Below, in pieces: positions 1-64,000 of a stretch of 64,000 nt of DNA (position 1 is its first letter; each line of letters starts with the position of its first letter). The position numbers and the translations under genes were made by a program. Where the stretch lies: assembly GCA_004022145.1 (NCBI GenBank), contig RCNU01000001.1; one strand, 5' to 3'. The notes beneath the pieces were generated by a model, which did no database searches, was not told the origin of the DNA, and was given only the letters and a program-made list of their open reading frames with translations. The stretch comes from Paecilomyces variotii (lineage: Eukaryota).

Positions 1-626
1 GTCCCCCAGGGTTTGTTTCCTTTCCATTTCCATTGAAGTGGCCTCCGTCTGAATTCTGCAATGACATGGTGGGAATTGCGCAGTACGGGAACTATCTCTT
101 CTGTTTCGTCACGAATAAGGGGGGGGCACAGATATCACGCAGTGGAAGAGGTCTGGGATCGCACATCTTCTGCTCCCTGAGAGCACCAGGGAACATACGT
201 GCTATATAAGCAAGTACCTCTAAGCAGGGAATGCTATCATCGCTCCCATTTCCGTACGCCCACATACTACCTCTACGATCTCTGTCCGGGGGCCATGGGG
301 AAGGAATCTGGGAACATGCGGGGTGGTAGAGTCTGGTCCCCCACCTCCGCAACGTTTCGATGATGCTATATAGTTCCGTTCTAGTAGGTCGTAGATGGAA
401 CTTATATTTCTAGTCTTTCTGGGGACGAATCACATGGGCTTCCTCACGAGCGGTCATATCCTTGGGAAAGCCTTGGAACGTTCCCTAAAGCTGGTAATCA
501 CTTAATCCGTCTTTTTATCTGGAAAACAATCGAATTGGATGAACGGTTCCTGTTTCTGATAGGTCTGCAGGGTGCAGCGTCAGCTTATCGGAAATGACGG
601 AAGATCTCCAATGACTTATTAGGTCC

Positions 627-642
627 GGGGGGGGGGGGGGGG
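627..642 (+). repeat. G16 homopolymer
   Basis: Run of 16 G in intergenic DNA. Confidence 0.9.
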
Positions 643-1961
643 ATTCTGGGGTTTAGTACTGATGTGATTGAACGCATACAAAGACTCTATCTTCATCTAG
701 GCATCTTAAACATCTATGGACTAACCAGCTGCTGAGAACTATTTTTCGCAAGTGAATTCTACTCCATAGAAGAGAATTGTCAAAGGAACCATCCTACATG
801 AACACGACCCTCTGTCTATATACTATCCTCCATTACGTATCATCCCAGCCATCTCCGCTCAAACGAAGAAGAAAACGACATCCTTCGCTCTCGCGTCATC
901 TTATCCGAGTCGACCGCTCTCGGCTCCATCCGCATCTAATAAGATTGCATGAGTTTCTCCACCGGGTACTGGTGTCGCCACGCAGCGGGAACGCCAGCCG
1001 AAGTGGACATCTTCATTCTGTATTACAGTATCAGGTATGGGGATCTACATCGTGATTGACGTTTCTGCGGGTTTCGATCTACCCCGCATCGACCTTGCAG
1101 GATCTTAATCTTATATGTCTGGGGATGGCGCATGGTAAGGCTATCTAGTCTGGAGTATGGAGTGATATCAAGTAAGAGGAAATCTGTAACCTCTTTTCGT
1201 TTGACAACCTTCAGTGATATACTACCATACGAACCCCGAGTGGTCGTCCCATCTCAATAATACATAACAGCTCGTCTGTTGGTGCTAGATAGTCGAATAG
1301 ACGATATATACGGAGTAATAACGCTACTAATAAACGATTAATGCAACAAATCTCCTACTAATCGTGCACTATTATTCCCAAAGCGTCCATCTAGTCTGAC
1401 AAGAGCTCCCATATTTTCCGGCTTTTCCGGTTGGACTCGAGTCCCAGAAATGGAGCAGGTGTAAAATATTCAGCATATCAGTTGATCGCCACAGAGCTCT
1501 CGCGAGACATGGCAGCTTCCTTGGGTATGTCATTTACTGCTACCGTCGTTAGGATTCTGACGTGAACAAGATAATTTCTTTCCATGGTTCGCTCCCAAGA
1601 GCGGGATACAGAGATAAAAGCTTATTCTTGATCCCGCTCCAGATAAATCATCATTTCATTCAAGAATTCTTTCAATGTGAGATTCAAACATAAGTGCACG
1701 GATAAATAGTCTGAAAAGAGCATAGATTATATGTATAGTCCTATGTTTCTGCATGATTCCTCGAAGACATAAATTTTCTCATAAGCAATGCAGATTGGTT
1801 CTCTATGCATGAATAATAACGATATAAATAAAAAAAAAAACAACTGAACTCCGAAATAAACAAATAATCTCCGCTCCTTTGAATGGTCCCTCTTTCCCGG
1901 TTATATTTTATATCCACAGAAAGTGATGGATGGTGATGCCTATTGGTTCAGAAATTTACTC

Positions 1962-3763
1962 TTACTCCATTTCGATGGTAGCAGGGGGCTTCTGAGAGTA
2001 ATCGTACGCAACTCTGCAAACGCCGTGCACTTCGTTAATGATGCGCGTCGAGGCCTTGGTGAGGAACTCGTGGCTGAAGGGGTAAGGAATGGCAGTCATG
2101 AAATCGGTCGTGCACACGGCGCGCAGGATGACAATGTGGCCGTACACACGCTTGTCGCCCATGACACCGACGGCCTTCGACAGGTCCAGAGCGGCATAGG
2201 CCTGGGCGATCTCGTCGTAGAGACCAGCCTCGCGGATCATCGAGATGAAGATGTGGTCGGCCTCACGGGCCATGCGGACCTTCTCCTTGGTCACTTCGCC
2301 AAGCACGCGAATGGCGAGGCCGGGACCGGGGAAGGGGTGTCTGCCAACAAGCTCAGGAGAGATACCGAGCTGTCTGCCCAGTTCTCGGACCTCGTCCTTG
2401 AACAGCTCGCGCAGAGGCTCAATCAGCTTGAGACCCTGGCCCTCTGTCATCCGCTTGGGCAGACCACCGACGTTGTGGTGCGTTTTGATGCTGGTACGAA
2501 TCAGCAACTATCTCTCAACCAAACAAATGCAGTTACACTCACGTCGCACTAGGACCCTTGAAGCTCAGACTTTCAATAACATCAGGGTAGAGAGTTCCCT
2601 GCAAGAACCACTGGATCTTTCCAGAGTTCTGCGCCTCGAGCTTCTTGACCTCCTCCTCAAAGACATCGATGAACTTTCCACCGATGAACTTCCTCTTGGC
2701 CTCGGGGTCTTCAACACCCTTCAGGCCCTCCAGGAACTGGTCACCGGCATCGGCCACCACGAGGTTGATACCGAGCTCTTCACTCAGAGTCTTCTTGACC
2801 TGCTCGCACTCGTTCAGACGCATGCATCCATTGTCGACCAGCACAGCATGGAAGCGATCGCCAATAGCCTCCTTCATCAGCTTAGCAGCAACAGTAGAGT
2901 CAACACCACCGCTAACGGCACCGAGGACCTGACCCTCAGGACCAACCAGGCTGCGGATCTTGTTGATCTCCTGACCGATAAACTCAGCCATAGTCCAATT
3001 CTGCCTGGCGCCGCAGATGCCAACCGCGAAGTTCTTGAGCAGCTGAGTACCGTGCGTGGTGTGGGTGACCTCGGGGTGGAACTGCACACCGTACACGGGC
3101 TTGGTGTCATGGACAATGGCAGCGAACTCGGAGTTCTGCGTGGTACCAACGACGTGGAATCCCTCGGGCAGCTTAGACAGCTTGTCACCGTGGGACATCC
3201 ACACGGTCATATCACCAGCAATACCTTCGAACAGGGGGTCGACCTTGGCACCGAATCTGGTGGCCTTCAGGTCAGCATGGCCATATTCTCTCTTGACACC
3301 AGCGACGACGTTGGTCTTGTCCAATCGGTAGGCGATCTCCTGCAGTCCGTAGCAGATTCCCAGGATGGGGACACCGAGTTCGAAGAAAGCCGGGTCGACG
3401 TGCGGGGCGTTCTCCTCGTAGACGGAGTACGGGCCGCCAGACAGGATGATACCAGATGGCTTCCATCCCAGATCGGCCAGCTTTTGGGTGCAGGGCAGCA
3501 TTTCAGAGTAGACATTGATCTCACGGAGCCTTCTGGTCAGAAGGTGAGTACTATGAAAGATCAGTGAGTCAGAGCATGTCACGAAGGAGTCGTATGAAGT
3601 CCAGCCAGCCGCATTTGAAGTAAATCGCATAAATAAATCACCCAGATAGGATAGCAAAATCACCCAGAGAGGAAACATACTACTGCGACCCAAAATCCAG
3701 CGTCAAGATCGTATCGAAAGTCTCGTGAGGCGCGGCCTCAGCATTGTTAGTAGCAGCAGCCAT
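1962..3763 (-). CDS. GUA1: GMP synthase (glutamine-hydrolysing); exons 3763-3681, 3550-2543, 2490-1962
   Basis: Class I GATase motifs [15 protein letters not shown] and QFHPEV; ATP-PPase [29 protein letters not shown] and C-terminal [13 protein letters not shown] introns keep the frame. Confidence 0.97.
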
Positions 3764-4425
3764 GACGAAGGGAGTTATGACCGGGAAAGATAAACCGTCA
3801 CTTTCTTTTTTTTCAAAATTGGGAAAACGAAATCGTACTCTGACGAACGAGTGCGGAACTCAAGTCTCGGTATCTAATCTAGACTGCAAGACCAGCCAGC
3901 CTCAGGACGTCAAAAGAACGAATTTCACGACGGATATCTTCTTCCCCCGCAATTCTCAAAGGAAAGATTTTCCTGCCAAAAATTATCGGGAGCGGGACGC
4001 TTTTCTGCCGCTTCGCTAGGCTCCTTTGGGCAGTGCCCCTCATCAGGTTGCTTCACCGCCCACATGATCGTCTGTCCGCTTTCGGAGTATCGCGTAAGCA
4101 GTGATGATTGGCTGGATTTATCTAGTTGTAGATCTGAATCATGCTATCTTGAGCCGACAATGCTCGTGATATACAGGGATAGGAAGTACATCTGACTCGA
4201 GTCCCTGATACTATATTTATCTTGTATTCCATCATATACTCCACATAACCAGAACAAGTTCATCAAACAATAAATAATCATCTACAAATAACCACAGCCA
4301 CGCGAATGCAAACGACGCCGCTAAAGACAAGACCAGATTAAAACGCAAAAGCAAACTCAGAGAAGCAATGCAATGCATATTTCCAAATCAGCCCATCAAA
4401 TATCCATTCCAAGCTGCCCACTCAC

Positions 4426-5626
4426 TCAGCTATCCATCCCATCCACCCAGAAAGAATAATCATATCGCTCGCGCAACACATGCTGTTCCTCGCCTGCGGA
4501 AGGAAGAAAGAAACAAGCAACGGGTCCAAGGGAAAGATGGCTGCCCGATTCTTCTGTCATCAGAGCGCTGAATGCAGGGTCCTTGTACATTGCTTCATCG
4601 TAGATCTGATGAGGGGGCGGAATTGCAGTCGTAGGTCGTCTGGGGCTGGTCGGGTCAGCCAGGGGGGACGACGCTGATGTAGACGACGACGACGACGAAA
4701 GGTGGAAATGACTAATCGGACGTAGGACGATAGACACCACCCAAGACGCTGTTGCAGCCGCGAGAGCAAGAGAGACAACGGTTAGCGGAAATGTTTTTGT
4801 CAAAACTTGAGGAACGGGAAGTTTAAGGCGGGTTGTTGCTGCTGACGACGGGGGCATGGCAGCGCGAGCAGGCAGTCGACGGGGACGTGGGTAGGAACGG
4901 TGACGGCGAAGAGCAGTAGTTTGTGATAGAGGAGCGAGAAAGGGAAAAGGCGATGGATATGGATATGGATATGCCATGGTGGTCATGGTTCGTCTCTGGG
5001 CATTCTGCCTCATCCGCATCGCTAGAGCTGCCATGGGAGATGGCGATTGCGTTCTTGAGATAGGAACTCTGACGGGCTCCAAGATCGGTCTCGTATGTGG
5101 TTGGAGATTCATCTTGCTTTCCTCCCTCGCTGCCGCTGCCGTTGCCATCATCATCGTCGCCCACGCCCGCATCTGCCGCCAGCTAGACCCTTCGATTTCG
5201 GTTGTCAAACTGAAAACGAATGTTCATCCGTGATCATTTGCAGAAAACCAAACAATAGATGGGTAAAACTTTGCCTTTTGTGAAGACAAGAAATCGTCAA
5301 AAGAAAAAGAAAAAACAAGGCCTACTTACATCCTATTATAAAGCCATGAGAAGAAACCCGGCCTCTCATCCGGGGCTCGTTTCGCCCATCCACCCTCGAC
5401 ATTGTAGTGTTTCGCGTCCTGAAGACCCGCGAACATGCCACGACCACCTGTGGGATGCTACATGCCAACAACACCATATTAGTTTCAGATACGTATCAAA
5501 TCAACATTGGTACGAGCGAGAACATACTCTATAGGTCTTGGACTGATCCTTCACCCAGAGATCAGCTCCAAACTCATTCTGTCGTTTCGCAGACTTTGCT
5601 GCGGTTTGTGCCGTCCGGGATGCCAT
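4426..5626 (-). CDS. Hypothetical protein, three exons (5626-5528, 5457-5330, 5209-4426), about 336 aa; 76 aa if intron 2 is retained
   Basis: ATG at 5626. Consensus introns GTATGT..CTAAT..TAG and GTAAGT..CAG join MASRTAQ..WVKDQSKTYR and HPTGGRGMFAGLQDAKHYN..PGFFSWLYNR in frame to the 260-aa ORF. Confidence 0.6.
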
Positions 5627-7636
5627 GTGTGCCGGTTGTTTCAAGTCGATCTCCGACTTGTGTGTGTGTATGTGTGTGAGGTAATATCTTCTTTATAGAG
5701 AGATGAGGTAGTTGTATACACCCGATAGTGAACTAACTTGATGATGATAATCAAATAGACAATTGTCTCTGATGAATAGGTACCAGAAGGAAAAGAACAT
5801 CATGGGGTATATATATACTATATACTCATTCATCCGTATATACGGTCCATACATACATTCAGTCAATCTGGCATGACATGGATAGGCAGAACACATGGCC
5901 AGAGCTCGACCACACCACCGGGTGATGCATGAAGCCGAGATACAACATGACGATAGACAGGCACGATCAGGCACCGCAGAGCGGTATACTCCGTACTACG
6001 TAGATAGTTAGTAGAAGTCTTCAACCGCAGACATGTCAGGTCAGTGAACAAGAACAAGAAGAGGCTCAATACGTACCATACCATAGTCTCCTGACTCGGA
6101 TGGTCGAATCACAATGGCCCCGATTATTGTTCAGTCGGTGGAGGAAGAGGAAAGCGAACCAATAATCCATCTTCCCCAAATCATCCAACGAACAAAATAC
6201 GGGGGAAACCAACCCATCAGAAAAGACGGAATAGAGCTGGGCTGAGCTTCGCGTAGGGAAAAACCGGGAGAGTAGCGCAGAGAAGTCAACTAAGAACCGA
6301 AGTGGTCTGATCGACGCCTCAGGGCTGGGAAGCCGAAATCCAATCAATCAACTAGTTCAATTTTTCTAATTATTGATTCTCGGCTTGCCGGTCGAACAAC
6401 GACGATCCGAAAAGGTCCCTGCGTTCGGGTGTCCCCCGCATGTCACTCAGAAGGAGAATTAACTACCTAATGGATCCTGTTAAGTTACATATTATTAATA
6501 GATGGAGTATTATTAACTACATAGTAACTATCTCAAATGTCGAATAATCACAATCATATCTCATGGAAAGGAAATTATATAGACAAGCAGAAAAAATAGA
6601 ACAGGAATAAGACCGAGACGCCATCGACGGAGCTTGATCTCTCTTTCCCGGCCAAAAAGTTGAAATGGTAACGCCACTCTGGCACGTCAGAATCGTCCTC
6701 GCGTCAGGCTGACTTTGTCCTTAATCGATCATGAGAGTCATGACATCCAATTGACATTGACTACCTCGGTATTATTATGTAGTTACTGGCAGATATGGAG
6801 CCTAGCGCCCGCTTCGGAGGCTGCCGATGACCGCTTCGCTCACTCATGACTGACAAGTTCAAATGGAACGGGATAGCCAAGTTAGTAGTGAGATGGGAGT
6901 TCGTCTGCCCACGACATGAACATAACACACTCTTTGTACGTGTTCTTACTTCGGAGCCGGATTACATTCGCATGTTATCACTCATTTAAGAAATCATTCA
7001 TATGTACTCACTCAGCTAGGTAGTTATATCAGTAATAGTGTCTCGGGAGGAACGGAACGGACCAATGTCCCGTCCTGCTGTATGCTTATGCTTGCGGGTA
7101 AAATCAACCGTGCTAGTTAGTTACTGTGTCAATATCAATAATAACTAAGCTGGAAAATGACTCCGCTGATTCGATAAAATGTATTATTATTCCCTTCTGT
7201 TTCGCTGGAAGCTTCCCAGTTTCGTAGGTATGCTTTTCCGTATCTGGCAGATCCTTCCGACGCGGGGTTCGACGTCTGTATGGATGATGATGATGGATTG
7301 AGAATATCCAAAACATCAGATTGGAATCTGATTCTTGTTGGGGAGGAGATATGGTTTACGAACGTAATTTGGGAAGGATGTCATATTCCCAAGGCTGAAA
7401 TCATGTCTGTTTGCGTGTCACGACAAGCATTCATTCAACTGGATATCCAAAAAGAAAATGCAATGAAATTTTCTAGTTCCATACGACGGCGGAACAGAAA
7501 AGACCGATGGCTTTGAAATCTACGCTAGAGATCTCGATCATAACTCAAAAAAAAAAAAAAAAAGAATTGTATAGTATACATGCCCAAACTCATGCACTCG
7601 CTTTCCCAGAACTAGAACCAAAACCCAGCCAAGACT

Positions 7637-9494
<1,858 letters not shown>

Positions 9495-10007
9495 GATGGT
9501 TCACAACGACTCCACACGAGTACTGGAGGGGAGATGGTCAGAACCAGAAGAAGAAGAGAAAAGAATCAGAGGATATGGAGGAAGAGAGAGAGGCAGGACA
9601 GAGAGGGGGGCGCAAGAAAAAGGAAAAAAGGGAGCAAATCCCCACGGGCAGATTGAAAAAAAAGGTGGAGATGGCCGAACGAAGGCGGATGGGAGGGGAG
9701 CGGGAATCCGGGAGCAGCAGGTAGTTGATTTTAGTCCGTATTGGTAGATAGTAGATAATTAATTAATTACCGTATTGTATAGATTCATAAATAATTAGAT
9801 TAGTCTAGAATAATAAATATTAATTAAATTGACTTGAATAATAATTGGTAAAAATAAAAGCTGGTTCCATATATAACTACCATATGATCCTATCATGGAC
9901 TCAACGCGACTCAATTCGACATCATACTATTATATCACCCCCCCTTCCCTTCTTCCCTTTCATCTCTCTCTCTCTCTGCCCCTCTGATTCCCTCTATCTC
10001 TCCATCT

Positions 10008-10012
<5 letters not shown>

Positions 10013-10041
<29 letters not shown>
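10013..10041 (+). repeat. (CT)n microsatellite in a CT-rich tract upstream of ACH1
   Basis: About 14 CT units, preceded by shorter CT runs from about 9963. Confidence 0.85.
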
Positions 10042-10044
<3 letters not shown>

Positions 10045-11242
10045 GCAAAAACAAAAAAAACCACACAGTGACGTAAAGGCCGGCCCGGTGGAATTTCGGC
10101 CTACCAGAACGGCCGGCCGGACCCGCGGCAGATCCCCGGCTTTTGTCCTGCTCCAATCGATCGCCTTCAATTATTTATTTATGGTATTTCTCACTTGCTC
10201 TGATTTCATCCGATTTTCAATTATTGTATTATTACCCCGGAGTCTCCCAGTATATATCATTGAAGTCATCCCCCCCCCCTCCTCTGATGGGCAAAAAATA
10301 CATTACTTCGAGTCAAGTGAACACCGTCGACATTATTGCCGCCGTCCCGTGGTCCACACCGAATCCACCGGGGCGTTGGATGGAAATCGGTTCCTTCGGC
10401 TATCTTCTCTCGGACACACGGAGCTCTGCTACGGCCTTCCCGAGGATCCTGGATAGGTAGTAGTAGTAGTATCACCCTCGTTAGCTATGGTGATTATTAT
10501 TAGTTACTACTGCTTGCTACCTAGTTACATACTGCTAGTTGCATACTACTGGTGATTTTATTATTGATCACTACCCCTGAACAGCCAATGCTAGCGAAAC
10601 AATGCAGGAAGAATAATACGAGTGGCACCCTGTAGAATATAGTAATACTCATCGTATCGTACAATGGATCCCGGTTCCATCAATTTCAGAACAGAAAAGA
10701 CACATGGCGGTCAACAAAAGAAGAAAGAAGAAAACACAAGAAAAAAGAGAAAACATGCCCTAGAATACATTCGGTACATTCGGTTCGGTTCCTTACACAC
10801 AATATATGTCCTGATGCCAGAGTCCACGACTCCTTTCCAGCCCGTGTTTTCCCCAGAGCACCCCCACAACTCCCCCAGCTGTTACATGTCCCTCCACCTC
10901 CCCCCCTCTCTGCTCCTGCTCTCTCCCCAGATCAGTGGCGCCACTGTGGACCGCCCGCGGAGGGGATAACATTCTGCTGGTGGGAGACAAGGTTCAGTAC
11001 CGGACATGCAGGGGCCTCCCCCAGCCTCGCACGACGGTCCTAAACCTCCCACAGCCGGCGGGATCAATCAACTCCTGGTCCAAGTCCCCGTTGGAAGAAC
11101 ACAAGAAAAAGGATAACAAAAGGAGAGGCACAAAGAAAATAGGAAGAATGCATGATACATGGCGGTATTATGGTGCAAATCAAAAGCAACCCTCGTATGA
11201 TCCAGATAAAGTCACGTGAACGCCCTACTATGGCCCCAACCG

Positions 11243-14200
11243 TCACTCCTTGCTCTCCGACGCTGATGGCTGCTCGGCATCAGCCATCTCAGTGTCTTCC
11301 TTCTCCTTCGGCTGCGCTTCCTCCGGCTTCTCCGCGCCAGCAGACTCGCCAGCGTCGGGCCCCTGGATCCACGAACGGAAGCGCTGGTTCGATTCGTCCA
11401 CCTCGTCCTTGCTCAGCCCGTGCGCCCAGCTGGGGTTGTTGACAAACTTCTCCATGAACCGGTCCCGACGGCGCTCCTTGACGGCCGCTTCCCCTCGCGC
11501 TTTCTCTTCCGCCGACTCGTGAGTGCGCGCCGGTGGACGCCACCACCAGTCGTAGCTACCGGGCTCGTACAGGATGTGGTAGCTGTTGGCGCAGATGCGA
11601 ATCACAAGGCCATCGTGGTTGACCAGACGACGGTAGTACTGGTTGTATTCCTCGTCCTGCTCCATCTTGGGCGGAAGGTTGCGCTTAAGCAACGGCATAC
11701 GCATCTGAGAGAACGGAACCCCTTCGGTCGGATCGCGCATCGTGTAGGCGGAAACGTAGTACGACCAGCGTGCCTCCTGGCTGAGCTCTTCGTTCTCCAG
11801 CGTGCTGTCTTCGGCCGTCATGAGCTGAATCTTCGCGTGCTGGGTAGCAGGGTCCTATAGGGTTTGCGGTCAGCCATGCGCCCACGGGAAGGATCGGTGA
11901 GAATACTTACGTAGGTGATCCTGTAGATATCGCTATCCTTCACGAGCCTCTCCACCTGCTTGCGGTACTGAATCTCCTGGTTGTGTGTCGTCTCCTCCCG
12001 GTCTCGCTCCTTAAAGAACAGGTTGATGATGTCGACACTCTTATCCTTGGGATCGCTGTTGAAAATCCCACCAGCGAATCGAGCAATACCAGCAAGCATC
12101 TTCTCCAGATTGTACAACTGGTATCCGCTCTTCAGCCAGTATCGGCGCAGAGTCTCCTCCAGGTGAGACACCTCCATGTCTCCCTTGATCACCTCCTCGC
12201 ACATGCGCACGATCTGCTGGTAGAAGTTGGCCTTCGGGTCGCAGTCATACAGTAAATCAGTAGGCAACTTGTCGATCATGCCGAGGTCATGCGCGGCCTT
12301 GGGCAGGAGTGCGCGACGGACATCCTCGTGCGCATCCTTCTCGTGAAGCTTGATGCGTAACAAGCGAGAATAGAGGATCTCGAAGGTGCGGAAGAAGCAA
12401 TAAATGTTGAGGTTGGCATACAGATGATGGACCTTCTTCCCATACGATTCATTAAGAGCGTATTCTCGCTGCTGGTTGAAGTTGCCCTGGCCAGGGTGTT
12501 CCATCCACTTGAGTTCTGCAACGTCGAACGGCTCCGTGGGATCCGGAATGGGGGTCGACGGAATCAGCACGGCATCAGGAGTTCCGTCGCGGCTAACAGA
12601 GGCACTGCCCTCCTTGTCGCCACGGTTAGATCTCTCGGTGCGACGCTCCAGGACGTCACGAAGAAGATCCAACTTCTTCCCGTTGACAGCACGCCTGCCG
12701 CGGATAGTCGAAACGTCTTCGGGAGCCACGCTCTCTTCATCGACTTCTTCCGCCGGAGACGTGTCATTGGAGACCTCGTTCATGTACATGTGGAAAGTGT
12801 CACGATCCATACCATAGAAGATGGGGATGAAGTCCTTGATAAATGCCATCACCCTCTGGGGATCAGACCCGAAGCCAGCAGAGTTGCGATCGATGAAGAT
12901 GAGTAACAAGTGAGTAGCGTCGACAATAACGGCCGGGTCCGTAAAGGCGAACTCGAACTGGTGCTTGGGCACCTGGTAGCCACTCTTGCGGAGGTTCCTG
13001 ATCTCCTCGAACTTTGCCTGGATCTCATGCTGAATGTGCTTGGCCACAAAGAGCTTCTTGTCGCTACCCCTGCTGGCGATCGCCTGGTGATCCAGACTAC
13101 GCCAGTAAGCCTTCTGCGTCTGCTCACGCCAAACTTTGTCCCACTCGCGCTGGCTAGCCTTCCACTCCTCGCACTTCTGTTTGAGGCGGAAGAGGACGAT
13201 AGGTAGAATGTGGCACGGCCTCTCGAACATGTCCTGGATGACTTTCTGTCCCCTCTGGCGATCGTAAATCTTCTTGATGACACGCTGGTAGATTGACTCG
13301 CTCTGTCCACCAAGTCCGGGAGGCAGCTTGAATGCAGCACGCTCCGCTTCCGACATGACTAGCAGTTGCTGGACAATGGGCTCAATGAGTTGGATAGTAC
13401 GGGTGCACGCTTCAATGTGATGATCATAGTCGTGTCTGTCTTCTTCAATCCGATGTAGCGCATCCTCAAACTGGTTCTTACGATGCGCAACGAAGCCAGA
13501 GTCCTCGGATTCCCAGGTCGGATGAGATGCCCACTCATCGTTAAGCACACTGTAGCACAACTGGTCGCGGCCGCTGCAAGGCTTCTGGCGCTCACGCTTG
13601 GGGAGCAGACGGTAACTTGGTCCCAGAGAACGGCAATGAGAGAGGTTGACAACGCCAGAGTCCTGCTTGGGCTTCAAATCTATGACCTTGTCCTCTGGAT
13701 CATCGATGTGCATGAAACGTTTGAACCACGACATGAGTTCTTGGTTGGAGCCGATGAACCCAGCCGCTCTCTTCACAAGAACGTTTCTGTCAATGAGATC
13801 GGTCGAGTATAGGTTGCACAGTTTGAGGAATTCGCTGAAGGTCTGCTTGTTTCCAATGAATTTCTTGACACGATCAAAGAAAGCGAACTCGTCATGGTTG
13901 GGCGTCAGTGAGAACGTAGGTGGAATTGGCTCTGGAAGAGCGGGAACAAGAGTTGGTGATACTGCAGGGGCCTCAATCTGCGTTGGCTTTGTATGATGGA
14001 CCTTGGCACGCTTGAAGAAAGGACATTAGCAAAGCGCATGGGACCTAAAACAACAAAAGACAAAATGAATTGAAAGAATGGCGCCGGTCAATTGATGGTA
14101 ACGTTCCACGTGGTGTTCAGGGGGCTGTTCGTCGCCCGCAACGAACAGCCCCTTTGCCGGCCTTCGACGAAGAGGCTGCTCATTCGGAATCGTCCTCATC

Positions 14201-17200
14201 CTCGGATGCGTCCAGGATGTTCAATGGCAGAGGGGTTGGTGGCCCCGTCTTCATGAGCCACTCCATGATGGCACGATTGACTGGGGTGACAGGGGCCACC
14301 TCCCTCAGGACAAACATCCCGATCACTGCGACATCGGGGTCGAGATTGTAGATTCTTGGCCGCTTGTTTGGCCCCTCTCCCTCCCCTCCCTCGCCTCCCT
14401 GGCTCTCTGGCTCCGGAGATGGAGTCTCTGGTCCCCTCTTCCTCTTCCTGGACGGTTCGGGCGCAGGCTCAGGCTGGGGGCTGGGGCTTGGCTCCTCTGG
14501 GAGGAGGAACCTCACCCTCTTGCCAGTGTCCCTCCGCGGAACCTGTAACTGTTCCGCGAGAGGAGGGACCACCACTTCGACCGGCGAAGCGGTGTTGCTT
14601 GCTGGCGCGACCCCCGCCTTCTGCCTGGCCGTCATCGACCGAGTCGTTCTCCGAGGCAAAGACGAACCCCCTGAGGCCGTGCCCTGGTTGGCAGCAGGCA
14701 CCTCAGATGATGCCGTCTTTGGGGATTTCTTGCCAACAGTCCTCTTCGTGGCTGTCTTGGGGGTCGTTGCCCCCTTTGGCACCGCCTTTTTGGCGGGCGC
14801 AGGCTTTCTGGGAGCCATTCTGTTGGAGAAGTCGGAGTTGGCGATGGTTCAGATCCTTGGCCAGCAAGGATCTCACGAGGGGGAGGCGGAGAAAGAAAAT
14901 GAACTCGCCGCGTTCGAGATCTCTGAAGATCTCACCTTGCCAGCAAGGTGGATATGTTGGATTGCGAGTTTTTGAAGATAGTGAAGAAAAAGGTCAAGAC
15001 GGTTGGAGGAAGTATCGCAGCGTGGAACGTATGTTGTAGCAGAGAATATGTCGCGCTGCAGGTTGAGTTCTGAAGTGGGATGTCGTATTTCCCGATGTAT
15101 GACTCGATGCGAGAGTAACACGCCATTGAGGCCATTCATGAATAACACCACCATTGACCGGCTCCATTCGACGTAGAACAAAGAGAACAATAATTCACTT
15201 ACCTTATTGACATTTCCGACCTGAAGTCCCTGCGCCCGAGCTTGAGCATCTGTCATCCGTGCAGCGTCCACTGTCGAAGGCCCCGGGACTGAACCCAGAG
15301 TGCCAGGGGCACCGGGCCCGCCTCTACGCTTCTTACTGTCCTTTGCAGAGTCTTTGACGTTGAATTGGCCCAGTGGTGGCATCTTTACATCGCGGCTAGG
15401 CGTCTGAGATTGTGCCAAAACACCAGCAGTGGAATATCCCGGTTCTCCACGGACATTGCTCACAGGAGCAGCATCTTCCGCTGCCTGGCGGGCAGCCTGT
15501 GCTTGCTGCTTGGCGTGTGCTGCAGATTCTGGGAGGAACTGCTTGAAGTCCTCGAGAAGATCGGGAGCAGTATTGAACAGCTGCGTTACCTGAGCATAAA
15601 CGTCTTGAATGGGTTTTGACTCGCGCTGATAAGTCTGCAGAATCTCAAGAAATTGCTTGTAGATCTCGGGGGCGCTAGAAAAGCGATTCTAACAAAAAAT
15701 CACGGTTAGCCCTCAATCTACAATCCTATGTCAACGTGTCTCGCGTCCGCTAACCTTAATCTTGTTAACATAGCTGATCGCATGGTTGAATTCAACAGGA
15801 CCACGCTTGTTGAGATCGGTCTGAGAGCCTTGGAGCATCCCAGATCCGATGCCAGCCAAACTGCTCATAGGCTGAGTGATGCCAGGACCCTGGGCTGCCC
15901 CGGGGGAAGCCTGCATCATGGATGGACGCCCAGCGCCACCGGCGGCCGCTGACACGGCACTCTGGAGCTGCGAAACCCCACGCTCCTGCTGCTGGTGGGC
16001 AAGGGCCGCGGCAGAGGCCTGTTGCTCCTGCTGGCTCTGATATTCGTAATGCGCGTCTTGAGGCTGGTTTTGGCCTTGCTGCCCGTAGATTCCGGGTCCC
16101 ATCATACGAGCACCAGGAGAGTATGAAGGGGGAATTCCGCCCTGCTGTGGCTGGTGCTGAGCCTGTTGCCAGCCAGGACGAGATTGATCATAGTAATCAG
16201 GACGACCAGGATGAAGTCCACCCGAAGGACCCAACTCACCAGCGGACTCCATGGAAGGACGAGGGCGCGTCATTGACAGAGTATTCGTTCCCGACGGCGT
16301 TGTTACGCGAATCGCATCGGGGTTGTCCTCCGTCCCACACTCGATCCGGTAACCCGGGGGGAGGAAGGTATTGAATCCTTGGATCAAAGCGGGATGGCCG
16401 TTGAAAAGCGTGGAAACTCGCTGGATAACTCCTGGGGTATCGATACTACAAGAGTCAGGCAATATTCGCACAGACAGGTGGGGAGAGTACTCACGCTTGG
16501 CTCTTGAAGTCCTTCATTATGTCGAGGAATCTGTTATACACATCGGGCTGGTCGACAAAGCGCACCTTAACCTGGTCAAGGTAGCTCAGCGCATCCTACG
16601 AATATATCAGTAAAAGCTTAGTCTCATTTTCACCCAAGTTTTTCGGTGCTGCATATAGTGCTCTCCCATCACGAACGCCGCGAAGAGAGAATATGAGGGG
16701 CACCATATGAAGAGGTCCGAACTCACATTGAGAATGGGCTGCTGGCCCTGCGCTAAAGCTGCAACGCCTCCGGGAATCTGAGGAGCTGGGCCGTTATAAC
16801 CAAGCATCGGCTGCCCCGGCGGTCCTTGAGGAGGATGCTGCATGTATGGTCTAGGCGTTCCTTCGCCATGCTGTATCTGCGGACCGTACATACCACCCGG
16901 GCCACCAGAAGACTGCATCGCGCTCTGCGGCGGGTTTGGCGGCGGGTTTGCACCGAGGTTCGAGAGGAGTCCATTCGGTCCGTGAATCGAGTTGGGAACT
17001 TTCGAGGCGACGGGCTGGTGAATCGGGATCGAACCCGTGTGGCTCTGGACAGGATGGTGCTGCTGCTCCCGCTGTTGGCGTTCCATCTGCTGTATCTGTT
17101 GTTCCCTCTCTCGTTCGCGCTGCTCCCGTTCCCGGTGTACGATCTCCTCCTGCCGCTGTCTCTCGATCATCTCGCGCTCCCTGGAGTCTCTTTCGCGCTC

Positions 17201-17737
17201 TCGATTCAGCGGCTGCGGTGAAGGATGCTGCATCGCCTGACCGATTCCAGGGAGTGAATGGCCAGCACTATGAGAAGGGCCTTGCGGATGTTGTCCAAAC
17301 GGAGGCGGTTGGTGCGGACCAGGGCCTTGGCTTAATTCCGCCAAACCGGGCAACGAATGGCCAGAAGGCTGGCTTACAGGGTGGTAAGGACCTAGTACCA
17401 AATTTACAAGTCAGCCAGAATCCCGAGACTCTATTTGCGCTCCTAGAAATGGAGATGGTCGATTTCTTACCAGCTGGAGGCGGTAGAACGGGCCCCGCAG
17501 GTTGTGAAGATGGTCCTTGCTGAGGCGGGTTTTGACTGTGCACAGTGAAAACGGAAAGTCAGCCAGAGGCCTTTTTCATAGGTATGGACAGATGACTCTA
17601 ATGCGCAAAGCCAATGTGAGGGAGAGCACATACCCAAACGACCCCAGGGGCCGTGGCTGTTGGTTTAACTGGTCCATCCCCGGGTGCGAAGGCGGCCCCC
17701 CGGCAGAGTGCCAGTTATCATTACCAGAAGGATTCAT
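11243..17737 (-). CDS. SIN3: Sin3 co-repressor / HDAC scaffold; exons 17737-17634, 17535-17471, 17391-16727, 16595-16495, 16445-15755, 15688-15203, 14010-11911, 11854-11243
   Basis: PAH1 ([24 protein letters not shown]), PAH2 ([14 protein letters not shown]), PAH3 ([12 protein letters not shown]), HID ([28 protein letters not shown]) and Sin3 C-terminal region. Every intron restores the frame. Confidence 0.95.
14180..14818 (-). CDS. Nested ORF inside Sin3 intron 6: basic, Pro-rich, probably nuclear 212-aa protein
   Basis: ATG-initiated uninterrupted ORF with coding-like GC-rich codons. K/A/P/T-rich N-terminus, KRVRF, RKRKR..KRPR and an acidic tail. CT-rich leader upstream. Confidence 0.65.
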   Translation of the reverse strand: MAPRKPAPAKKAVPKGATTPKTATKRTVGKKSPKTASSEVPAANQGTASGGSSLPRRTTRSMTARQKAGVAPASNTASPVEVVVPPLAEQLQVPRRDTGKRVRFLLPEEPSPSPQPEPAPEPSRKRKRGPETPSPEPESQGGEGGEGEGPNKRPRIYNLDPDVAVIGMFVLREVAPVTPVNRAIMEWLMKTGPPTPLPLNILDASEDEDDSE

Positions 17738-18876
17738 TATCAACGCATGAACTTGATCTCAAGACACACAAAGATCTAGCCTTGCGTTGTCTCAACAGCG
17801 CAAAAAGGAAAAGGAAGGGGTCGTAAGGATCGGGCCGAGCTGGCCTTGCAATAAGCTCTGCTCTTGAATGTTCTCTCGCTGGATCTGGTCTTTGGGTTCC
17901 CAAAGGATCTATAACAGGAACATCGCTGCAGGAATCTAGAAAAGTGAGGGATAAGACATATAACCAGTATTCCCTGCCAGACCCCGTGCTGAGTAGGAGA
18001 GGGCAGTTAGTAATAGATGAATCAAAGTGAAAGAGAAGGAGGATTCTCGGAGCAAGCAACCATTAGTGACGATGGTTTGCGCGCGACCGATCACGGGTCG
18101 GCCCTGGAGGGCGGTGGTCAGGACTTCATCCTACTAAGCCTTATCCGGAAAAGTGCCTGTTGGTCGGAGTCATGATTTTCCGGTCATAATATGCCGCCCA
18201 TCGTTGATTGGCTCGGTCGGCATCTCTGGGGAAATACTCGGCGCCGACAAAAGTAGAGTAGAGAAGCAATAATCCAAGGAATAACTAACTATACACTTAT
18301 TGTCCGCTTAGCAGAAAGTATATTCTAAAAGGAGCTGCATAATCTCTAATGATCGAACACATGCAATGTATTTCTCTGCTCCAAACCGTGATGTGGAACC
18401 GGGTTTCGTAGCCTGTTTTCTATGTTCCCCACCATCGCAATGATTTCGGCGTCCAAGCATCTGGATACATCCAAGAGTTATAAGCTAGGCGGTGTTACTA
18501 GAAGCGCAGTACACTCTGGGGAGATGGGAGACGCGTTGAGGGGTGGACTTGGGAAATGAAAGTCCAGCGTCTCCCCGGCTCCAGAGATAACGCCTTGACA
18601 AATATCTGAAGACCACGCAAAGGAAAACGGCGGGGAGGATGACAAAGGGGCAATGGACCGAAAAAAATAGTTGAGGGAAAGGCAAGAGAAAGGTATGGAC
18701 CGAATTCCAGGTTTATCTGAACTGGCAACTTGGATTGAATCTGTCCCTGTTGCTCTACCATTTTATCTTCGTATCAGGCCTTATATCCATCATATCGACC
18801 TTCAAGGTCGCTCATCGCCCCACGTCCCGTCAATAACTGACATCAATCCATCACATCATTGCCAGAAAGTGACTGC

Positions 18877-20763
18877 TTAGAGTGCAGAGAAGACGAAGAG
18901 CTAGAAGACGATTAGTTTCACAGCAATTGAACCAAGCCATGCTGAGTGTGCCAGGAAGTGGGAAACTTACATTGTTGGTCGCGGCGATTGCAATACTATC
19001 CTCAAACGGATGCCAGCTCATATGTAGGATCTTCTTGTTGAAATCGATCTGGTCCGCGTCGGTCTCCTTCCTCATGCGTGAGCCAGGTCCCGCAGGGCTC
19101 CCAGCTCTCGAGCCACCCTTCTTGCCATTCTTGTTGATCGGAGTTGGCACTCCGACCTTCTTCGCCTTGAAAGCGGACTTATCCGCCTGCAATACCACCT
19201 CCGTGTCTTTATTAGGATCCGTCGGGTAAATCATGAAGTTGTTGTTGTAGCTTCCGGTCATGACGTTTTCGGCATCGCCCGAGAAGACGACCTCGAATTT
19301 ATCAAAGATGCTATCATTCTCGTATGTGTCGCATAGACGGGGTCGTAGATGTTCGTGGATAGGAATTGTCTTGATTGGTTGTCTCTCCATATTGACATCC
19401 CAGATCTTCACGGTCAGGTAATCTCTCGAAAGGATGTAGCGACCATCATGAGAGAATCGAACGTCAGAAATGGAGGAAATGATTTCGGAAAAGAAAGAAC
19501 GGGAGGAGGCATCTTCTTCTTGTTCGAACACTGTAGTAATTAAATATCAGTTGTGCCCACCACCAAAAAGCCTGCTTGGGTTTATGACTTACGTTTCTGG
19601 TGTTGGTCGCACAATGCACTCTGCCTCATGTCTGCGAGCTTGATCGTTCCCTTGGAACTCGCGTACATGAACCAGTTACAGCTGGTCGGGTGGAATTCTG
19701 CAGCCGTAATCACCTCTGTCAGCTCCTCCATATTAGCTGGTTTGATATCGACAATGTTGAAGCTCTGGTCCTGAATATTCAGATTCCATAGGTTGATTCG
19801 TAGATCGTCACTGCTGATGAATGTCTCGCCATCGCTGTTCACGGATATGCTGTTGATGTGGTAGGCGTGGGCATTCGCATAGGTCCTTCGGGGAACGGCT
19901 GCAACGACGGTGTCGTGGTGCGTCATTCGGGGGAGTTTCAACGCGGAGGGGTCCTTGAACGACACACGCGGTGTGCGAGGAGCACCACCTCCTCCCACAG
20001 CTCCGCCAGGAGTCAGTTCTGACGAGAGGTTGTTCTCCGCGACCACCTTCAGCGACTTGTCGAACACTTTCCACAGCTTTATCGTCTTGTCGTTGGTTGA
20101 GAGGAGGAAGTGGGAAGCGTTTTGTCGTCTACACCATTTTATCTTGTTGATCTTTTCTTCGATCTCTAACGATTTTAGATAGTCGAATTCCGGCTCGTGC
20201 GACTGGAACTCTGTGTGGAACTTGTATTCGCATGTCTTTTTCTGTGGGGGTGATCAGAACAATCCTGTCCACAAAGACGATCTGGGGGTCGCTACCGTTT
20301 CGTTTCGCTCAAACAGCACCACTCTTCCACCCTTATCTCCTGTGGCTAGGTAATTACCGGTGTGGTCGAACTCGACGGTTGAGATAATATCGGCTAGGAT
20401 GCGGCAGCACACATTAGTTTGCGCGGTCCAGAACAGAAGGGCAGGTAGAAATAAGTTCCAAGAACGTACCCTCTGTGATATCTTCGACATCTCCCTTATC
20501 GCCAAAGCATCTATCATCCTGGATCAGCAACGGATCGATCTTCCAATCATATTCAACGCAACGAGGGGAAGTGACGAGGCCATAGGCATCACTCTCCCCC
20601 ACCATCCAGCATCTGCATGTACTTCCAGAGATTTCTTGCCGATGTAGTCCATTTGAAGGTATCTGGCCCCGTCTCGCAGAAGAAAGCAACGTAGAAGTGT
20701 TTTTTGTCGGGAGACTTACTGCGTAAACTTCCAGGTGGGAGTACCTGGATCTCCGTCTACCAT
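18877..20763 (-). CDS. CDC55: PP2A regulatory subunit B55 (Cdc55/PabA), multi-exon
   Basis: [81 protein letters not shown]; ends LFVFSAL-stop. Confidence 0.96.
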
Positions 20764-21470
20764 CTTTCAAGTACCACCCTTCGTCGGGTAGCGAACGGAA
20801 AAAATCAGAGTGTTTTTACTAGATAGTGCCACTGCGAGGAATGGTTCTGAGATGTGCTTCCTCTCAGGATTTCTGATATAAAGAGATGACGCCCGGTAGC
20901 CCCTCAGTAGCAAGCTGTAGCGTGTGCCGACGGAGACAAAAAAAGACGGCGCAACAGCGTAAAGAACAGGCGATTACTCCGCGAAACAAACTGGTTGGGA
21001 GATTCAGCGGATGGCTCAACACGGCGAACTGGACGTGGGAAGGGTTGGAGCAAGAGCACGATTGGGAGAGGGGGGGGGTTGATGTTGCGACGTCAGACAG
21101 GGCAGGGTCGGCCAACTCAGTCACTGCAACAGGCTGGAGGGACAAATGATGGACGGCCTGGAGAGCGAGATGCGACACTGCAACAACCGACCAGGAAGCG
21201 AAGAAGAACTCTGCGGGGGGAGGTATAATCCTCAGGAAATAGGGAATCTGGTGAGGCTGACCTGATGCAGCAACGCGGTTCTGTCGTGAGATTCCGGTCT
21301 TGGTTCGGTGTGGTTGAGGTGAGGCGGGTTCGTGGACGCTGGTGGGGAGTTTGCCCGAGATCCGGACCAGCTCGACGCGTGCGGCCGGCGGCTGCCAAAC
21401 CTTTGTGACTCTGAAGCCTCCAAAGAGAGTGAACTCGCAGCAGAAACGGATCATCCCGATCTTGGAAGGG

Positions 21471-21498
21471 ATATATATATATATATATTATATATATA
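21471..21498. repeat. (TA)n tract between the divergent PP2A-B55 and hypothetical genes
   Basis: atatatatatatatatattatatatata; may contain TATA elements. Confidence 0.8.
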
Positions 21499-21941
21499 GC
21501 ATTCCCCTCCTAGACAGCAGAACAAAAGCGCCTTTGTCTGGTGTTGTGCTCCTACAGACGGCGATCAGCGTGACGTCGAGCCACAGTCAAATATAGTTAC
21601 TTCCAGACCTGGACCACCCGATTTCTCCTCCATAATAATATGGGGGAACCACTCACATGCCGGAATCGCTTCGTTTGCTGACTCTAAAGGTTATTTTAAC
21701 CGAAATGCCGGATCGCTTTACTACTTCTCTATCTCTTCAAAGCTACTGACTACACTATTGAAGCATCTCCGTTGGTCTCATACCCTCTTGCTGGGTCTCC
21801 CTTGGGCCGAATCACTTGGAATCATTATAGGATCTAGCGTTGGCCTTGCACACAACTGCCAGTGTCAAACGGCTCTTCCTGTTTGGGGAATAAAACATCT
21901 CAGTTTACTAGCCACTCTATCTCTACTCGCAGTCATCGATC

Positions 21942-23021
21942 ATGTCTGAAAAAGAGAAAGGAAAGGAAGTGCGGAAAGCACCGCCATCCGATGCGTCAGA
22001 CAAACCATCTGGACAGGGTACCTCGGGCAATAAATCAATGGCCAGCAGAATCCAGGACTCTGCATCTGGTCTCCTCAGAAACGCCATCTCTGCTCCTGGG
22101 GCACATAGCCTACCTGCAGATCTAGCACAGTCCCTGGCAAACGGCAGCAAGGCCGGTTCATCTGCCCCGCGCGGACTCTCCGCCGGCTCATCAGCAGCAG
22201 CGGAAAGCTTTCTATCACAGGGTGCGAGCGGGCTTGGTTCTACCGCATCAGAGCACGGTGCAAACAGCTCTGTTCCCGCACCCTTTCGATCAGGAGTGAC
22301 ACAGCAAGGCGGGTTTAGTTTGGATCCATTAGCCCAGGACGACTTCCAGCGTGGCGTTGATAACAACTTTCTATACAACGACGTCGATGTTTCCGATGCA
22401 AAAGGGAAGGGGAAAGAGAGAGATCAAGAAGCCTCTTCAGACAGTGATCTGACGACATTCAACACCACGTGGGAAGCCCATCATCACGTACAGGAAACAC
22501 ATATCCCGATTACGCAAACTGCGCATCCAACAATATTACCCTCTGACGGTTCCGCCGTCGTGTCCCTTCTCTCAGACCCATCTTTCCAACCTGAACTTCT
22601 GCCAACAGAAGAAGACCCAATTGACTCGACAGACCTAGACTCAGCACCGCCATTAACGGCATCAGAGGTGCAGATTATCGAGTCCTTCCGGCGCCACCCA
22701 TCAATGGCTTCAGGGACGCAGGGACAGCAACAGAGAATCACATCGACGAGCTTGATTCCCGATATCGACGCTTTCCTAGCTCAGGACTCCCCCGCCACAG
22801 ACACGGCTGCTCTCCGTGACTCGGTCCTCCAGAATCTTCCTGGCGCAGGGGACTGGATGGCTGTTGAGGAGAGATATCACGACGAAGTCTGGGGACATCT
22901 GCGACCCGCCCTCGAAGCTGCGCAGAAAGAGATCGAGGAGAAGAACGAGGGCGCCCCTCCGAGCGCGGAGGGCCCTGCTGTACGGAGGTTGCGGATGATC
23001 TTGCAACACATGCAGAAATGA
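21942..23021 (+). CDS. Hypothetical protein, 359 aa, Ser/Ala-rich with a helical C-terminus
   Basis: Single long ATG ORF with structured-looking C-terminus (WMAVEERYHDEVWGHLRP..AVRRLRMILQHM) and an AT-rich 3' flank. Confidence 0.8.
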   Translation: MSEKEKGKEVRKAPPSDASDKPSGQGTSGNKSMASRIQDSASGLLRNAISAPGAHSLPADLAQSLANGSKAGSSAPRGLSAGSSAAAESFLSQGASGLGSTASEHGANSSVPAPFRSGVTQQGGFSLDPLAQDDFQRGVDNNFLYNDVDVSDAKGKGKERDQEASSDSDLTTFNTTWEAHHHVQETHIPITQTAHPTILPSDGSAVVSLLSDPSFQPELLPTEEDPIDSTDLDSAPPLTASEVQIIESFRRHPSMASGTQGQQQRITSTSLIPDIDAFLAQDSPATDTAALRDSVLQNLPGAGDWMAVEERYHDEVWGHLRPALEAAQKEIEEKNEGAPPSAEGPAVRRLRMILQHMQK

Positions 23022-23977
23022 TATACTATATTTGGTCTGTATAGTATATATCTTCTTCTATATACCCTACTATTTTTTTTTTTAATATGAACAAATAAGA
23101 AAAAAGACAGATTGTACGATATCGACAGTCTCAGGTACATATTTATTCATATGAGAATGTAAATAAATAGACATAGAAAATAACAACGAACAGTGCTAAG
23201 TACTCTCAACTCCTAGTAGTTTGTTTTGACTACATTATCATATCAAAGCACTAAACAAAATACCCATTTGCATTGTTGGAAGTATACATAAATACCAAAT
23301 AACCTGTTTATGACCACAATTCTCTCCGTTGGGAGAACTTAGAGCGCAGGCGAAGAATAAATTGCATTGCGTGCATTTTTCGATGGATGGACGGCCAAGG
23401 CAGCATAGCGGAACTACGTTAGTCCTGAGAGCCCTGAGAGTTCAGGTTGATACCCCGCGTTCTTTCCCGGTGGCTCCAGCTTGTGTGATTGCGAACGTTA
23501 AATCAGGGGTGGTTGGCATGTGAGAGTCAGGTCGGGGTGGGGGCTCTGATTTGAAGTAGGGTGCTCGGGGAGATTCCTGGGTTGAGGTTGGGCAAATACC
23601 TTGCAGGAAATACGAGACCTGTAAAGCTATTGTTCTACTTCTCCAGAAAGAGTTGAGCTCCTCTCATACGATAGATGTCTACACGGAAATGAGAGTCTGA
23701 AATAAACACGTATTCATATAGGAGTACATCGCCCTGTTTCCAAGGGTCTTAGATCCGAGTATAACGTAGAGACATCGTGATATAGCAAATAGACATGAGA
23801 ACAGAAGTAAGAAGCGGATGACATGGCCATAAGGATGTGTGACGGGCTCAATGTGTCAGTAGAGGAAGAGGCGTCGATGAGAAGAAGGGACTGCGGAACA
23901 TTTTTCTTTGGCACTAAGTCCAAAGGTTCTCTGTTTTGATTCCACAACTCAGGATGGAAAAGAGAGGGGGGAGATGC

Positions 23978-26152
23978 TTAGTACTCGAGGCTAGGAGTCT
24001 GGCCCTGGACGCGGCCAATGACGATCTGCGCGGCGTACTTGGGGATAACCTCGTCATCGTGCAGCATCTCGAATTCTTCGGTGGCATCCCGACCCATGTG
24101 GCTGAACAAGGCTTGAGCACCACCAGGGTGCTCATCCAGCCAGTTCGTCACATCCAGCACGACTCCCTTGACGACAATCCACAGGTCATCCTTCTTGTTG
24201 TGCTTGGCGACCTCCTCCATGCTGAATTCTTTCTCCGGAACCTTAAACTGGGAGATATCAGTCGGCTTCGACGGCTCAGACTTGCCGGCCGGCTGGGCAG
24301 TAGACTTGGCACCCTCAGACGCCGCGGCGGGAGTGTCCTGACCAGCGGAGGCAGGGGCTGTGACACGGGCGGAGGCAGGGTCCTTACCATCAGAACCAGC
24401 ATTGTTCCACTCGACAGAGATCTTTCCGGGGGTCGACGGGTCAATGTGCAGAGAGATCTGGCCCAGGCGCTGCTGGGCGCTCGAAGCACCGCCTGACAGG
24501 ACCTTCTGGAACAGATACTGGCTCGAGCTGTTACCGGCGACACGTCCGTAGACGACGCAGCCCAGCAGGGAGGAACCACCCAGGCGGTTGGCACCGTGCA
24601 CACCACCTGCCAGCTCACCGCAAGCGTAGAGGCCCTCGAAGGGCTGCTTCTCCGAATTCAGCACCTGAGCACGGTCGTTGATCTCGATACCGCCCATGGT
24701 GAAGTGCAGCACGGGCTCCATCAGAGCAACGTGGAACTCGTCGTCAATGCTGAAGGGCAGGTTGTGGAAGTACTTCTTGTTCCACGGGTCCTTCTTCTTG
24801 CCCTCGGCGATCTCGTTGTACTCGTCGAAGGTCTTCTTGAGAGCGGCTTCACCGCAGCCAATCTCCTTGGCCAGCTCCTTGCCGGACATCTTCTTCATGA
24901 GACCACGGCCGGAGTAGTGGCGAGTGTGGAAGTCAAGGACCTTGGAGGCCTTGCTGTTGAGGACGAGGCGGATGGGCCACTTTCCCTTCTCTTTCTCCTC
25001 CCACATCTTACCAGAGACGTAGTCACGGTGGCCGAGCTCGTCAGAGAAACGCTGGCCATCGGAGTTCAGCAGGAGACCACCCTCACCACGCAAAGCTGTA
25101 GACCATTAGATAAATCTGAACATGAAAGATCCGTATGGTGAGCGAGTAATAAAAGACATACCTTCAGCAGCCAGAAACTTCCACTTGGAGGTCGGGTCCT
25201 TGGGGTCGATCAGACCGGTAGGGTGCACCTGGACCTTGTCCATATCGATGCCGTTGGCACCGATGGCCATGAGCATCTTCTGACCATCACCAGTGGCGTG
25301 AGTACCGTTGGTGCTGGAAAGGCCATAGGTGTCTGGGCGCCACTTCTTCAGGAGTGAGTTCTCCCCCGTGAAGTCTGCGGCATAACCACCAGTGGCCAGA
25401 ACGACAACACCATCAGCAGTGTGAGTCTGTCCATCGTACTCGTAGGTGACGCCAGTGATTGTGTTTCCTTCCTTGTTGAGGGAAGTGACACGGGCCTTCT
25501 TGAGGACCTGGACACGGTGGGGCTCAGCCTCTGTGAGCTCCTCGAGTCTCTGCATCAGGGCGTATGTGATGGCCATGCCGGGGAACTTGGCATCGTGACC
25601 ACGGTGCGTACGGGGAAAGGAGTGACCACTGCGCGTCTGTTAGTTGTGATCGTCCCAGATATGCAAACGGCTGTGCTCTGCTCACCCCAGTCGTGAGACC
25701 AGCGTCAGGTCGAGGTTGAAGACATCCTGCAGCCACTCGATAGCGGAAGCAGACTGGTAGGTGAGAACCTTGATCAAATCGGGACGAGCCTTGTCTCTGG
25801 CGGACTTGAGGGTGTCTTCGTAGAAAGCCTTGACGCTGTCCTGAATGCCAAGATCGACCTGCGTCCGCGTGAGGGCACCGTTGATACCGGAGGTGGCCTT
25901 TGTCGAGTTTCCGCCAAAGAAACCTGTCGCGCATTAGTTTATTTGGTTTGGCATGGTGATGCCTAAGCAAGGAGCACTTACTCTGCTTGTCGAGAACGAG
26001 GACGTTGCCGCCGTTCAGGTAGACGGTATGCGCGGCACTCAGACCGGACACTGTGAAGCAATCATCGTCAGCGCGGATCGGTAGGGAAGATGATGCGGGG
26101 AAAGCTTCTTACATCCACCACCGACAACAATGACTCTCTGGGACTGTGCCAT
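23978..26152 (-). CDS. OSM1: Soluble FAD-dependent fumarate reductase with a C-terminal cytochrome b5 domain, multi-exon
   Basis: VIVVGGGLSGLSAA FAD motif, GGNSTKATSGING, VQVHPTG, AAEALRGEGG, HFTMGG, GVHGANRLGGSSL; b5 motif WLDEHPGG. Confidence 0.94.
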
Positions 26153-27871
26153 GGTTACTGATGAAGGGATAGAGATGAAACAAGAAGCAAGCAAGGCAAC
26201 CAGGAAGGTAGAGTCTGGGGAAAGGAGAAGGAAAGAAAGAAAGAAAGAGGACGATGACGGCGAAGAAATAGCAAGGGCCAGGGTATGGGCAAACAGGCAA
26301 TCCGGGGTCGTTCAGCAGCCGACGCATGCTGGATGCGGCGCGTCACTCGGCCGAGGCTCGTCGGCTTGCGCTGTCCTGAATTATTACTTACGCCGTCCGT
26401 CACTGGTTCCACTAATTGCGTGGGACAATTACAATTCAATCCCATCTTCTCACTATTCTATCCACTGTGGATAGTGGTGGTGTTCCATCCTTGGGCCTTC
26501 AATGGCTTCTTGCGGGGAAGTCGTCCGTCGATATCTTCTACTTTCTTGCGGATGGGATATGACGGTAGTTAATCGAGCAGACTACTTAAGTAATGAACTG
26601 TCTGTGCTGAAAGTCTGGAGAAGAAGTCTCAGCCCGTGGCATGTGAAATGCCAGCGACCATCACATGAATGAATGGCTTATCCAAATGATTGATTATTTC
26701 TGAGGAGAATGTCACGCCATGTTTTACTAAGCTGGCCGGCTTGATTAGCGAGTCGATATGGAAACGTACCCATTCGCTATCCGAGGTTCCTGCCTGAGGC
26801 TGGGGGTACCAGTCTGTCCAAGCATGTTATTCACATAAATATTGCCTGCAATTTAACTATCCACAGCCTAGAGTAACTAGTTCAGTATTATATGTTATCT
26901 ATATTATTATTCTCTCATCTACATCATAACTCCTTGGACGCATCGATCACTCGGACATCCATCACGTCTCTTCTCGCCCGAGAGAATCAGTTAGTTAACT
27001 TAGGTCCTCTGCTAGCTAGCCGCCCGCTGATCGACGTGGGGTATGGAGTAGTCTAGCGTTCTTCTCGGCCAAGTTCCAACATACATAGGTACTTAACGGC
27101 CCTGCCGTCATCACCTCGTCCTTTACTCCAGTTAATCATTACTAGGAGAAAAATACATATCTACAGTAGATAGTAACAATCATCTGGAAAATAAATCACT
27201 AACAATGATCCCAGCAATACTACTCAATATTCGTCTACATTTATCCCTTGTTCCTAGATTTAACTAATTGGCTATTACTACACCTAAATGCCCCCGATCG
27301 GCTATTGAACTCCCTCCACCCGTCGGCAATTGCCCATCTAAACAAAACCACAAAGAAGCCAAGAACATTAGTCTAGAGATCAATATACGCTATCCCCTAC
27401 CAAAGCTGATTGAGTTCCGGGGAAGATTTAAATCCTTTCTTGAAACCATGTTCCTGGGTTGCCGTATCGTAAAGAGATATGATTCGTGGGGAATTCTTTC
27501 ATTGCACGGAAAATATATTTGCGGATCGGCTAGAGCTGTGTATGGATTCCCGTAACGCAAGTCGGCTTTCCGTCCTTGGTTTGATTCCATTCCGACAGTG
27601 ACGCCGAGTACGGACTATGTAATTCATGTTTGGTGGTGAGCGACTGAGTTGCTGGTGGAGGTGACCGGAGGGTTGCTAAAATCGGATATCGAAGATACTG
27701 CTCTTCCCCTTTTCTCCTAGCTAAATCCAGAGGGAAAATACGCTGTTCCTGTTGGAGAATATAAAGACCACAGTAATTAATGGTATCGTCCTTCCTAAAC
27801 ATCTATCGTTCTCTTTTTAGTGGCTCGTTATCGATATGCCATTATCTGTAATCGTCGCTCGTAAATTTCTC

Positions 27872-29200
27872 TCAATGCACCATCTGCCCAGCCACCAAAT
27901 CCTGGAGTAATCGACAGAGTCAGCATATGTTCTTCTGTCTCTACGGGGGAAGGAAAGTTCGTACCGGAAATGCATCAGATATGCTGGCTGCCACCCGCTC
28001 GACATCCTCTGCCAACCCTTGAACGCCGGCATCCCATAACCGCAGGTTTCTTCCTACGGTTCCTGTGCTGCCAACTCCCGTGATCCCTGAGTCGAAAAAT
28101 ATGATGCCGTCGATCTGGTCGATGCTCGCTTTCAATCTTCCCTGCTCCACCATCCGCGCTGCGTATGCCTCCGCCTGATCCGCGGCCGTCATATCACCGC
28201 TACCCTTGAGGCCAAGGATCGTACCCAGCGACTCCGTCGTAATGTTCTCGTAGAGCTTGCTGGCAGCAACCAGATTGTGCTCAATGACAGCCTTGTCCAG
28301 CACCGTCGAACCATCGGCCGTCTGCGCCAGCTGATGTGGTTGCAGCTTCTCCGCAAAGGCAGCAACCTCCTCTGGCGTCAGAAGCCGATCGAGGAACATC
28401 TTCTCCAGGATACCAAACTCATCCACGGACGTCGCACGGTCATCCTTGTATAGTCGCGCAAGCGTACGCGATCGCTGCGGGCCAGCAGGTGCGAGAACGG
28501 CGCAAATAATCGCCGCGGAAAGGGCGTGCAGGCGATCCCCCTCATCGACTCCAGTAGCCAGACTGACATTATAGTATTCCTGACTTGCGTCCAGGAAGCG
28601 ACGACGGGCATCGAGGATACGTGCCTGAGATAGCTGGAAGTGCAGCTTGAGCTCCGGGTCCTCGATCTTGCTGGGCATGTTCTTAATCTTGTTCAAGAAC
28701 GCCTCCGCACTCGTCGTGTCATCCTCTTCCAGGTATAGCCTCAAGATTCGAATCCACATCCGGACCTTGGAGTCGTCAGAAACCAGACGCTGCGAGCTCT
28801 CCAGGTGGATTCCCTGCAGCGCCCGCGCCGCAGCGATGTACTCCTCCTGGGCTTCATAGGCATCCGCTAGGATCTCTCGTATCCTCGAATCCTGTTCTTC
28901 CACCGATGCAGACCGTGACTGGAGCAGCGTAGTAGCGTGTTGGCCAACTTTGACCTTGGTTTCCGGGGAGAGGTCGCGCAGGACGTTGATGAACGCATCT
29001 AGAAGCGGGCGAGCTGCAACGATGCTGATATTCTCGCTGAGGATTGAGTCGAGGTAGTAGATGAGGTCTTGAGCGAGTTCATGTTCAGACGAGGTAGAGA
29101 CAATCTGCGAGAGAAGGTCATTGTAGAGCTGTGGTTTGTTCTGCTGGTTCGGAGACGACTCGATCGCCGCCAAGGCGTCTGTGACTTTCTGTGAGGCCAT
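27872..29200 (-). CDS. csnD: COP9 signalosome subunit 4; exons 29200-27965, 27901-27872
   Basis: PCI-domain protein with LAPAGPQRSR.LA.LYKDDR, LEKMFLDRL, AVIEHNLVAASKLYENI and IDQIDGIIFF. Confidence 0.94.
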
Positions 29201-29362
29201 GACGAGTTAGATGGGAATAGAAGAAGCAGATGAAGAGATTCAGAACCAAACGAGGAGATGTGAGGACAAGCAGCGGGGTTTTAAGAAGACGTGACTAAAG
29301 AGGTTGTCTTTAGATACGGCCAAGTGCGGGACTTTGAAGCGAGGTTACCTAGTTAAGCTCCG

Positions 29363-29374
29363 CTTATCGATAAG
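29363..29374. promoter_or_regulatory. CTTATCGATAAG palindrome (double GATA core) in the divergent csnD/TFG2 promoter
   Basis: Perfect 12-bp palindrome about 160 bp upstream of the csnD ATG; function inferred only. Confidence 0.4.
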
Positions 29375-30123
29375 GAAGCTGGATGAGTCTGTACTACAGT
29401 TAATACAACTTACCACTGCTTGACCTGTACTTCGAAAAGGAACCTTGGGACTTTTGGGAGAGAGATAAGTAATGAATGAATGAATGGAATTAATTATTAT
29501 ATCCATGTACTAACTACCTGTTTCGTATTGTTCGAACTCCTGCACCTTTTTGCGACTACTGCTGTCAAACATAGCACACCGTTACAAAGTACTTTCTGGG
29601 AACCCGACACCGTGACATATGGAAGTATAGGACTCTAGCAATAACAAGTTTCTAGAGATGTCCCCTAACGAAGTTAGTAAGGGACGTCCTGGAGCTGGAA
29701 GAAGGCACATCATATTGTAGACTAGATAAGCAACGATGTCTGCAAGTCTCCATTGCAATAGTCCGACTCTTAAGTCAGAGTATCATCCCCTGAAGCATAC
29801 TGCAAGACCATAATTTCAACAATGCAGATAATTTTGTATGTTATTCTCCGAATAGTAAGGCCAAAACTGGGCGAATGTTGGTGAAGTGGCGGCGGCCACA
29901 GTTGACTGCGCTAGATGCCTTAGAGCCGCCCCACGCCGCAGCTCCAGGTCTTTCCTTCTCGGCGGAGCTGCCTAGAACGCAGGTAATACTGACATCCACC
30001 ATCGCGTCTGTCATTTTCGCCCTCCACGCAAATACAACCGCTCTGTCTGTCTCTATCTGCAGCTTAGAAGCAGCTTACAAAGTTCGTCGCGCATCCTTCT
30101 CTTTACCCGGGCTCGCTGGCGCC

Positions 30124-31395
30124 ATGTCGCAAGTCAAACAGGAGCCGGGCTCGACGCCGTTCATCAAGCCCGACCCCGACTCAAAGGAAACGTCGCTCGG
30201 TGCTATGTCGGATGATGACCTTTACGAAGATGCCGGAGATCTTGATTTTTCAAATGCAGCCCAGGATGTCTGGTTGACGCGCATTCCGAAATCGCTGTGG
30301 GAACACTGGGCGCATCTGGACGATGATGAAGAGATACAGATCGGTACAGTCAGGGTGGAGGGAAGACCGGAAGATACCAAGAGAGTAGGTTTTCAGATTT
30401 GAAATTTCTCTCGAGTAATTCCGGCTGATAACAATTAGATCAGTCTGCGACTTTTCGATCGACCGGATAACAAAGATGTCCCCAAGGACTACATCTTAAA
30501 GCGCCAGAACGTGACAGGCGAAAATACCTCCTACGCGGTACAGAACGGTTACGTATTCACAGAAAAAGATCTTCCTGGATATGAAAATCGAGTCAATCTT
30601 GTTTTTGGCGAGGCGCGCTCTGCTCTCTACGAGGCGATGAAGCGAGAGGCTCGGAGGAAGGATCGCAAGAGGAGATGGGAGCCCTACGTGCGAAAGACGA
30701 TACCAAGTGCGTGTTCATGTCCTCAAGAATTTTATTTCTTGGGTTATTGCTTACACTTCTATAGAGCAGACAGCTCTCGTCGGAAAGGTCCGAGACGAGT
30801 TCAACTGTATGCCGGTGGAGAACGAAGAATTCCAGAAGATTACCGAGGAACAAGCCTTCAAGATCTTCAAGCCCAAGGAGAAGGTCAGGTTTATAGACAA
30901 GGTCTCGGGCAAGATGCTCCGCGCTGGCAACGTCCTACCCGGAGAAAAGAGCGCCTTTGTGGTCAGTATTCTCGTGTCATATCTTCCTCGATACTTCTTT
31001 TCATTATTGACTCCAAGCAGCAAGCGACAAAGCCCACCAAGCCTCGGCCCCAGGAAAACAAGACGACTCGTATGCCGCAGAACGAGTTGCTGGATCTTAT
31101 CTTCCAATGTTTCCGGGAGCACAAATACTGGCCTTTTAGCGCGCTGAAGGCAAGGCTCAATCAGCCTGAAACATACATCAAACAGACACTGGAAATGGTG
31201 GCACATCTGGTCCGATCCGGTGACTTCGCAATGACCTGGGAACTCAAGCCGGAAGCCAAGGAAAGCAGCTACGCTATGGCATATCAGAACGCAAAGGAGG
31301 AACTCCCACCAGACCCAGGGTACGGTATGGACGAAGAAGAAGACGGTGGTGCCGGTTCAGAGAACGAGGATGTCCAATTCGAGAGCGTAGTTTAG
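30124..31395 (+). CDS. TFG2: TFIIF beta subunit; exons 30124-30384, 30439-30706, 30765-30961, 31021-31395
   Basis: DVWLTRIPKSLWEHW, PYVRKTIPKQTALVGKV, and winged helix RMPQNELLDLIFQCF..YW..L...LNQPETYIKQTLE..WELKPE. Confidence 0.93.
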
Positions 31396-31603
31396 ACGGA
31401 TCGCAACTGCTCTACATGCTTGTAATTTTGGGTGATGGCGTCATATGGCACCAACGGATGGTCTACAAGAGGAGTCTGGGACTTTGTCTATTTAAGAATA
31501 TATCTCTGATATTACAAAGATGTGAACTATTCACTATATCACCCTCAATAGCCAGTAATGATGTATTGATATGCTACTTAACAGCTGATGGACGGTTCAT
31601 TGT

Positions 31604-31615
31604 AGTCACGTGACT
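31604..31615. promoter_or_regulatory. AGTCACGTGACT palindromic E-box (Cbf1/bHLH type)
   Basis: Perfect palindrome containing GTCACGTG, about 160 bp upstream of the CCCH gene ATG. Confidence 0.45.
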
Positions 31616-31774
31616 GTTTCACGACGTTAAGCGCCACAACACCGTGACGGCTGGCAGCTCACTTGATCCTTAAATCGCCGAGTTCATATCGTGGCGATAC
31701 CCAACAATACAATCCATAAAACCCTCTCCTCTGTCAGCTAACATCGCTCATTCAGGGTTGACAGTCAGGTAGAT

Positions 31775-33364
31775 ATGACCGAAGAGCAGGATCTCCTTGC
31801 CAAGATCGGTCAGCTTGCTGGTAAGTGCGATATGTACAAAACGACAGTTATTGTCAGGCCACTGACCCCGCCCAGGCCAGATCAATCAGCATAAAAACCA
31901 AGCAGCGCAGAAACCGCGTCCTTACAACACTGCTCCTTATCCTTCTCATAGTTCTCGGTATAACCCAGGCTGGGCGCCATACCGTGGCAGACCGCCTGCG
32001 CGACGTCATGTAACCCCTCACCGCAATCGCACCCTCGTTCTCAACAATGGTGGCAAGGCAAGTTCAGAAGCTGGCTCTGCTGGCTCCTCCGGTGCGAGCG
32101 GCGACGGAAGTGAGGTAAAGCATGCTGCCTCAAATGGCTGGGTAGCGAAACGCGATCGTCACATGCAGTTGATCAACTCTGCTATTTATGATAAGGAGGC
32201 ACAGGCGAGGACAAAGGCTATTGAGCAGAGCCGCAAGCTCAAGGCAGAGAAGCGAACCAAAGTTGAAGAAGCAAAGGTTCTTAACTACGCGCAGGGTGCT
32301 GGGAGACAGTATCCAAGTGCGGTACCAGCTCACACTCCTGCGACTGCACCACGTTCAACAGTTTATCAGATCCTCGTCAACGATATACCATTCCAGGTTG
32401 CCCGAGGTGGCAGCAAACTGATCAGATTATCCAGTGCGGCTACCGTCCCCAATCGATCAAACCAGAGGGCTCGCTTACCTGTAGTAGATGACCCCGCGAG
32501 CGCAAATTCCACACCGAAGAGAGTCACGGTCGGTGGAGTTCCTTTCGTTCGCAGCAAAAACGGAAACCTCCACCGTCTAGGTGCTGTCGCTTCGAAGAAG
32601 TACGTCTCGAGTGAAATCTCCCGCGAATTTCAGCTGACACAGACAGGAAACCTTCTGAGATCAAGAAAAAGAATGAACTCTGCAAGAGATTCACGTCGAC
32701 GGGTACCCGCCTCTCTCCGATTTGAGCGTTTGATACTTGGATATTCGTTGATTTCCGGTTAGCTCGATGAATGCTGACATCTATTTTTCTTCCTACAGGT
32801 ACTTGTTATAAGGGACCGTCGTGTCTCTATGTCCATGATCCAAACAAGGTTGCTATCTGCAAGGAGTTCCTCCAGACTGGTAAATGCGGCGCTGGGTCCA
32901 TGTGTGATCTGTCCCATGAACCATCACCCAATAGATCCCCTGCCTGTATGCACTTCCTTAGAGGGCGCTGCTCCAACCCGGACTGTCGTTACTCCCATGT
33001 TAGGGTAACACCTGGTGCCCCTGTTTGTCGAGAATTTGCAACCCTTGGCTATTGCGAGAGAGGTGCCGAATGCGACCAGAGGCATGTCCACGAGTGCCCT
33101 GATTACGCCAACACGGGGGCTTGCCATAAAAAGCGCTGCACGTTGCCACATGTTGACAGGGCAGGCCAGATTCGAAAGAACGCTGCTAACAAGGCAGATA
33201 CCCTTGCCGACAGTGAGGCCGATCTCTCCAGCGAAGAGGAGGAATACGAAGAGATCGACTCGGATGATGTCGACTCTGACGAGCTCGACGAAGGTCCGGA
33301 GATGATAGAGCCTGGCGTCGACAGTGGCGAGATCGCTCAGCAACAGGATTTCGTCCAGTTTTGA
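31775..33364 (+). CDS. CCCH zinc-finger protein, ZC3H3/Red5-like, multi-exon
   Basis: N-terminal helix MTEEQDLLAKIGQLAGQINQHK; tandem CCCH fingers (CKEFLQTGKC..CDLSH, CMHFLRGRC..CRYSH, CREFATLGYC..CDQRH, CPDYANTGAC..CTLPH); acidic tail. Confidence 0.85.
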
Positions 33365-36300
33365 GCGCTCTTCTTATTACTGACTCTAATTGCATAGGCA
33401 TTGTAGTCGAGACCCTGCTCAAGTAGCTAGAGGATCTCAGATTTACGCGGGCATCATTGCCTGGCTGTGAATATATTCTCATTTCAGAAAGATATTCTGT
33501 TTTGGCGTCAGGGACACAGGGCTTTCAACGAGAATAGCGATTGGTGATTCTGTGTTATTTTCCTCAACGCGCCATCCTGTGGATGGAGAGAAGTTTTACG
33601 TGTTCTCAATTTTACGGATATCCAACTTTGGTTTTCTTCAGATGAGGCAAAAGTGAGCTGGGAAATGAAAAAGGGAAAAGGAAAAGAAAAGAGAAAGAAG
33701 CAACGATTAGGTTTAACGCTCACAATACCTGCCAATCCAGTTCGACCTGGAGTGACGGTTTGTAATTTGAATTATTCTTAACATCTCCTGGTCAATGCAT
33801 AAAACATTTGACGTTTTTCATTTGATACTTTTCATTATTACTATACTTGTTCTCTCAAGTCAAGTGCGTATAACTCGGACCCCGTAACTTCTGTTGCTCA
33901 TGATGCCCAAGCCCAAGCGCTGGCTCCATAAAACACATTCGGCCCCTTTGGTCAACATACTCAATTGCGGCCTATTAGTATGCTACACGTCCCCCAGTGT
34001 ATCAGGAATTGCTCGAATTGAAAGTAGAAACGCAATTACCCCTTGCCACCTCCCAATACTATTATTCACCAAAAGCTCCCTAAAACTCATGAATGTTCTG
34101 TTTAACTCCCTCATCGAAGGGCCATTCTTTTAGATCAGCCAGTATAAAACCGTACCAATAGGTGGGTTTCCAATGTTTTGATTTATCCCGATATGACAGG
34201 TAATATCTCCATTAGCTTCTTATTCTAGGATATGTACGTTATTGGACGCATGTAGGTTTATTTGAAATAGACTCGTCTATGTAACTAGAGTAGGTTGAGA
34301 GTAGAGCGTTATGTCATAGGATATATATTTATACGGACCGAGAGAGAAGGAGGGAAGAACGCAGGAAGCATGATGGATTTCTATCTAACTAACTAATTAT
34401 ACTTCATCAGGGGTATGTTAGCCACATTGTTCATGTTTATACTTATGTCTCTGTTTGCGCGGTGATGAGTTAATTATTGTGTAGATACTGGGGGTTGAGG
34501 TGGTTATAGCTATAGTACGAGGTAGAAGGTATTTGGTTATCGATTATTTATATATGGTGTCAGCATGGTCGTGCGAGGTCTACTATATAAATATCAATGA
34601 GGAGGGAAAATAATGGAGATAATTTCGTCAATGTTAAAGATATAAATTGATTTGAAAGAATTGGCCTCTCCAAGACTGGTTACAAGTGCCAATGCCCGTG
34701 TTTGGTCGATAGACAAGAGAATGAACTTCTTCCTAGATAGTCAGAAAGGCAACAACAATAATGACAAAAAGCCCTCCTACCAAGTTCGTCAACATTCAGA
34801 CGAAAAAGTTCCCCATCTTACCCCTGAAAACCCTGGGGCAGGCGGTCCCTCCCGGACAGCTTCCAGCAGCTAGTTTACCAGGAGCTCTGTTGTGAGTCAT
34901 AACTTCGATCTCGATATTGCTGCCCACCGGCCGAGACAACGATCTGCACCTAAAGGTTAGTTTTACCTGCTCACGGACGCAACTCCGCGGCTATTGGCGA
35001 GAGGTTATCATGTACGATGCGTAAGTACCCACGTAGATCAATGTGAAAGCACTTGGCCTGATTAGGAAACTTGTAGACAATGCCTATGCCGGGATCTAAA
35101 CCGAGAGAAGTATGTCCGGGTGTCATTCATGCATATTATTGTCGTCGAGCATGTAGTTAGGTATAATCTTATTATTATTGTTTTGTTTTGTTTTTTGTTT
35201 TTCCCGCGCCTTGATTATCTTCTAGGAGACGATCAAATTAAACCACTCCTAATTTTAGAGGGAACTCACTGGAAATTTCAGGATTGTCCCGATCGGCATT
35301 GTTACGGCAAAAGAAAGCTAAATGAGAAAGAGGGAAAAGAAGAAAAAAGAAGAAAAAACAGGATAAATAAGTCCACTCACCGCAAAAGATCTCGTTTCTG
35401 TCTGCGTCATATTATGGAAGAAACGGGTTTCCTTCCTAATGGCAGCATTGGTCTTTCAAGGAATCTTCCATTGGCGCTCTCTCTCTCTCCCAAGATCAGC
35501 AATTCCTTACGCTTCATTGCTGTGCCTTTCGCTAGCGGTTACAGTCCGGCATTGGAGCCTCAACCTGCGTCTCCAAGTCCTCCCGATTTCTGGTAACTAG
35601 ATGACTGTCGGGCAACAACCTGAGAGAGAAAGGACGGAGCATAATACGGGCTGAGGCAAAGATCTCGAGACGGACGAACTCTAAAACAGCAATTTTCCTC
35701 TACGTTGCGTGGGCGCCGCGCATGCGGGCGCATGGCGGTGTTAGCTCGAGAGCTGGTGTAGAGAAGGCGGCATGAATATTCTGTTGCGTGCGTAGGAGAA
35801 TCTATCCAGCTTGCGAGTCCACAGGTTCATCCTATCCAGGCCGGTTAGGGAAAGAGAAGAGGGTCAAAAACACAGTCTAAGGATGCCCACTTGGTTCCCG
35901 CGCGGGTCAGTACTAAGTATGGAGTTTTTCGCTTTGCCTGCAAGTCGACGCCGGTGCTGTGGTCATTCTTATTATTGACTTTTGATGGGTGCGAGCACTA
36001 AGTAGATAATCTGTGGTCATCTGTGGTCAGAATGGTCATCGTCGTGCGGCAGTAAGTATAATTGGACCAAACCACCATCTACACCGCCAGAGTCCAAGTG
36101 AAGAGGCACGGCCGACCTGTTTCCCAGCCATCTTCGCCACTGTGGAGTTTCGAAGCAGAAAGAGCCATCTGATGTTTTTTTTTTTGTCTCAGGTTATCTT
36201 TTCACGTGCGCTCATGGGTCTTTTGCTAGGTGCATCTTTAACGCGTGAGGCGAGAAGACCGTTCAACGCATGGACATGTTTCCTGTTTATGCGATGGGCC

Positions 36301-39300
36301 ACCCGCGGTGGTTGTTTCAGGATAAGGATTTGCATCCGATTCGCAGGCGGCTTGTTTACATTGAGTACACTTTAGGGTTGTCCTCGAAGTGCGTGCTCTT
36401 TGCGTAGGTAATACTGTATGACAGTATGTACATACCATAATACGTCCTGGCCTCAGCGTCCTCTCTGGGCCGGAGAAATACCGGTCCCCCAAGGCTCTAT
36501 TGGAGTAACGTGGCAGAGCATTCAGGTACGAAATCGCTCCAGTAAACAACTGCATTCTCTCGGACGACTCTTCTCTCCGAGCATCATTGAGAGCGTGAGG
36601 TATGAGTCACAGCAAGGCACCGTCGTTCATTGGCTGCTTCTGGGGGGAATTGCGACTTCTGATGTACTGCTACTTGGGGCCATAGACGAGGCTACCTGAG
36701 TCCCCAGGCATGTTAGAGCGTCAGATGCATGTACCGACCTCGTGGTTATGATGTAGAGGTGCAGTTCCCTCCAGATCTGGGCTCCCAGATGCTACGTCGG
36801 AGCTATCCGTTTCAATGATGACCGCCTCACATACAATGAAAGAGCCATCACTGAGACAATTCATCCCAGCCGTAGCCTCCGCATCTCCAGGAAAGGTACA
36901 ATGCTTCATCTGAAACAGGTACTATTCCAATGAAGACCGTGCGGTTGTCGAGTTCGGCCGATCTGTCTCCTGATCAGCGTTCATCGAGCTCGATCATTCT
37001 TCCCAGAGGTTCATGCATGTCCGGAGATATTGTGCGGATTGTAAGCAATAGTACACGTCAATTGCTCTTTGGGAATAGGGCAGTTGCTGTGCGTAATCCA
37101 CCTACTATGAGAGCGGATATTGCAGATGAGATGGTGTGACAGCCTCGCTCTGTATGGCTCCAAGCAATCCAGGGACACATGGTAGATTGTCTGTGTCTCC
37201 TATCTTGTAAGCGCACATGCCGCGAGCATCGAGAACAAAAAGTCAAAGCTTTTCTTAGTATAGTCTTTCCTGCTAATTCGCATACTAGTCAGGAAAGGCG
37301 GGGGTGGACAGATACCTGGGGAATGTCGCGGGCTGACACCGTTAGACTTGGCCACAGGCCATTCGATACCCTACAGTTGGCGTGCCTTTCCGAAAGTGTA
37401 GTCTGCTCATCAGATGTCGTTCTTCGATACCAGACGGAGTCTCCTCCACGTTGGGACACAGGCACCACCGCATCAATGGGTTTCATCTCATTCTCCTTGC
37501 TAGCAACAGCATGAGTGTGAAGTCAAATCCGAACAGCACAGCAGGACCGGCTGTTTCACAGTGATCGTGATGCGACCTGGGGGATCCAGGAGTAGCTCGT
37601 GGTGAGGACCTGATACTGAGCTTCGTTGAAGATCGAAATCGTACAGCAGACATCGCGCCGCAAATCTACCCTTCCACGTATACTAGCTGGTGAGGAGATA
37701 CAGATACAGTTCCATAGCGATGGCACACAGATTCAGTATTCTCATCCATCCCGTGCAATGCTCTCGATCGCTATTTTGGAAACGCCCTTCTAGACGAAGT
37801 TTGACATATTGTCATCTTATGGAGGTGGACCATTATCACCCGCAGGATCTGCACATCCATGTCTCGACGACAGTCGAGGTCAAAATCAATGGATGCGTGG
37901 TGGGCGTCCAGAGGCATCCCAGAATATGCTATCTTCGGTAGAACTGCCTGGTCCACCACACTGTTGATCGGGCCGGTCTGCTTCTCCTTGGAGCAAATGA
38001 GGCTCAAGGCCATTGTAGGATCCGCACGCGTTGACGGAAGCAGCATCGACCGTTGCCCGATTGGAAGAGCTCACTGAAGAGAAGCTAGTCGCTGCTTAGA
38101 GTGAGCAAGTGAGTCTGTGTCTAGAAGGTGAGCAGGTACTGAGGCCCGAAATGGTGCCTTGGGAGAGGAGCATAGATGCCTTGAACGAGGTGCCAGTGCC
38201 TTGTTGAAAGGCCTTCTCAGAGACATTCCAGGCGGGACTAAACTACTGGGTATGGGAGAGACTGGCCTGTCCATCATCAAGCTCCGTTCATCGCCAATGA
38301 AAATCATCGGGTCTAAAAGCTTCGTCTGCTTTTCTCTGGCCATTCTCGATCGTCACTCGAGTATCTGAACGTTCTCCTAGTCTGTGCTCTGCGTGCATCC
38401 TGCTTCTGCATCCGCTACTGCTCATGCCAGTGCTTCTGTGCCTGTCTTCCCCCCCTGCGGTTCCATGGATGATGGACCATGGTTAGCATCTCTATCTTCT
38501 AACGCTTCCAGGTAAAGCAGACAGCCAACATAGACCCTGACTCGCTCCCGTGGATCATCTCCCCGCGGGCCGGCCCATGGCTATCATAGCCCCAACGACG
38601 TCGATGCCACCTGGGAATCGTCGACGATGAGGGGGAGGGGCTGACAGATACGATACCAGCACTACTGTTCCCCTCTGGCTGTATCGGTATCGCTTTCGTC
38701 TGTTTACCGTGTCCCCGTCCTATCTATTCTTCTTTCCACGTCGTGGCCGCTCGTGGTGTCGCTAGCTAATTGCAGGCTTGCGCCCTTCTGAAACCGCGTA
38801 TTAGATGGCCCGATGAGCCCGTTGAGCCCACACTAGACTGCTCTTTATTCGTCCCAATAGCAGGTCGGGAGTTGAACCTGATACACACGAGTATGCGACA
38901 GAATGGGCCGCGACGGACGGGACTTCAGTACAACCAGCTTTGTTTTGGGCAAGCCAAAACGCGCTGGACTTTGTGCCATCACACCTCCCTTTACGGGAGA
39001 GGGAGAGGTCACACTGGCTTCCCCGTTGGATGAATGACCCTCAAGAGGTCCGTATGATCGCTAGTCCTAGTTCAGGGTTCAAGACGGCCCCGGATCGTTC
39101 CTTTACCGTACCGTCCAGTACCTCTAGGCGAATCGACGGCGTCAGACCCTAGAGGGAGATCATGGGCCCTGGCGGAATGTCAGTGCGTGCGCCGGCCTGC
39201 TTGGGCATCGTCCACCAGACCCTGAATCTGGTCTAAGCGGGTATAGCGGCTGCTACTGGCAAAGAAACAAACTGAGATGAGTTGATCATTCGATCCCTCC

Positions 39301-40430
39301 GTTTATGATACGCCTCTCTCGCAGACATTCCGGACAGCTCTCATTGCCACAGATCGCGGGTCGCTATCGCAAGAGTGTGTATGTATCTACAGTGCGAAGT
39401 GGCTGGGACGCCAAGAGCAAACGGTCTCTTCTATTCTACGGCAACGCCATAGATATGGGTAATCATAATGAAACAAACAGCAGAAACGACCTAAAGCGAG
39501 TGGTACCCGCTGGTTCGTGACCATACCATAGATCTATGTATCTCATGGCGTCGGGGAAGTGCTATCAATAGGGACCAATATCACCACGGCCTTTTTCGGG
39601 CAGGGGCAGAGAGCGTACGGGACAGTACCAGGCCTCGCCGTCATGACAATATCAATGATCGCGAATCACGGCCTCCTGTCGGTCCTGTCAGAAGGCCAGC
39701 CTCAACTGGACTGGGGCTAAGATGGACACCAGAAGCCAAGGGCAAGCAGGACGGCCGGCGGGGACGAAGAGAGAGCGCGACGCAGAAACAGAAAAAGCAA
39801 AAGCAAACACGATTGGCATAAGTTACTTATTAGTTCGTGGGGCTGTCACTGTTATTGGAGGTCTCGCGCACGCCTCCGGCGATTGGCACGGAGAAGAGGC
39901 TTCTACTTTATGCTCGTCGTCCAGATGCACGTCTGCCCAAAGGGTCGCAGAGCATCCAATAACTTCAGCCCGCCAGCTCGGAACGCACGAGAAAGCGTCG
40001 CCTCGTCTTTTTCTCTCCCGCAGACCGCCGAGCCCTGTAGCGTTCGTCCTGTCAAGAGAACGAGCGCTGCTATCGCGGCTTTCCTCTGGTGACTCTGACT
40101 CGGCCCGTTCTGTTGCTTCAGATATCAGATATATGTCCCCGTCGAGATCAAGATCCATCGACCCCTTCTCGGTACACAACATCCAGCAACCGTTTTTGTG
40201 AAGGTCTCTCTATCTAGAGAAGAGACCTCTTGGAACAACTTTCTCCCTGCCACCTCCCTTTCCTCTCCTCAGCGAGGTCCTTTTTTGTCCCTTCCTCCTA
40301 CTACTCCTACTACTTACTACTCCCGTTCTACCGACCTCCTCCGTTTTTCTCCCCACCCCGCACCGTTTCACACCGCCTCTTTATCTTGCGCTGCGCCTCT
40401 TCTTCTCCATCACGATAAACACAACCCAAC

Positions 40431-42425
40431 ATGGCAAGATATTCTCAGCAGTCCTTCGACTTCTACAGCCAGTCGCCATCTGCTCTCGACTCAAAAGCTG
40501 CCTTCTCCGAAGAGGACGAGATGAGCGTGCTCGACGACAAGATCCTCGACTCCACCACTCCCGACATCTCACTCGCTGACCCCCGCCGAACATCATATGA
40601 CCAGGCCTCAGAGACCTTCTCACATCGAGAACCTGTCTGGTCGGATTTCCAAACTGCCTCAAATCCCCAGTCCCGTCAAGACTCCCAAATGTCGAATTCC
40701 ATCTTCGAGACGTCGAACAATCCCTTTGTGCGATTAGACGCCTCGCATCCCGCCCCAAACTATGTACAACAGACCTCATGGCCTCTCACTCGCGATTCCG
40801 GATCATGTACTCCTACCGCCCTGTACGAGCAGTTTCCCCAGGAATTTGATGGCGCTTCGTCCGCTCCCTTCGCCGGCGGCGCCGTCGGTCCCGTCTCCTC
40901 CATCAACTTCCCTCAGATGCAATATCGCCCCGGAACGGCCTTTGGCGCCCCCGGTGCTGTTGCCATGTCTCCTCAGTCCAGCCAGGGCTGGATGGCCACG
41001 ACCTCCGATGTCCAGGACCGGTCGCGACCGAACAGGAGTCCTACCTACCGCAATTCTTCTCCCCTGCACGTCCGGCGGGACGGCATCCGGAAGAAGAACG
41101 CCAGATTTGAAATCCCTGCTGAGCGTACGCTGAGCAACATCGATCAATTGATCGGCCAGTCCACCAACGAAGAAGAAATCAAAGAACTCAAGCAGCAGAA
41201 ACGCTTGTTGAGGAATCGACAGGCTGCGTATGTTTTCCTGTCCCTATATTGTCGACTATACTATATTGAGAGAACGACCCGCTGACAGATATCATTTAGG
41301 CTTGACTCCCGGCAACGCAAGAAGCTCCACACTGAAAAGCTGGAAGAGGAGAAGAAACACTTCTCTAATGTTATCAGTGAGCTTGAGGAAGCTCTGCACA
41401 GCATGAAGCTGAGGGAAGCCGAGCTCCTCCGCGAGAAGGGAGAGTGGATGACCGCCCAGCAGCAGATCAACCAGTACATTGAGAACCTGCACATGGACAA
41501 GGACGAACTTATCCGGCAACATACCTTGGAGACGGCCGAGCTCCGCAAGAAGAACAACATCCTCCGCGAGGCTGTTGAGAAACTTGAGAGCCAGGCTAGA
41601 GTCTCCAACCCAACCACCTTCACCAACGAGTTTTCCGACTTCGAGAACCTCACCATGGACAACAGCCCGTGGGAGGACTTCTCCATGGTCAACAGTCTTT
41701 CTCTTGAGACCGAGGCCGTGTCTGCTCCTGAAAACTCTATGGTCGTCGTCTCGAAGCCTGAGAAGGCCTCTGACAAGCCTTCGTCCCAGGTTGAGTATCC
41801 CTTCAGCTGGAATGCTTTCTACATGTGCCTCCTGTTTGGTGCTTTCATCGCCTCGAATAGCTCATCCCTCTCGAACCGTGCCATCCCTCAGCTCTCCGAG
41901 GAGTACCGCGCCGAGTCTGCGAACGTCCTCAAGGCTGTTCTGGCCTCCGCGCCCCCAGAGGTCATGCAGTCCAACAACAACAACAACAATGCTGCGGTTT
42001 CGGCATCAGCTACTACTGGTCTCCCTACCACCATCAGTGGTGCGGAGATGGCGCAGATGACTGGCACTGGACCAACCTCGAACCTGGATGAGCTTCACAA
42101 CACTCTCGCGATGCCTAGCAAGGAGCAGGAGCACCAACAGGTCTTTGCTCTCAATGCTGATCAATACAATTCCTTGACTACCTTTGAAGACGATGTTGAT
42201 TTCAAGCCTCAGCAACCCTCCAACCTGCAACAAGCCCTCGCTGCCATGCGAAGTAACGGGGCCAACAACAGAATGGAGACTAAGGCCACATCTGAAGTCT
42301 ACTCGAGGTCACTCCTGTGGGATCGGGTCCCTGAAAAGGTGGTCCGCGACTTCAGGAGAATGGTCAGGGAATGCGGTGCGGGCCCCATCAAAGAGGAGCA
42401 ACGGGACGACTTTTGCCAGTCGTGA
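40431..42425 (+). CDS. bZIP transcription factor with a C-terminal hydrophobic segment (probably the ada-1/Zif1-type family); exons 40431-41227, 41300-42425
   Basis: Basic region KRLLRNRQAALDSRQRKK spans a GTATGT..TAG intron, followed by a leucine zipper/coiled coil and FSWNAFYMCLLFGAFIAS. Family name is from recall and unverified. Confidence 0.9.
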
Positions 42426-44951
42426 ACAGCAGTGGATGAGTACTAGGAGTGCTTTCGCTTAGATGCACTTTCCCTTCTTCCTTTCGTCCCCAGCTGGAAC
42501 GCCCATATGTTTCTGGCTCTTTTGAAGATTCCTTTTATCGGCCTTCTTCGGATTCTAGAATTATCTGATCTGATCTGATCAGGCTAAGGCTAGGCAGGCC
42601 TAGTCAGCCCAGCATATTACGTTCTTGTGGTTTATCCCACCCACCCCTTTTTGTTACTATCTCTTTTTCTGAGATTCGATTCAGCACTACGTGCTTGAAT
42701 GATGCCTCCAGCTAGAATGGGGAAGAGGCAGAACTCAACGCATGCTTAGTTAGCTAGTGGCCCGACGCCTTCGACATTTCCTTTGTTTTATGTTCATGTC
42801 ACGTATTGCATGATGGACGGTCTGTGCGATTTAGCGAATTGTTTGATTAGCCAATTTTCCTCATTGTCATTCAGCTCTGGGAGGTGTTCTGGCGTATTTC
42901 TCTGCCTTCTTTTTATACTCATGTCGAATGGATGACATGGACAGACAGAACGGATGAAATGAACTGCTTTTTTTCTACGGGTGGCATGATATGAATTGGT
43001 AATTTGGACAGGAACTGGTTTTTGTTCTTCATTTATGCGGAAAGGGAAACGGAACAACGGAACGGTTATCGCTTCTTCTTTTTCTCCTTTTCTGGGGCAG
43101 AGTTTCTGAAGTTCTTCTTTTCATCTTCTTTTCTTTTTCCCTTCTACCCATGTGGAGCTCTTTTCTTCTGCCTTCTCGTCGACTTCGATGATCGATCGAC
43201 CTCGACCTCTTTACTTCCGACTTTCGACGCTCATTACTGAGAATATTTCCTTTTTTTTACGAATCTGATCCAACTTGGACAGTTAAGGTGTCTCTTCACC
43301 CCCTCCCTGAAATGAAGAGGGAGAAAAAGAAAGGGGGAAAGACACCTCTCCTGTTCATACCACAATCCTTGTCTTTCCTTTGTCTTTTCCTTTTTATCGA
43401 TCCTTCCTTCACTTCTCCACATGTTATTTATTCTTTAACCACATATTTACTACTTTTCCCAGATGGTGGATTGTGGATTGATTTTTGATTGATTTTTTTA
43501 TGAAGCTAGCGAGTGTTCACGATTGGCATGATTGAGATGAGATGAGAGATGATACGAATTGAACTTCTGAAATTTTTTGCTCGATTAGCCAGATCGGTGG
43601 TCTACAAGAATAGACCCTGATATGCGAGCTGGATGACGCCCACAAACAAATGAGCCCTTTCCATTTTCTTCCATTCTTACGTAGACAGTAGCAATTATTG
43701 TCATTCGTAGTATATTGTCCACACCCACGTGTTAGTTATCTTTCTCTTCCCCTGTCGAACGCACACACGTACGTACATACATACGTACATACATTAGCTG
43801 TAGAATTACGCATTTCTACTGCCTTCGTTCGAAGGCTTGCGATTCACAGTAAGTACGTTTACATGATGCATATTAATTGCATAGCCAGACTGGTTCTTGG
43901 ACGGACTCGTCGGGCAACGAACGGGCGGGGTCTTCTGCATTACAGGTCGTGGGGAGTTAATCGGGTCGTTGCGTCTTATCCTGGCTGTGCCTACTTTAAC
44001 TGGGACTGGGCCCGGGGGCGTGGCTTGGGCATGTATGTATTGATACGTACCCGGGAAGAAGGCTATTTCCTATGCAAGCATTGAATTGGGGGGGGGGGTG
44101 AGTGCAGATATGGAGAATCAGTATTAGTACCGCGAACATGATATCTAGATCTAGAAGATGCAGAAATGGTGTACAGGTGTGCAAGAATCAAAGATGTCTA
44201 TTTGTGAGATTGATTCTAATGTTGTATGACATCTCATGGGATAAGCCAGGCCACAGACAGCCTTTTTTTTGCTTTTTCCTTTCGCATGTGGATCGCTTAG
44301 ATAGAAGAGATAGATAGTGTATTTGTCAGATAGATTTGTGCTCTGTTATAGACAGTTTAGACTTCAAATTAGGCTGCAAGAATATAGCCCCGGTGATGGT
44401 TTCATAGCTCGTTCGGAGTTAATACTGCGGTCTGTAGGGACTGAGGACCGCACAGCCGCAGAAAGGAACGGAGGGTCGCGTATGTTCGCTCGAATCCAAA
44501 AAATTACGCACGCTGCCCAGAAGCCATCCAAGTGGCTGACGCCCTTCTACCAGATCTCAATCATACGGGCTTAGTGTCATATGAGATTGGGTTGGTGCCA
44601 TACGTTGAAAAGAGCAAAGATGAGGCTTCGTTGGGTCGAGGACTCAGGCACAGGAAGAGATGCCTGGTGCAGACGGCTGGTTAAGCCCATGACGCTCTCA
44701 GATACATCTTAACCGTCCATATTCGAGGACCGCTCATGACGTTCGACGGATAGTGGAGCAGACGACTCCCCGGGTGCGCCAGAGGTAGCAGGATACCCTG
44801 TTCAGTCATGCGTCTTAGTTCTTGAGGCCGAGCTGAGCTTGACCCAGGAAGCCGTGTATACGGCGATGGTTTAGCCTAAACCGTCGTTCCTTGTGATGGC
44901 TCAGCACGACTGGCGAACCAGATAAGGTGGGGTCCATCACGATCCTATATT

Positions 44952-46828
44952 TCACTTCGGATCATATTTTTCCTTCCATATCCTGGCAGTCAAGAAGATC
45001 ATACGTCAGCCTTATGCTCAAAATAAGAACGTGCGGTCTGCAGGAGGGGGTTGCCGTTGTGCATGGTTGGCCGCGGATAGAAGATTCGCATGGTGGGGGC
45101 AGTAGTCGATGTCGGGGAGAGCACACGAGAGCCTATCGACCGCATGCGCCGCATAACTTCCGAGACGCGCTTTCTGCACAGTCCGGCCGACCACGCTGAT
45201 GGATTTGGGCGACAAACAGAGCAGCATGACTGGAGTGCTCTTCAACACAGAAATCACTTACCAGGAATTGCCCACGGTCTTGCTGCCGTTCTCCTCCGCG
45301 AGTCGGTAGTATTTGGCGGCCATGTACTAAAAAAGGAAGATCACGAATCAGCACGTCACACTCTATGATGCAAGGTACCAAAACACTGAAAGTGATGCTG
45401 AGCTAGGGGAAAGAGCGTTGCTGCCCGATGAGATGAATAATGTGATCTGACAATAGCAGATAGGAGATTCCGGTTGGTAATGCTCATCTCAGGGACGCAG
45501 CAAATGGGACTTCTGAAGACCAGGCATATCCAGCACCGCGGGCTCATTTTGAAAAAGCAAGACACGAAAGCCCAGGGGGCTAGGGTCAGACTGTACCTTG
45601 TCCTTTTTCCCTCCAACGCCTTCTAGATAGCACCAGGCAGCTTCGTTCATCGCATCGGTATCGCCGAGATTGGCAGCTGTCTCATAGTACTGCCTGGCAG
45701 CAACAGGATCTTTCGCGACGCCCCAGCCATTGCGGAAGCAGTTGGCCAACTCAAATATGGCCAGAACCAGCTCTCCTTTGGCAGCACCTCCCCTCTTCAT
45801 ACCTGCTTCAAGAGCTTGCGCCTCTATCGAGGCCGAATTCGATGCCGCCGCCGAGAGATAGGTCACTGCCTTCGCAGGATCTGGCTCACATCCCCAGCCA
45901 TGTCTTCAGATAATCTCATCAGTTTCTGTGTTTCCTATGGCCTGTTCGTCTAGGAATTTCAGAGAAAATCTTACCGCAAGGCGAGACCATACAACACTTG
46001 ACTCAACGCATTATTGGCACCATCTGGATCCGCCAGCGTGCCAAACATCTGCGTCGATCTGGCCAACTCTGTGTACCAACGCAGAACTACATCAGTATAG
46101 ATATTCAGGAAGGCGTTTCGTATATCTGCGCTCACCTCCAGCCTCATGTAGTCGAATTGCTTCTTGTATGTTGACCTATATCTTCAGTTAGGAACCCACT
46201 GTGTCTCCCAGTATGCGAACAGTAATGGTTCTCGTAAACTTACATCTCCTTCCGGATCGTTGATCCTGGCAGAACTAGAACTTCTCGGTCGTCCACTGCC
46301 CGTGGATCCCTGATCTCCAAGGAAACTGGAGGAACGACTTGACGGACTCAGAGGACTCAGAGTCGGGTTTCCTTGCACCAGTATCGTCGCGCGCTTTTCC
46401 CACTGCGCCTCTCTATCCTGCTTGTCACCAACACTGGTATCGATCTGCGGAAGGTCCGCAGGAACATTGATCGATGTGGAGCTCGTACTCCGGGATCTTC
46501 TTCCATCGAGATGCAGCAGAGAAGACAATCGTCTTTCGCCTTTGGTCCTTGTAGGGGAAGCGCTAGGCGAGAGCGACGAGGACCTATTAGAGGGTCGATG
46601 AAAGATCGACAAGCGTTTCTGCGATGAGCCGTGTTTGTCTTCTCCAGAAGAATGATGGCGGTTTCTGTCGTCCTCGTCGAATGCCGGCGGTTGGATCACT
46701 TCTTGGTTGTTGGTATCGGTGCGATAGAACCGGAATTCTGGCGGAGCGCTTGGAGAAACAGGAGTCGCTGGGACGCCATTGCTGTCATTGATCTTATCTT
46801 TCTTATGGAGGACATCTCTCAACGGCAT
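44952..46828 (-). CDS. Sel1-repeat protein, Nif1/Dsf2-like, six exons
   Basis: AIRLHEAG, LYGLALRHGWGC, IFELANCFRNGWGV, AMNEAAWCYLEG, and AAKYYRLAE..GNSWIWKEKY after splicing. Confidence 0.88.
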
Positions 46829-47865
46829 GGCGGCCGGCGATCGTGGGGTGTGGGCCACAAGGACAATGCACGATTCCGCTCCGAGAAGATCTGTAAGGGG
46901 GTTGCGGGAGTGACAGTACGGTGTTCTGTTGAAGTGGAATAGATGTCAGTAAGACCTATGTGTGCTTTGGAGTAAGAGTAGGTTTATTTATTGCGATTCG
47001 GATCCAGCCTTGTTGTGGCTGTGTCGGTCGCAAAAAACGAAGCCTTTAACTCTGCTGAGTTCAGTTGTGTAGAGCAACAACAGGGTTGCTGGTTGGTGGT
47101 GGCAGGTGGTTCAGGCGTCTTGGCCACAAAACTGGCTCCGGACGTCCAAGTAATAACCTCGGGATCCAGTGCAATCTATGGGTTACAATAATTCCAAGGT
47201 TTGGAGCAGCAAATATCATGATACGGCCAACAGGATCATCCTGGAGAGTTCGGTTGAAAATACATACATTCGAGTTTCGATAATCACTCCGCAAATAACA
47301 AACTGCAGAGGACCGGTGTCGGCATTAATACCAACATTTATGGCTACGCTCAGACCATTATTGGATTTCTCCTTTGTACTACATGGACTTCTACATGGAA
47401 TCAACCCACCTGTGCACCATTCTGATAATTGAAACTGGCCTGTGAGATATTTCCGGCCACATGAATTGCAGACTTCGGTATCGGACGGCGTATGTCTCTG
47501 ATATATGCTGAAACGCACTTGGTAACCATGCAGCATGGATGGCTACGATTGATTCCTTATAGCCAGATCTGCGGTGCTAGGATAAGCTTTTGGGGTATAT
47601 GGATATTTGGAACACTCAGGAGCCCGAAGAATATTGTAGTCATAAAATATAGTTGCTTTGCATCTGAAATAATCAGTACGGTACCTGCGCATGATTACCC
47701 TTCGAAGGCAGAACGGACAATCGAGTGACTCGTCGAAATATCACAATCAATTACGAAGCACGTGGGAAGTGAAAATGGTATTGAAGTTCTAGATTGTATC
47801 ACGAAGTAAACAGCTTCTCGGTTTTGTACACGATCGCAAGGAAAAGCTAGTCATGTCGGCTGCAT

Positions 47866-48777
47866 TTACTGAGCCTTGGAGGAAACAATTCCTATACGAC
47901 TTCGTTAGCACTAATTAGTTGGATTTTCAAGGCCGTTTTACTTACTCTCAACGTCAGCAACGCTCTGCTGGAGAATCTGTTGGAGAACCTTGGGGTTCTC
48001 GAGCTCCTTCTGGATCTTGCCGATAATGGATTCGGCAAGCTCGCGCTGCTGGCGCTGTCTCACCTGTCCCTCGTAGCGGACCCACGACTCAAGGACCTGC
48101 TTGGCCTCAGCAGCAAGGGCAGTACGCTGCTCAAGCTCATAAGCCTCAGCCTCAAGGCGGGCGGTTTCCTGATCGCCCAAAGAGTCAGCACCATATCCTA
48201 GCTATAGACCTGACAAGGTAGCATACCTTGGAAACCGCAAAGAGCTGCTTGGTGATCTCAACAACTCCGCTCAGCTGCTGGACGTTGTCGATGCGCTGCT
48301 GGACTGCGTTGGTGTGGTCGGCACGGGCAGCGTTCAGAATGTCCTTCTGCTTCTGGATCTGGCCCTGAGCCCACTCCTTGTACGCGGGACCACCATACTT
48401 GGCGACACCAGTGAAGACACTGAGCAGACAGAAGGCAGCAACAGTCTCTTCGTTAAGGACGTAGAGCTCGTTGCTGATCGCGGCAATGGAGAGACCGGCA
48501 GCGGCAGAAAGGATGGCAGTCTTGGAAACAAGGGAGTTGCCAGGAAGAGCATTGAGGATCGACTCGGCCTTCTTCTTGGGGTCCTCGCTGGGGACGTTGG
48601 AGGCCGAACGGGACGCCGTGAAGTTGGCAGTGACGGCAGGGACGTTACGGGCGACAACAGCCGGTCGGAGCCGGGCAGCACCTGGATCGAGTCAGTGACC
48701 TAGGCGAGGGTATCAATTGAGCCCTAGTGAGGCTGGTGAGACATACCAATGGCGCTCTTAGCAAGACGCGAAGCCAT
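47866..48777 (-). CDS. ATP4: Mitochondrial ATP synthase subunit b (subunit 4), multi-exon
   Basis: Presequence MASRLAKSAI; KKAESILNALPGNSL, ISNELYVLNEETV, LFAVSKETARLEAEAYE, VLESWVRYEGQVRQRQQRELA. Confidence 0.95.
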
Positions 48778-49036
48778 TGTAGCGACAGTGATGTGTTGCG
48801 ACTTGATGGATGAACGGAACTGATGAGAACGAGGTCGGATGGGGGTTTCGGTGGTGCTGAAGACCCTAACCGAATATGGAATAGACCCGTGACGCGGAAA
48901 ATCAGCATAGCCGAGAGATCTCCAAAAATTCTAAGATAACCCTATCGCAGTAGGACGAGCGACCAAAAATTGTGGCCGCGGTTTCGGACGTCCAAAATCT
49001 CAGAACATACCGGAATTGATATCGTTGGAACCCATC

Positions 49037-50807
49037 ATGCCTGGCCTCGCAGACAGAGCGTCCGGCTCCAAGAAACGGAAGAAGGGCGCCAGAGAGAAGG
49101 AAGTCGCCGTGCCGTCCTCCAAACGCCGAGCTGTTGCAGAAGATGACGGCGAAGACGTTATGGAAAAGCTTCAAGAGCTCGAAGAGCAGATTGCGGAATC
49201 TCGAAAATACTACAATAACATCGCCACCCTGATATCCATGCTAAACGTGGGTGACTCCGCCGAAGAACCCGATCTAGCAGTCGCCGTATCGCTCTGTAGA
49301 GTCTTTTGCAGATTGATCGCGGGTGGAAACCTTACAGAGGTTCCACGAGCTGCCGAGCCAGAGAAGATCATTGTGGCATGGTTGAAGGAACGATGTCACG
49401 AATATCAGAAAGCGTTGTCGGTCATTCTACGCCGGGCTGATCCCTCCGCACAGGTTCGCAATGACACTTCTGCGCTTTCAAGGCTGTACTTACTGATCAC
49501 TCTTAGATCACTGCTCTCACATTAAGTATGCGACTGATAAATGAGCGCGCGACGCATATTTCGGGGACGGAAACGCAGGTCTGGACCAGTGGTTTCTTCA
49601 AGGATGTCTTCCAATCTATTGTCGAAGCTCGCGACGGGCAGGTGCTACAATCGGAATTTGTCGAAAAGTTCCTCACCCAGTATGAGGATGTGAGATACTA
49701 CGCGTTTCTTCAAATATCGTACGTTATTTCTTCCTGGTCCTATTATCTCCGTATTGCCCACTAACAGACTATAGCGAGTACGCTGAGACGAAGCGGAGCC
49801 CTGAAGTTCTTGAATTGTTAATATCCATGCTCTCAGCATACGACACTCCGCCCCAACCAGAGCACGAGTTCGAAGACTTCTACTGCAAGTCATTAAAGAA
49901 AATCAAGAACCTTGTATCTGTCAACTCTCACAAAAAGCGGGCGCAGGAAGCATGGCTAGCGGTGCTACGGAATAACATATCAGAGTCTCAGCGGAAAGGT
50001 CTTCTCCGGATTATGTCGCATACGATTGCGCCATGGTTCAACAGGCCTGAACTATTGATGGACTTCCTCACTGATTCCTACAACGTCGGCGGCTCAATGT
50101 CTCTACTCGCCCTGTCCGGTCTCTTCTACCTCATCCAAGAGAAGAATCTCGACTATCCTCAATTCTACCAGAAGCTCTACTCTCTTCTTGACGCCGATGT
50201 CCTACACTCAAAACACAGATCACGATTTTTCCGCCTGATGAATACCTTCCTCTCTTCCACCCACTTGCCAGCCACGCTTATTGCTAGTTTCATCAAGCGA
50301 CTTTCTCGACTTGCACTCAATGCGCCTCCCACAGCCATTGTCGCAATTGTTCCCTGGATATACAATCTCCTGAAAAACCACCCGACTTGCACGTTCATGC
50401 TACACCGTACCATTCGTGACGAGGAATGGAAAGCTGAACTGGAAGCTGAAGGGATGGAAGATCCGTTTGATCCAGATGAATTAGATCCCACTCTCACCAA
50501 CGCTCTCGACAGCAGTCTCTGGGAGATTGAAACCCTTCAATCCCATTATCACCCCAACGTAGCCGCCTTGGCACGTATCATATCTGAACAATTCACCAAA
50601 CAAGCCTACAACCTCGAGGACTTCCTCGACTACACTTATCAAGGCATGTTATTGGCTGAACTGGGAACCGAGGAGAAGATGAAAAAGACACCCGTCGTCG
50701 AGTACCAAATCCCAAAGCGAATTTTCACAGACCGTTTACTGGCGGAAGATGGTGGTCAAGACACTGCTCCTGGCAGGATGCTCAGAGAACTATGGGCCTT
50801 CTCATAG
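49037..50807 (+). CDS. NOC4: Nucleolar complex protein 4 (CBF/Mak21 family), three exons
   Basis: LMDFLTDSYNVGG, NLDYPQFYQKLYSLL, FLSSTHLPATLIASFIKRLSRL, SSLWEIETLQSHYHPNVA, YNLEDFLDYTY. Confidence 0.94.
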
Positions 50808-51204
50808 CTCTTTTATTCATCTTAGTTTTTTACTAGTGCATAGAATTTCATGCATATAATCTTTATCTGCTACCTAGAGACCTAGTGTCATTGTCAAACG
50901 AGTGTATTATCCTTTGGAATTACTAATGAGTGTAACTATTTCTTTCCACCTTTCTGCATATCACCAGTTGAATCGTGAAGAGCGTATGGGGCAACAGCTG
51001 ATGGTTGATCCAACTCATGCCACCATAGGACAACGTAGCCTGCCTGCACTATCATTCTGGCCTCGCAACTGAACACGCATTCCCGCCATTTCCCTTGCTG
51101 AGTAGAGAACCTCACAGCCCAAAGACAACAAGCATCCTCTACCCAATCACGCACATCACAGTTCTGGCCCATAACGCAAGCCCTTGTTGCTCGTCGTCAG
51201 CGCA

Positions 51205-52178
51205 TCAGGCCGAAGGGGGACAGCCACTACACGGAGGACAACCGAACTTATCACAGTTAGGAGGGATATAAAACTCTGGGTTTTCAGAACTATCCTCACC
51301 GCGTGCGTTAATTTCTTGAGTGTCAGAAGAAGCTCCGTCCTCGCTCAAAGCTGACTTCGTTTCCGGCGGGTAGCCAATTCCCGGTGGAGGGGAAGGCGGC
51401 CATTTGAGATGAGAGTCGGTTTGTGGGTAATTCGTAGATACTTCCTCGTCGTCGTCCCTGGTATCTAAGGAACGAGAGGAAAGTGGTGGATAGCCATGAG
51501 GAGGCCATTGAGGTGGTGGAGGACCGTAAGGAGGCCAGTGAGGATTGTAAGGAGGCCAGTAAGGAGGGGGTGGTGGGTAATTCGTAGAGACCTCCTCATC
51601 GTCGTCCCTAGTCTCTAATGAACGAGAGGAGGGTGGTGGATGGCCATGAGGAGGCCACTGATGTGGTGGAGGACCATGAGGAGGCCACTGAGGTGGTGAA
51701 GGAGGCGGCCAGTGAGGAGGTGGCGGTGGGTAATTCGTAGAGACTTCCTCGTCTTCTGAACGAGCAGCTAAAGAAGGAGGGTGAGGGTGATGGTGATGGC
51801 GATGGTGGTGCTCATCTGCCATCGGGACATCAAGTTTGGGTTTTGGACCATCTTCGTTTAATCCTAGATCTCTGTTAGCATTTTACTCCGCTTAAAGGAG
51901 GGCCACGGTAATCCGAATGATAACCAGCTACTGGGAAACGAACCTGAGCCTTCTGAATCGTCTTCCCGAACCTTCAAGGTTGGAGGATATGGAGGATGAC
52001 TGTGCTGATGGTCAGTTGGAGGCCGTGGGTGGTGTCTATGCGACTCTGAGTCCACGTCCAAAGCACCACGAGCTTCCAGTCCGTTCACGATTGGGGCGGG
52101 AGCAGCATTGGACTGAACAATCAGGCCAAGAAGCAATCCCAACAGACTTAAAAAGCTAGGTCGATTGAAGCGTGCCAT
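51205..52178 (-). CDS. Secreted Pro/His/Trp/Tyr-rich repeat protein, 297 aa, candidate processed peptide precursor; exons 52178-51944, 51863-51205
   Basis: Signal peptide MARFNRPSFLSLLGLLLGLIVQSNA; phase-1 intron GTTCGT..GCTAAC..TAG joins the two ORFs in frame; three DEEVSTNYP repeats. Confidence 0.85.
51425..51770 (-). repeat. Coding tandem repeat with a 150-153 nt period
   Basis: GGGTAATTCGTAGA recurs at 51425, 51575 and 51728, with GGAGGCCA sub-repeats. Confidence 0.9.
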
Positions 52179-53069
52179 CTTGGCACTGGAGCAGAATGTA
52201 TGTTTTTATATCGCTGTATACCTGTCTTTGCAGAATAAGAAGAGTGTCGGGTTCTGTCTGCAGGACGTCAGGGTCGATCTCTCAAATATATAGATCCAGT
52301 GGTAGCTATAGAGGGGGGGCAGAACTCTGTGCATTGGAATATGGCCTTACGCCATCGCTTACAAGCTCAAGCAGACGGTTCAACAAGCGGAGGCATGCAG
52401 TTGCATGCTCTCAAGGGACAAGGTTCCCAACGTCGAGATTGACAGTTGTAATACGTTCCGACATCGAAGTACAACGCCTTGTTCCAATGATCTTTCGACA
52501 AGGGCCAATGTGCATCCTTCATTGCGGTGTTGGTGGTCTAGACTGTGCTGTATAAGCTTTTTCTTTTGTGGGCTGATGAACTCGGTGTTACACCCTGTTT
52601 GTCTTTGTCAACGGGATCTTTGAGGATACGAAGTACTTTACACGGATGATCAAAGACAATTACGTGAAAGTTCCACAAAATGCCCATTTCTTTGTGTCTG
52701 GAGAAGTTTTTCTGCGACGATCCAGTGAGTAATCGGTATTTCTGCAGATGAATTCGTCACATATCATTTTCACTTGTTTTGGGTGTACAACAGATTTCCA
52801 GAACTACTGTACAGTCACTATTTTCGCCTAGTTCCAAATGTCGTGTTCAGCCTGGCCTATTGAGAGCGACAGCTGTAGAGACGACGACAATGCAGCATAT
52901 AGAAGGAGACATGATAAACATAATCATCTTGTTGCTTGAAAACTGTGCGGTTCTATCTAATCCGTGCGTATAAAACGAGTGCCTACCGCCTGAAACTCCA
53001 TCTATAGACAACATATAAACACAGAGACATAAAGAAAAATATACAATCACACTGAGCCCTAAGCTTCCT

Positions 53070-54005
53070 TCAACCAAAGCTACCCTCCTGCATTAAGGCT
53101 CCCCGTCTGATGGTCTCATTGTCATCATTAATCCAATCTTGAAAATGCTCAAGTGGTAGTTCTCCCTCTCGGCCTGCTGTTACCCGTTGGATGGCGCCAA
53201 TGAACTCCCGGCCAAACCCAGGCCGGTACGCAAGTTCAGGATCTCCCTGGACGAACCCTTCAGCATCCAGCGGTTCATCCCGTGGCTGTCTGTCCCGTTT
53301 TTCTGCATCGGGATCTCCTGGGTGATAGTCGCAGAAAGGGTCGAGGGCAAATATACCGCGTTTCAGATCATCGAATAATTCATCGGATACATCGACCGGG
53401 ATTTGTTCGATGCTATCCCTCAGCTTGTCCAGTAAAGCTTGAGCACTCCGACGACGTCGTCTGCGATGTAATGCCACATCTGTCTCCATCCGTTCCAACA
53501 GTCTCAGAACTTCCTTTTCAGACCCCGCTGCGGCGACGCCCTTCTCCACTTCCCACGTAAGATGATTAAGTTCTTTTGAGGTTTTCTGAAAGATGGTATC
53601 AACCTTTGCGCGCACAATAGACACTCTAGATGTGAGAGAGCGCGCAAGAGGGCGTTCATAGAGGCGTTCCCAGAAATCCACCCAGTAGGCAAACCCAATG
53701 CGGGATTTGCTCATCCGCGTCAATTCGAGGCATGCGATAACGTTGCGACATGCTGACAGTGTCTGGAAAGCATCGCTGCGAGCCTGTAATAGGGGAATAG
53801 AAGCATAATAGCGAGGAGGGCCCCTTCTCGACTCTGCACAAGTGAAAGGGACACTGGATGTTCCCTTCTTCTTCTTCTTCTGTGGATGGTATTGCCGAAA
53901 TTTGGCGCTTGCCAGGTCATGGCTTTGCTGGGGTATCAATCTGTCATTTTCCGGTCCTGACAAAGTCGCCCGCCTTCTAGAACGGATACTTGGGTGGTTC
54001 TGCAT
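53070..54005 (-). CDS. Hypothetical protein, about 311 aa from the first ATG (frame open to 54113)
   Basis: Long ORF with basic KKKKK and RRRRRR patches and a helical core (YWVDFWERLY; LFDDLKRGIFALDPFCDYHPGDP); no family recognised. Confidence 0.7.
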   Translation of the reverse strand: MQNHPSIRSRRRATLSGPENDRLIPQQSHDLASAKFRQYHPQKKKKKGTSSVPFTCAESRRGPPRYYASIPLLQARSDAFQTLSACRNVIACLELTRMSKSRIGFAYWVDFWERLYERPLARSLTSRVSIVRAKVDTIFQKTSKELNHLTWEVEKGVAAAGSEKEVLRLLERMETDVALHRRRRRRSAQALLDKLRDSIEQIPVDVSDELFDDLKRGIFALDPFCDYHPGDPDAEKRDRQPRDEPLDAEGFVQGDPELAYRPGFGREFIGAIQRVTAGREGELPLEHFQDWINDDNETIRRGALMQEGSFG

Positions 54006-55750
54006 CCGAACACGATTATTCTGTGGTGTATCAAGTCTCAAGGACGAATGGTGCGCGTCTCCCGCACCTGAAAGGAGGAGAATTGAAAGAGGAAATATAA
54101 ATATCAGCGTCAAGAGGGCGACAGGATAGAATAAGATATACAGGTAGATAGTAATGAGTCCGTAACGAGCGTGTTTTCGAGTGATGCGTTAAGGAAGATC
54201 AGGTCGATCATTCGTTATTGTAAGAGTTATCCTCTCAGTGTGTACGCTGCTAGAGAAGGAACAGCCGATGAGTCTACAATGAAAGGGAGAGAGCGACCTT
54301 CGATGCAGGTAGACGCAGATACAGACAGTGTCGGCAGGATCGAGCGAAATTTGATGTTTGTCCACCACGTACTGTACAAGTGAAATCTTGTGTATTCTGC
54401 GACTACTACCGCGGATGATACGTCGCGAGTATTAACGAGCGAATCTAGGCTATATGAACACCGCTACCTTTACCATCATAACAAATTTATGCTAAACTCA
54501 GGAATATAATACATTTTCTGCCTTGCAGTCTGGCCCGTTATTGTTCAGAAACGATGTGCCCCAGAACCATTCGGGCATCTCTGCCATCTAATACAAGACT
54601 GGCCGATGGCGTGAATAATCGAATCGCCCTGACTATGCGTTTCGAGTACGTTTATGACTTCCATTTTGAGACTATCACGCCTCTGATTGCCAAGTTCTTG
54701 CCCCTTGTTAACGTCCGACGGGCGCCCTTTGTAAAAAGGGCCCGTTGAAGGGATAATACCCCTGAGCGCTGATCGGGAAAGTCGGCGACCTTACTGTAAC
54801 ACGATTTACAACGGCAACATCTTTTTGTATGATGGCTAGCGTTCATTCCACAATGCCGCCATTTTTAGGGTCTGACGAGCATTTAGAAACGCGTCGCGGC
54901 CCGAAGTCTAGACTGTCGAAGTATATTCTTATTTGATGACACTGGTCTACTTTGTGACCCCCGCGACTAACTACTTATTACGTTGAACATTATTCAGAAT
55001 CTTATGGGCAAAGTATTCGAACATAGATGCGGAGTCAACTTTCACACGTTGAGAATCACGCGTTTTGTAGGATGAATCCAGCACATCTAGGTATGGTATA
55101 GCTTCACATTTACCTCTCACGGTCATCGGATATTTCCGCATTCTGGGAAACGTGACAGTCCGCAACCCCGGATAGCCCCACTGCTACAAGGGGTAATAGA
55201 TTTACTTCTCAAGAATGCAACATTCGCACTGCAGAACATACAATGGTGCTCTCCTTGCGAGAAGGAATGTCCTAGGCCATGGCGCCCTCGGCTTTCGATA
55301 CCCGAGCACCTTGAGCGGCGTCTTCTCGACCTTTGGCCTCTCTTTGATTTTCTTCTTATGGTTTGGCCGAAGTCCACGAGGCTCCCCTCTAAACCAAAAC
55401 CTACAGGCGGAAGATTGAGACATTCTCGAGGTTTTATGGGGTTGTGGAACTAATTGAGAGTAGTATGCAGCCATCAGGCTGTACGCGAGAAGAGAACCGA
55501 CTACCCTTTAGTCGGTCTCGACCATCGTCAATTATGGGCGACTCGTGCCTTTGCTTTTCTCTTTAAGCCAGAATCCCATCTGGCTCTTCTATTCTTCTTC
55601 TACTCAGGTCTTGCCTTATCTATCTCTCCGGCAGTCACAGATAGGGCTTTCATCGATTATTCTTGCGGCAACTGTTTAAATTGCCATTAACCATATATCA
55701 GCGCTTGATCGAAGCCTCCTCGGCAAATCCAATTCAGAGTATCGCCCGAT

Positions 55751-56548
55751 ATGCGTCTACTCACCTCTCTATTCGCTGCCGCGCTGCTCGTTACCTCCGT
55801 CGTTGCACAAGGGAAAGTTGCCTTTACAGAGTGGCCGCCTGCCGTGACAGTCGGACAACCGGCCACCCTTAGATGGACCGGAGCTACCGATAGTGTAAGT
55901 TCTACTGCATCAAGTACATAATCATTTCAAGTCATTGACCGCGATTTTGTGAAGCCTGTGACCATTACTCTGAAAAGGGGCGATGCGAATGATTTGAAGA
56001 ATGTCGAAGTCCTCACGTCGGATGCCCGAGGTGGCACTTTTCAGTGGACACCAAGCCCTGACTTGACGGACGGGTCTGACTATGCTTTCCAAATTACTCA
56101 AGATGGTCAGGTTAACTACTCTGGTCTTATCACTCTCTCTGGTGGTTCTGTGAGTGCCGCTCCCGTTTCAACGGCATCAGCAGCATCAGCAACGTCGACA
56201 CCAGCCGCAACTGTCCATTCAGCAGCTACTTCAAGCCGCTTAACCACGGCTGTGACCAGCTCTTCGACCACTACTTCAGCAAGCCACCGCAAAGAGGGAA
56301 CTCTCACGAGCAAAACCCCAGTTTTCGGAACTGGTTCAGTCACGGCCCCCCGAAACACGACATTTAAGCCAGCTACTCTCAGTTCTACTGCTTATTCTAC
56401 TGCTGGTCCCGTTACCACAACTTCAGCTGCCTCTAAAACAACCAATGCAAAGAACGGGCTAGCAACTGCCTCTACTGGCGGTGCTTCTTCGCTTACGGGT
56501 TCAGTGGCTCTGATTTTGAGCTTGTTCGCTGCATTCTATGTCATGTAA
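55751..56548 (+). CDS. Secreted, probably GPI-anchored Ser/Thr-rich cell-wall protein (Kre9/Knh1-like N-terminal domain); exons 55751-55894, 55955-56548
   Basis: Signal peptide MRLLTSLFAAALLVTSVVA; VGQPATLRW..VTITLKRG..FQWTP..YAFQI..VNYS; S/T stalk; hydrophobic C-terminus. Confidence 0.88.
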
Positions 56549-56935
56549 ATCGCTATGTCTTAAGACTATATGCAGCCGGTGGACCTTCGATATTTGTTTG
56601 CAATCTACGTCTGGACTTCAAGGCAACTGGCCTCGGCATACGATGCACATGTATATGTTAGCAGGAAAAAATTGTTAATGACTGTTACTCATTCTTTCCG
56701 TCGGTTTCTCGATCTCTCGAACACAGGATGGAATGCTCTTCGCCAGAGGTTATGCTTCTTCATTTTCAATATAGGCATCGATTAGTGACAGACCCCCATA
56801 TATACGAACTGATGAGGCAAGTTTAATGCCTCGTGTCTAGTATTCGATGCACTATTAAATCAGATTGCCATCGAAAACAACTCCTCGAGTTTTTGCCTCA
56901 TATACCTTAGTTCTGGGAGCCTATCATAATCATCA

Positions 56936-57023
56936 TCCGGGATGGTCTAACGGTCATGATTTCCGCTTGTCATCCGAACAGGAACGAGCGCGGGAGACCG
57001 GGGTTCGACTCCCCGTCCCGGAG
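56936..57023 (+). tRNA. tRNA-Asp(GTC) with 16-nt intron (type A)
   Basis: Acceptor stem TCCGGGA/TCCCGGA, anticodon loop TTGTCA, intron TCCGAACAGGAACGAG, T-loop TTCGACT, downstream T-run. Confidence 0.95.
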
Positions 57024-58382
57024 TTACTTTTTGCCTCCGCCATCTTAGGATGGTTGAGTATAATAATAACCCTTTTTTAATTCCTTCCTCTTTTTGCTTC
57101 GCATTTACAGAGGGTTAAGCGTACAATAATAATGTATAGCCACGGAACCCAGTTTTAATTCCAGTGTTGACTCGGGCATCGGGTCTCCTTTTTCAGTCTG
57201 GCGGAACAAAAGTGCAGACAGGCAGCAAAAGACAGGTATGCAATACTGCAATAACCTCTAATGTCTGATCGACGGTCAAGATGAACCTCTGGTATTGCTA
57301 CTGCTCTATAATATCCGCTTCTAGGTGAATGAATACCTCCGTGTGATCGGTTCATTACCTCTTATTGCTCCGAGGTCACTCTGCACTCGTGGCTGGAGCG
57401 CATGTATGCAGCAACCTGGTACTATGTTCCTGTGGAAGCAATGTTATCGGGTCTGTGGTTCCATTGTGTTTTTCTGTTCCAGGTTATGGCCTGAGTAAAT
57501 ATGTTCTCGGATGTTTCATTTGTTGGCTGCGCTAGGTTCATCCTCCGGCTATCGTGGGTATCGACCTCTACAGTACTTCTCGCAGAATGATGATAAGGGT
57601 TGCAGTGATTGGGTAAAATATTTGTTTTATCGGTTCCTTCTTGTCGGCGTACAAAGCGAGCGCCAGGTGATCTATCAATCATCAGTTTGCGGCAGATTCT
57701 TTGAATCCTGATTATGGGATAGAACCCACTGGATTACTACTAGATTACTAGGTTACTATGATCTAGATTATTTGTATGCTAGAGATAAATGTGGGATCAA
57801 ATCCCCCCTGCATCTAGAAGCAAGCAAGCAATTCAAGTCGTTCAGGTCAGACCTTGCCTCCGTGCTAGAGGATTCGACACTTTTCTTGTGATTGTCTTCT
57901 ACGTTTGTGGTACTGGACAACATATAAATCATGTGTTGTGATCAGTGACGCGGGGATATATATTTACTGGACCAGTTGGCCAAACACTTTAGACCAAGAA
58001 GCCGAGCGATCGAGGCATGCAATTACCACTGACATACCGCAAGAACAAGGAGACAGTGTAATCCAGGATAGAGTCCGTGTATAACAAGCTGCCTTCCGGG
58101 ATATACGGGGCTATTAAGCCACTACACTACGTAGCCATGCAGAATTACAGACAAAATATCTGTTCATGCGTACTATCGAGCACTATTTCACTAAGAGCTT
58201 AATGCTTAGTATCTACAGAAGCAATACAGGTTAGACAGAATAAGAGTCGAAGACAATGCAGGGTATCGGTTTATGCTGTGCTCTGTCTGCATCCAGACCT
58301 TCGCTGTAACAGTAGACTGAGTGCGCATCTCTTGCTGTGCGAATAATTGATATGGCAGAATCTGAGAAGTTTGATTAAGTAA

Positions 58383-58469
58383 TCCGGGATGGTCTAACGG
58401 TCATGATTTCCGCTTGTCATTCGAAAGAAACGAGCGCGGGAGACCGGGGTTCGACTCCCCGTCCCGGAG
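58383..58469 (+). tRNA. tRNA-Asp(GTC) with 15-nt intron (type B)
   Basis: Same mature sequence; intron TTCGAAAGAAACGAG; T-run terminator. Confidence 0.95.
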
Positions 58470-60450
58470 TATATTTTTTGTTTTCGAATAAACACTTTCG
58501 GTATCGGTAGCATCGCGTTGATATTATTTTTTTTTCCATTATTAAAATCGCGCACCTCATGCATACAAAATACCAAACGACATCGAATACGGCGGGAAAC
58601 GAAATAAATATCGAGTCATCTAGTCTCTAGTCACGCAGTGGCTGTTAGAGATACTGGCGATGATGTTGATTTCTCTTGTGAAACCCAGAGTACATATTCG
58701 CCTTTACTGCCACTTTCACCTGCATATTGGCGAACATCAATAATTAGCTGCAATTGTGGCCTTATTTCCACTTCAGATGGGCTTCTTGTCGATGGAGACA
58801 GCACCTGCCGTTGTTATCGGCAAAGCACATCTGGAATGCCGATCATCATGTCATTGCCTTTCCTGTAGCTATAACTCCGCACCAAGTCTGCGCTCTTTTG
58901 CTTTGATAGACGGTCTAGAGCCACAATTGTTTTATGGTATGATAGTATTCCACCTGCGTCGGACACAAGGCGGTCCTTTCTAATGCACCGACGCATTAGG
59001 ACACCAAACGAACATGACCATATGCTAATTGTTGAAACGTACATGTCTAGAGCAGATTATACCGTGCTCGATATCGAGTTTAACTTTCACTAAGCACATT
59101 TGGATGTATATCAAATAGAGAAGCCCGAAGGGCAAAACCGCATAACTTTCCCCTCTGCCGCTGTCGGTGATATCGAGGGGTCTACTGCTTTGCATATTGC
59201 CATCCTGATCTGCACACATATTATATAGTACCTAATTTTACTTTTGCGCTATTTTAATACCGGGAGGGGAAAGAGGGCTGATCAATACCGAATTCTCTTT
59301 AATTGATCCTGGCTGGTGTCTCCAGCAGTGCGTGACATATTCTGTGTATTTTGTGATACTGAGAAAAGAGAAAACCAGCAGAACAAGAAACCGATCGAAA
59401 CTCATCCCCCTACCACCTCTGCAGATTTATCTCTGTGACTTGGACTATTAACTGACATATGAGTGGTACTACATCCTTTGCCTTCCTCTCGCCTCCTTAT
59501 CCTCCTTTTCGTTAGCTTCCATGTATGTTCTCCGACGCACGAAGATATGGAAGACCTAGAATACCGTACACATCAGTTAGAAAAGATTCCAGGTCGATTT
59601 GTCGCATGAAAGGCCATCGAAATTACAATGAGGCGCAGATCTTACACAACTTCAACTGCAGGAATCTATTGCATACGTCCTCCTCAAGGAACAGAAATTC
59701 ATTTTGTGGGGAGACACCAGAGGATCAGAGAGTCACCACGCCACAAGCTACCAAGTTTGAACTCACTGCGTCCTTTTTACCGCTTTGAGGGCAGTCCATG
59801 GTGTTTCGAGGATGGCCTGGTCTTCACAAGATCCTGTATGAAAATCTTAGAAATGCAAACTACATATAACTATCAAATTATCCCCCAAGAGCTGCTGCAA
59901 CAACCTATGCTGGTTTCGATTAATGATCTGTCTGAGATCCTATGTCTACGCACTGCCATGTGTGATGAGGATTTCGTTGGAAGAGATCGAAGCGACGGAG
60001 AGCACGCTTACGTCCTCTCGTAGACGCCGGCATCATATGAGCTGCTGAAAAAAGAAGGGGTCTTAGTGGTGTGGAATTCGAATGGGAATCTCAAAGTATA
60101 CCTAGGTATCTAAAGGTGTTGAATCGTGTCAAAAGTAATCCACAGAGACAACCATGTACCTCTATACAGTCTACAAAAGATAATGATACCATCGTGGTCA
60201 CACGTCTCGCTTCTTTCCCAAGGTCAAAGGCACCATTCCCGGTTTATTGCAGATGCAACGTAATACTCATAGGCCATTCTATGAGGAGCCGCACGCTTAT
60301 ATTACCCTTCTGTGATATACATCATTGGAGAAAGTGGACAAATGACTCTAGACCTGAGGTAGATTGTAGACTGCGTATCTTCTCCGCTCTCAGGCAAAAG
60401 ATAAGAATATCTGCCTGCAATAATACCCTTTCGAGAAGGCCAAAAAAAAA

Positions 60451-60537
60451 CTCCGGGACGGGGAGTCGAACCCCGGTCTCCCGCGCTCGTTTCTTTCGAA
60501 TGACAAGCGGAAATCATGACCGTTAGACCATCCCGGA
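60451..60537 (-). tRNA. tRNA-Asp(GTC) with 15-nt intron (type B)
   Basis: Exact reverse complement of 58383-58469; T9 terminator. Confidence 0.95.
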
Positions 60538-60975
60538 TTGGGAATGAAGCATATTTTCATATATGACTATATCAGCGTATACTGTTGTAGAAAGCCTCTG
60601 TGGATGCGGCATCTACGGAGTACAGTGGGATGCATTTACTTTTCGTGAAGCACTAGTACTAACTAAGATGCCAATGAAATTCTATTTGAAGCTATATGTA
60701 ATCTAGATTTAGTACTACTTTCGCTCTGTTAGCTGTTATGCTAAATAGTTTGTAATGAATTAGAGAATGAGTAATATCGTGCCTCGTCTCTTAAACAAGA
60801 ATGCGCAACAGTAAATTCAGTTTTACATAGTCACATAACAGTTAACTATCGATAGTAGTTATGCTTCAGCTTATACAACCAAGCTAGCGCTGTCAGAAAA
60901 GTGAATAATGCATCGCAGACTAAGGTATCCCACTGTTATGGAGGCCCAAACCGGGGTAAAAAAAGCAAAAAGATA

Positions 60976-61063
60976 CTCCGGGACGGGGAGTCGAACCCCG
61001 GTCTCCCGCGCTCGTTCCTGTTCGGATGACAAGCGGAAATCATGACCGTTAGACCATCCCGGA
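60976..61063 (-). tRNA. tRNA-Asp(GTC) with 16-nt intron (type A)
   Basis: Exact reverse complement of 56936-57023; T-run terminator. Confidence 0.95.
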
Positions 61064-62761
61064 TCTGGATGTCAGGTGGCTTGAAAAAATGATTCAGATC
61101 TTTGTTTTCTACGACGACCGAGGTGAAGGGAAACAGAAGGCAGAGACGGGAGACAGAGCGTTCTGCCCGCAGAAAGCAGCACCGCGGAGATACCGCCTTC
61201 TGAGCGGAAGCCAATAATGGATGTACGGCCTGTATCTAGCTATGGTATGGTTGAGTATCTTTATTTTTAATAGTCTATAAGCCCTGTGGAGCCTCTGCGC
61301 ATTTCAAACCGTACATTAATCTGCCGCGATGGTGGTGGGTATGGATCTCCTGATTTCGCTTCGATCGCCGTCGACCTGTCGAGTCGACCATACCGCCCCT
61401 GGACACTGATTCCGTGTGAGGACCGTAAGTACATACATGGTACATACTCCAGTTATGCCATCTGGAAGGTATAGACAACATTGGGAGAGAGTGTATTGCC
61501 AGGCTCAGCTACAGCCTACGAGGCTCTTTGTTCTCTACCTAGGTAATTCAAGGGTCGAGGACGGGCCCCGGAAATTGTTGTTGTCTCGCTGCGGGACTGG
61601 GAAATTGCAAGGGTGCCTCTTAGCGAGAGTTCAATTGACGTGATGAGCTGGTTCTCCTTAACACCCGTGTTTCTTGATATCTGCTCTGTATTTGGAGGAG
61701 CTGTGACGTGTTATATTCCTAGCATGGGCTGCATGGCATATTTTCCTTCCTCGGTTCCTGGCCTGAGAGCTTATAGAGAGATCTTACTCCGTGGTCAGTC
61801 ACACCACCTGAACTGTACCAAGCATCAGCGAAGCCATCAAGAGAAAATCCTCTTACTGACCGCATAGCTATTAGTTATGTCTAGCAGCTAAACGTACACC
61901 GGGTATGTCCACAGCTCACATCGGTGGCATTTTGGGATTGTGGATTTCTATATGCGAAGCCGGGCCAAGGAAGTACACTCAGGTTGCCATTCTCGAATGG
62001 AGCAAATGGTATAAGGTGCCCAGCAACAACCATGGACGATTTCAACCTTCACTGCCAACACATAGTTCAAATGAGAGAATCATCTTTGAAGTGATACGCG
62101 TCCCAGCCAGAGCTGATGAGTGGGTTTCCTAGTGCCCGCGTTTTAGCGTACAAGGATTCAGTTGTCCCTGACGGACACTAATTAGTTACCAGACAACACT
62201 GACATCAAGAGGTTGTGCCCGTCGGATCGGGCTTTTATCGTCCACCATTCTTGGAAGAACTCCCAATGCCACACAGATAGATCTCTCACCTTCTTTTATA
62301 CTGTTTGAACACACACTAGTTCTTCTTTTCTTCGTCCTTGTCTTTGATTCAAATAGACTGTTCATCTCAGTATCCTTACGTATCTGCATCCTGCCCGTCC
62401 AGGGCCGGGCGACACATGGTGCCGTGCACTCTTGGTTATCGCCCCGACGACGCAATATAATGTTTATCTATGCAGAAACAGCGTAACGGTCCATAATATA
62501 TCGCACTAGTACGAATGCAAGCTTGGAAGCTTGGTTCCTTTTGTGGTACGTTGATCTCTGTGGCACGCATTCCAGTCCCGCTCCGCATGCTGCTCTTGGT
62601 CCCTTCTTTGCCAATTTGATCGCTCCCCAGGATTCCCGGAAGCTCGAATGAGAATCGTCAGGAATCTGGACTGGCAGACATCTATCATCAGCCTGCTGCG
62701 TCATTTCCTACTCGTACCTCCGTGTCTTGGTTCCCTTGATCTCTGTTCTCCTCCATAGCAA

Positions 62762-63881
62762 ATGGTTTTCATGGCCCGCTTCAGGCGGGGAAGGAGAGAG
62801 CCCAATGTCAGTGAGACAGTTATTAACTCGAAAATCGTTGTATCGGCAATTCCAGACGTCCCTCGAGTGAACCTACCGCATGTCGAAACCTACTTGAACA
62901 TGCACCAACACAACGGTCTCTTTGGAGAAACTACTCCTGAGCAGCAGAATGGTTCCGCAGTCGATCCCTCATCAGGTCTGTAATACCGTTGACGAATAGT
63001 CTATACTTCCCACGAGAGCAACGACCCGCTGACGAACAATATGTTCTGCAGGCACCGATGACACTAGCCTTTCTCCCACCGCCGCTGCTAATACACATGG
63101 CGACACTGCCGCACCAGAGTGGTCCTCTGCTGTTGGACATGCGGCAACTGGAAAGTCTGGTCGTGTGATACACAACCTGCAGGAGGATATTGCACGCCTG
63201 ACGAGGGAATGCAGCCTATACCGGTCCCGAGCCGAAGAGGCCCAGCGGAATAATGAAGCGCTCAAGACACAACTACAAAATATGACGGAACGTGTCCGGA
63301 ATCTGGAGCTCTCCCACGAGGCGAATCTACATTCTATTTCGCGGAAAGATAGGAAGATCGAGGAGCTGAGGAGTGAATTACAAAGCGAGAGAGACAGACG
63401 GGAGAACGCGGAGGGAGAGACACGCAAGATTCATCAGATTATGGCGGATTCTCGCGACGACTTCAACCGCAAGTGCGCAGAACTCCAGGAGATAGCGAAC
63501 TACTCCCAGACGCAGTATGACGTCCTCGCGAAATCCGGAAAGCGAGACAAGGCAGAAACGCAGAAGAAGCTGAACAGTATCCGGGAGGATTTTGCGGATC
63601 TTCAACGCCAAAATGACGAGAAAGATATTCAACTCCAGCGACTAGATGTTATAATGGCCCAGAAGAACCGAGAGATTGAGACCGCTACAGAGCGTACACA
63701 GCAACTCCTTGAGTCATATGAAGCCTATAGGAAGGAGAATGACCAAGAACTGAGAGGATTGATCGAGAAGGGCCATCAGAAGGATAAGATTATCGATGAG
63801 GCGCTTGCTTCGCTCAAAGAGACCGAAGCAAAAATGAAATGGACCATCCAGGTCAAAAAAGAGGTTAAGGGAGCCGAATGA
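62762..63881 (+). CDS. Coiled-coil protein, She3-like; exons 62762-62975, 63052-63881
   Basis: Phase-1 intron GTCTGT..GCTGAC..CAG joins the two ORFs; WSSAVGHAATGKSGRVIHNLQEDIARLTRE followed by a long heptad coiled coil. Confidence 0.8.
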
Positions 63882-64000
63882 ACAGAGTGGAAGAATCTCC
63901 GTTGAATTGGGATTCCGTTCCCTAAACCTTATTTCGCCCTTTTTACTGTGTGACCAATATCGACAAAGTGTTGGCTCCGTTGGTACCATCCTTCTCATAA

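Follow-up and report, generated by a model that had tools for sequence, protein, structure and literature searches.

A probable lineage-restricted gene nested on the same strand within the long sixth intron of Sin3 in Paecilomyces variotii

Based on the evidence collected here, the Sin3 locus of Paecilomyces variotii is probably best understood as two units on the same strand, namely Sin3 itself, with a sixth intron that is predicted to be looped by an internal helix, and an intronless gene within that intron for a disordered nuclear protein that is a candidate PP1 adaptor. The nested locus is most likely an independently transcribed, lineage-restricted gene. Its 212-codon ORF (14818-14180) is real, as RNA contigs and conservation both indicate. 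Our literature search found no paper on this locus, nor any naming both Paecilomyces variotii and Sin3. All positions refer to the window, a stretch of 64,000 nucleotides of contig RCNU01000001.1 (assembly GCA_004022145.1), and the features are collected in Table 1.

Table 1. Features of the Sin3 intron 6 region, with positions in the window.
Feature	Position	Strand	Details
Sin3 exon 6	15203..15688	-	PAH2 (Pfam PAH, E=1.7e-17); ends ...VGNVNK; RNA joints on both sides
Sin3 intron 6	14011..15202	-	1192 nt, GTAAGT...TTCAAG; joint 14010/15203 in 3 of 4 RNA runs
Predicted zipper helix, 5' arm	15153..15169	-	33 nt past 5' splice site; inverted repeat I1, 16/17 complementary
Putative promoter of nested gene	14917..15152	-	placed by position, between zipper arm and upstream end of X6 record 16
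RNA contigs inside intron	14083..14916	-	strand assigned from ORF; minimum extent of nested transcript
Nested ORF	14180..14818	-	ATG at 14818, TGA 14182-14180; 212 codons + TGA; start context ACAGAATGG
N-terminal basic Lys/Pro/Ala/Thr-rich region	14609..14818	-	residues 1-70; 16 K+R, 1 D+E; TPK, SPK; predicted disordered
KRVRF, RVxF-type short linear motif	14507..14521	-	residues 100-104; invariant in 3 lineages and 12 P. variotii variants
SRKRKR basic cluster	14435..14452	-	residues 123-128; invariant in 3/3 lineages
KRPR basic cluster	14354..14365	-	residues 152-155; K152, R153, R155 invariant
Conserved C-terminal module	14228..14344	-	residues 159-197; two predicted helices, 161-173 and 179-191
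Strong 3' UTR hairpin	14121..14152	-	28-59 nt past stop; inverted repeat I2, 15-nt arms, 93% complementary; in MFE fold
Predicted zipper helix, 3' arm	14076..14092	-	49 nt upstream of branch A
Putative branch site CTAAT	14025..14029	-	branch A 14026, 15 nt from 3' splice site
Sin3 exon 7	11911..14010	-	starts RAKVHH; PAH3, Sin3_corepress, Sin3a_C (Pfam E=1e-12, 6.6e-41, 2.9e-56)

Results

Sin3 and its sixth intron

The minus strand carries Sin3, whose eight exons encode 1607 amino acids. In the gene model, refined against the Sin3 part of P0008, the seven introns are all GT..AG and measure 98, 79, 131, 49, 66, 1192 and 56 nt, so that the other six span 49-131 nt and intron 6 is about ten times longer than they are. 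The RNA-contig joint 14010/15203, which skips 1192 nt, is present in runs X6, X10 and X12 (studies P3, P4 and P5); it reads CT..AC on the plus strand, hence GT..AG on the minus strand. A control intron of 66 nt (15689-15754) is joined in the same three runs. In run X1, the entire stretch is unspliced within a single 5,614-nt contig that lacks the joint; this contig may be DNA rather than RNA. The 1.19-kb interval is a true intron that is spliced out. A preliminary description of this DNA had proposed an intron of that size among much shorter ones and had named the 15203/14010 junction as its check, and both the refined model and the RNA joints agree with it. Branch sites follow the consensus CTRAY, which occurs at a distance (10-24 nt) similar to that of the putative intron 6 branch site in the six other Sin3 introns.

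RNA over the intron interior

The interior of the intron is itself represented in RNA assemblies. In X6, records 15 (14083-14538, depth 23.2) and 16 (14517-14916, depth 6.1) are collinear and separate from the Sin3 contig (5,355 nt, depth 35.1), which joins across intron 6; 14917-15202 and 14011-14082 are free of X6 contigs. Together with X12 record 11 (14399-14569, 171 nt, depth 15.4), these intronic contigs show no other letters and no joints. Run X10 has no contig on the nested ORF, though its Sin3 contig joins across the intron, and two unspliced pre-mRNA fragments, X10 record 6 and X12 record 12, extend over the 5' splice site. Being assembled contigs and not reads, the records carry no strand, true ends or expression levels, and rare isoforms are dropped from them; the nested transcript would span at least 14916-14083, with the strand and ends that we infer. 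A pyrimidine-rich tract at about 14965-14990 falls within the putative promoter. The hairpin past the stop gave a chance-level match alone against Rfam (mir-4900, 21.5 bits against a gathering score of 60, E=0.17), and across 13900-15300 no Rfam family reached threshold, the one match lying far under its gathering score.

The nested ORF and its relatives

The sequence reads exactly as the preliminary description quoted it: 212 codons with KRVRF, SRKRKR, KRPR, a short hydrophobic stretch and an acidic end. The 98 nt preceding the start contain no ATG, the gene is intronless, and the ORF is in phase with Sin3 exon 6, from which two stops separate it (14873-14875 and 14849-14851). By codon score its frame is the best of six (+0.099 per codon, the others ranging from -0.05 to -0.42) and the sole one to combine a positive score with the lack of stops, the score being weak in comparison to the 0.267 of Sin3 and derived from a noisy training set. 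Neutral simulation at matching divergence leaves the ORF open in 7.5-10.6% of 4000 trials.

Homologs were found among predicted proteins, so the search favoured intact ORFs. P0002 is a complete ORF of 201 amino acids, 74% identical (147/199), with four internal gaps that are all whole codons, and the P. lecythidis copy is 79% identical (153/194). Whether relatives keep the ORF, a point raised in advance of this study, is thus answered by predicted proteins of two other lineages in which it is intact. An exhaustive HMMER search returned two hits among 1.84 billion representatives, with relatives absent outside the Paecilomyces group. Two protein matches are near the ORF in length, two are longer and none is shorter; the window holds no paralog. 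By its sequence relatives, the small nested gene appears to be restricted to Paecilomyces moulds (P. variotii group).

Conservation is concentrated in KRVRF, SRKRKR and the C-terminal two-helix module. For the C-terminal module, the longest invariant run has 17 columns, a length that 59 of 20,000 shuffles attain; the best window, with 30 of 34 columns invariant, is equalled in 18 of 20,000. Among 12 P. variotii variants, 18 of the 212 residues vary, half of them (9/18) within residues 1-70 and none within residues 159-210. With P0015 left out, varying residues number 11/212 in the ORF, 2/45 in a spurious "bridge" exon of public gene models and 12/1607 in Sin3. Away from the conserved blocks, variation in the ORF protein comes close to that of non-coding intron when translated.

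Translation of the ORF would give a basic protein of about 23 kDa, mostly disordered; AlphaFold2 returns a mean pLDDT of 53, with the two C-terminal helices at low confidence. There are no Pfam families at E<=1, hence no histone or linker-histone domain, and no PDB matches. The earlier label "histone-tail-like" thus holds for composition and fails for domain content. We take the protein to be nuclear on the strength of its two basic clusters, SRKRKR being a likely nuclear localisation signal. RVxF is the docking consensus of PP1-interacting proteins, and the stretch around KRVRF is predicted to be disordered, the flanking residues being basic on the N-terminal side and acidic on the C-terminal side. 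The strict RVxF pattern arises in 483 of 100,000 composition-preserving shuffles, and as a five-residue motif chosen after the fact it is not diagnostic alone. The protein probably works via short conserved elements, which are KRVRF, the two-helix module and the acidic tail. Our best single guess is an adaptor that would dock PP1 via KRVRF and deliver it to whichever nuclear partner the C-terminal module binds. Co-regulation or competition with full-length Sin3, as the preliminary description proposed, is a conjecture.

A predicted helix between the intron ends

Just two inverted repeats occur in the 1401 nt analysed, and one of them (I1) provides the helix arms. The MFE fold and the centroid fold of the intron both contain the helix. 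Its pair probabilities are 0.97-1.0 at 15 of 17 positions, falling to 0.49 for the terminal pair and to 0 where the mismatch lies, and it is predicted to extend past 17 nt. Of 1000 dinucleotide shuffles, 2 reach the energy of the duplex formed between the intron ends. Run X12 carries T15163G, which turns the only mismatch of the helix into a pair, and C15169G, which breaks the terminal pair, the partner arm being uncovered in X12. The 17-nt inverted repeat, newly described here, is predicted to pair the two ends of the intron like a zipper. From a site 33 nt past the 5' splice site to one 49 nt before branch A, the helix would loop out the interior, so that the spliceosome would see a linker of about 82 nt (33 + 49), the size of an ordinary intron; the helix may have a role in Sin3 splicing. 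The part looped out would be the nested gene, which lacks introns and would be driven by a promoter of its own within the initial ~290 nt of intron 6.

Discussion

Public annotations and alternative readings

Among the models listed, all 11 full-length public Sin3 models (10 from P. variotii, 1 from P. lecythidis) fuse the ORF into Sin3, and P0017 begins inside intron 6. These models, together with the phase that the ORF shares with exon 6, speak for an alternative exon cassette of Sin3 that would add about 224 residues between PAH2 and PAH3. We nevertheless regard such a cassette as very improbable. The fused models need introns 15202-15070, 14934-14822 and 14281-14011, none of which is supported by any RNA contig; the four runs hold just two joints, neither of them matching, and X6 records 16 and 15 pass unspliced through 14822-14916 and 14083-14281. 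The "bridge" exon is one for which no relatives were found, P0015 builds it differently, and the most conserved part of the ORF, its C-terminus, is trimmed variously after residue 179, 194 or 200. Because assembled contigs drop rare isoforms, a minor fused isoform may exist. The public annotations wrongly merge the nested gene with Sin3, as the initial reading had expected of gene finders.

The RNA could instead be non-coding, whether as an excised intron that is partly degraded, as pieces of pre-mRNA or as an lncRNA specific to the lineage, with the ORF a by-product of high GC content that has stayed unbroken so far in close species. The ORF region is 60-67% GC and has long plus-strand frames as well (249 and 207 codons), the amino acids of the N-terminal two thirds vary to about the extent seen in non-coding intron when translated, neutral ORF survival amounts to 7.5-21.6% per lineage, and the weak codon score, the lack of relatives outside the group and the pre-mRNA fragments in X10 and X12 point the same way. 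We consider this unlikely in view of the X6 contigs, which are limited to 14083-14916, leave the intron ends bare and have a depth comparable with Sin3, and in view of the whole-codon gaps of P0002, the strong clustering of conservation in blocks interpretable as peptide motifs, the lack of strain variation in residues 159-210, the singular codon statistics of the ORF frame and the lack of broken fragments among shorter proteins (0 hits). A further possibility is that a mobile or foreign insertion with 17-nt terminal inverted repeats left the intron interior (14076-15169) behind as a remnant, the ORF being cargo or a decayed gene. In its favour are the repeats near both intron ends, 1060 nt apart, an interior richer in GC (60-67%) than the intron ends (45-49%), the ORF's confinement to the group, and residues 1-60 of P0019, which lie upstream of the same acceptor in a relative and are unrelated to intron 6. 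Yet no target-site duplication lies beside the arms, Pfam finds neither a transposase nor another domain, the sequence is single-copy in the window and in protein collections, and a helix extending past 17 nt fits RNA structure better than terminal repeats, all of which makes an insertion highly unlikely. The insertion reading concerns origin and is compatible with present function.

Comparison with known systems

The nested gene resembles orphan and de novo genes in that its homologs are confined to a narrow clade, its protein is short, disordered and fast-evolving, and it is intronless. The likeness does not imply an origin from non-coding sequence; a critical preprint holds that many orphan and de novo cases have hidden homologs (10.1101/2023.05.28.542624). 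With intron-hosted snoRNA and other RNA genes it shares the arrangement of a functional unit in the intron of a housekeeping gene, but it has an ORF, an apparent transcript of its own rather than processing from the intron, and no Rfam family at threshold. Like RVxF-type PP1-interacting proteins, the predicted product has K-R-V-R-F in a predicted disordered segment, invariant among relatives; it has no sequence relationship to any known PP1 regulator, with 0 Pfam families and 0 PDB matches.

Zipper-stem introns are known from yeast in RPS17B, RPL7B and others, according to PMC12350175 and PMC12311795. The criteria given in the former are 42-85 nt for the linker together with minima of 10 nt and 20 nt, and the values here (33 + 49 = 82 nt) fit this geometry. 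In both cases the effective distance is reduced by a helix whose arms lie just past the 5' splice site and ahead of the branch point, here as a prediction for both helix and effect. The stretch closed off by a yeast stem is a few hundred nt of non-coding RNA, whereas the Paecilomyces helix, in a filamentous fungus, would enclose about 1060 nt with a whole gene and 3' end signals. Nested genes are called rare in fungi by the CodingQuarry authors (PMC4363200). Among animal nested protein-coding genes, OMP lies inside an intron of CAPN5 (PMC6549253), and the Sin3 locus shares with that pair what appears to be a complete gene with its own expression, wholly within one host intron. It differs in having a fungal host whose other introns are 49-131 nt, and a nested gene that has the same orientation as its host, takes up most of a 1.2-kb intron and is without relatives outside one species group.

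Results

A long intron in Sin3

The gene that hosts the nested reading frame is the Sin3 co-repressor. PAH repeats (PF02671, E=1.7e-17 and 1e-12), the Sin3_corepress (HDAC-interaction) domain (PF08295, E=6.6e-41) and Sin3a_C (PF16879, E=2.9e-56) are all found by Pfam in the exons flanking intron 6, and the spliced translation of 1607 aa is identical to the Sin3 part of the public model P0008. Mapping of the public Sin3 model on the window, with each junction refined to canonical ends, gave seven introns of 98, 79, 131, 49, 66, 1192 and 56 nt. Exon 6 ends with ...VGNVNK at 15203 and is followed by GTAAGT from 15202; the intron closes with TTCAAG at 14011, and exon 7 starts with RAKVHH at 14010, in letters and coordinates exactly as the preliminary description had them.

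The junction from 15203 to 14010, proposed there from the DNA, is also found in RNA. Assembled contigs of four public RNA-labelled runs were placed on 13400-16000, and those of three (X6, X10 and X12, from three different studies) join 15203 directly to 14010, with GT..AG ends of the skipped 1192 nt on the minus strand. The adjoining 66-nt intron, used as positive control, is joined in the same three runs. Given the contig joints and the refined seven-intron model, intron 6 is real and about 10 times longer than its neighbours. Some unspliced pre-mRNA exists as well, as revealed by low-depth contigs of X10 and X12 that span the 5' splice site. The fourth run, the metatranscriptome X1, holds a 5,614-nt contig (depth 56) in which the entire stretch is unspliced, with neither intron removed; carry-over of DNA into that library is the likely cause. 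Positions of all features are collected in the table.

Features of the Sin3 locus and of its intron 6
Feature	Position	Strand	Basis or remark
Sin3	11246-17737	minus	Pfam domains and spliced model
Acetyl-CoA hydrolase/transferase gene	7780-9244	minus	downstream neighbour of Sin3
WD40-repeat gene	18854-20253	minus	upstream neighbour of Sin3
Intron 6 of Sin3	14011-15202	minus	1192 nt
Adjoining Sin3 intron	15689-15754	minus	66 nt
Nested ORF	14818-14180	minus	212 codons and TGA
X6 intronic contig	14083-14538		depth 23.2
X6 intronic contig	14517-14916		depth 6.1
X12 intronic contig	14399-14569		171 nt, within ORF
Predicted helix, 5' arm	15153-15169		pairs with 3' arm
Predicted helix, 3' arm	14076-14092		pairs with 5' arm
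Assumed branch point	14025-14029		CTAAT, 15 nt from acceptor
Hairpin	14121-14152	minus	about 13-15 bp
Bridge exon of fused models	15069-14935		with supposed introns 15202-15070, 14934-14822 and 14281-14011
Gly/Glu-rich acidic tract	14400-14440		residues ~133-149 of ORF
Open stretch	14290-15039	plus	249 codons
Open stretch	14352-14975	plus	207 codons
Pyrimidine-rich tract	14970-15000		31 nt shared with an X1 contig

RNA over the nested reading frame

The 212-codon ORF that had been described within the intron is present, together with every motif quoted for it. Two X6 contigs lie inside the intron, both collinear with the genome at zero differences, and the X6 contig of Sin3 itself (depth 35.1) skips intron 6, whose 5'-most 286 nt and 3'-most 72 nt are free of X6 contigs. 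A further contig from X12 falls within the ORF. The ORF (14180-14818) and the RNA contigs (14083-14916) are thus contained wholly in a spliced intron, the location expected of a nested gene. The X6 pattern fits a transcript of its own, 834 nt or longer, rather than an evenly retained intron, with strand, true ends and expression level being what we infer, because the contigs show none of them. The putative transcript would comprise a leader of about 98 nt without any ATG, a start codon in the context ACAGAATGG and a trailer of about 97 nt.

A strong hairpin is found 28-59 nt past the ORF stop, some 40 nt short of where the RNA contigs end. It could act as a 3'-end or stability element; its sole Rfam match is far below threshold, and no Rfam family is above threshold in intron 6. 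The second record of X1 is a 392-nt contig that shares just the pyrimidine-rich tract with the intron, with unrelated flanks on both sides, and probably derives from another locus or organism having this common short low-complexity stretch.

Public gene models

That gene finders would merge the small frame into its host had been anticipated, and the public record bears it out: the ORF is fused into Sin3 in each of the 10 full-length models listed for P. variotii (nine of 1831 aa, one of 1847 aa), as it is in the Paecilomyces lecythidis model of 1700 aa. On the window, the fusion needs an invented bridge exon and three introns around it, and it cuts off the conserved end of the ORF. A second kind of annotation error due to intron 6 is P0017 (P. 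variotii strain No. 5, 916 aa, 'SIN3 homolog B'), which starts inside the intron and lacks PAH1 and PAH2. As a stand-alone frame, the ORF occurs in the collection only among ORFs from run assemblies, where the exact version of the window is found on 11 contigs.

Conservation of the reading frame

Comparison of all six frames singled out that of the ORF as the only one both free of stops and positive in codon score (+0.099 per codon as against 0.267 for Sin3, on a noisy training set). On the plus strand, two long stop-free stretches overlie the same region. Both have negative codon scores and each meets one or more stops inside the span of the ORF; high GC content would seem to have produced them as a by-product.

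A relative, P0002, has a complete ORF of 201 aa with 147/199 residues identical in the protein search, and the copy within the P. lecythidis Sin3 model is identical at 153/194. For Sin3 itself, the window and P. lecythidis are 95.1% identical over 1501 residues, so that the rate at which the small protein evolves is several times that of its host. All four internal gaps relative to P0002 comprise whole codons. Alignment of the three lineages leaves 119 columns out of 214 unchanged, with strong clustering: the longest stretch without any change spans 17 columns (reached in 59 of 20,000 shuffles) and the best window has 30 of 34 columns invariant (18 of 20,000), the conserved blocks lying above all at residues 166-197. 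Strain variation was assessed on 12 P. variotii variants, 10 from NCBI models and 2 from Logan ORFs. It affects 18 of 212 ORF residues as compared to 21 of 1607 Sin3 residues, and none of the 18 is located within residues 159-210. Among strains and species, the acidic tract rich in Gly and Glu differs in length in steps of whole codons, being 3 residues shorter in the protein records P0015 and P0004 and 10 shorter in P0002.

An exhaustive HMMER search of 1,835,955,588 representatives returned two matches at E<=0.001, both clusters of the Paecilomyces group, and further protein searches revealed no homolog beyond that group. On sequence grounds, the ORF may therefore be called an orphan, in the sense that its homologs are confined to a narrow lineage. 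No usable match was obtained in the ESM Atlas for the entire protein or for residues 150-212; of the 486 pattern matches from a scan of JGI metagenomes with a 3-sequence profile, none could be confirmed; and the rest of the 64,000-nt window was found to hold no paralog of the ORF. A more distant relative (P0019) has the RAKVHH acceptor as well, preceded there by an open frame of 62 codons that is unlike the window at 13000-16500; its upstream 60 residues have no match to intron 6. The region between PAH2 and PAH3, linker or intron, therefore differs among relatives.

Features of the predicted protein

The protein is predicted to be largely disordered, with a mean pLDDT of 53 and structure limited to two short helices (161-173 and 179-191) of low confidence (AlphaFold2, 3-sequence alignment). 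Its first third is very basic (16 K+R against 1 D+E) and contains TPK and SPK; KRVRF and SRKRKR are located in a proline-rich middle, which is followed by an acidic stretch of Gly and Glu that differs in length among copies and then by the helical module and an acidic tail. The label 'histone-tail-like' does not carry over to family membership. Neither a histone fold nor a linker-histone domain is present, and Pfam, as well as a profile search of PDB sequences, gave no matches for the ORF at E<=1; the likeness is one of composition alone (K/P/A/T-rich, TPK, SPK).

KRVRF (residues 100-104) fits [KR][KR][VI]x[FW], the RVxF docking pattern of protein phosphatase 1 (PP1). It is placed in a predicted accessible, disordered segment, with pLDDT 50-59 and no secondary structure. 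Given that KRVRF fits the pattern, that no copy seen departs from it and that the strict pattern arises in just 0.48% of shuffles, PP1 docking would be the best single guess at a function. Partners of PAH domains with a Sin3-interaction domain (SID) bind through a short amphipathic helix. Complex prediction, run without controls, paired ORF residues 148-212 with the PAH domains of Sin3 (three in number, at residues 272-348, 524-600 and 962-1034 of the Sin3 record P0003); its score of 0.01, where the mark is 0.34, gives no answer on binding either way.

A predicted helix across the intron

The interval 13900-15300 contains just two inverted repeats. The arms of one, absent from the preliminary description, are complementary at 16 of 17 positions and in prediction form a helix that, extended by further pairs, closes the entire interior of the intron in the minimum-energy fold as well as in the centroid fold, with pair probabilities of about 1.0 in the pre-mRNA context. 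Its duplex energy between the intron ends was matched by 2 of 1000 dinucleotide shuffles. The RNAduplex energy test on long segments is unspecific because, against the first 120 nt of the intron, internal 140-nt tiles reach -75.6 to -68.1, as low as the true 3' end at -69.3; the case for the helix therefore draws on how probable its pairs are and on the inverted repeat, which is exact. With CTAAT assumed as branch point, the helix starts 33 nt past the 5' splice site and stops 49 nt short of the probable branch A, the linkers totalling 82 nt. A zipper stem, as defined in PMC12350175, has at least 6 bp, and by its predicted fold intron 6 would fall within the sequence and geometry definition given there. 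In X12, T15163G converts the sole mismatch of the helix into a pair and C15169G breaks the terminal pair, the partner arm lying outside the coverage of that run.

Discussion

Based on the collective evidence, we consider it probable, well short of certain, that the nested ORF is an independently expressed coding gene. An intact frame in three lineages (drawn from predicted proteins, which favour intact ORFs), gaps of whole codons and clustered invariance would together speak for a protein under selection; in neutral simulation at the observed divergence, ORF and ATG survive in just 7.5-10.6% of 4000 trials, and among shorter proteins, a search for broken fragments examined 33 candidates and gave no match. 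Against coding counts that the ORF outside its conserved blocks varies about as much as a translated non-coding intron, with 11 of 212 residues variable when P0015 is left out as compared to 2 of 45 in the bridge exon. That the intronic RNA is non-coding is an explanation to be kept in mind, if an unlikely one.

The fused public models portray the ORF as part of Sin3. None of their joints is seen in the contigs of the four runs, and X6 contigs pass unspliced through two of the supposed introns; a genuine alternative exon of Sin3 appears highly improbable. That the ORF descends from a linker exon of an ancestral Sin3 was rejected likewise, the exhaustive search, fungal Sin3 proteins included, having returned no similarity and the upstream 60 residues of P0019 being unlike the intron. 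As regards origin, a remnant of a mobile element could be suspected from the inverted repeat near the intron ends, but the other marks of a DNA transposon with terminal inverted repeats, namely flanking target-site duplication, transposase domain and a second copy (in the window or among the proteins searched), are all missing; the repeat would make a weak candidate for transposon termini, and we regard such an origin as very improbable.

For the independently expressed gene, the predicted helix suggests how host and guest might coexist. By looping the nested gene out, it would let intron 6 act as one of normal size. Should splicing fail, the exon-6 frame would enter the intron for 109 codons up to a stop, yielding a protein with PAH1 and PAH2 only. 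Taken to its full extent, which we offer as a decidedly long shot, the recently born intron gene would be a disordered nuclear PP1 adaptor, mechanically coupled to Sin3 output: KRVRF would recruit PP1, the C-terminal helices would engage the Sin3/Rpd3 complex or chromatin, and the helix, its 3' arm overlapping the 3' end of the nested transcript, would choose between splicing of Sin3 and read-through or intronic 3'-end formation, the second outcome giving the PAH1-PAH2-only Sin3 with 109 extra codons. Host and guest would thus constitute a regulatory switch on one strand.

The findings have practical importance in that the full-length Sin3 models listed for P. variotii and P. lecythidis carry about 224 residues that do not belong in Sin3, and gene catalogues lack the small gene, so that comparative or functional work on this central co-repressor in these food-spoilage and fermentation moulds would begin with the wrong protein. 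A lineage-restricted coding gene that shares its host's strand inside a spliceosomal intron is out of the ordinary in a fungus whose introns are about 50-130 nt long, and the locus presents a tractable case of young-gene evolution for which population data are ready from many sequenced strains. Our literature search found no paper naming both 'Paecilomyces variotii' and 'Sin3' and, on nested genes in fungal introns, just general statements of rarity; the word 'nested' in the anisin1 paper concerns primers. What appears to be new is an orphan gene in a spliceosomal intron of a fungus, oriented like its host, together with a helix predicted to bridge that intron.

There exist analogies to known systems at three levels. 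The arrangement is like that of nested intronic genes, known mainly from animals. With RVxF-type PP1 adaptors the nested protein shares one motif only, and it is a member of no known family. The splicing solution resembles that of yeast zipper-stem introns and, if the helix is functional, would carry the zipper-stem principle beyond yeast, into a filamentous fungus and an intron in which an entire gene has to be skipped.
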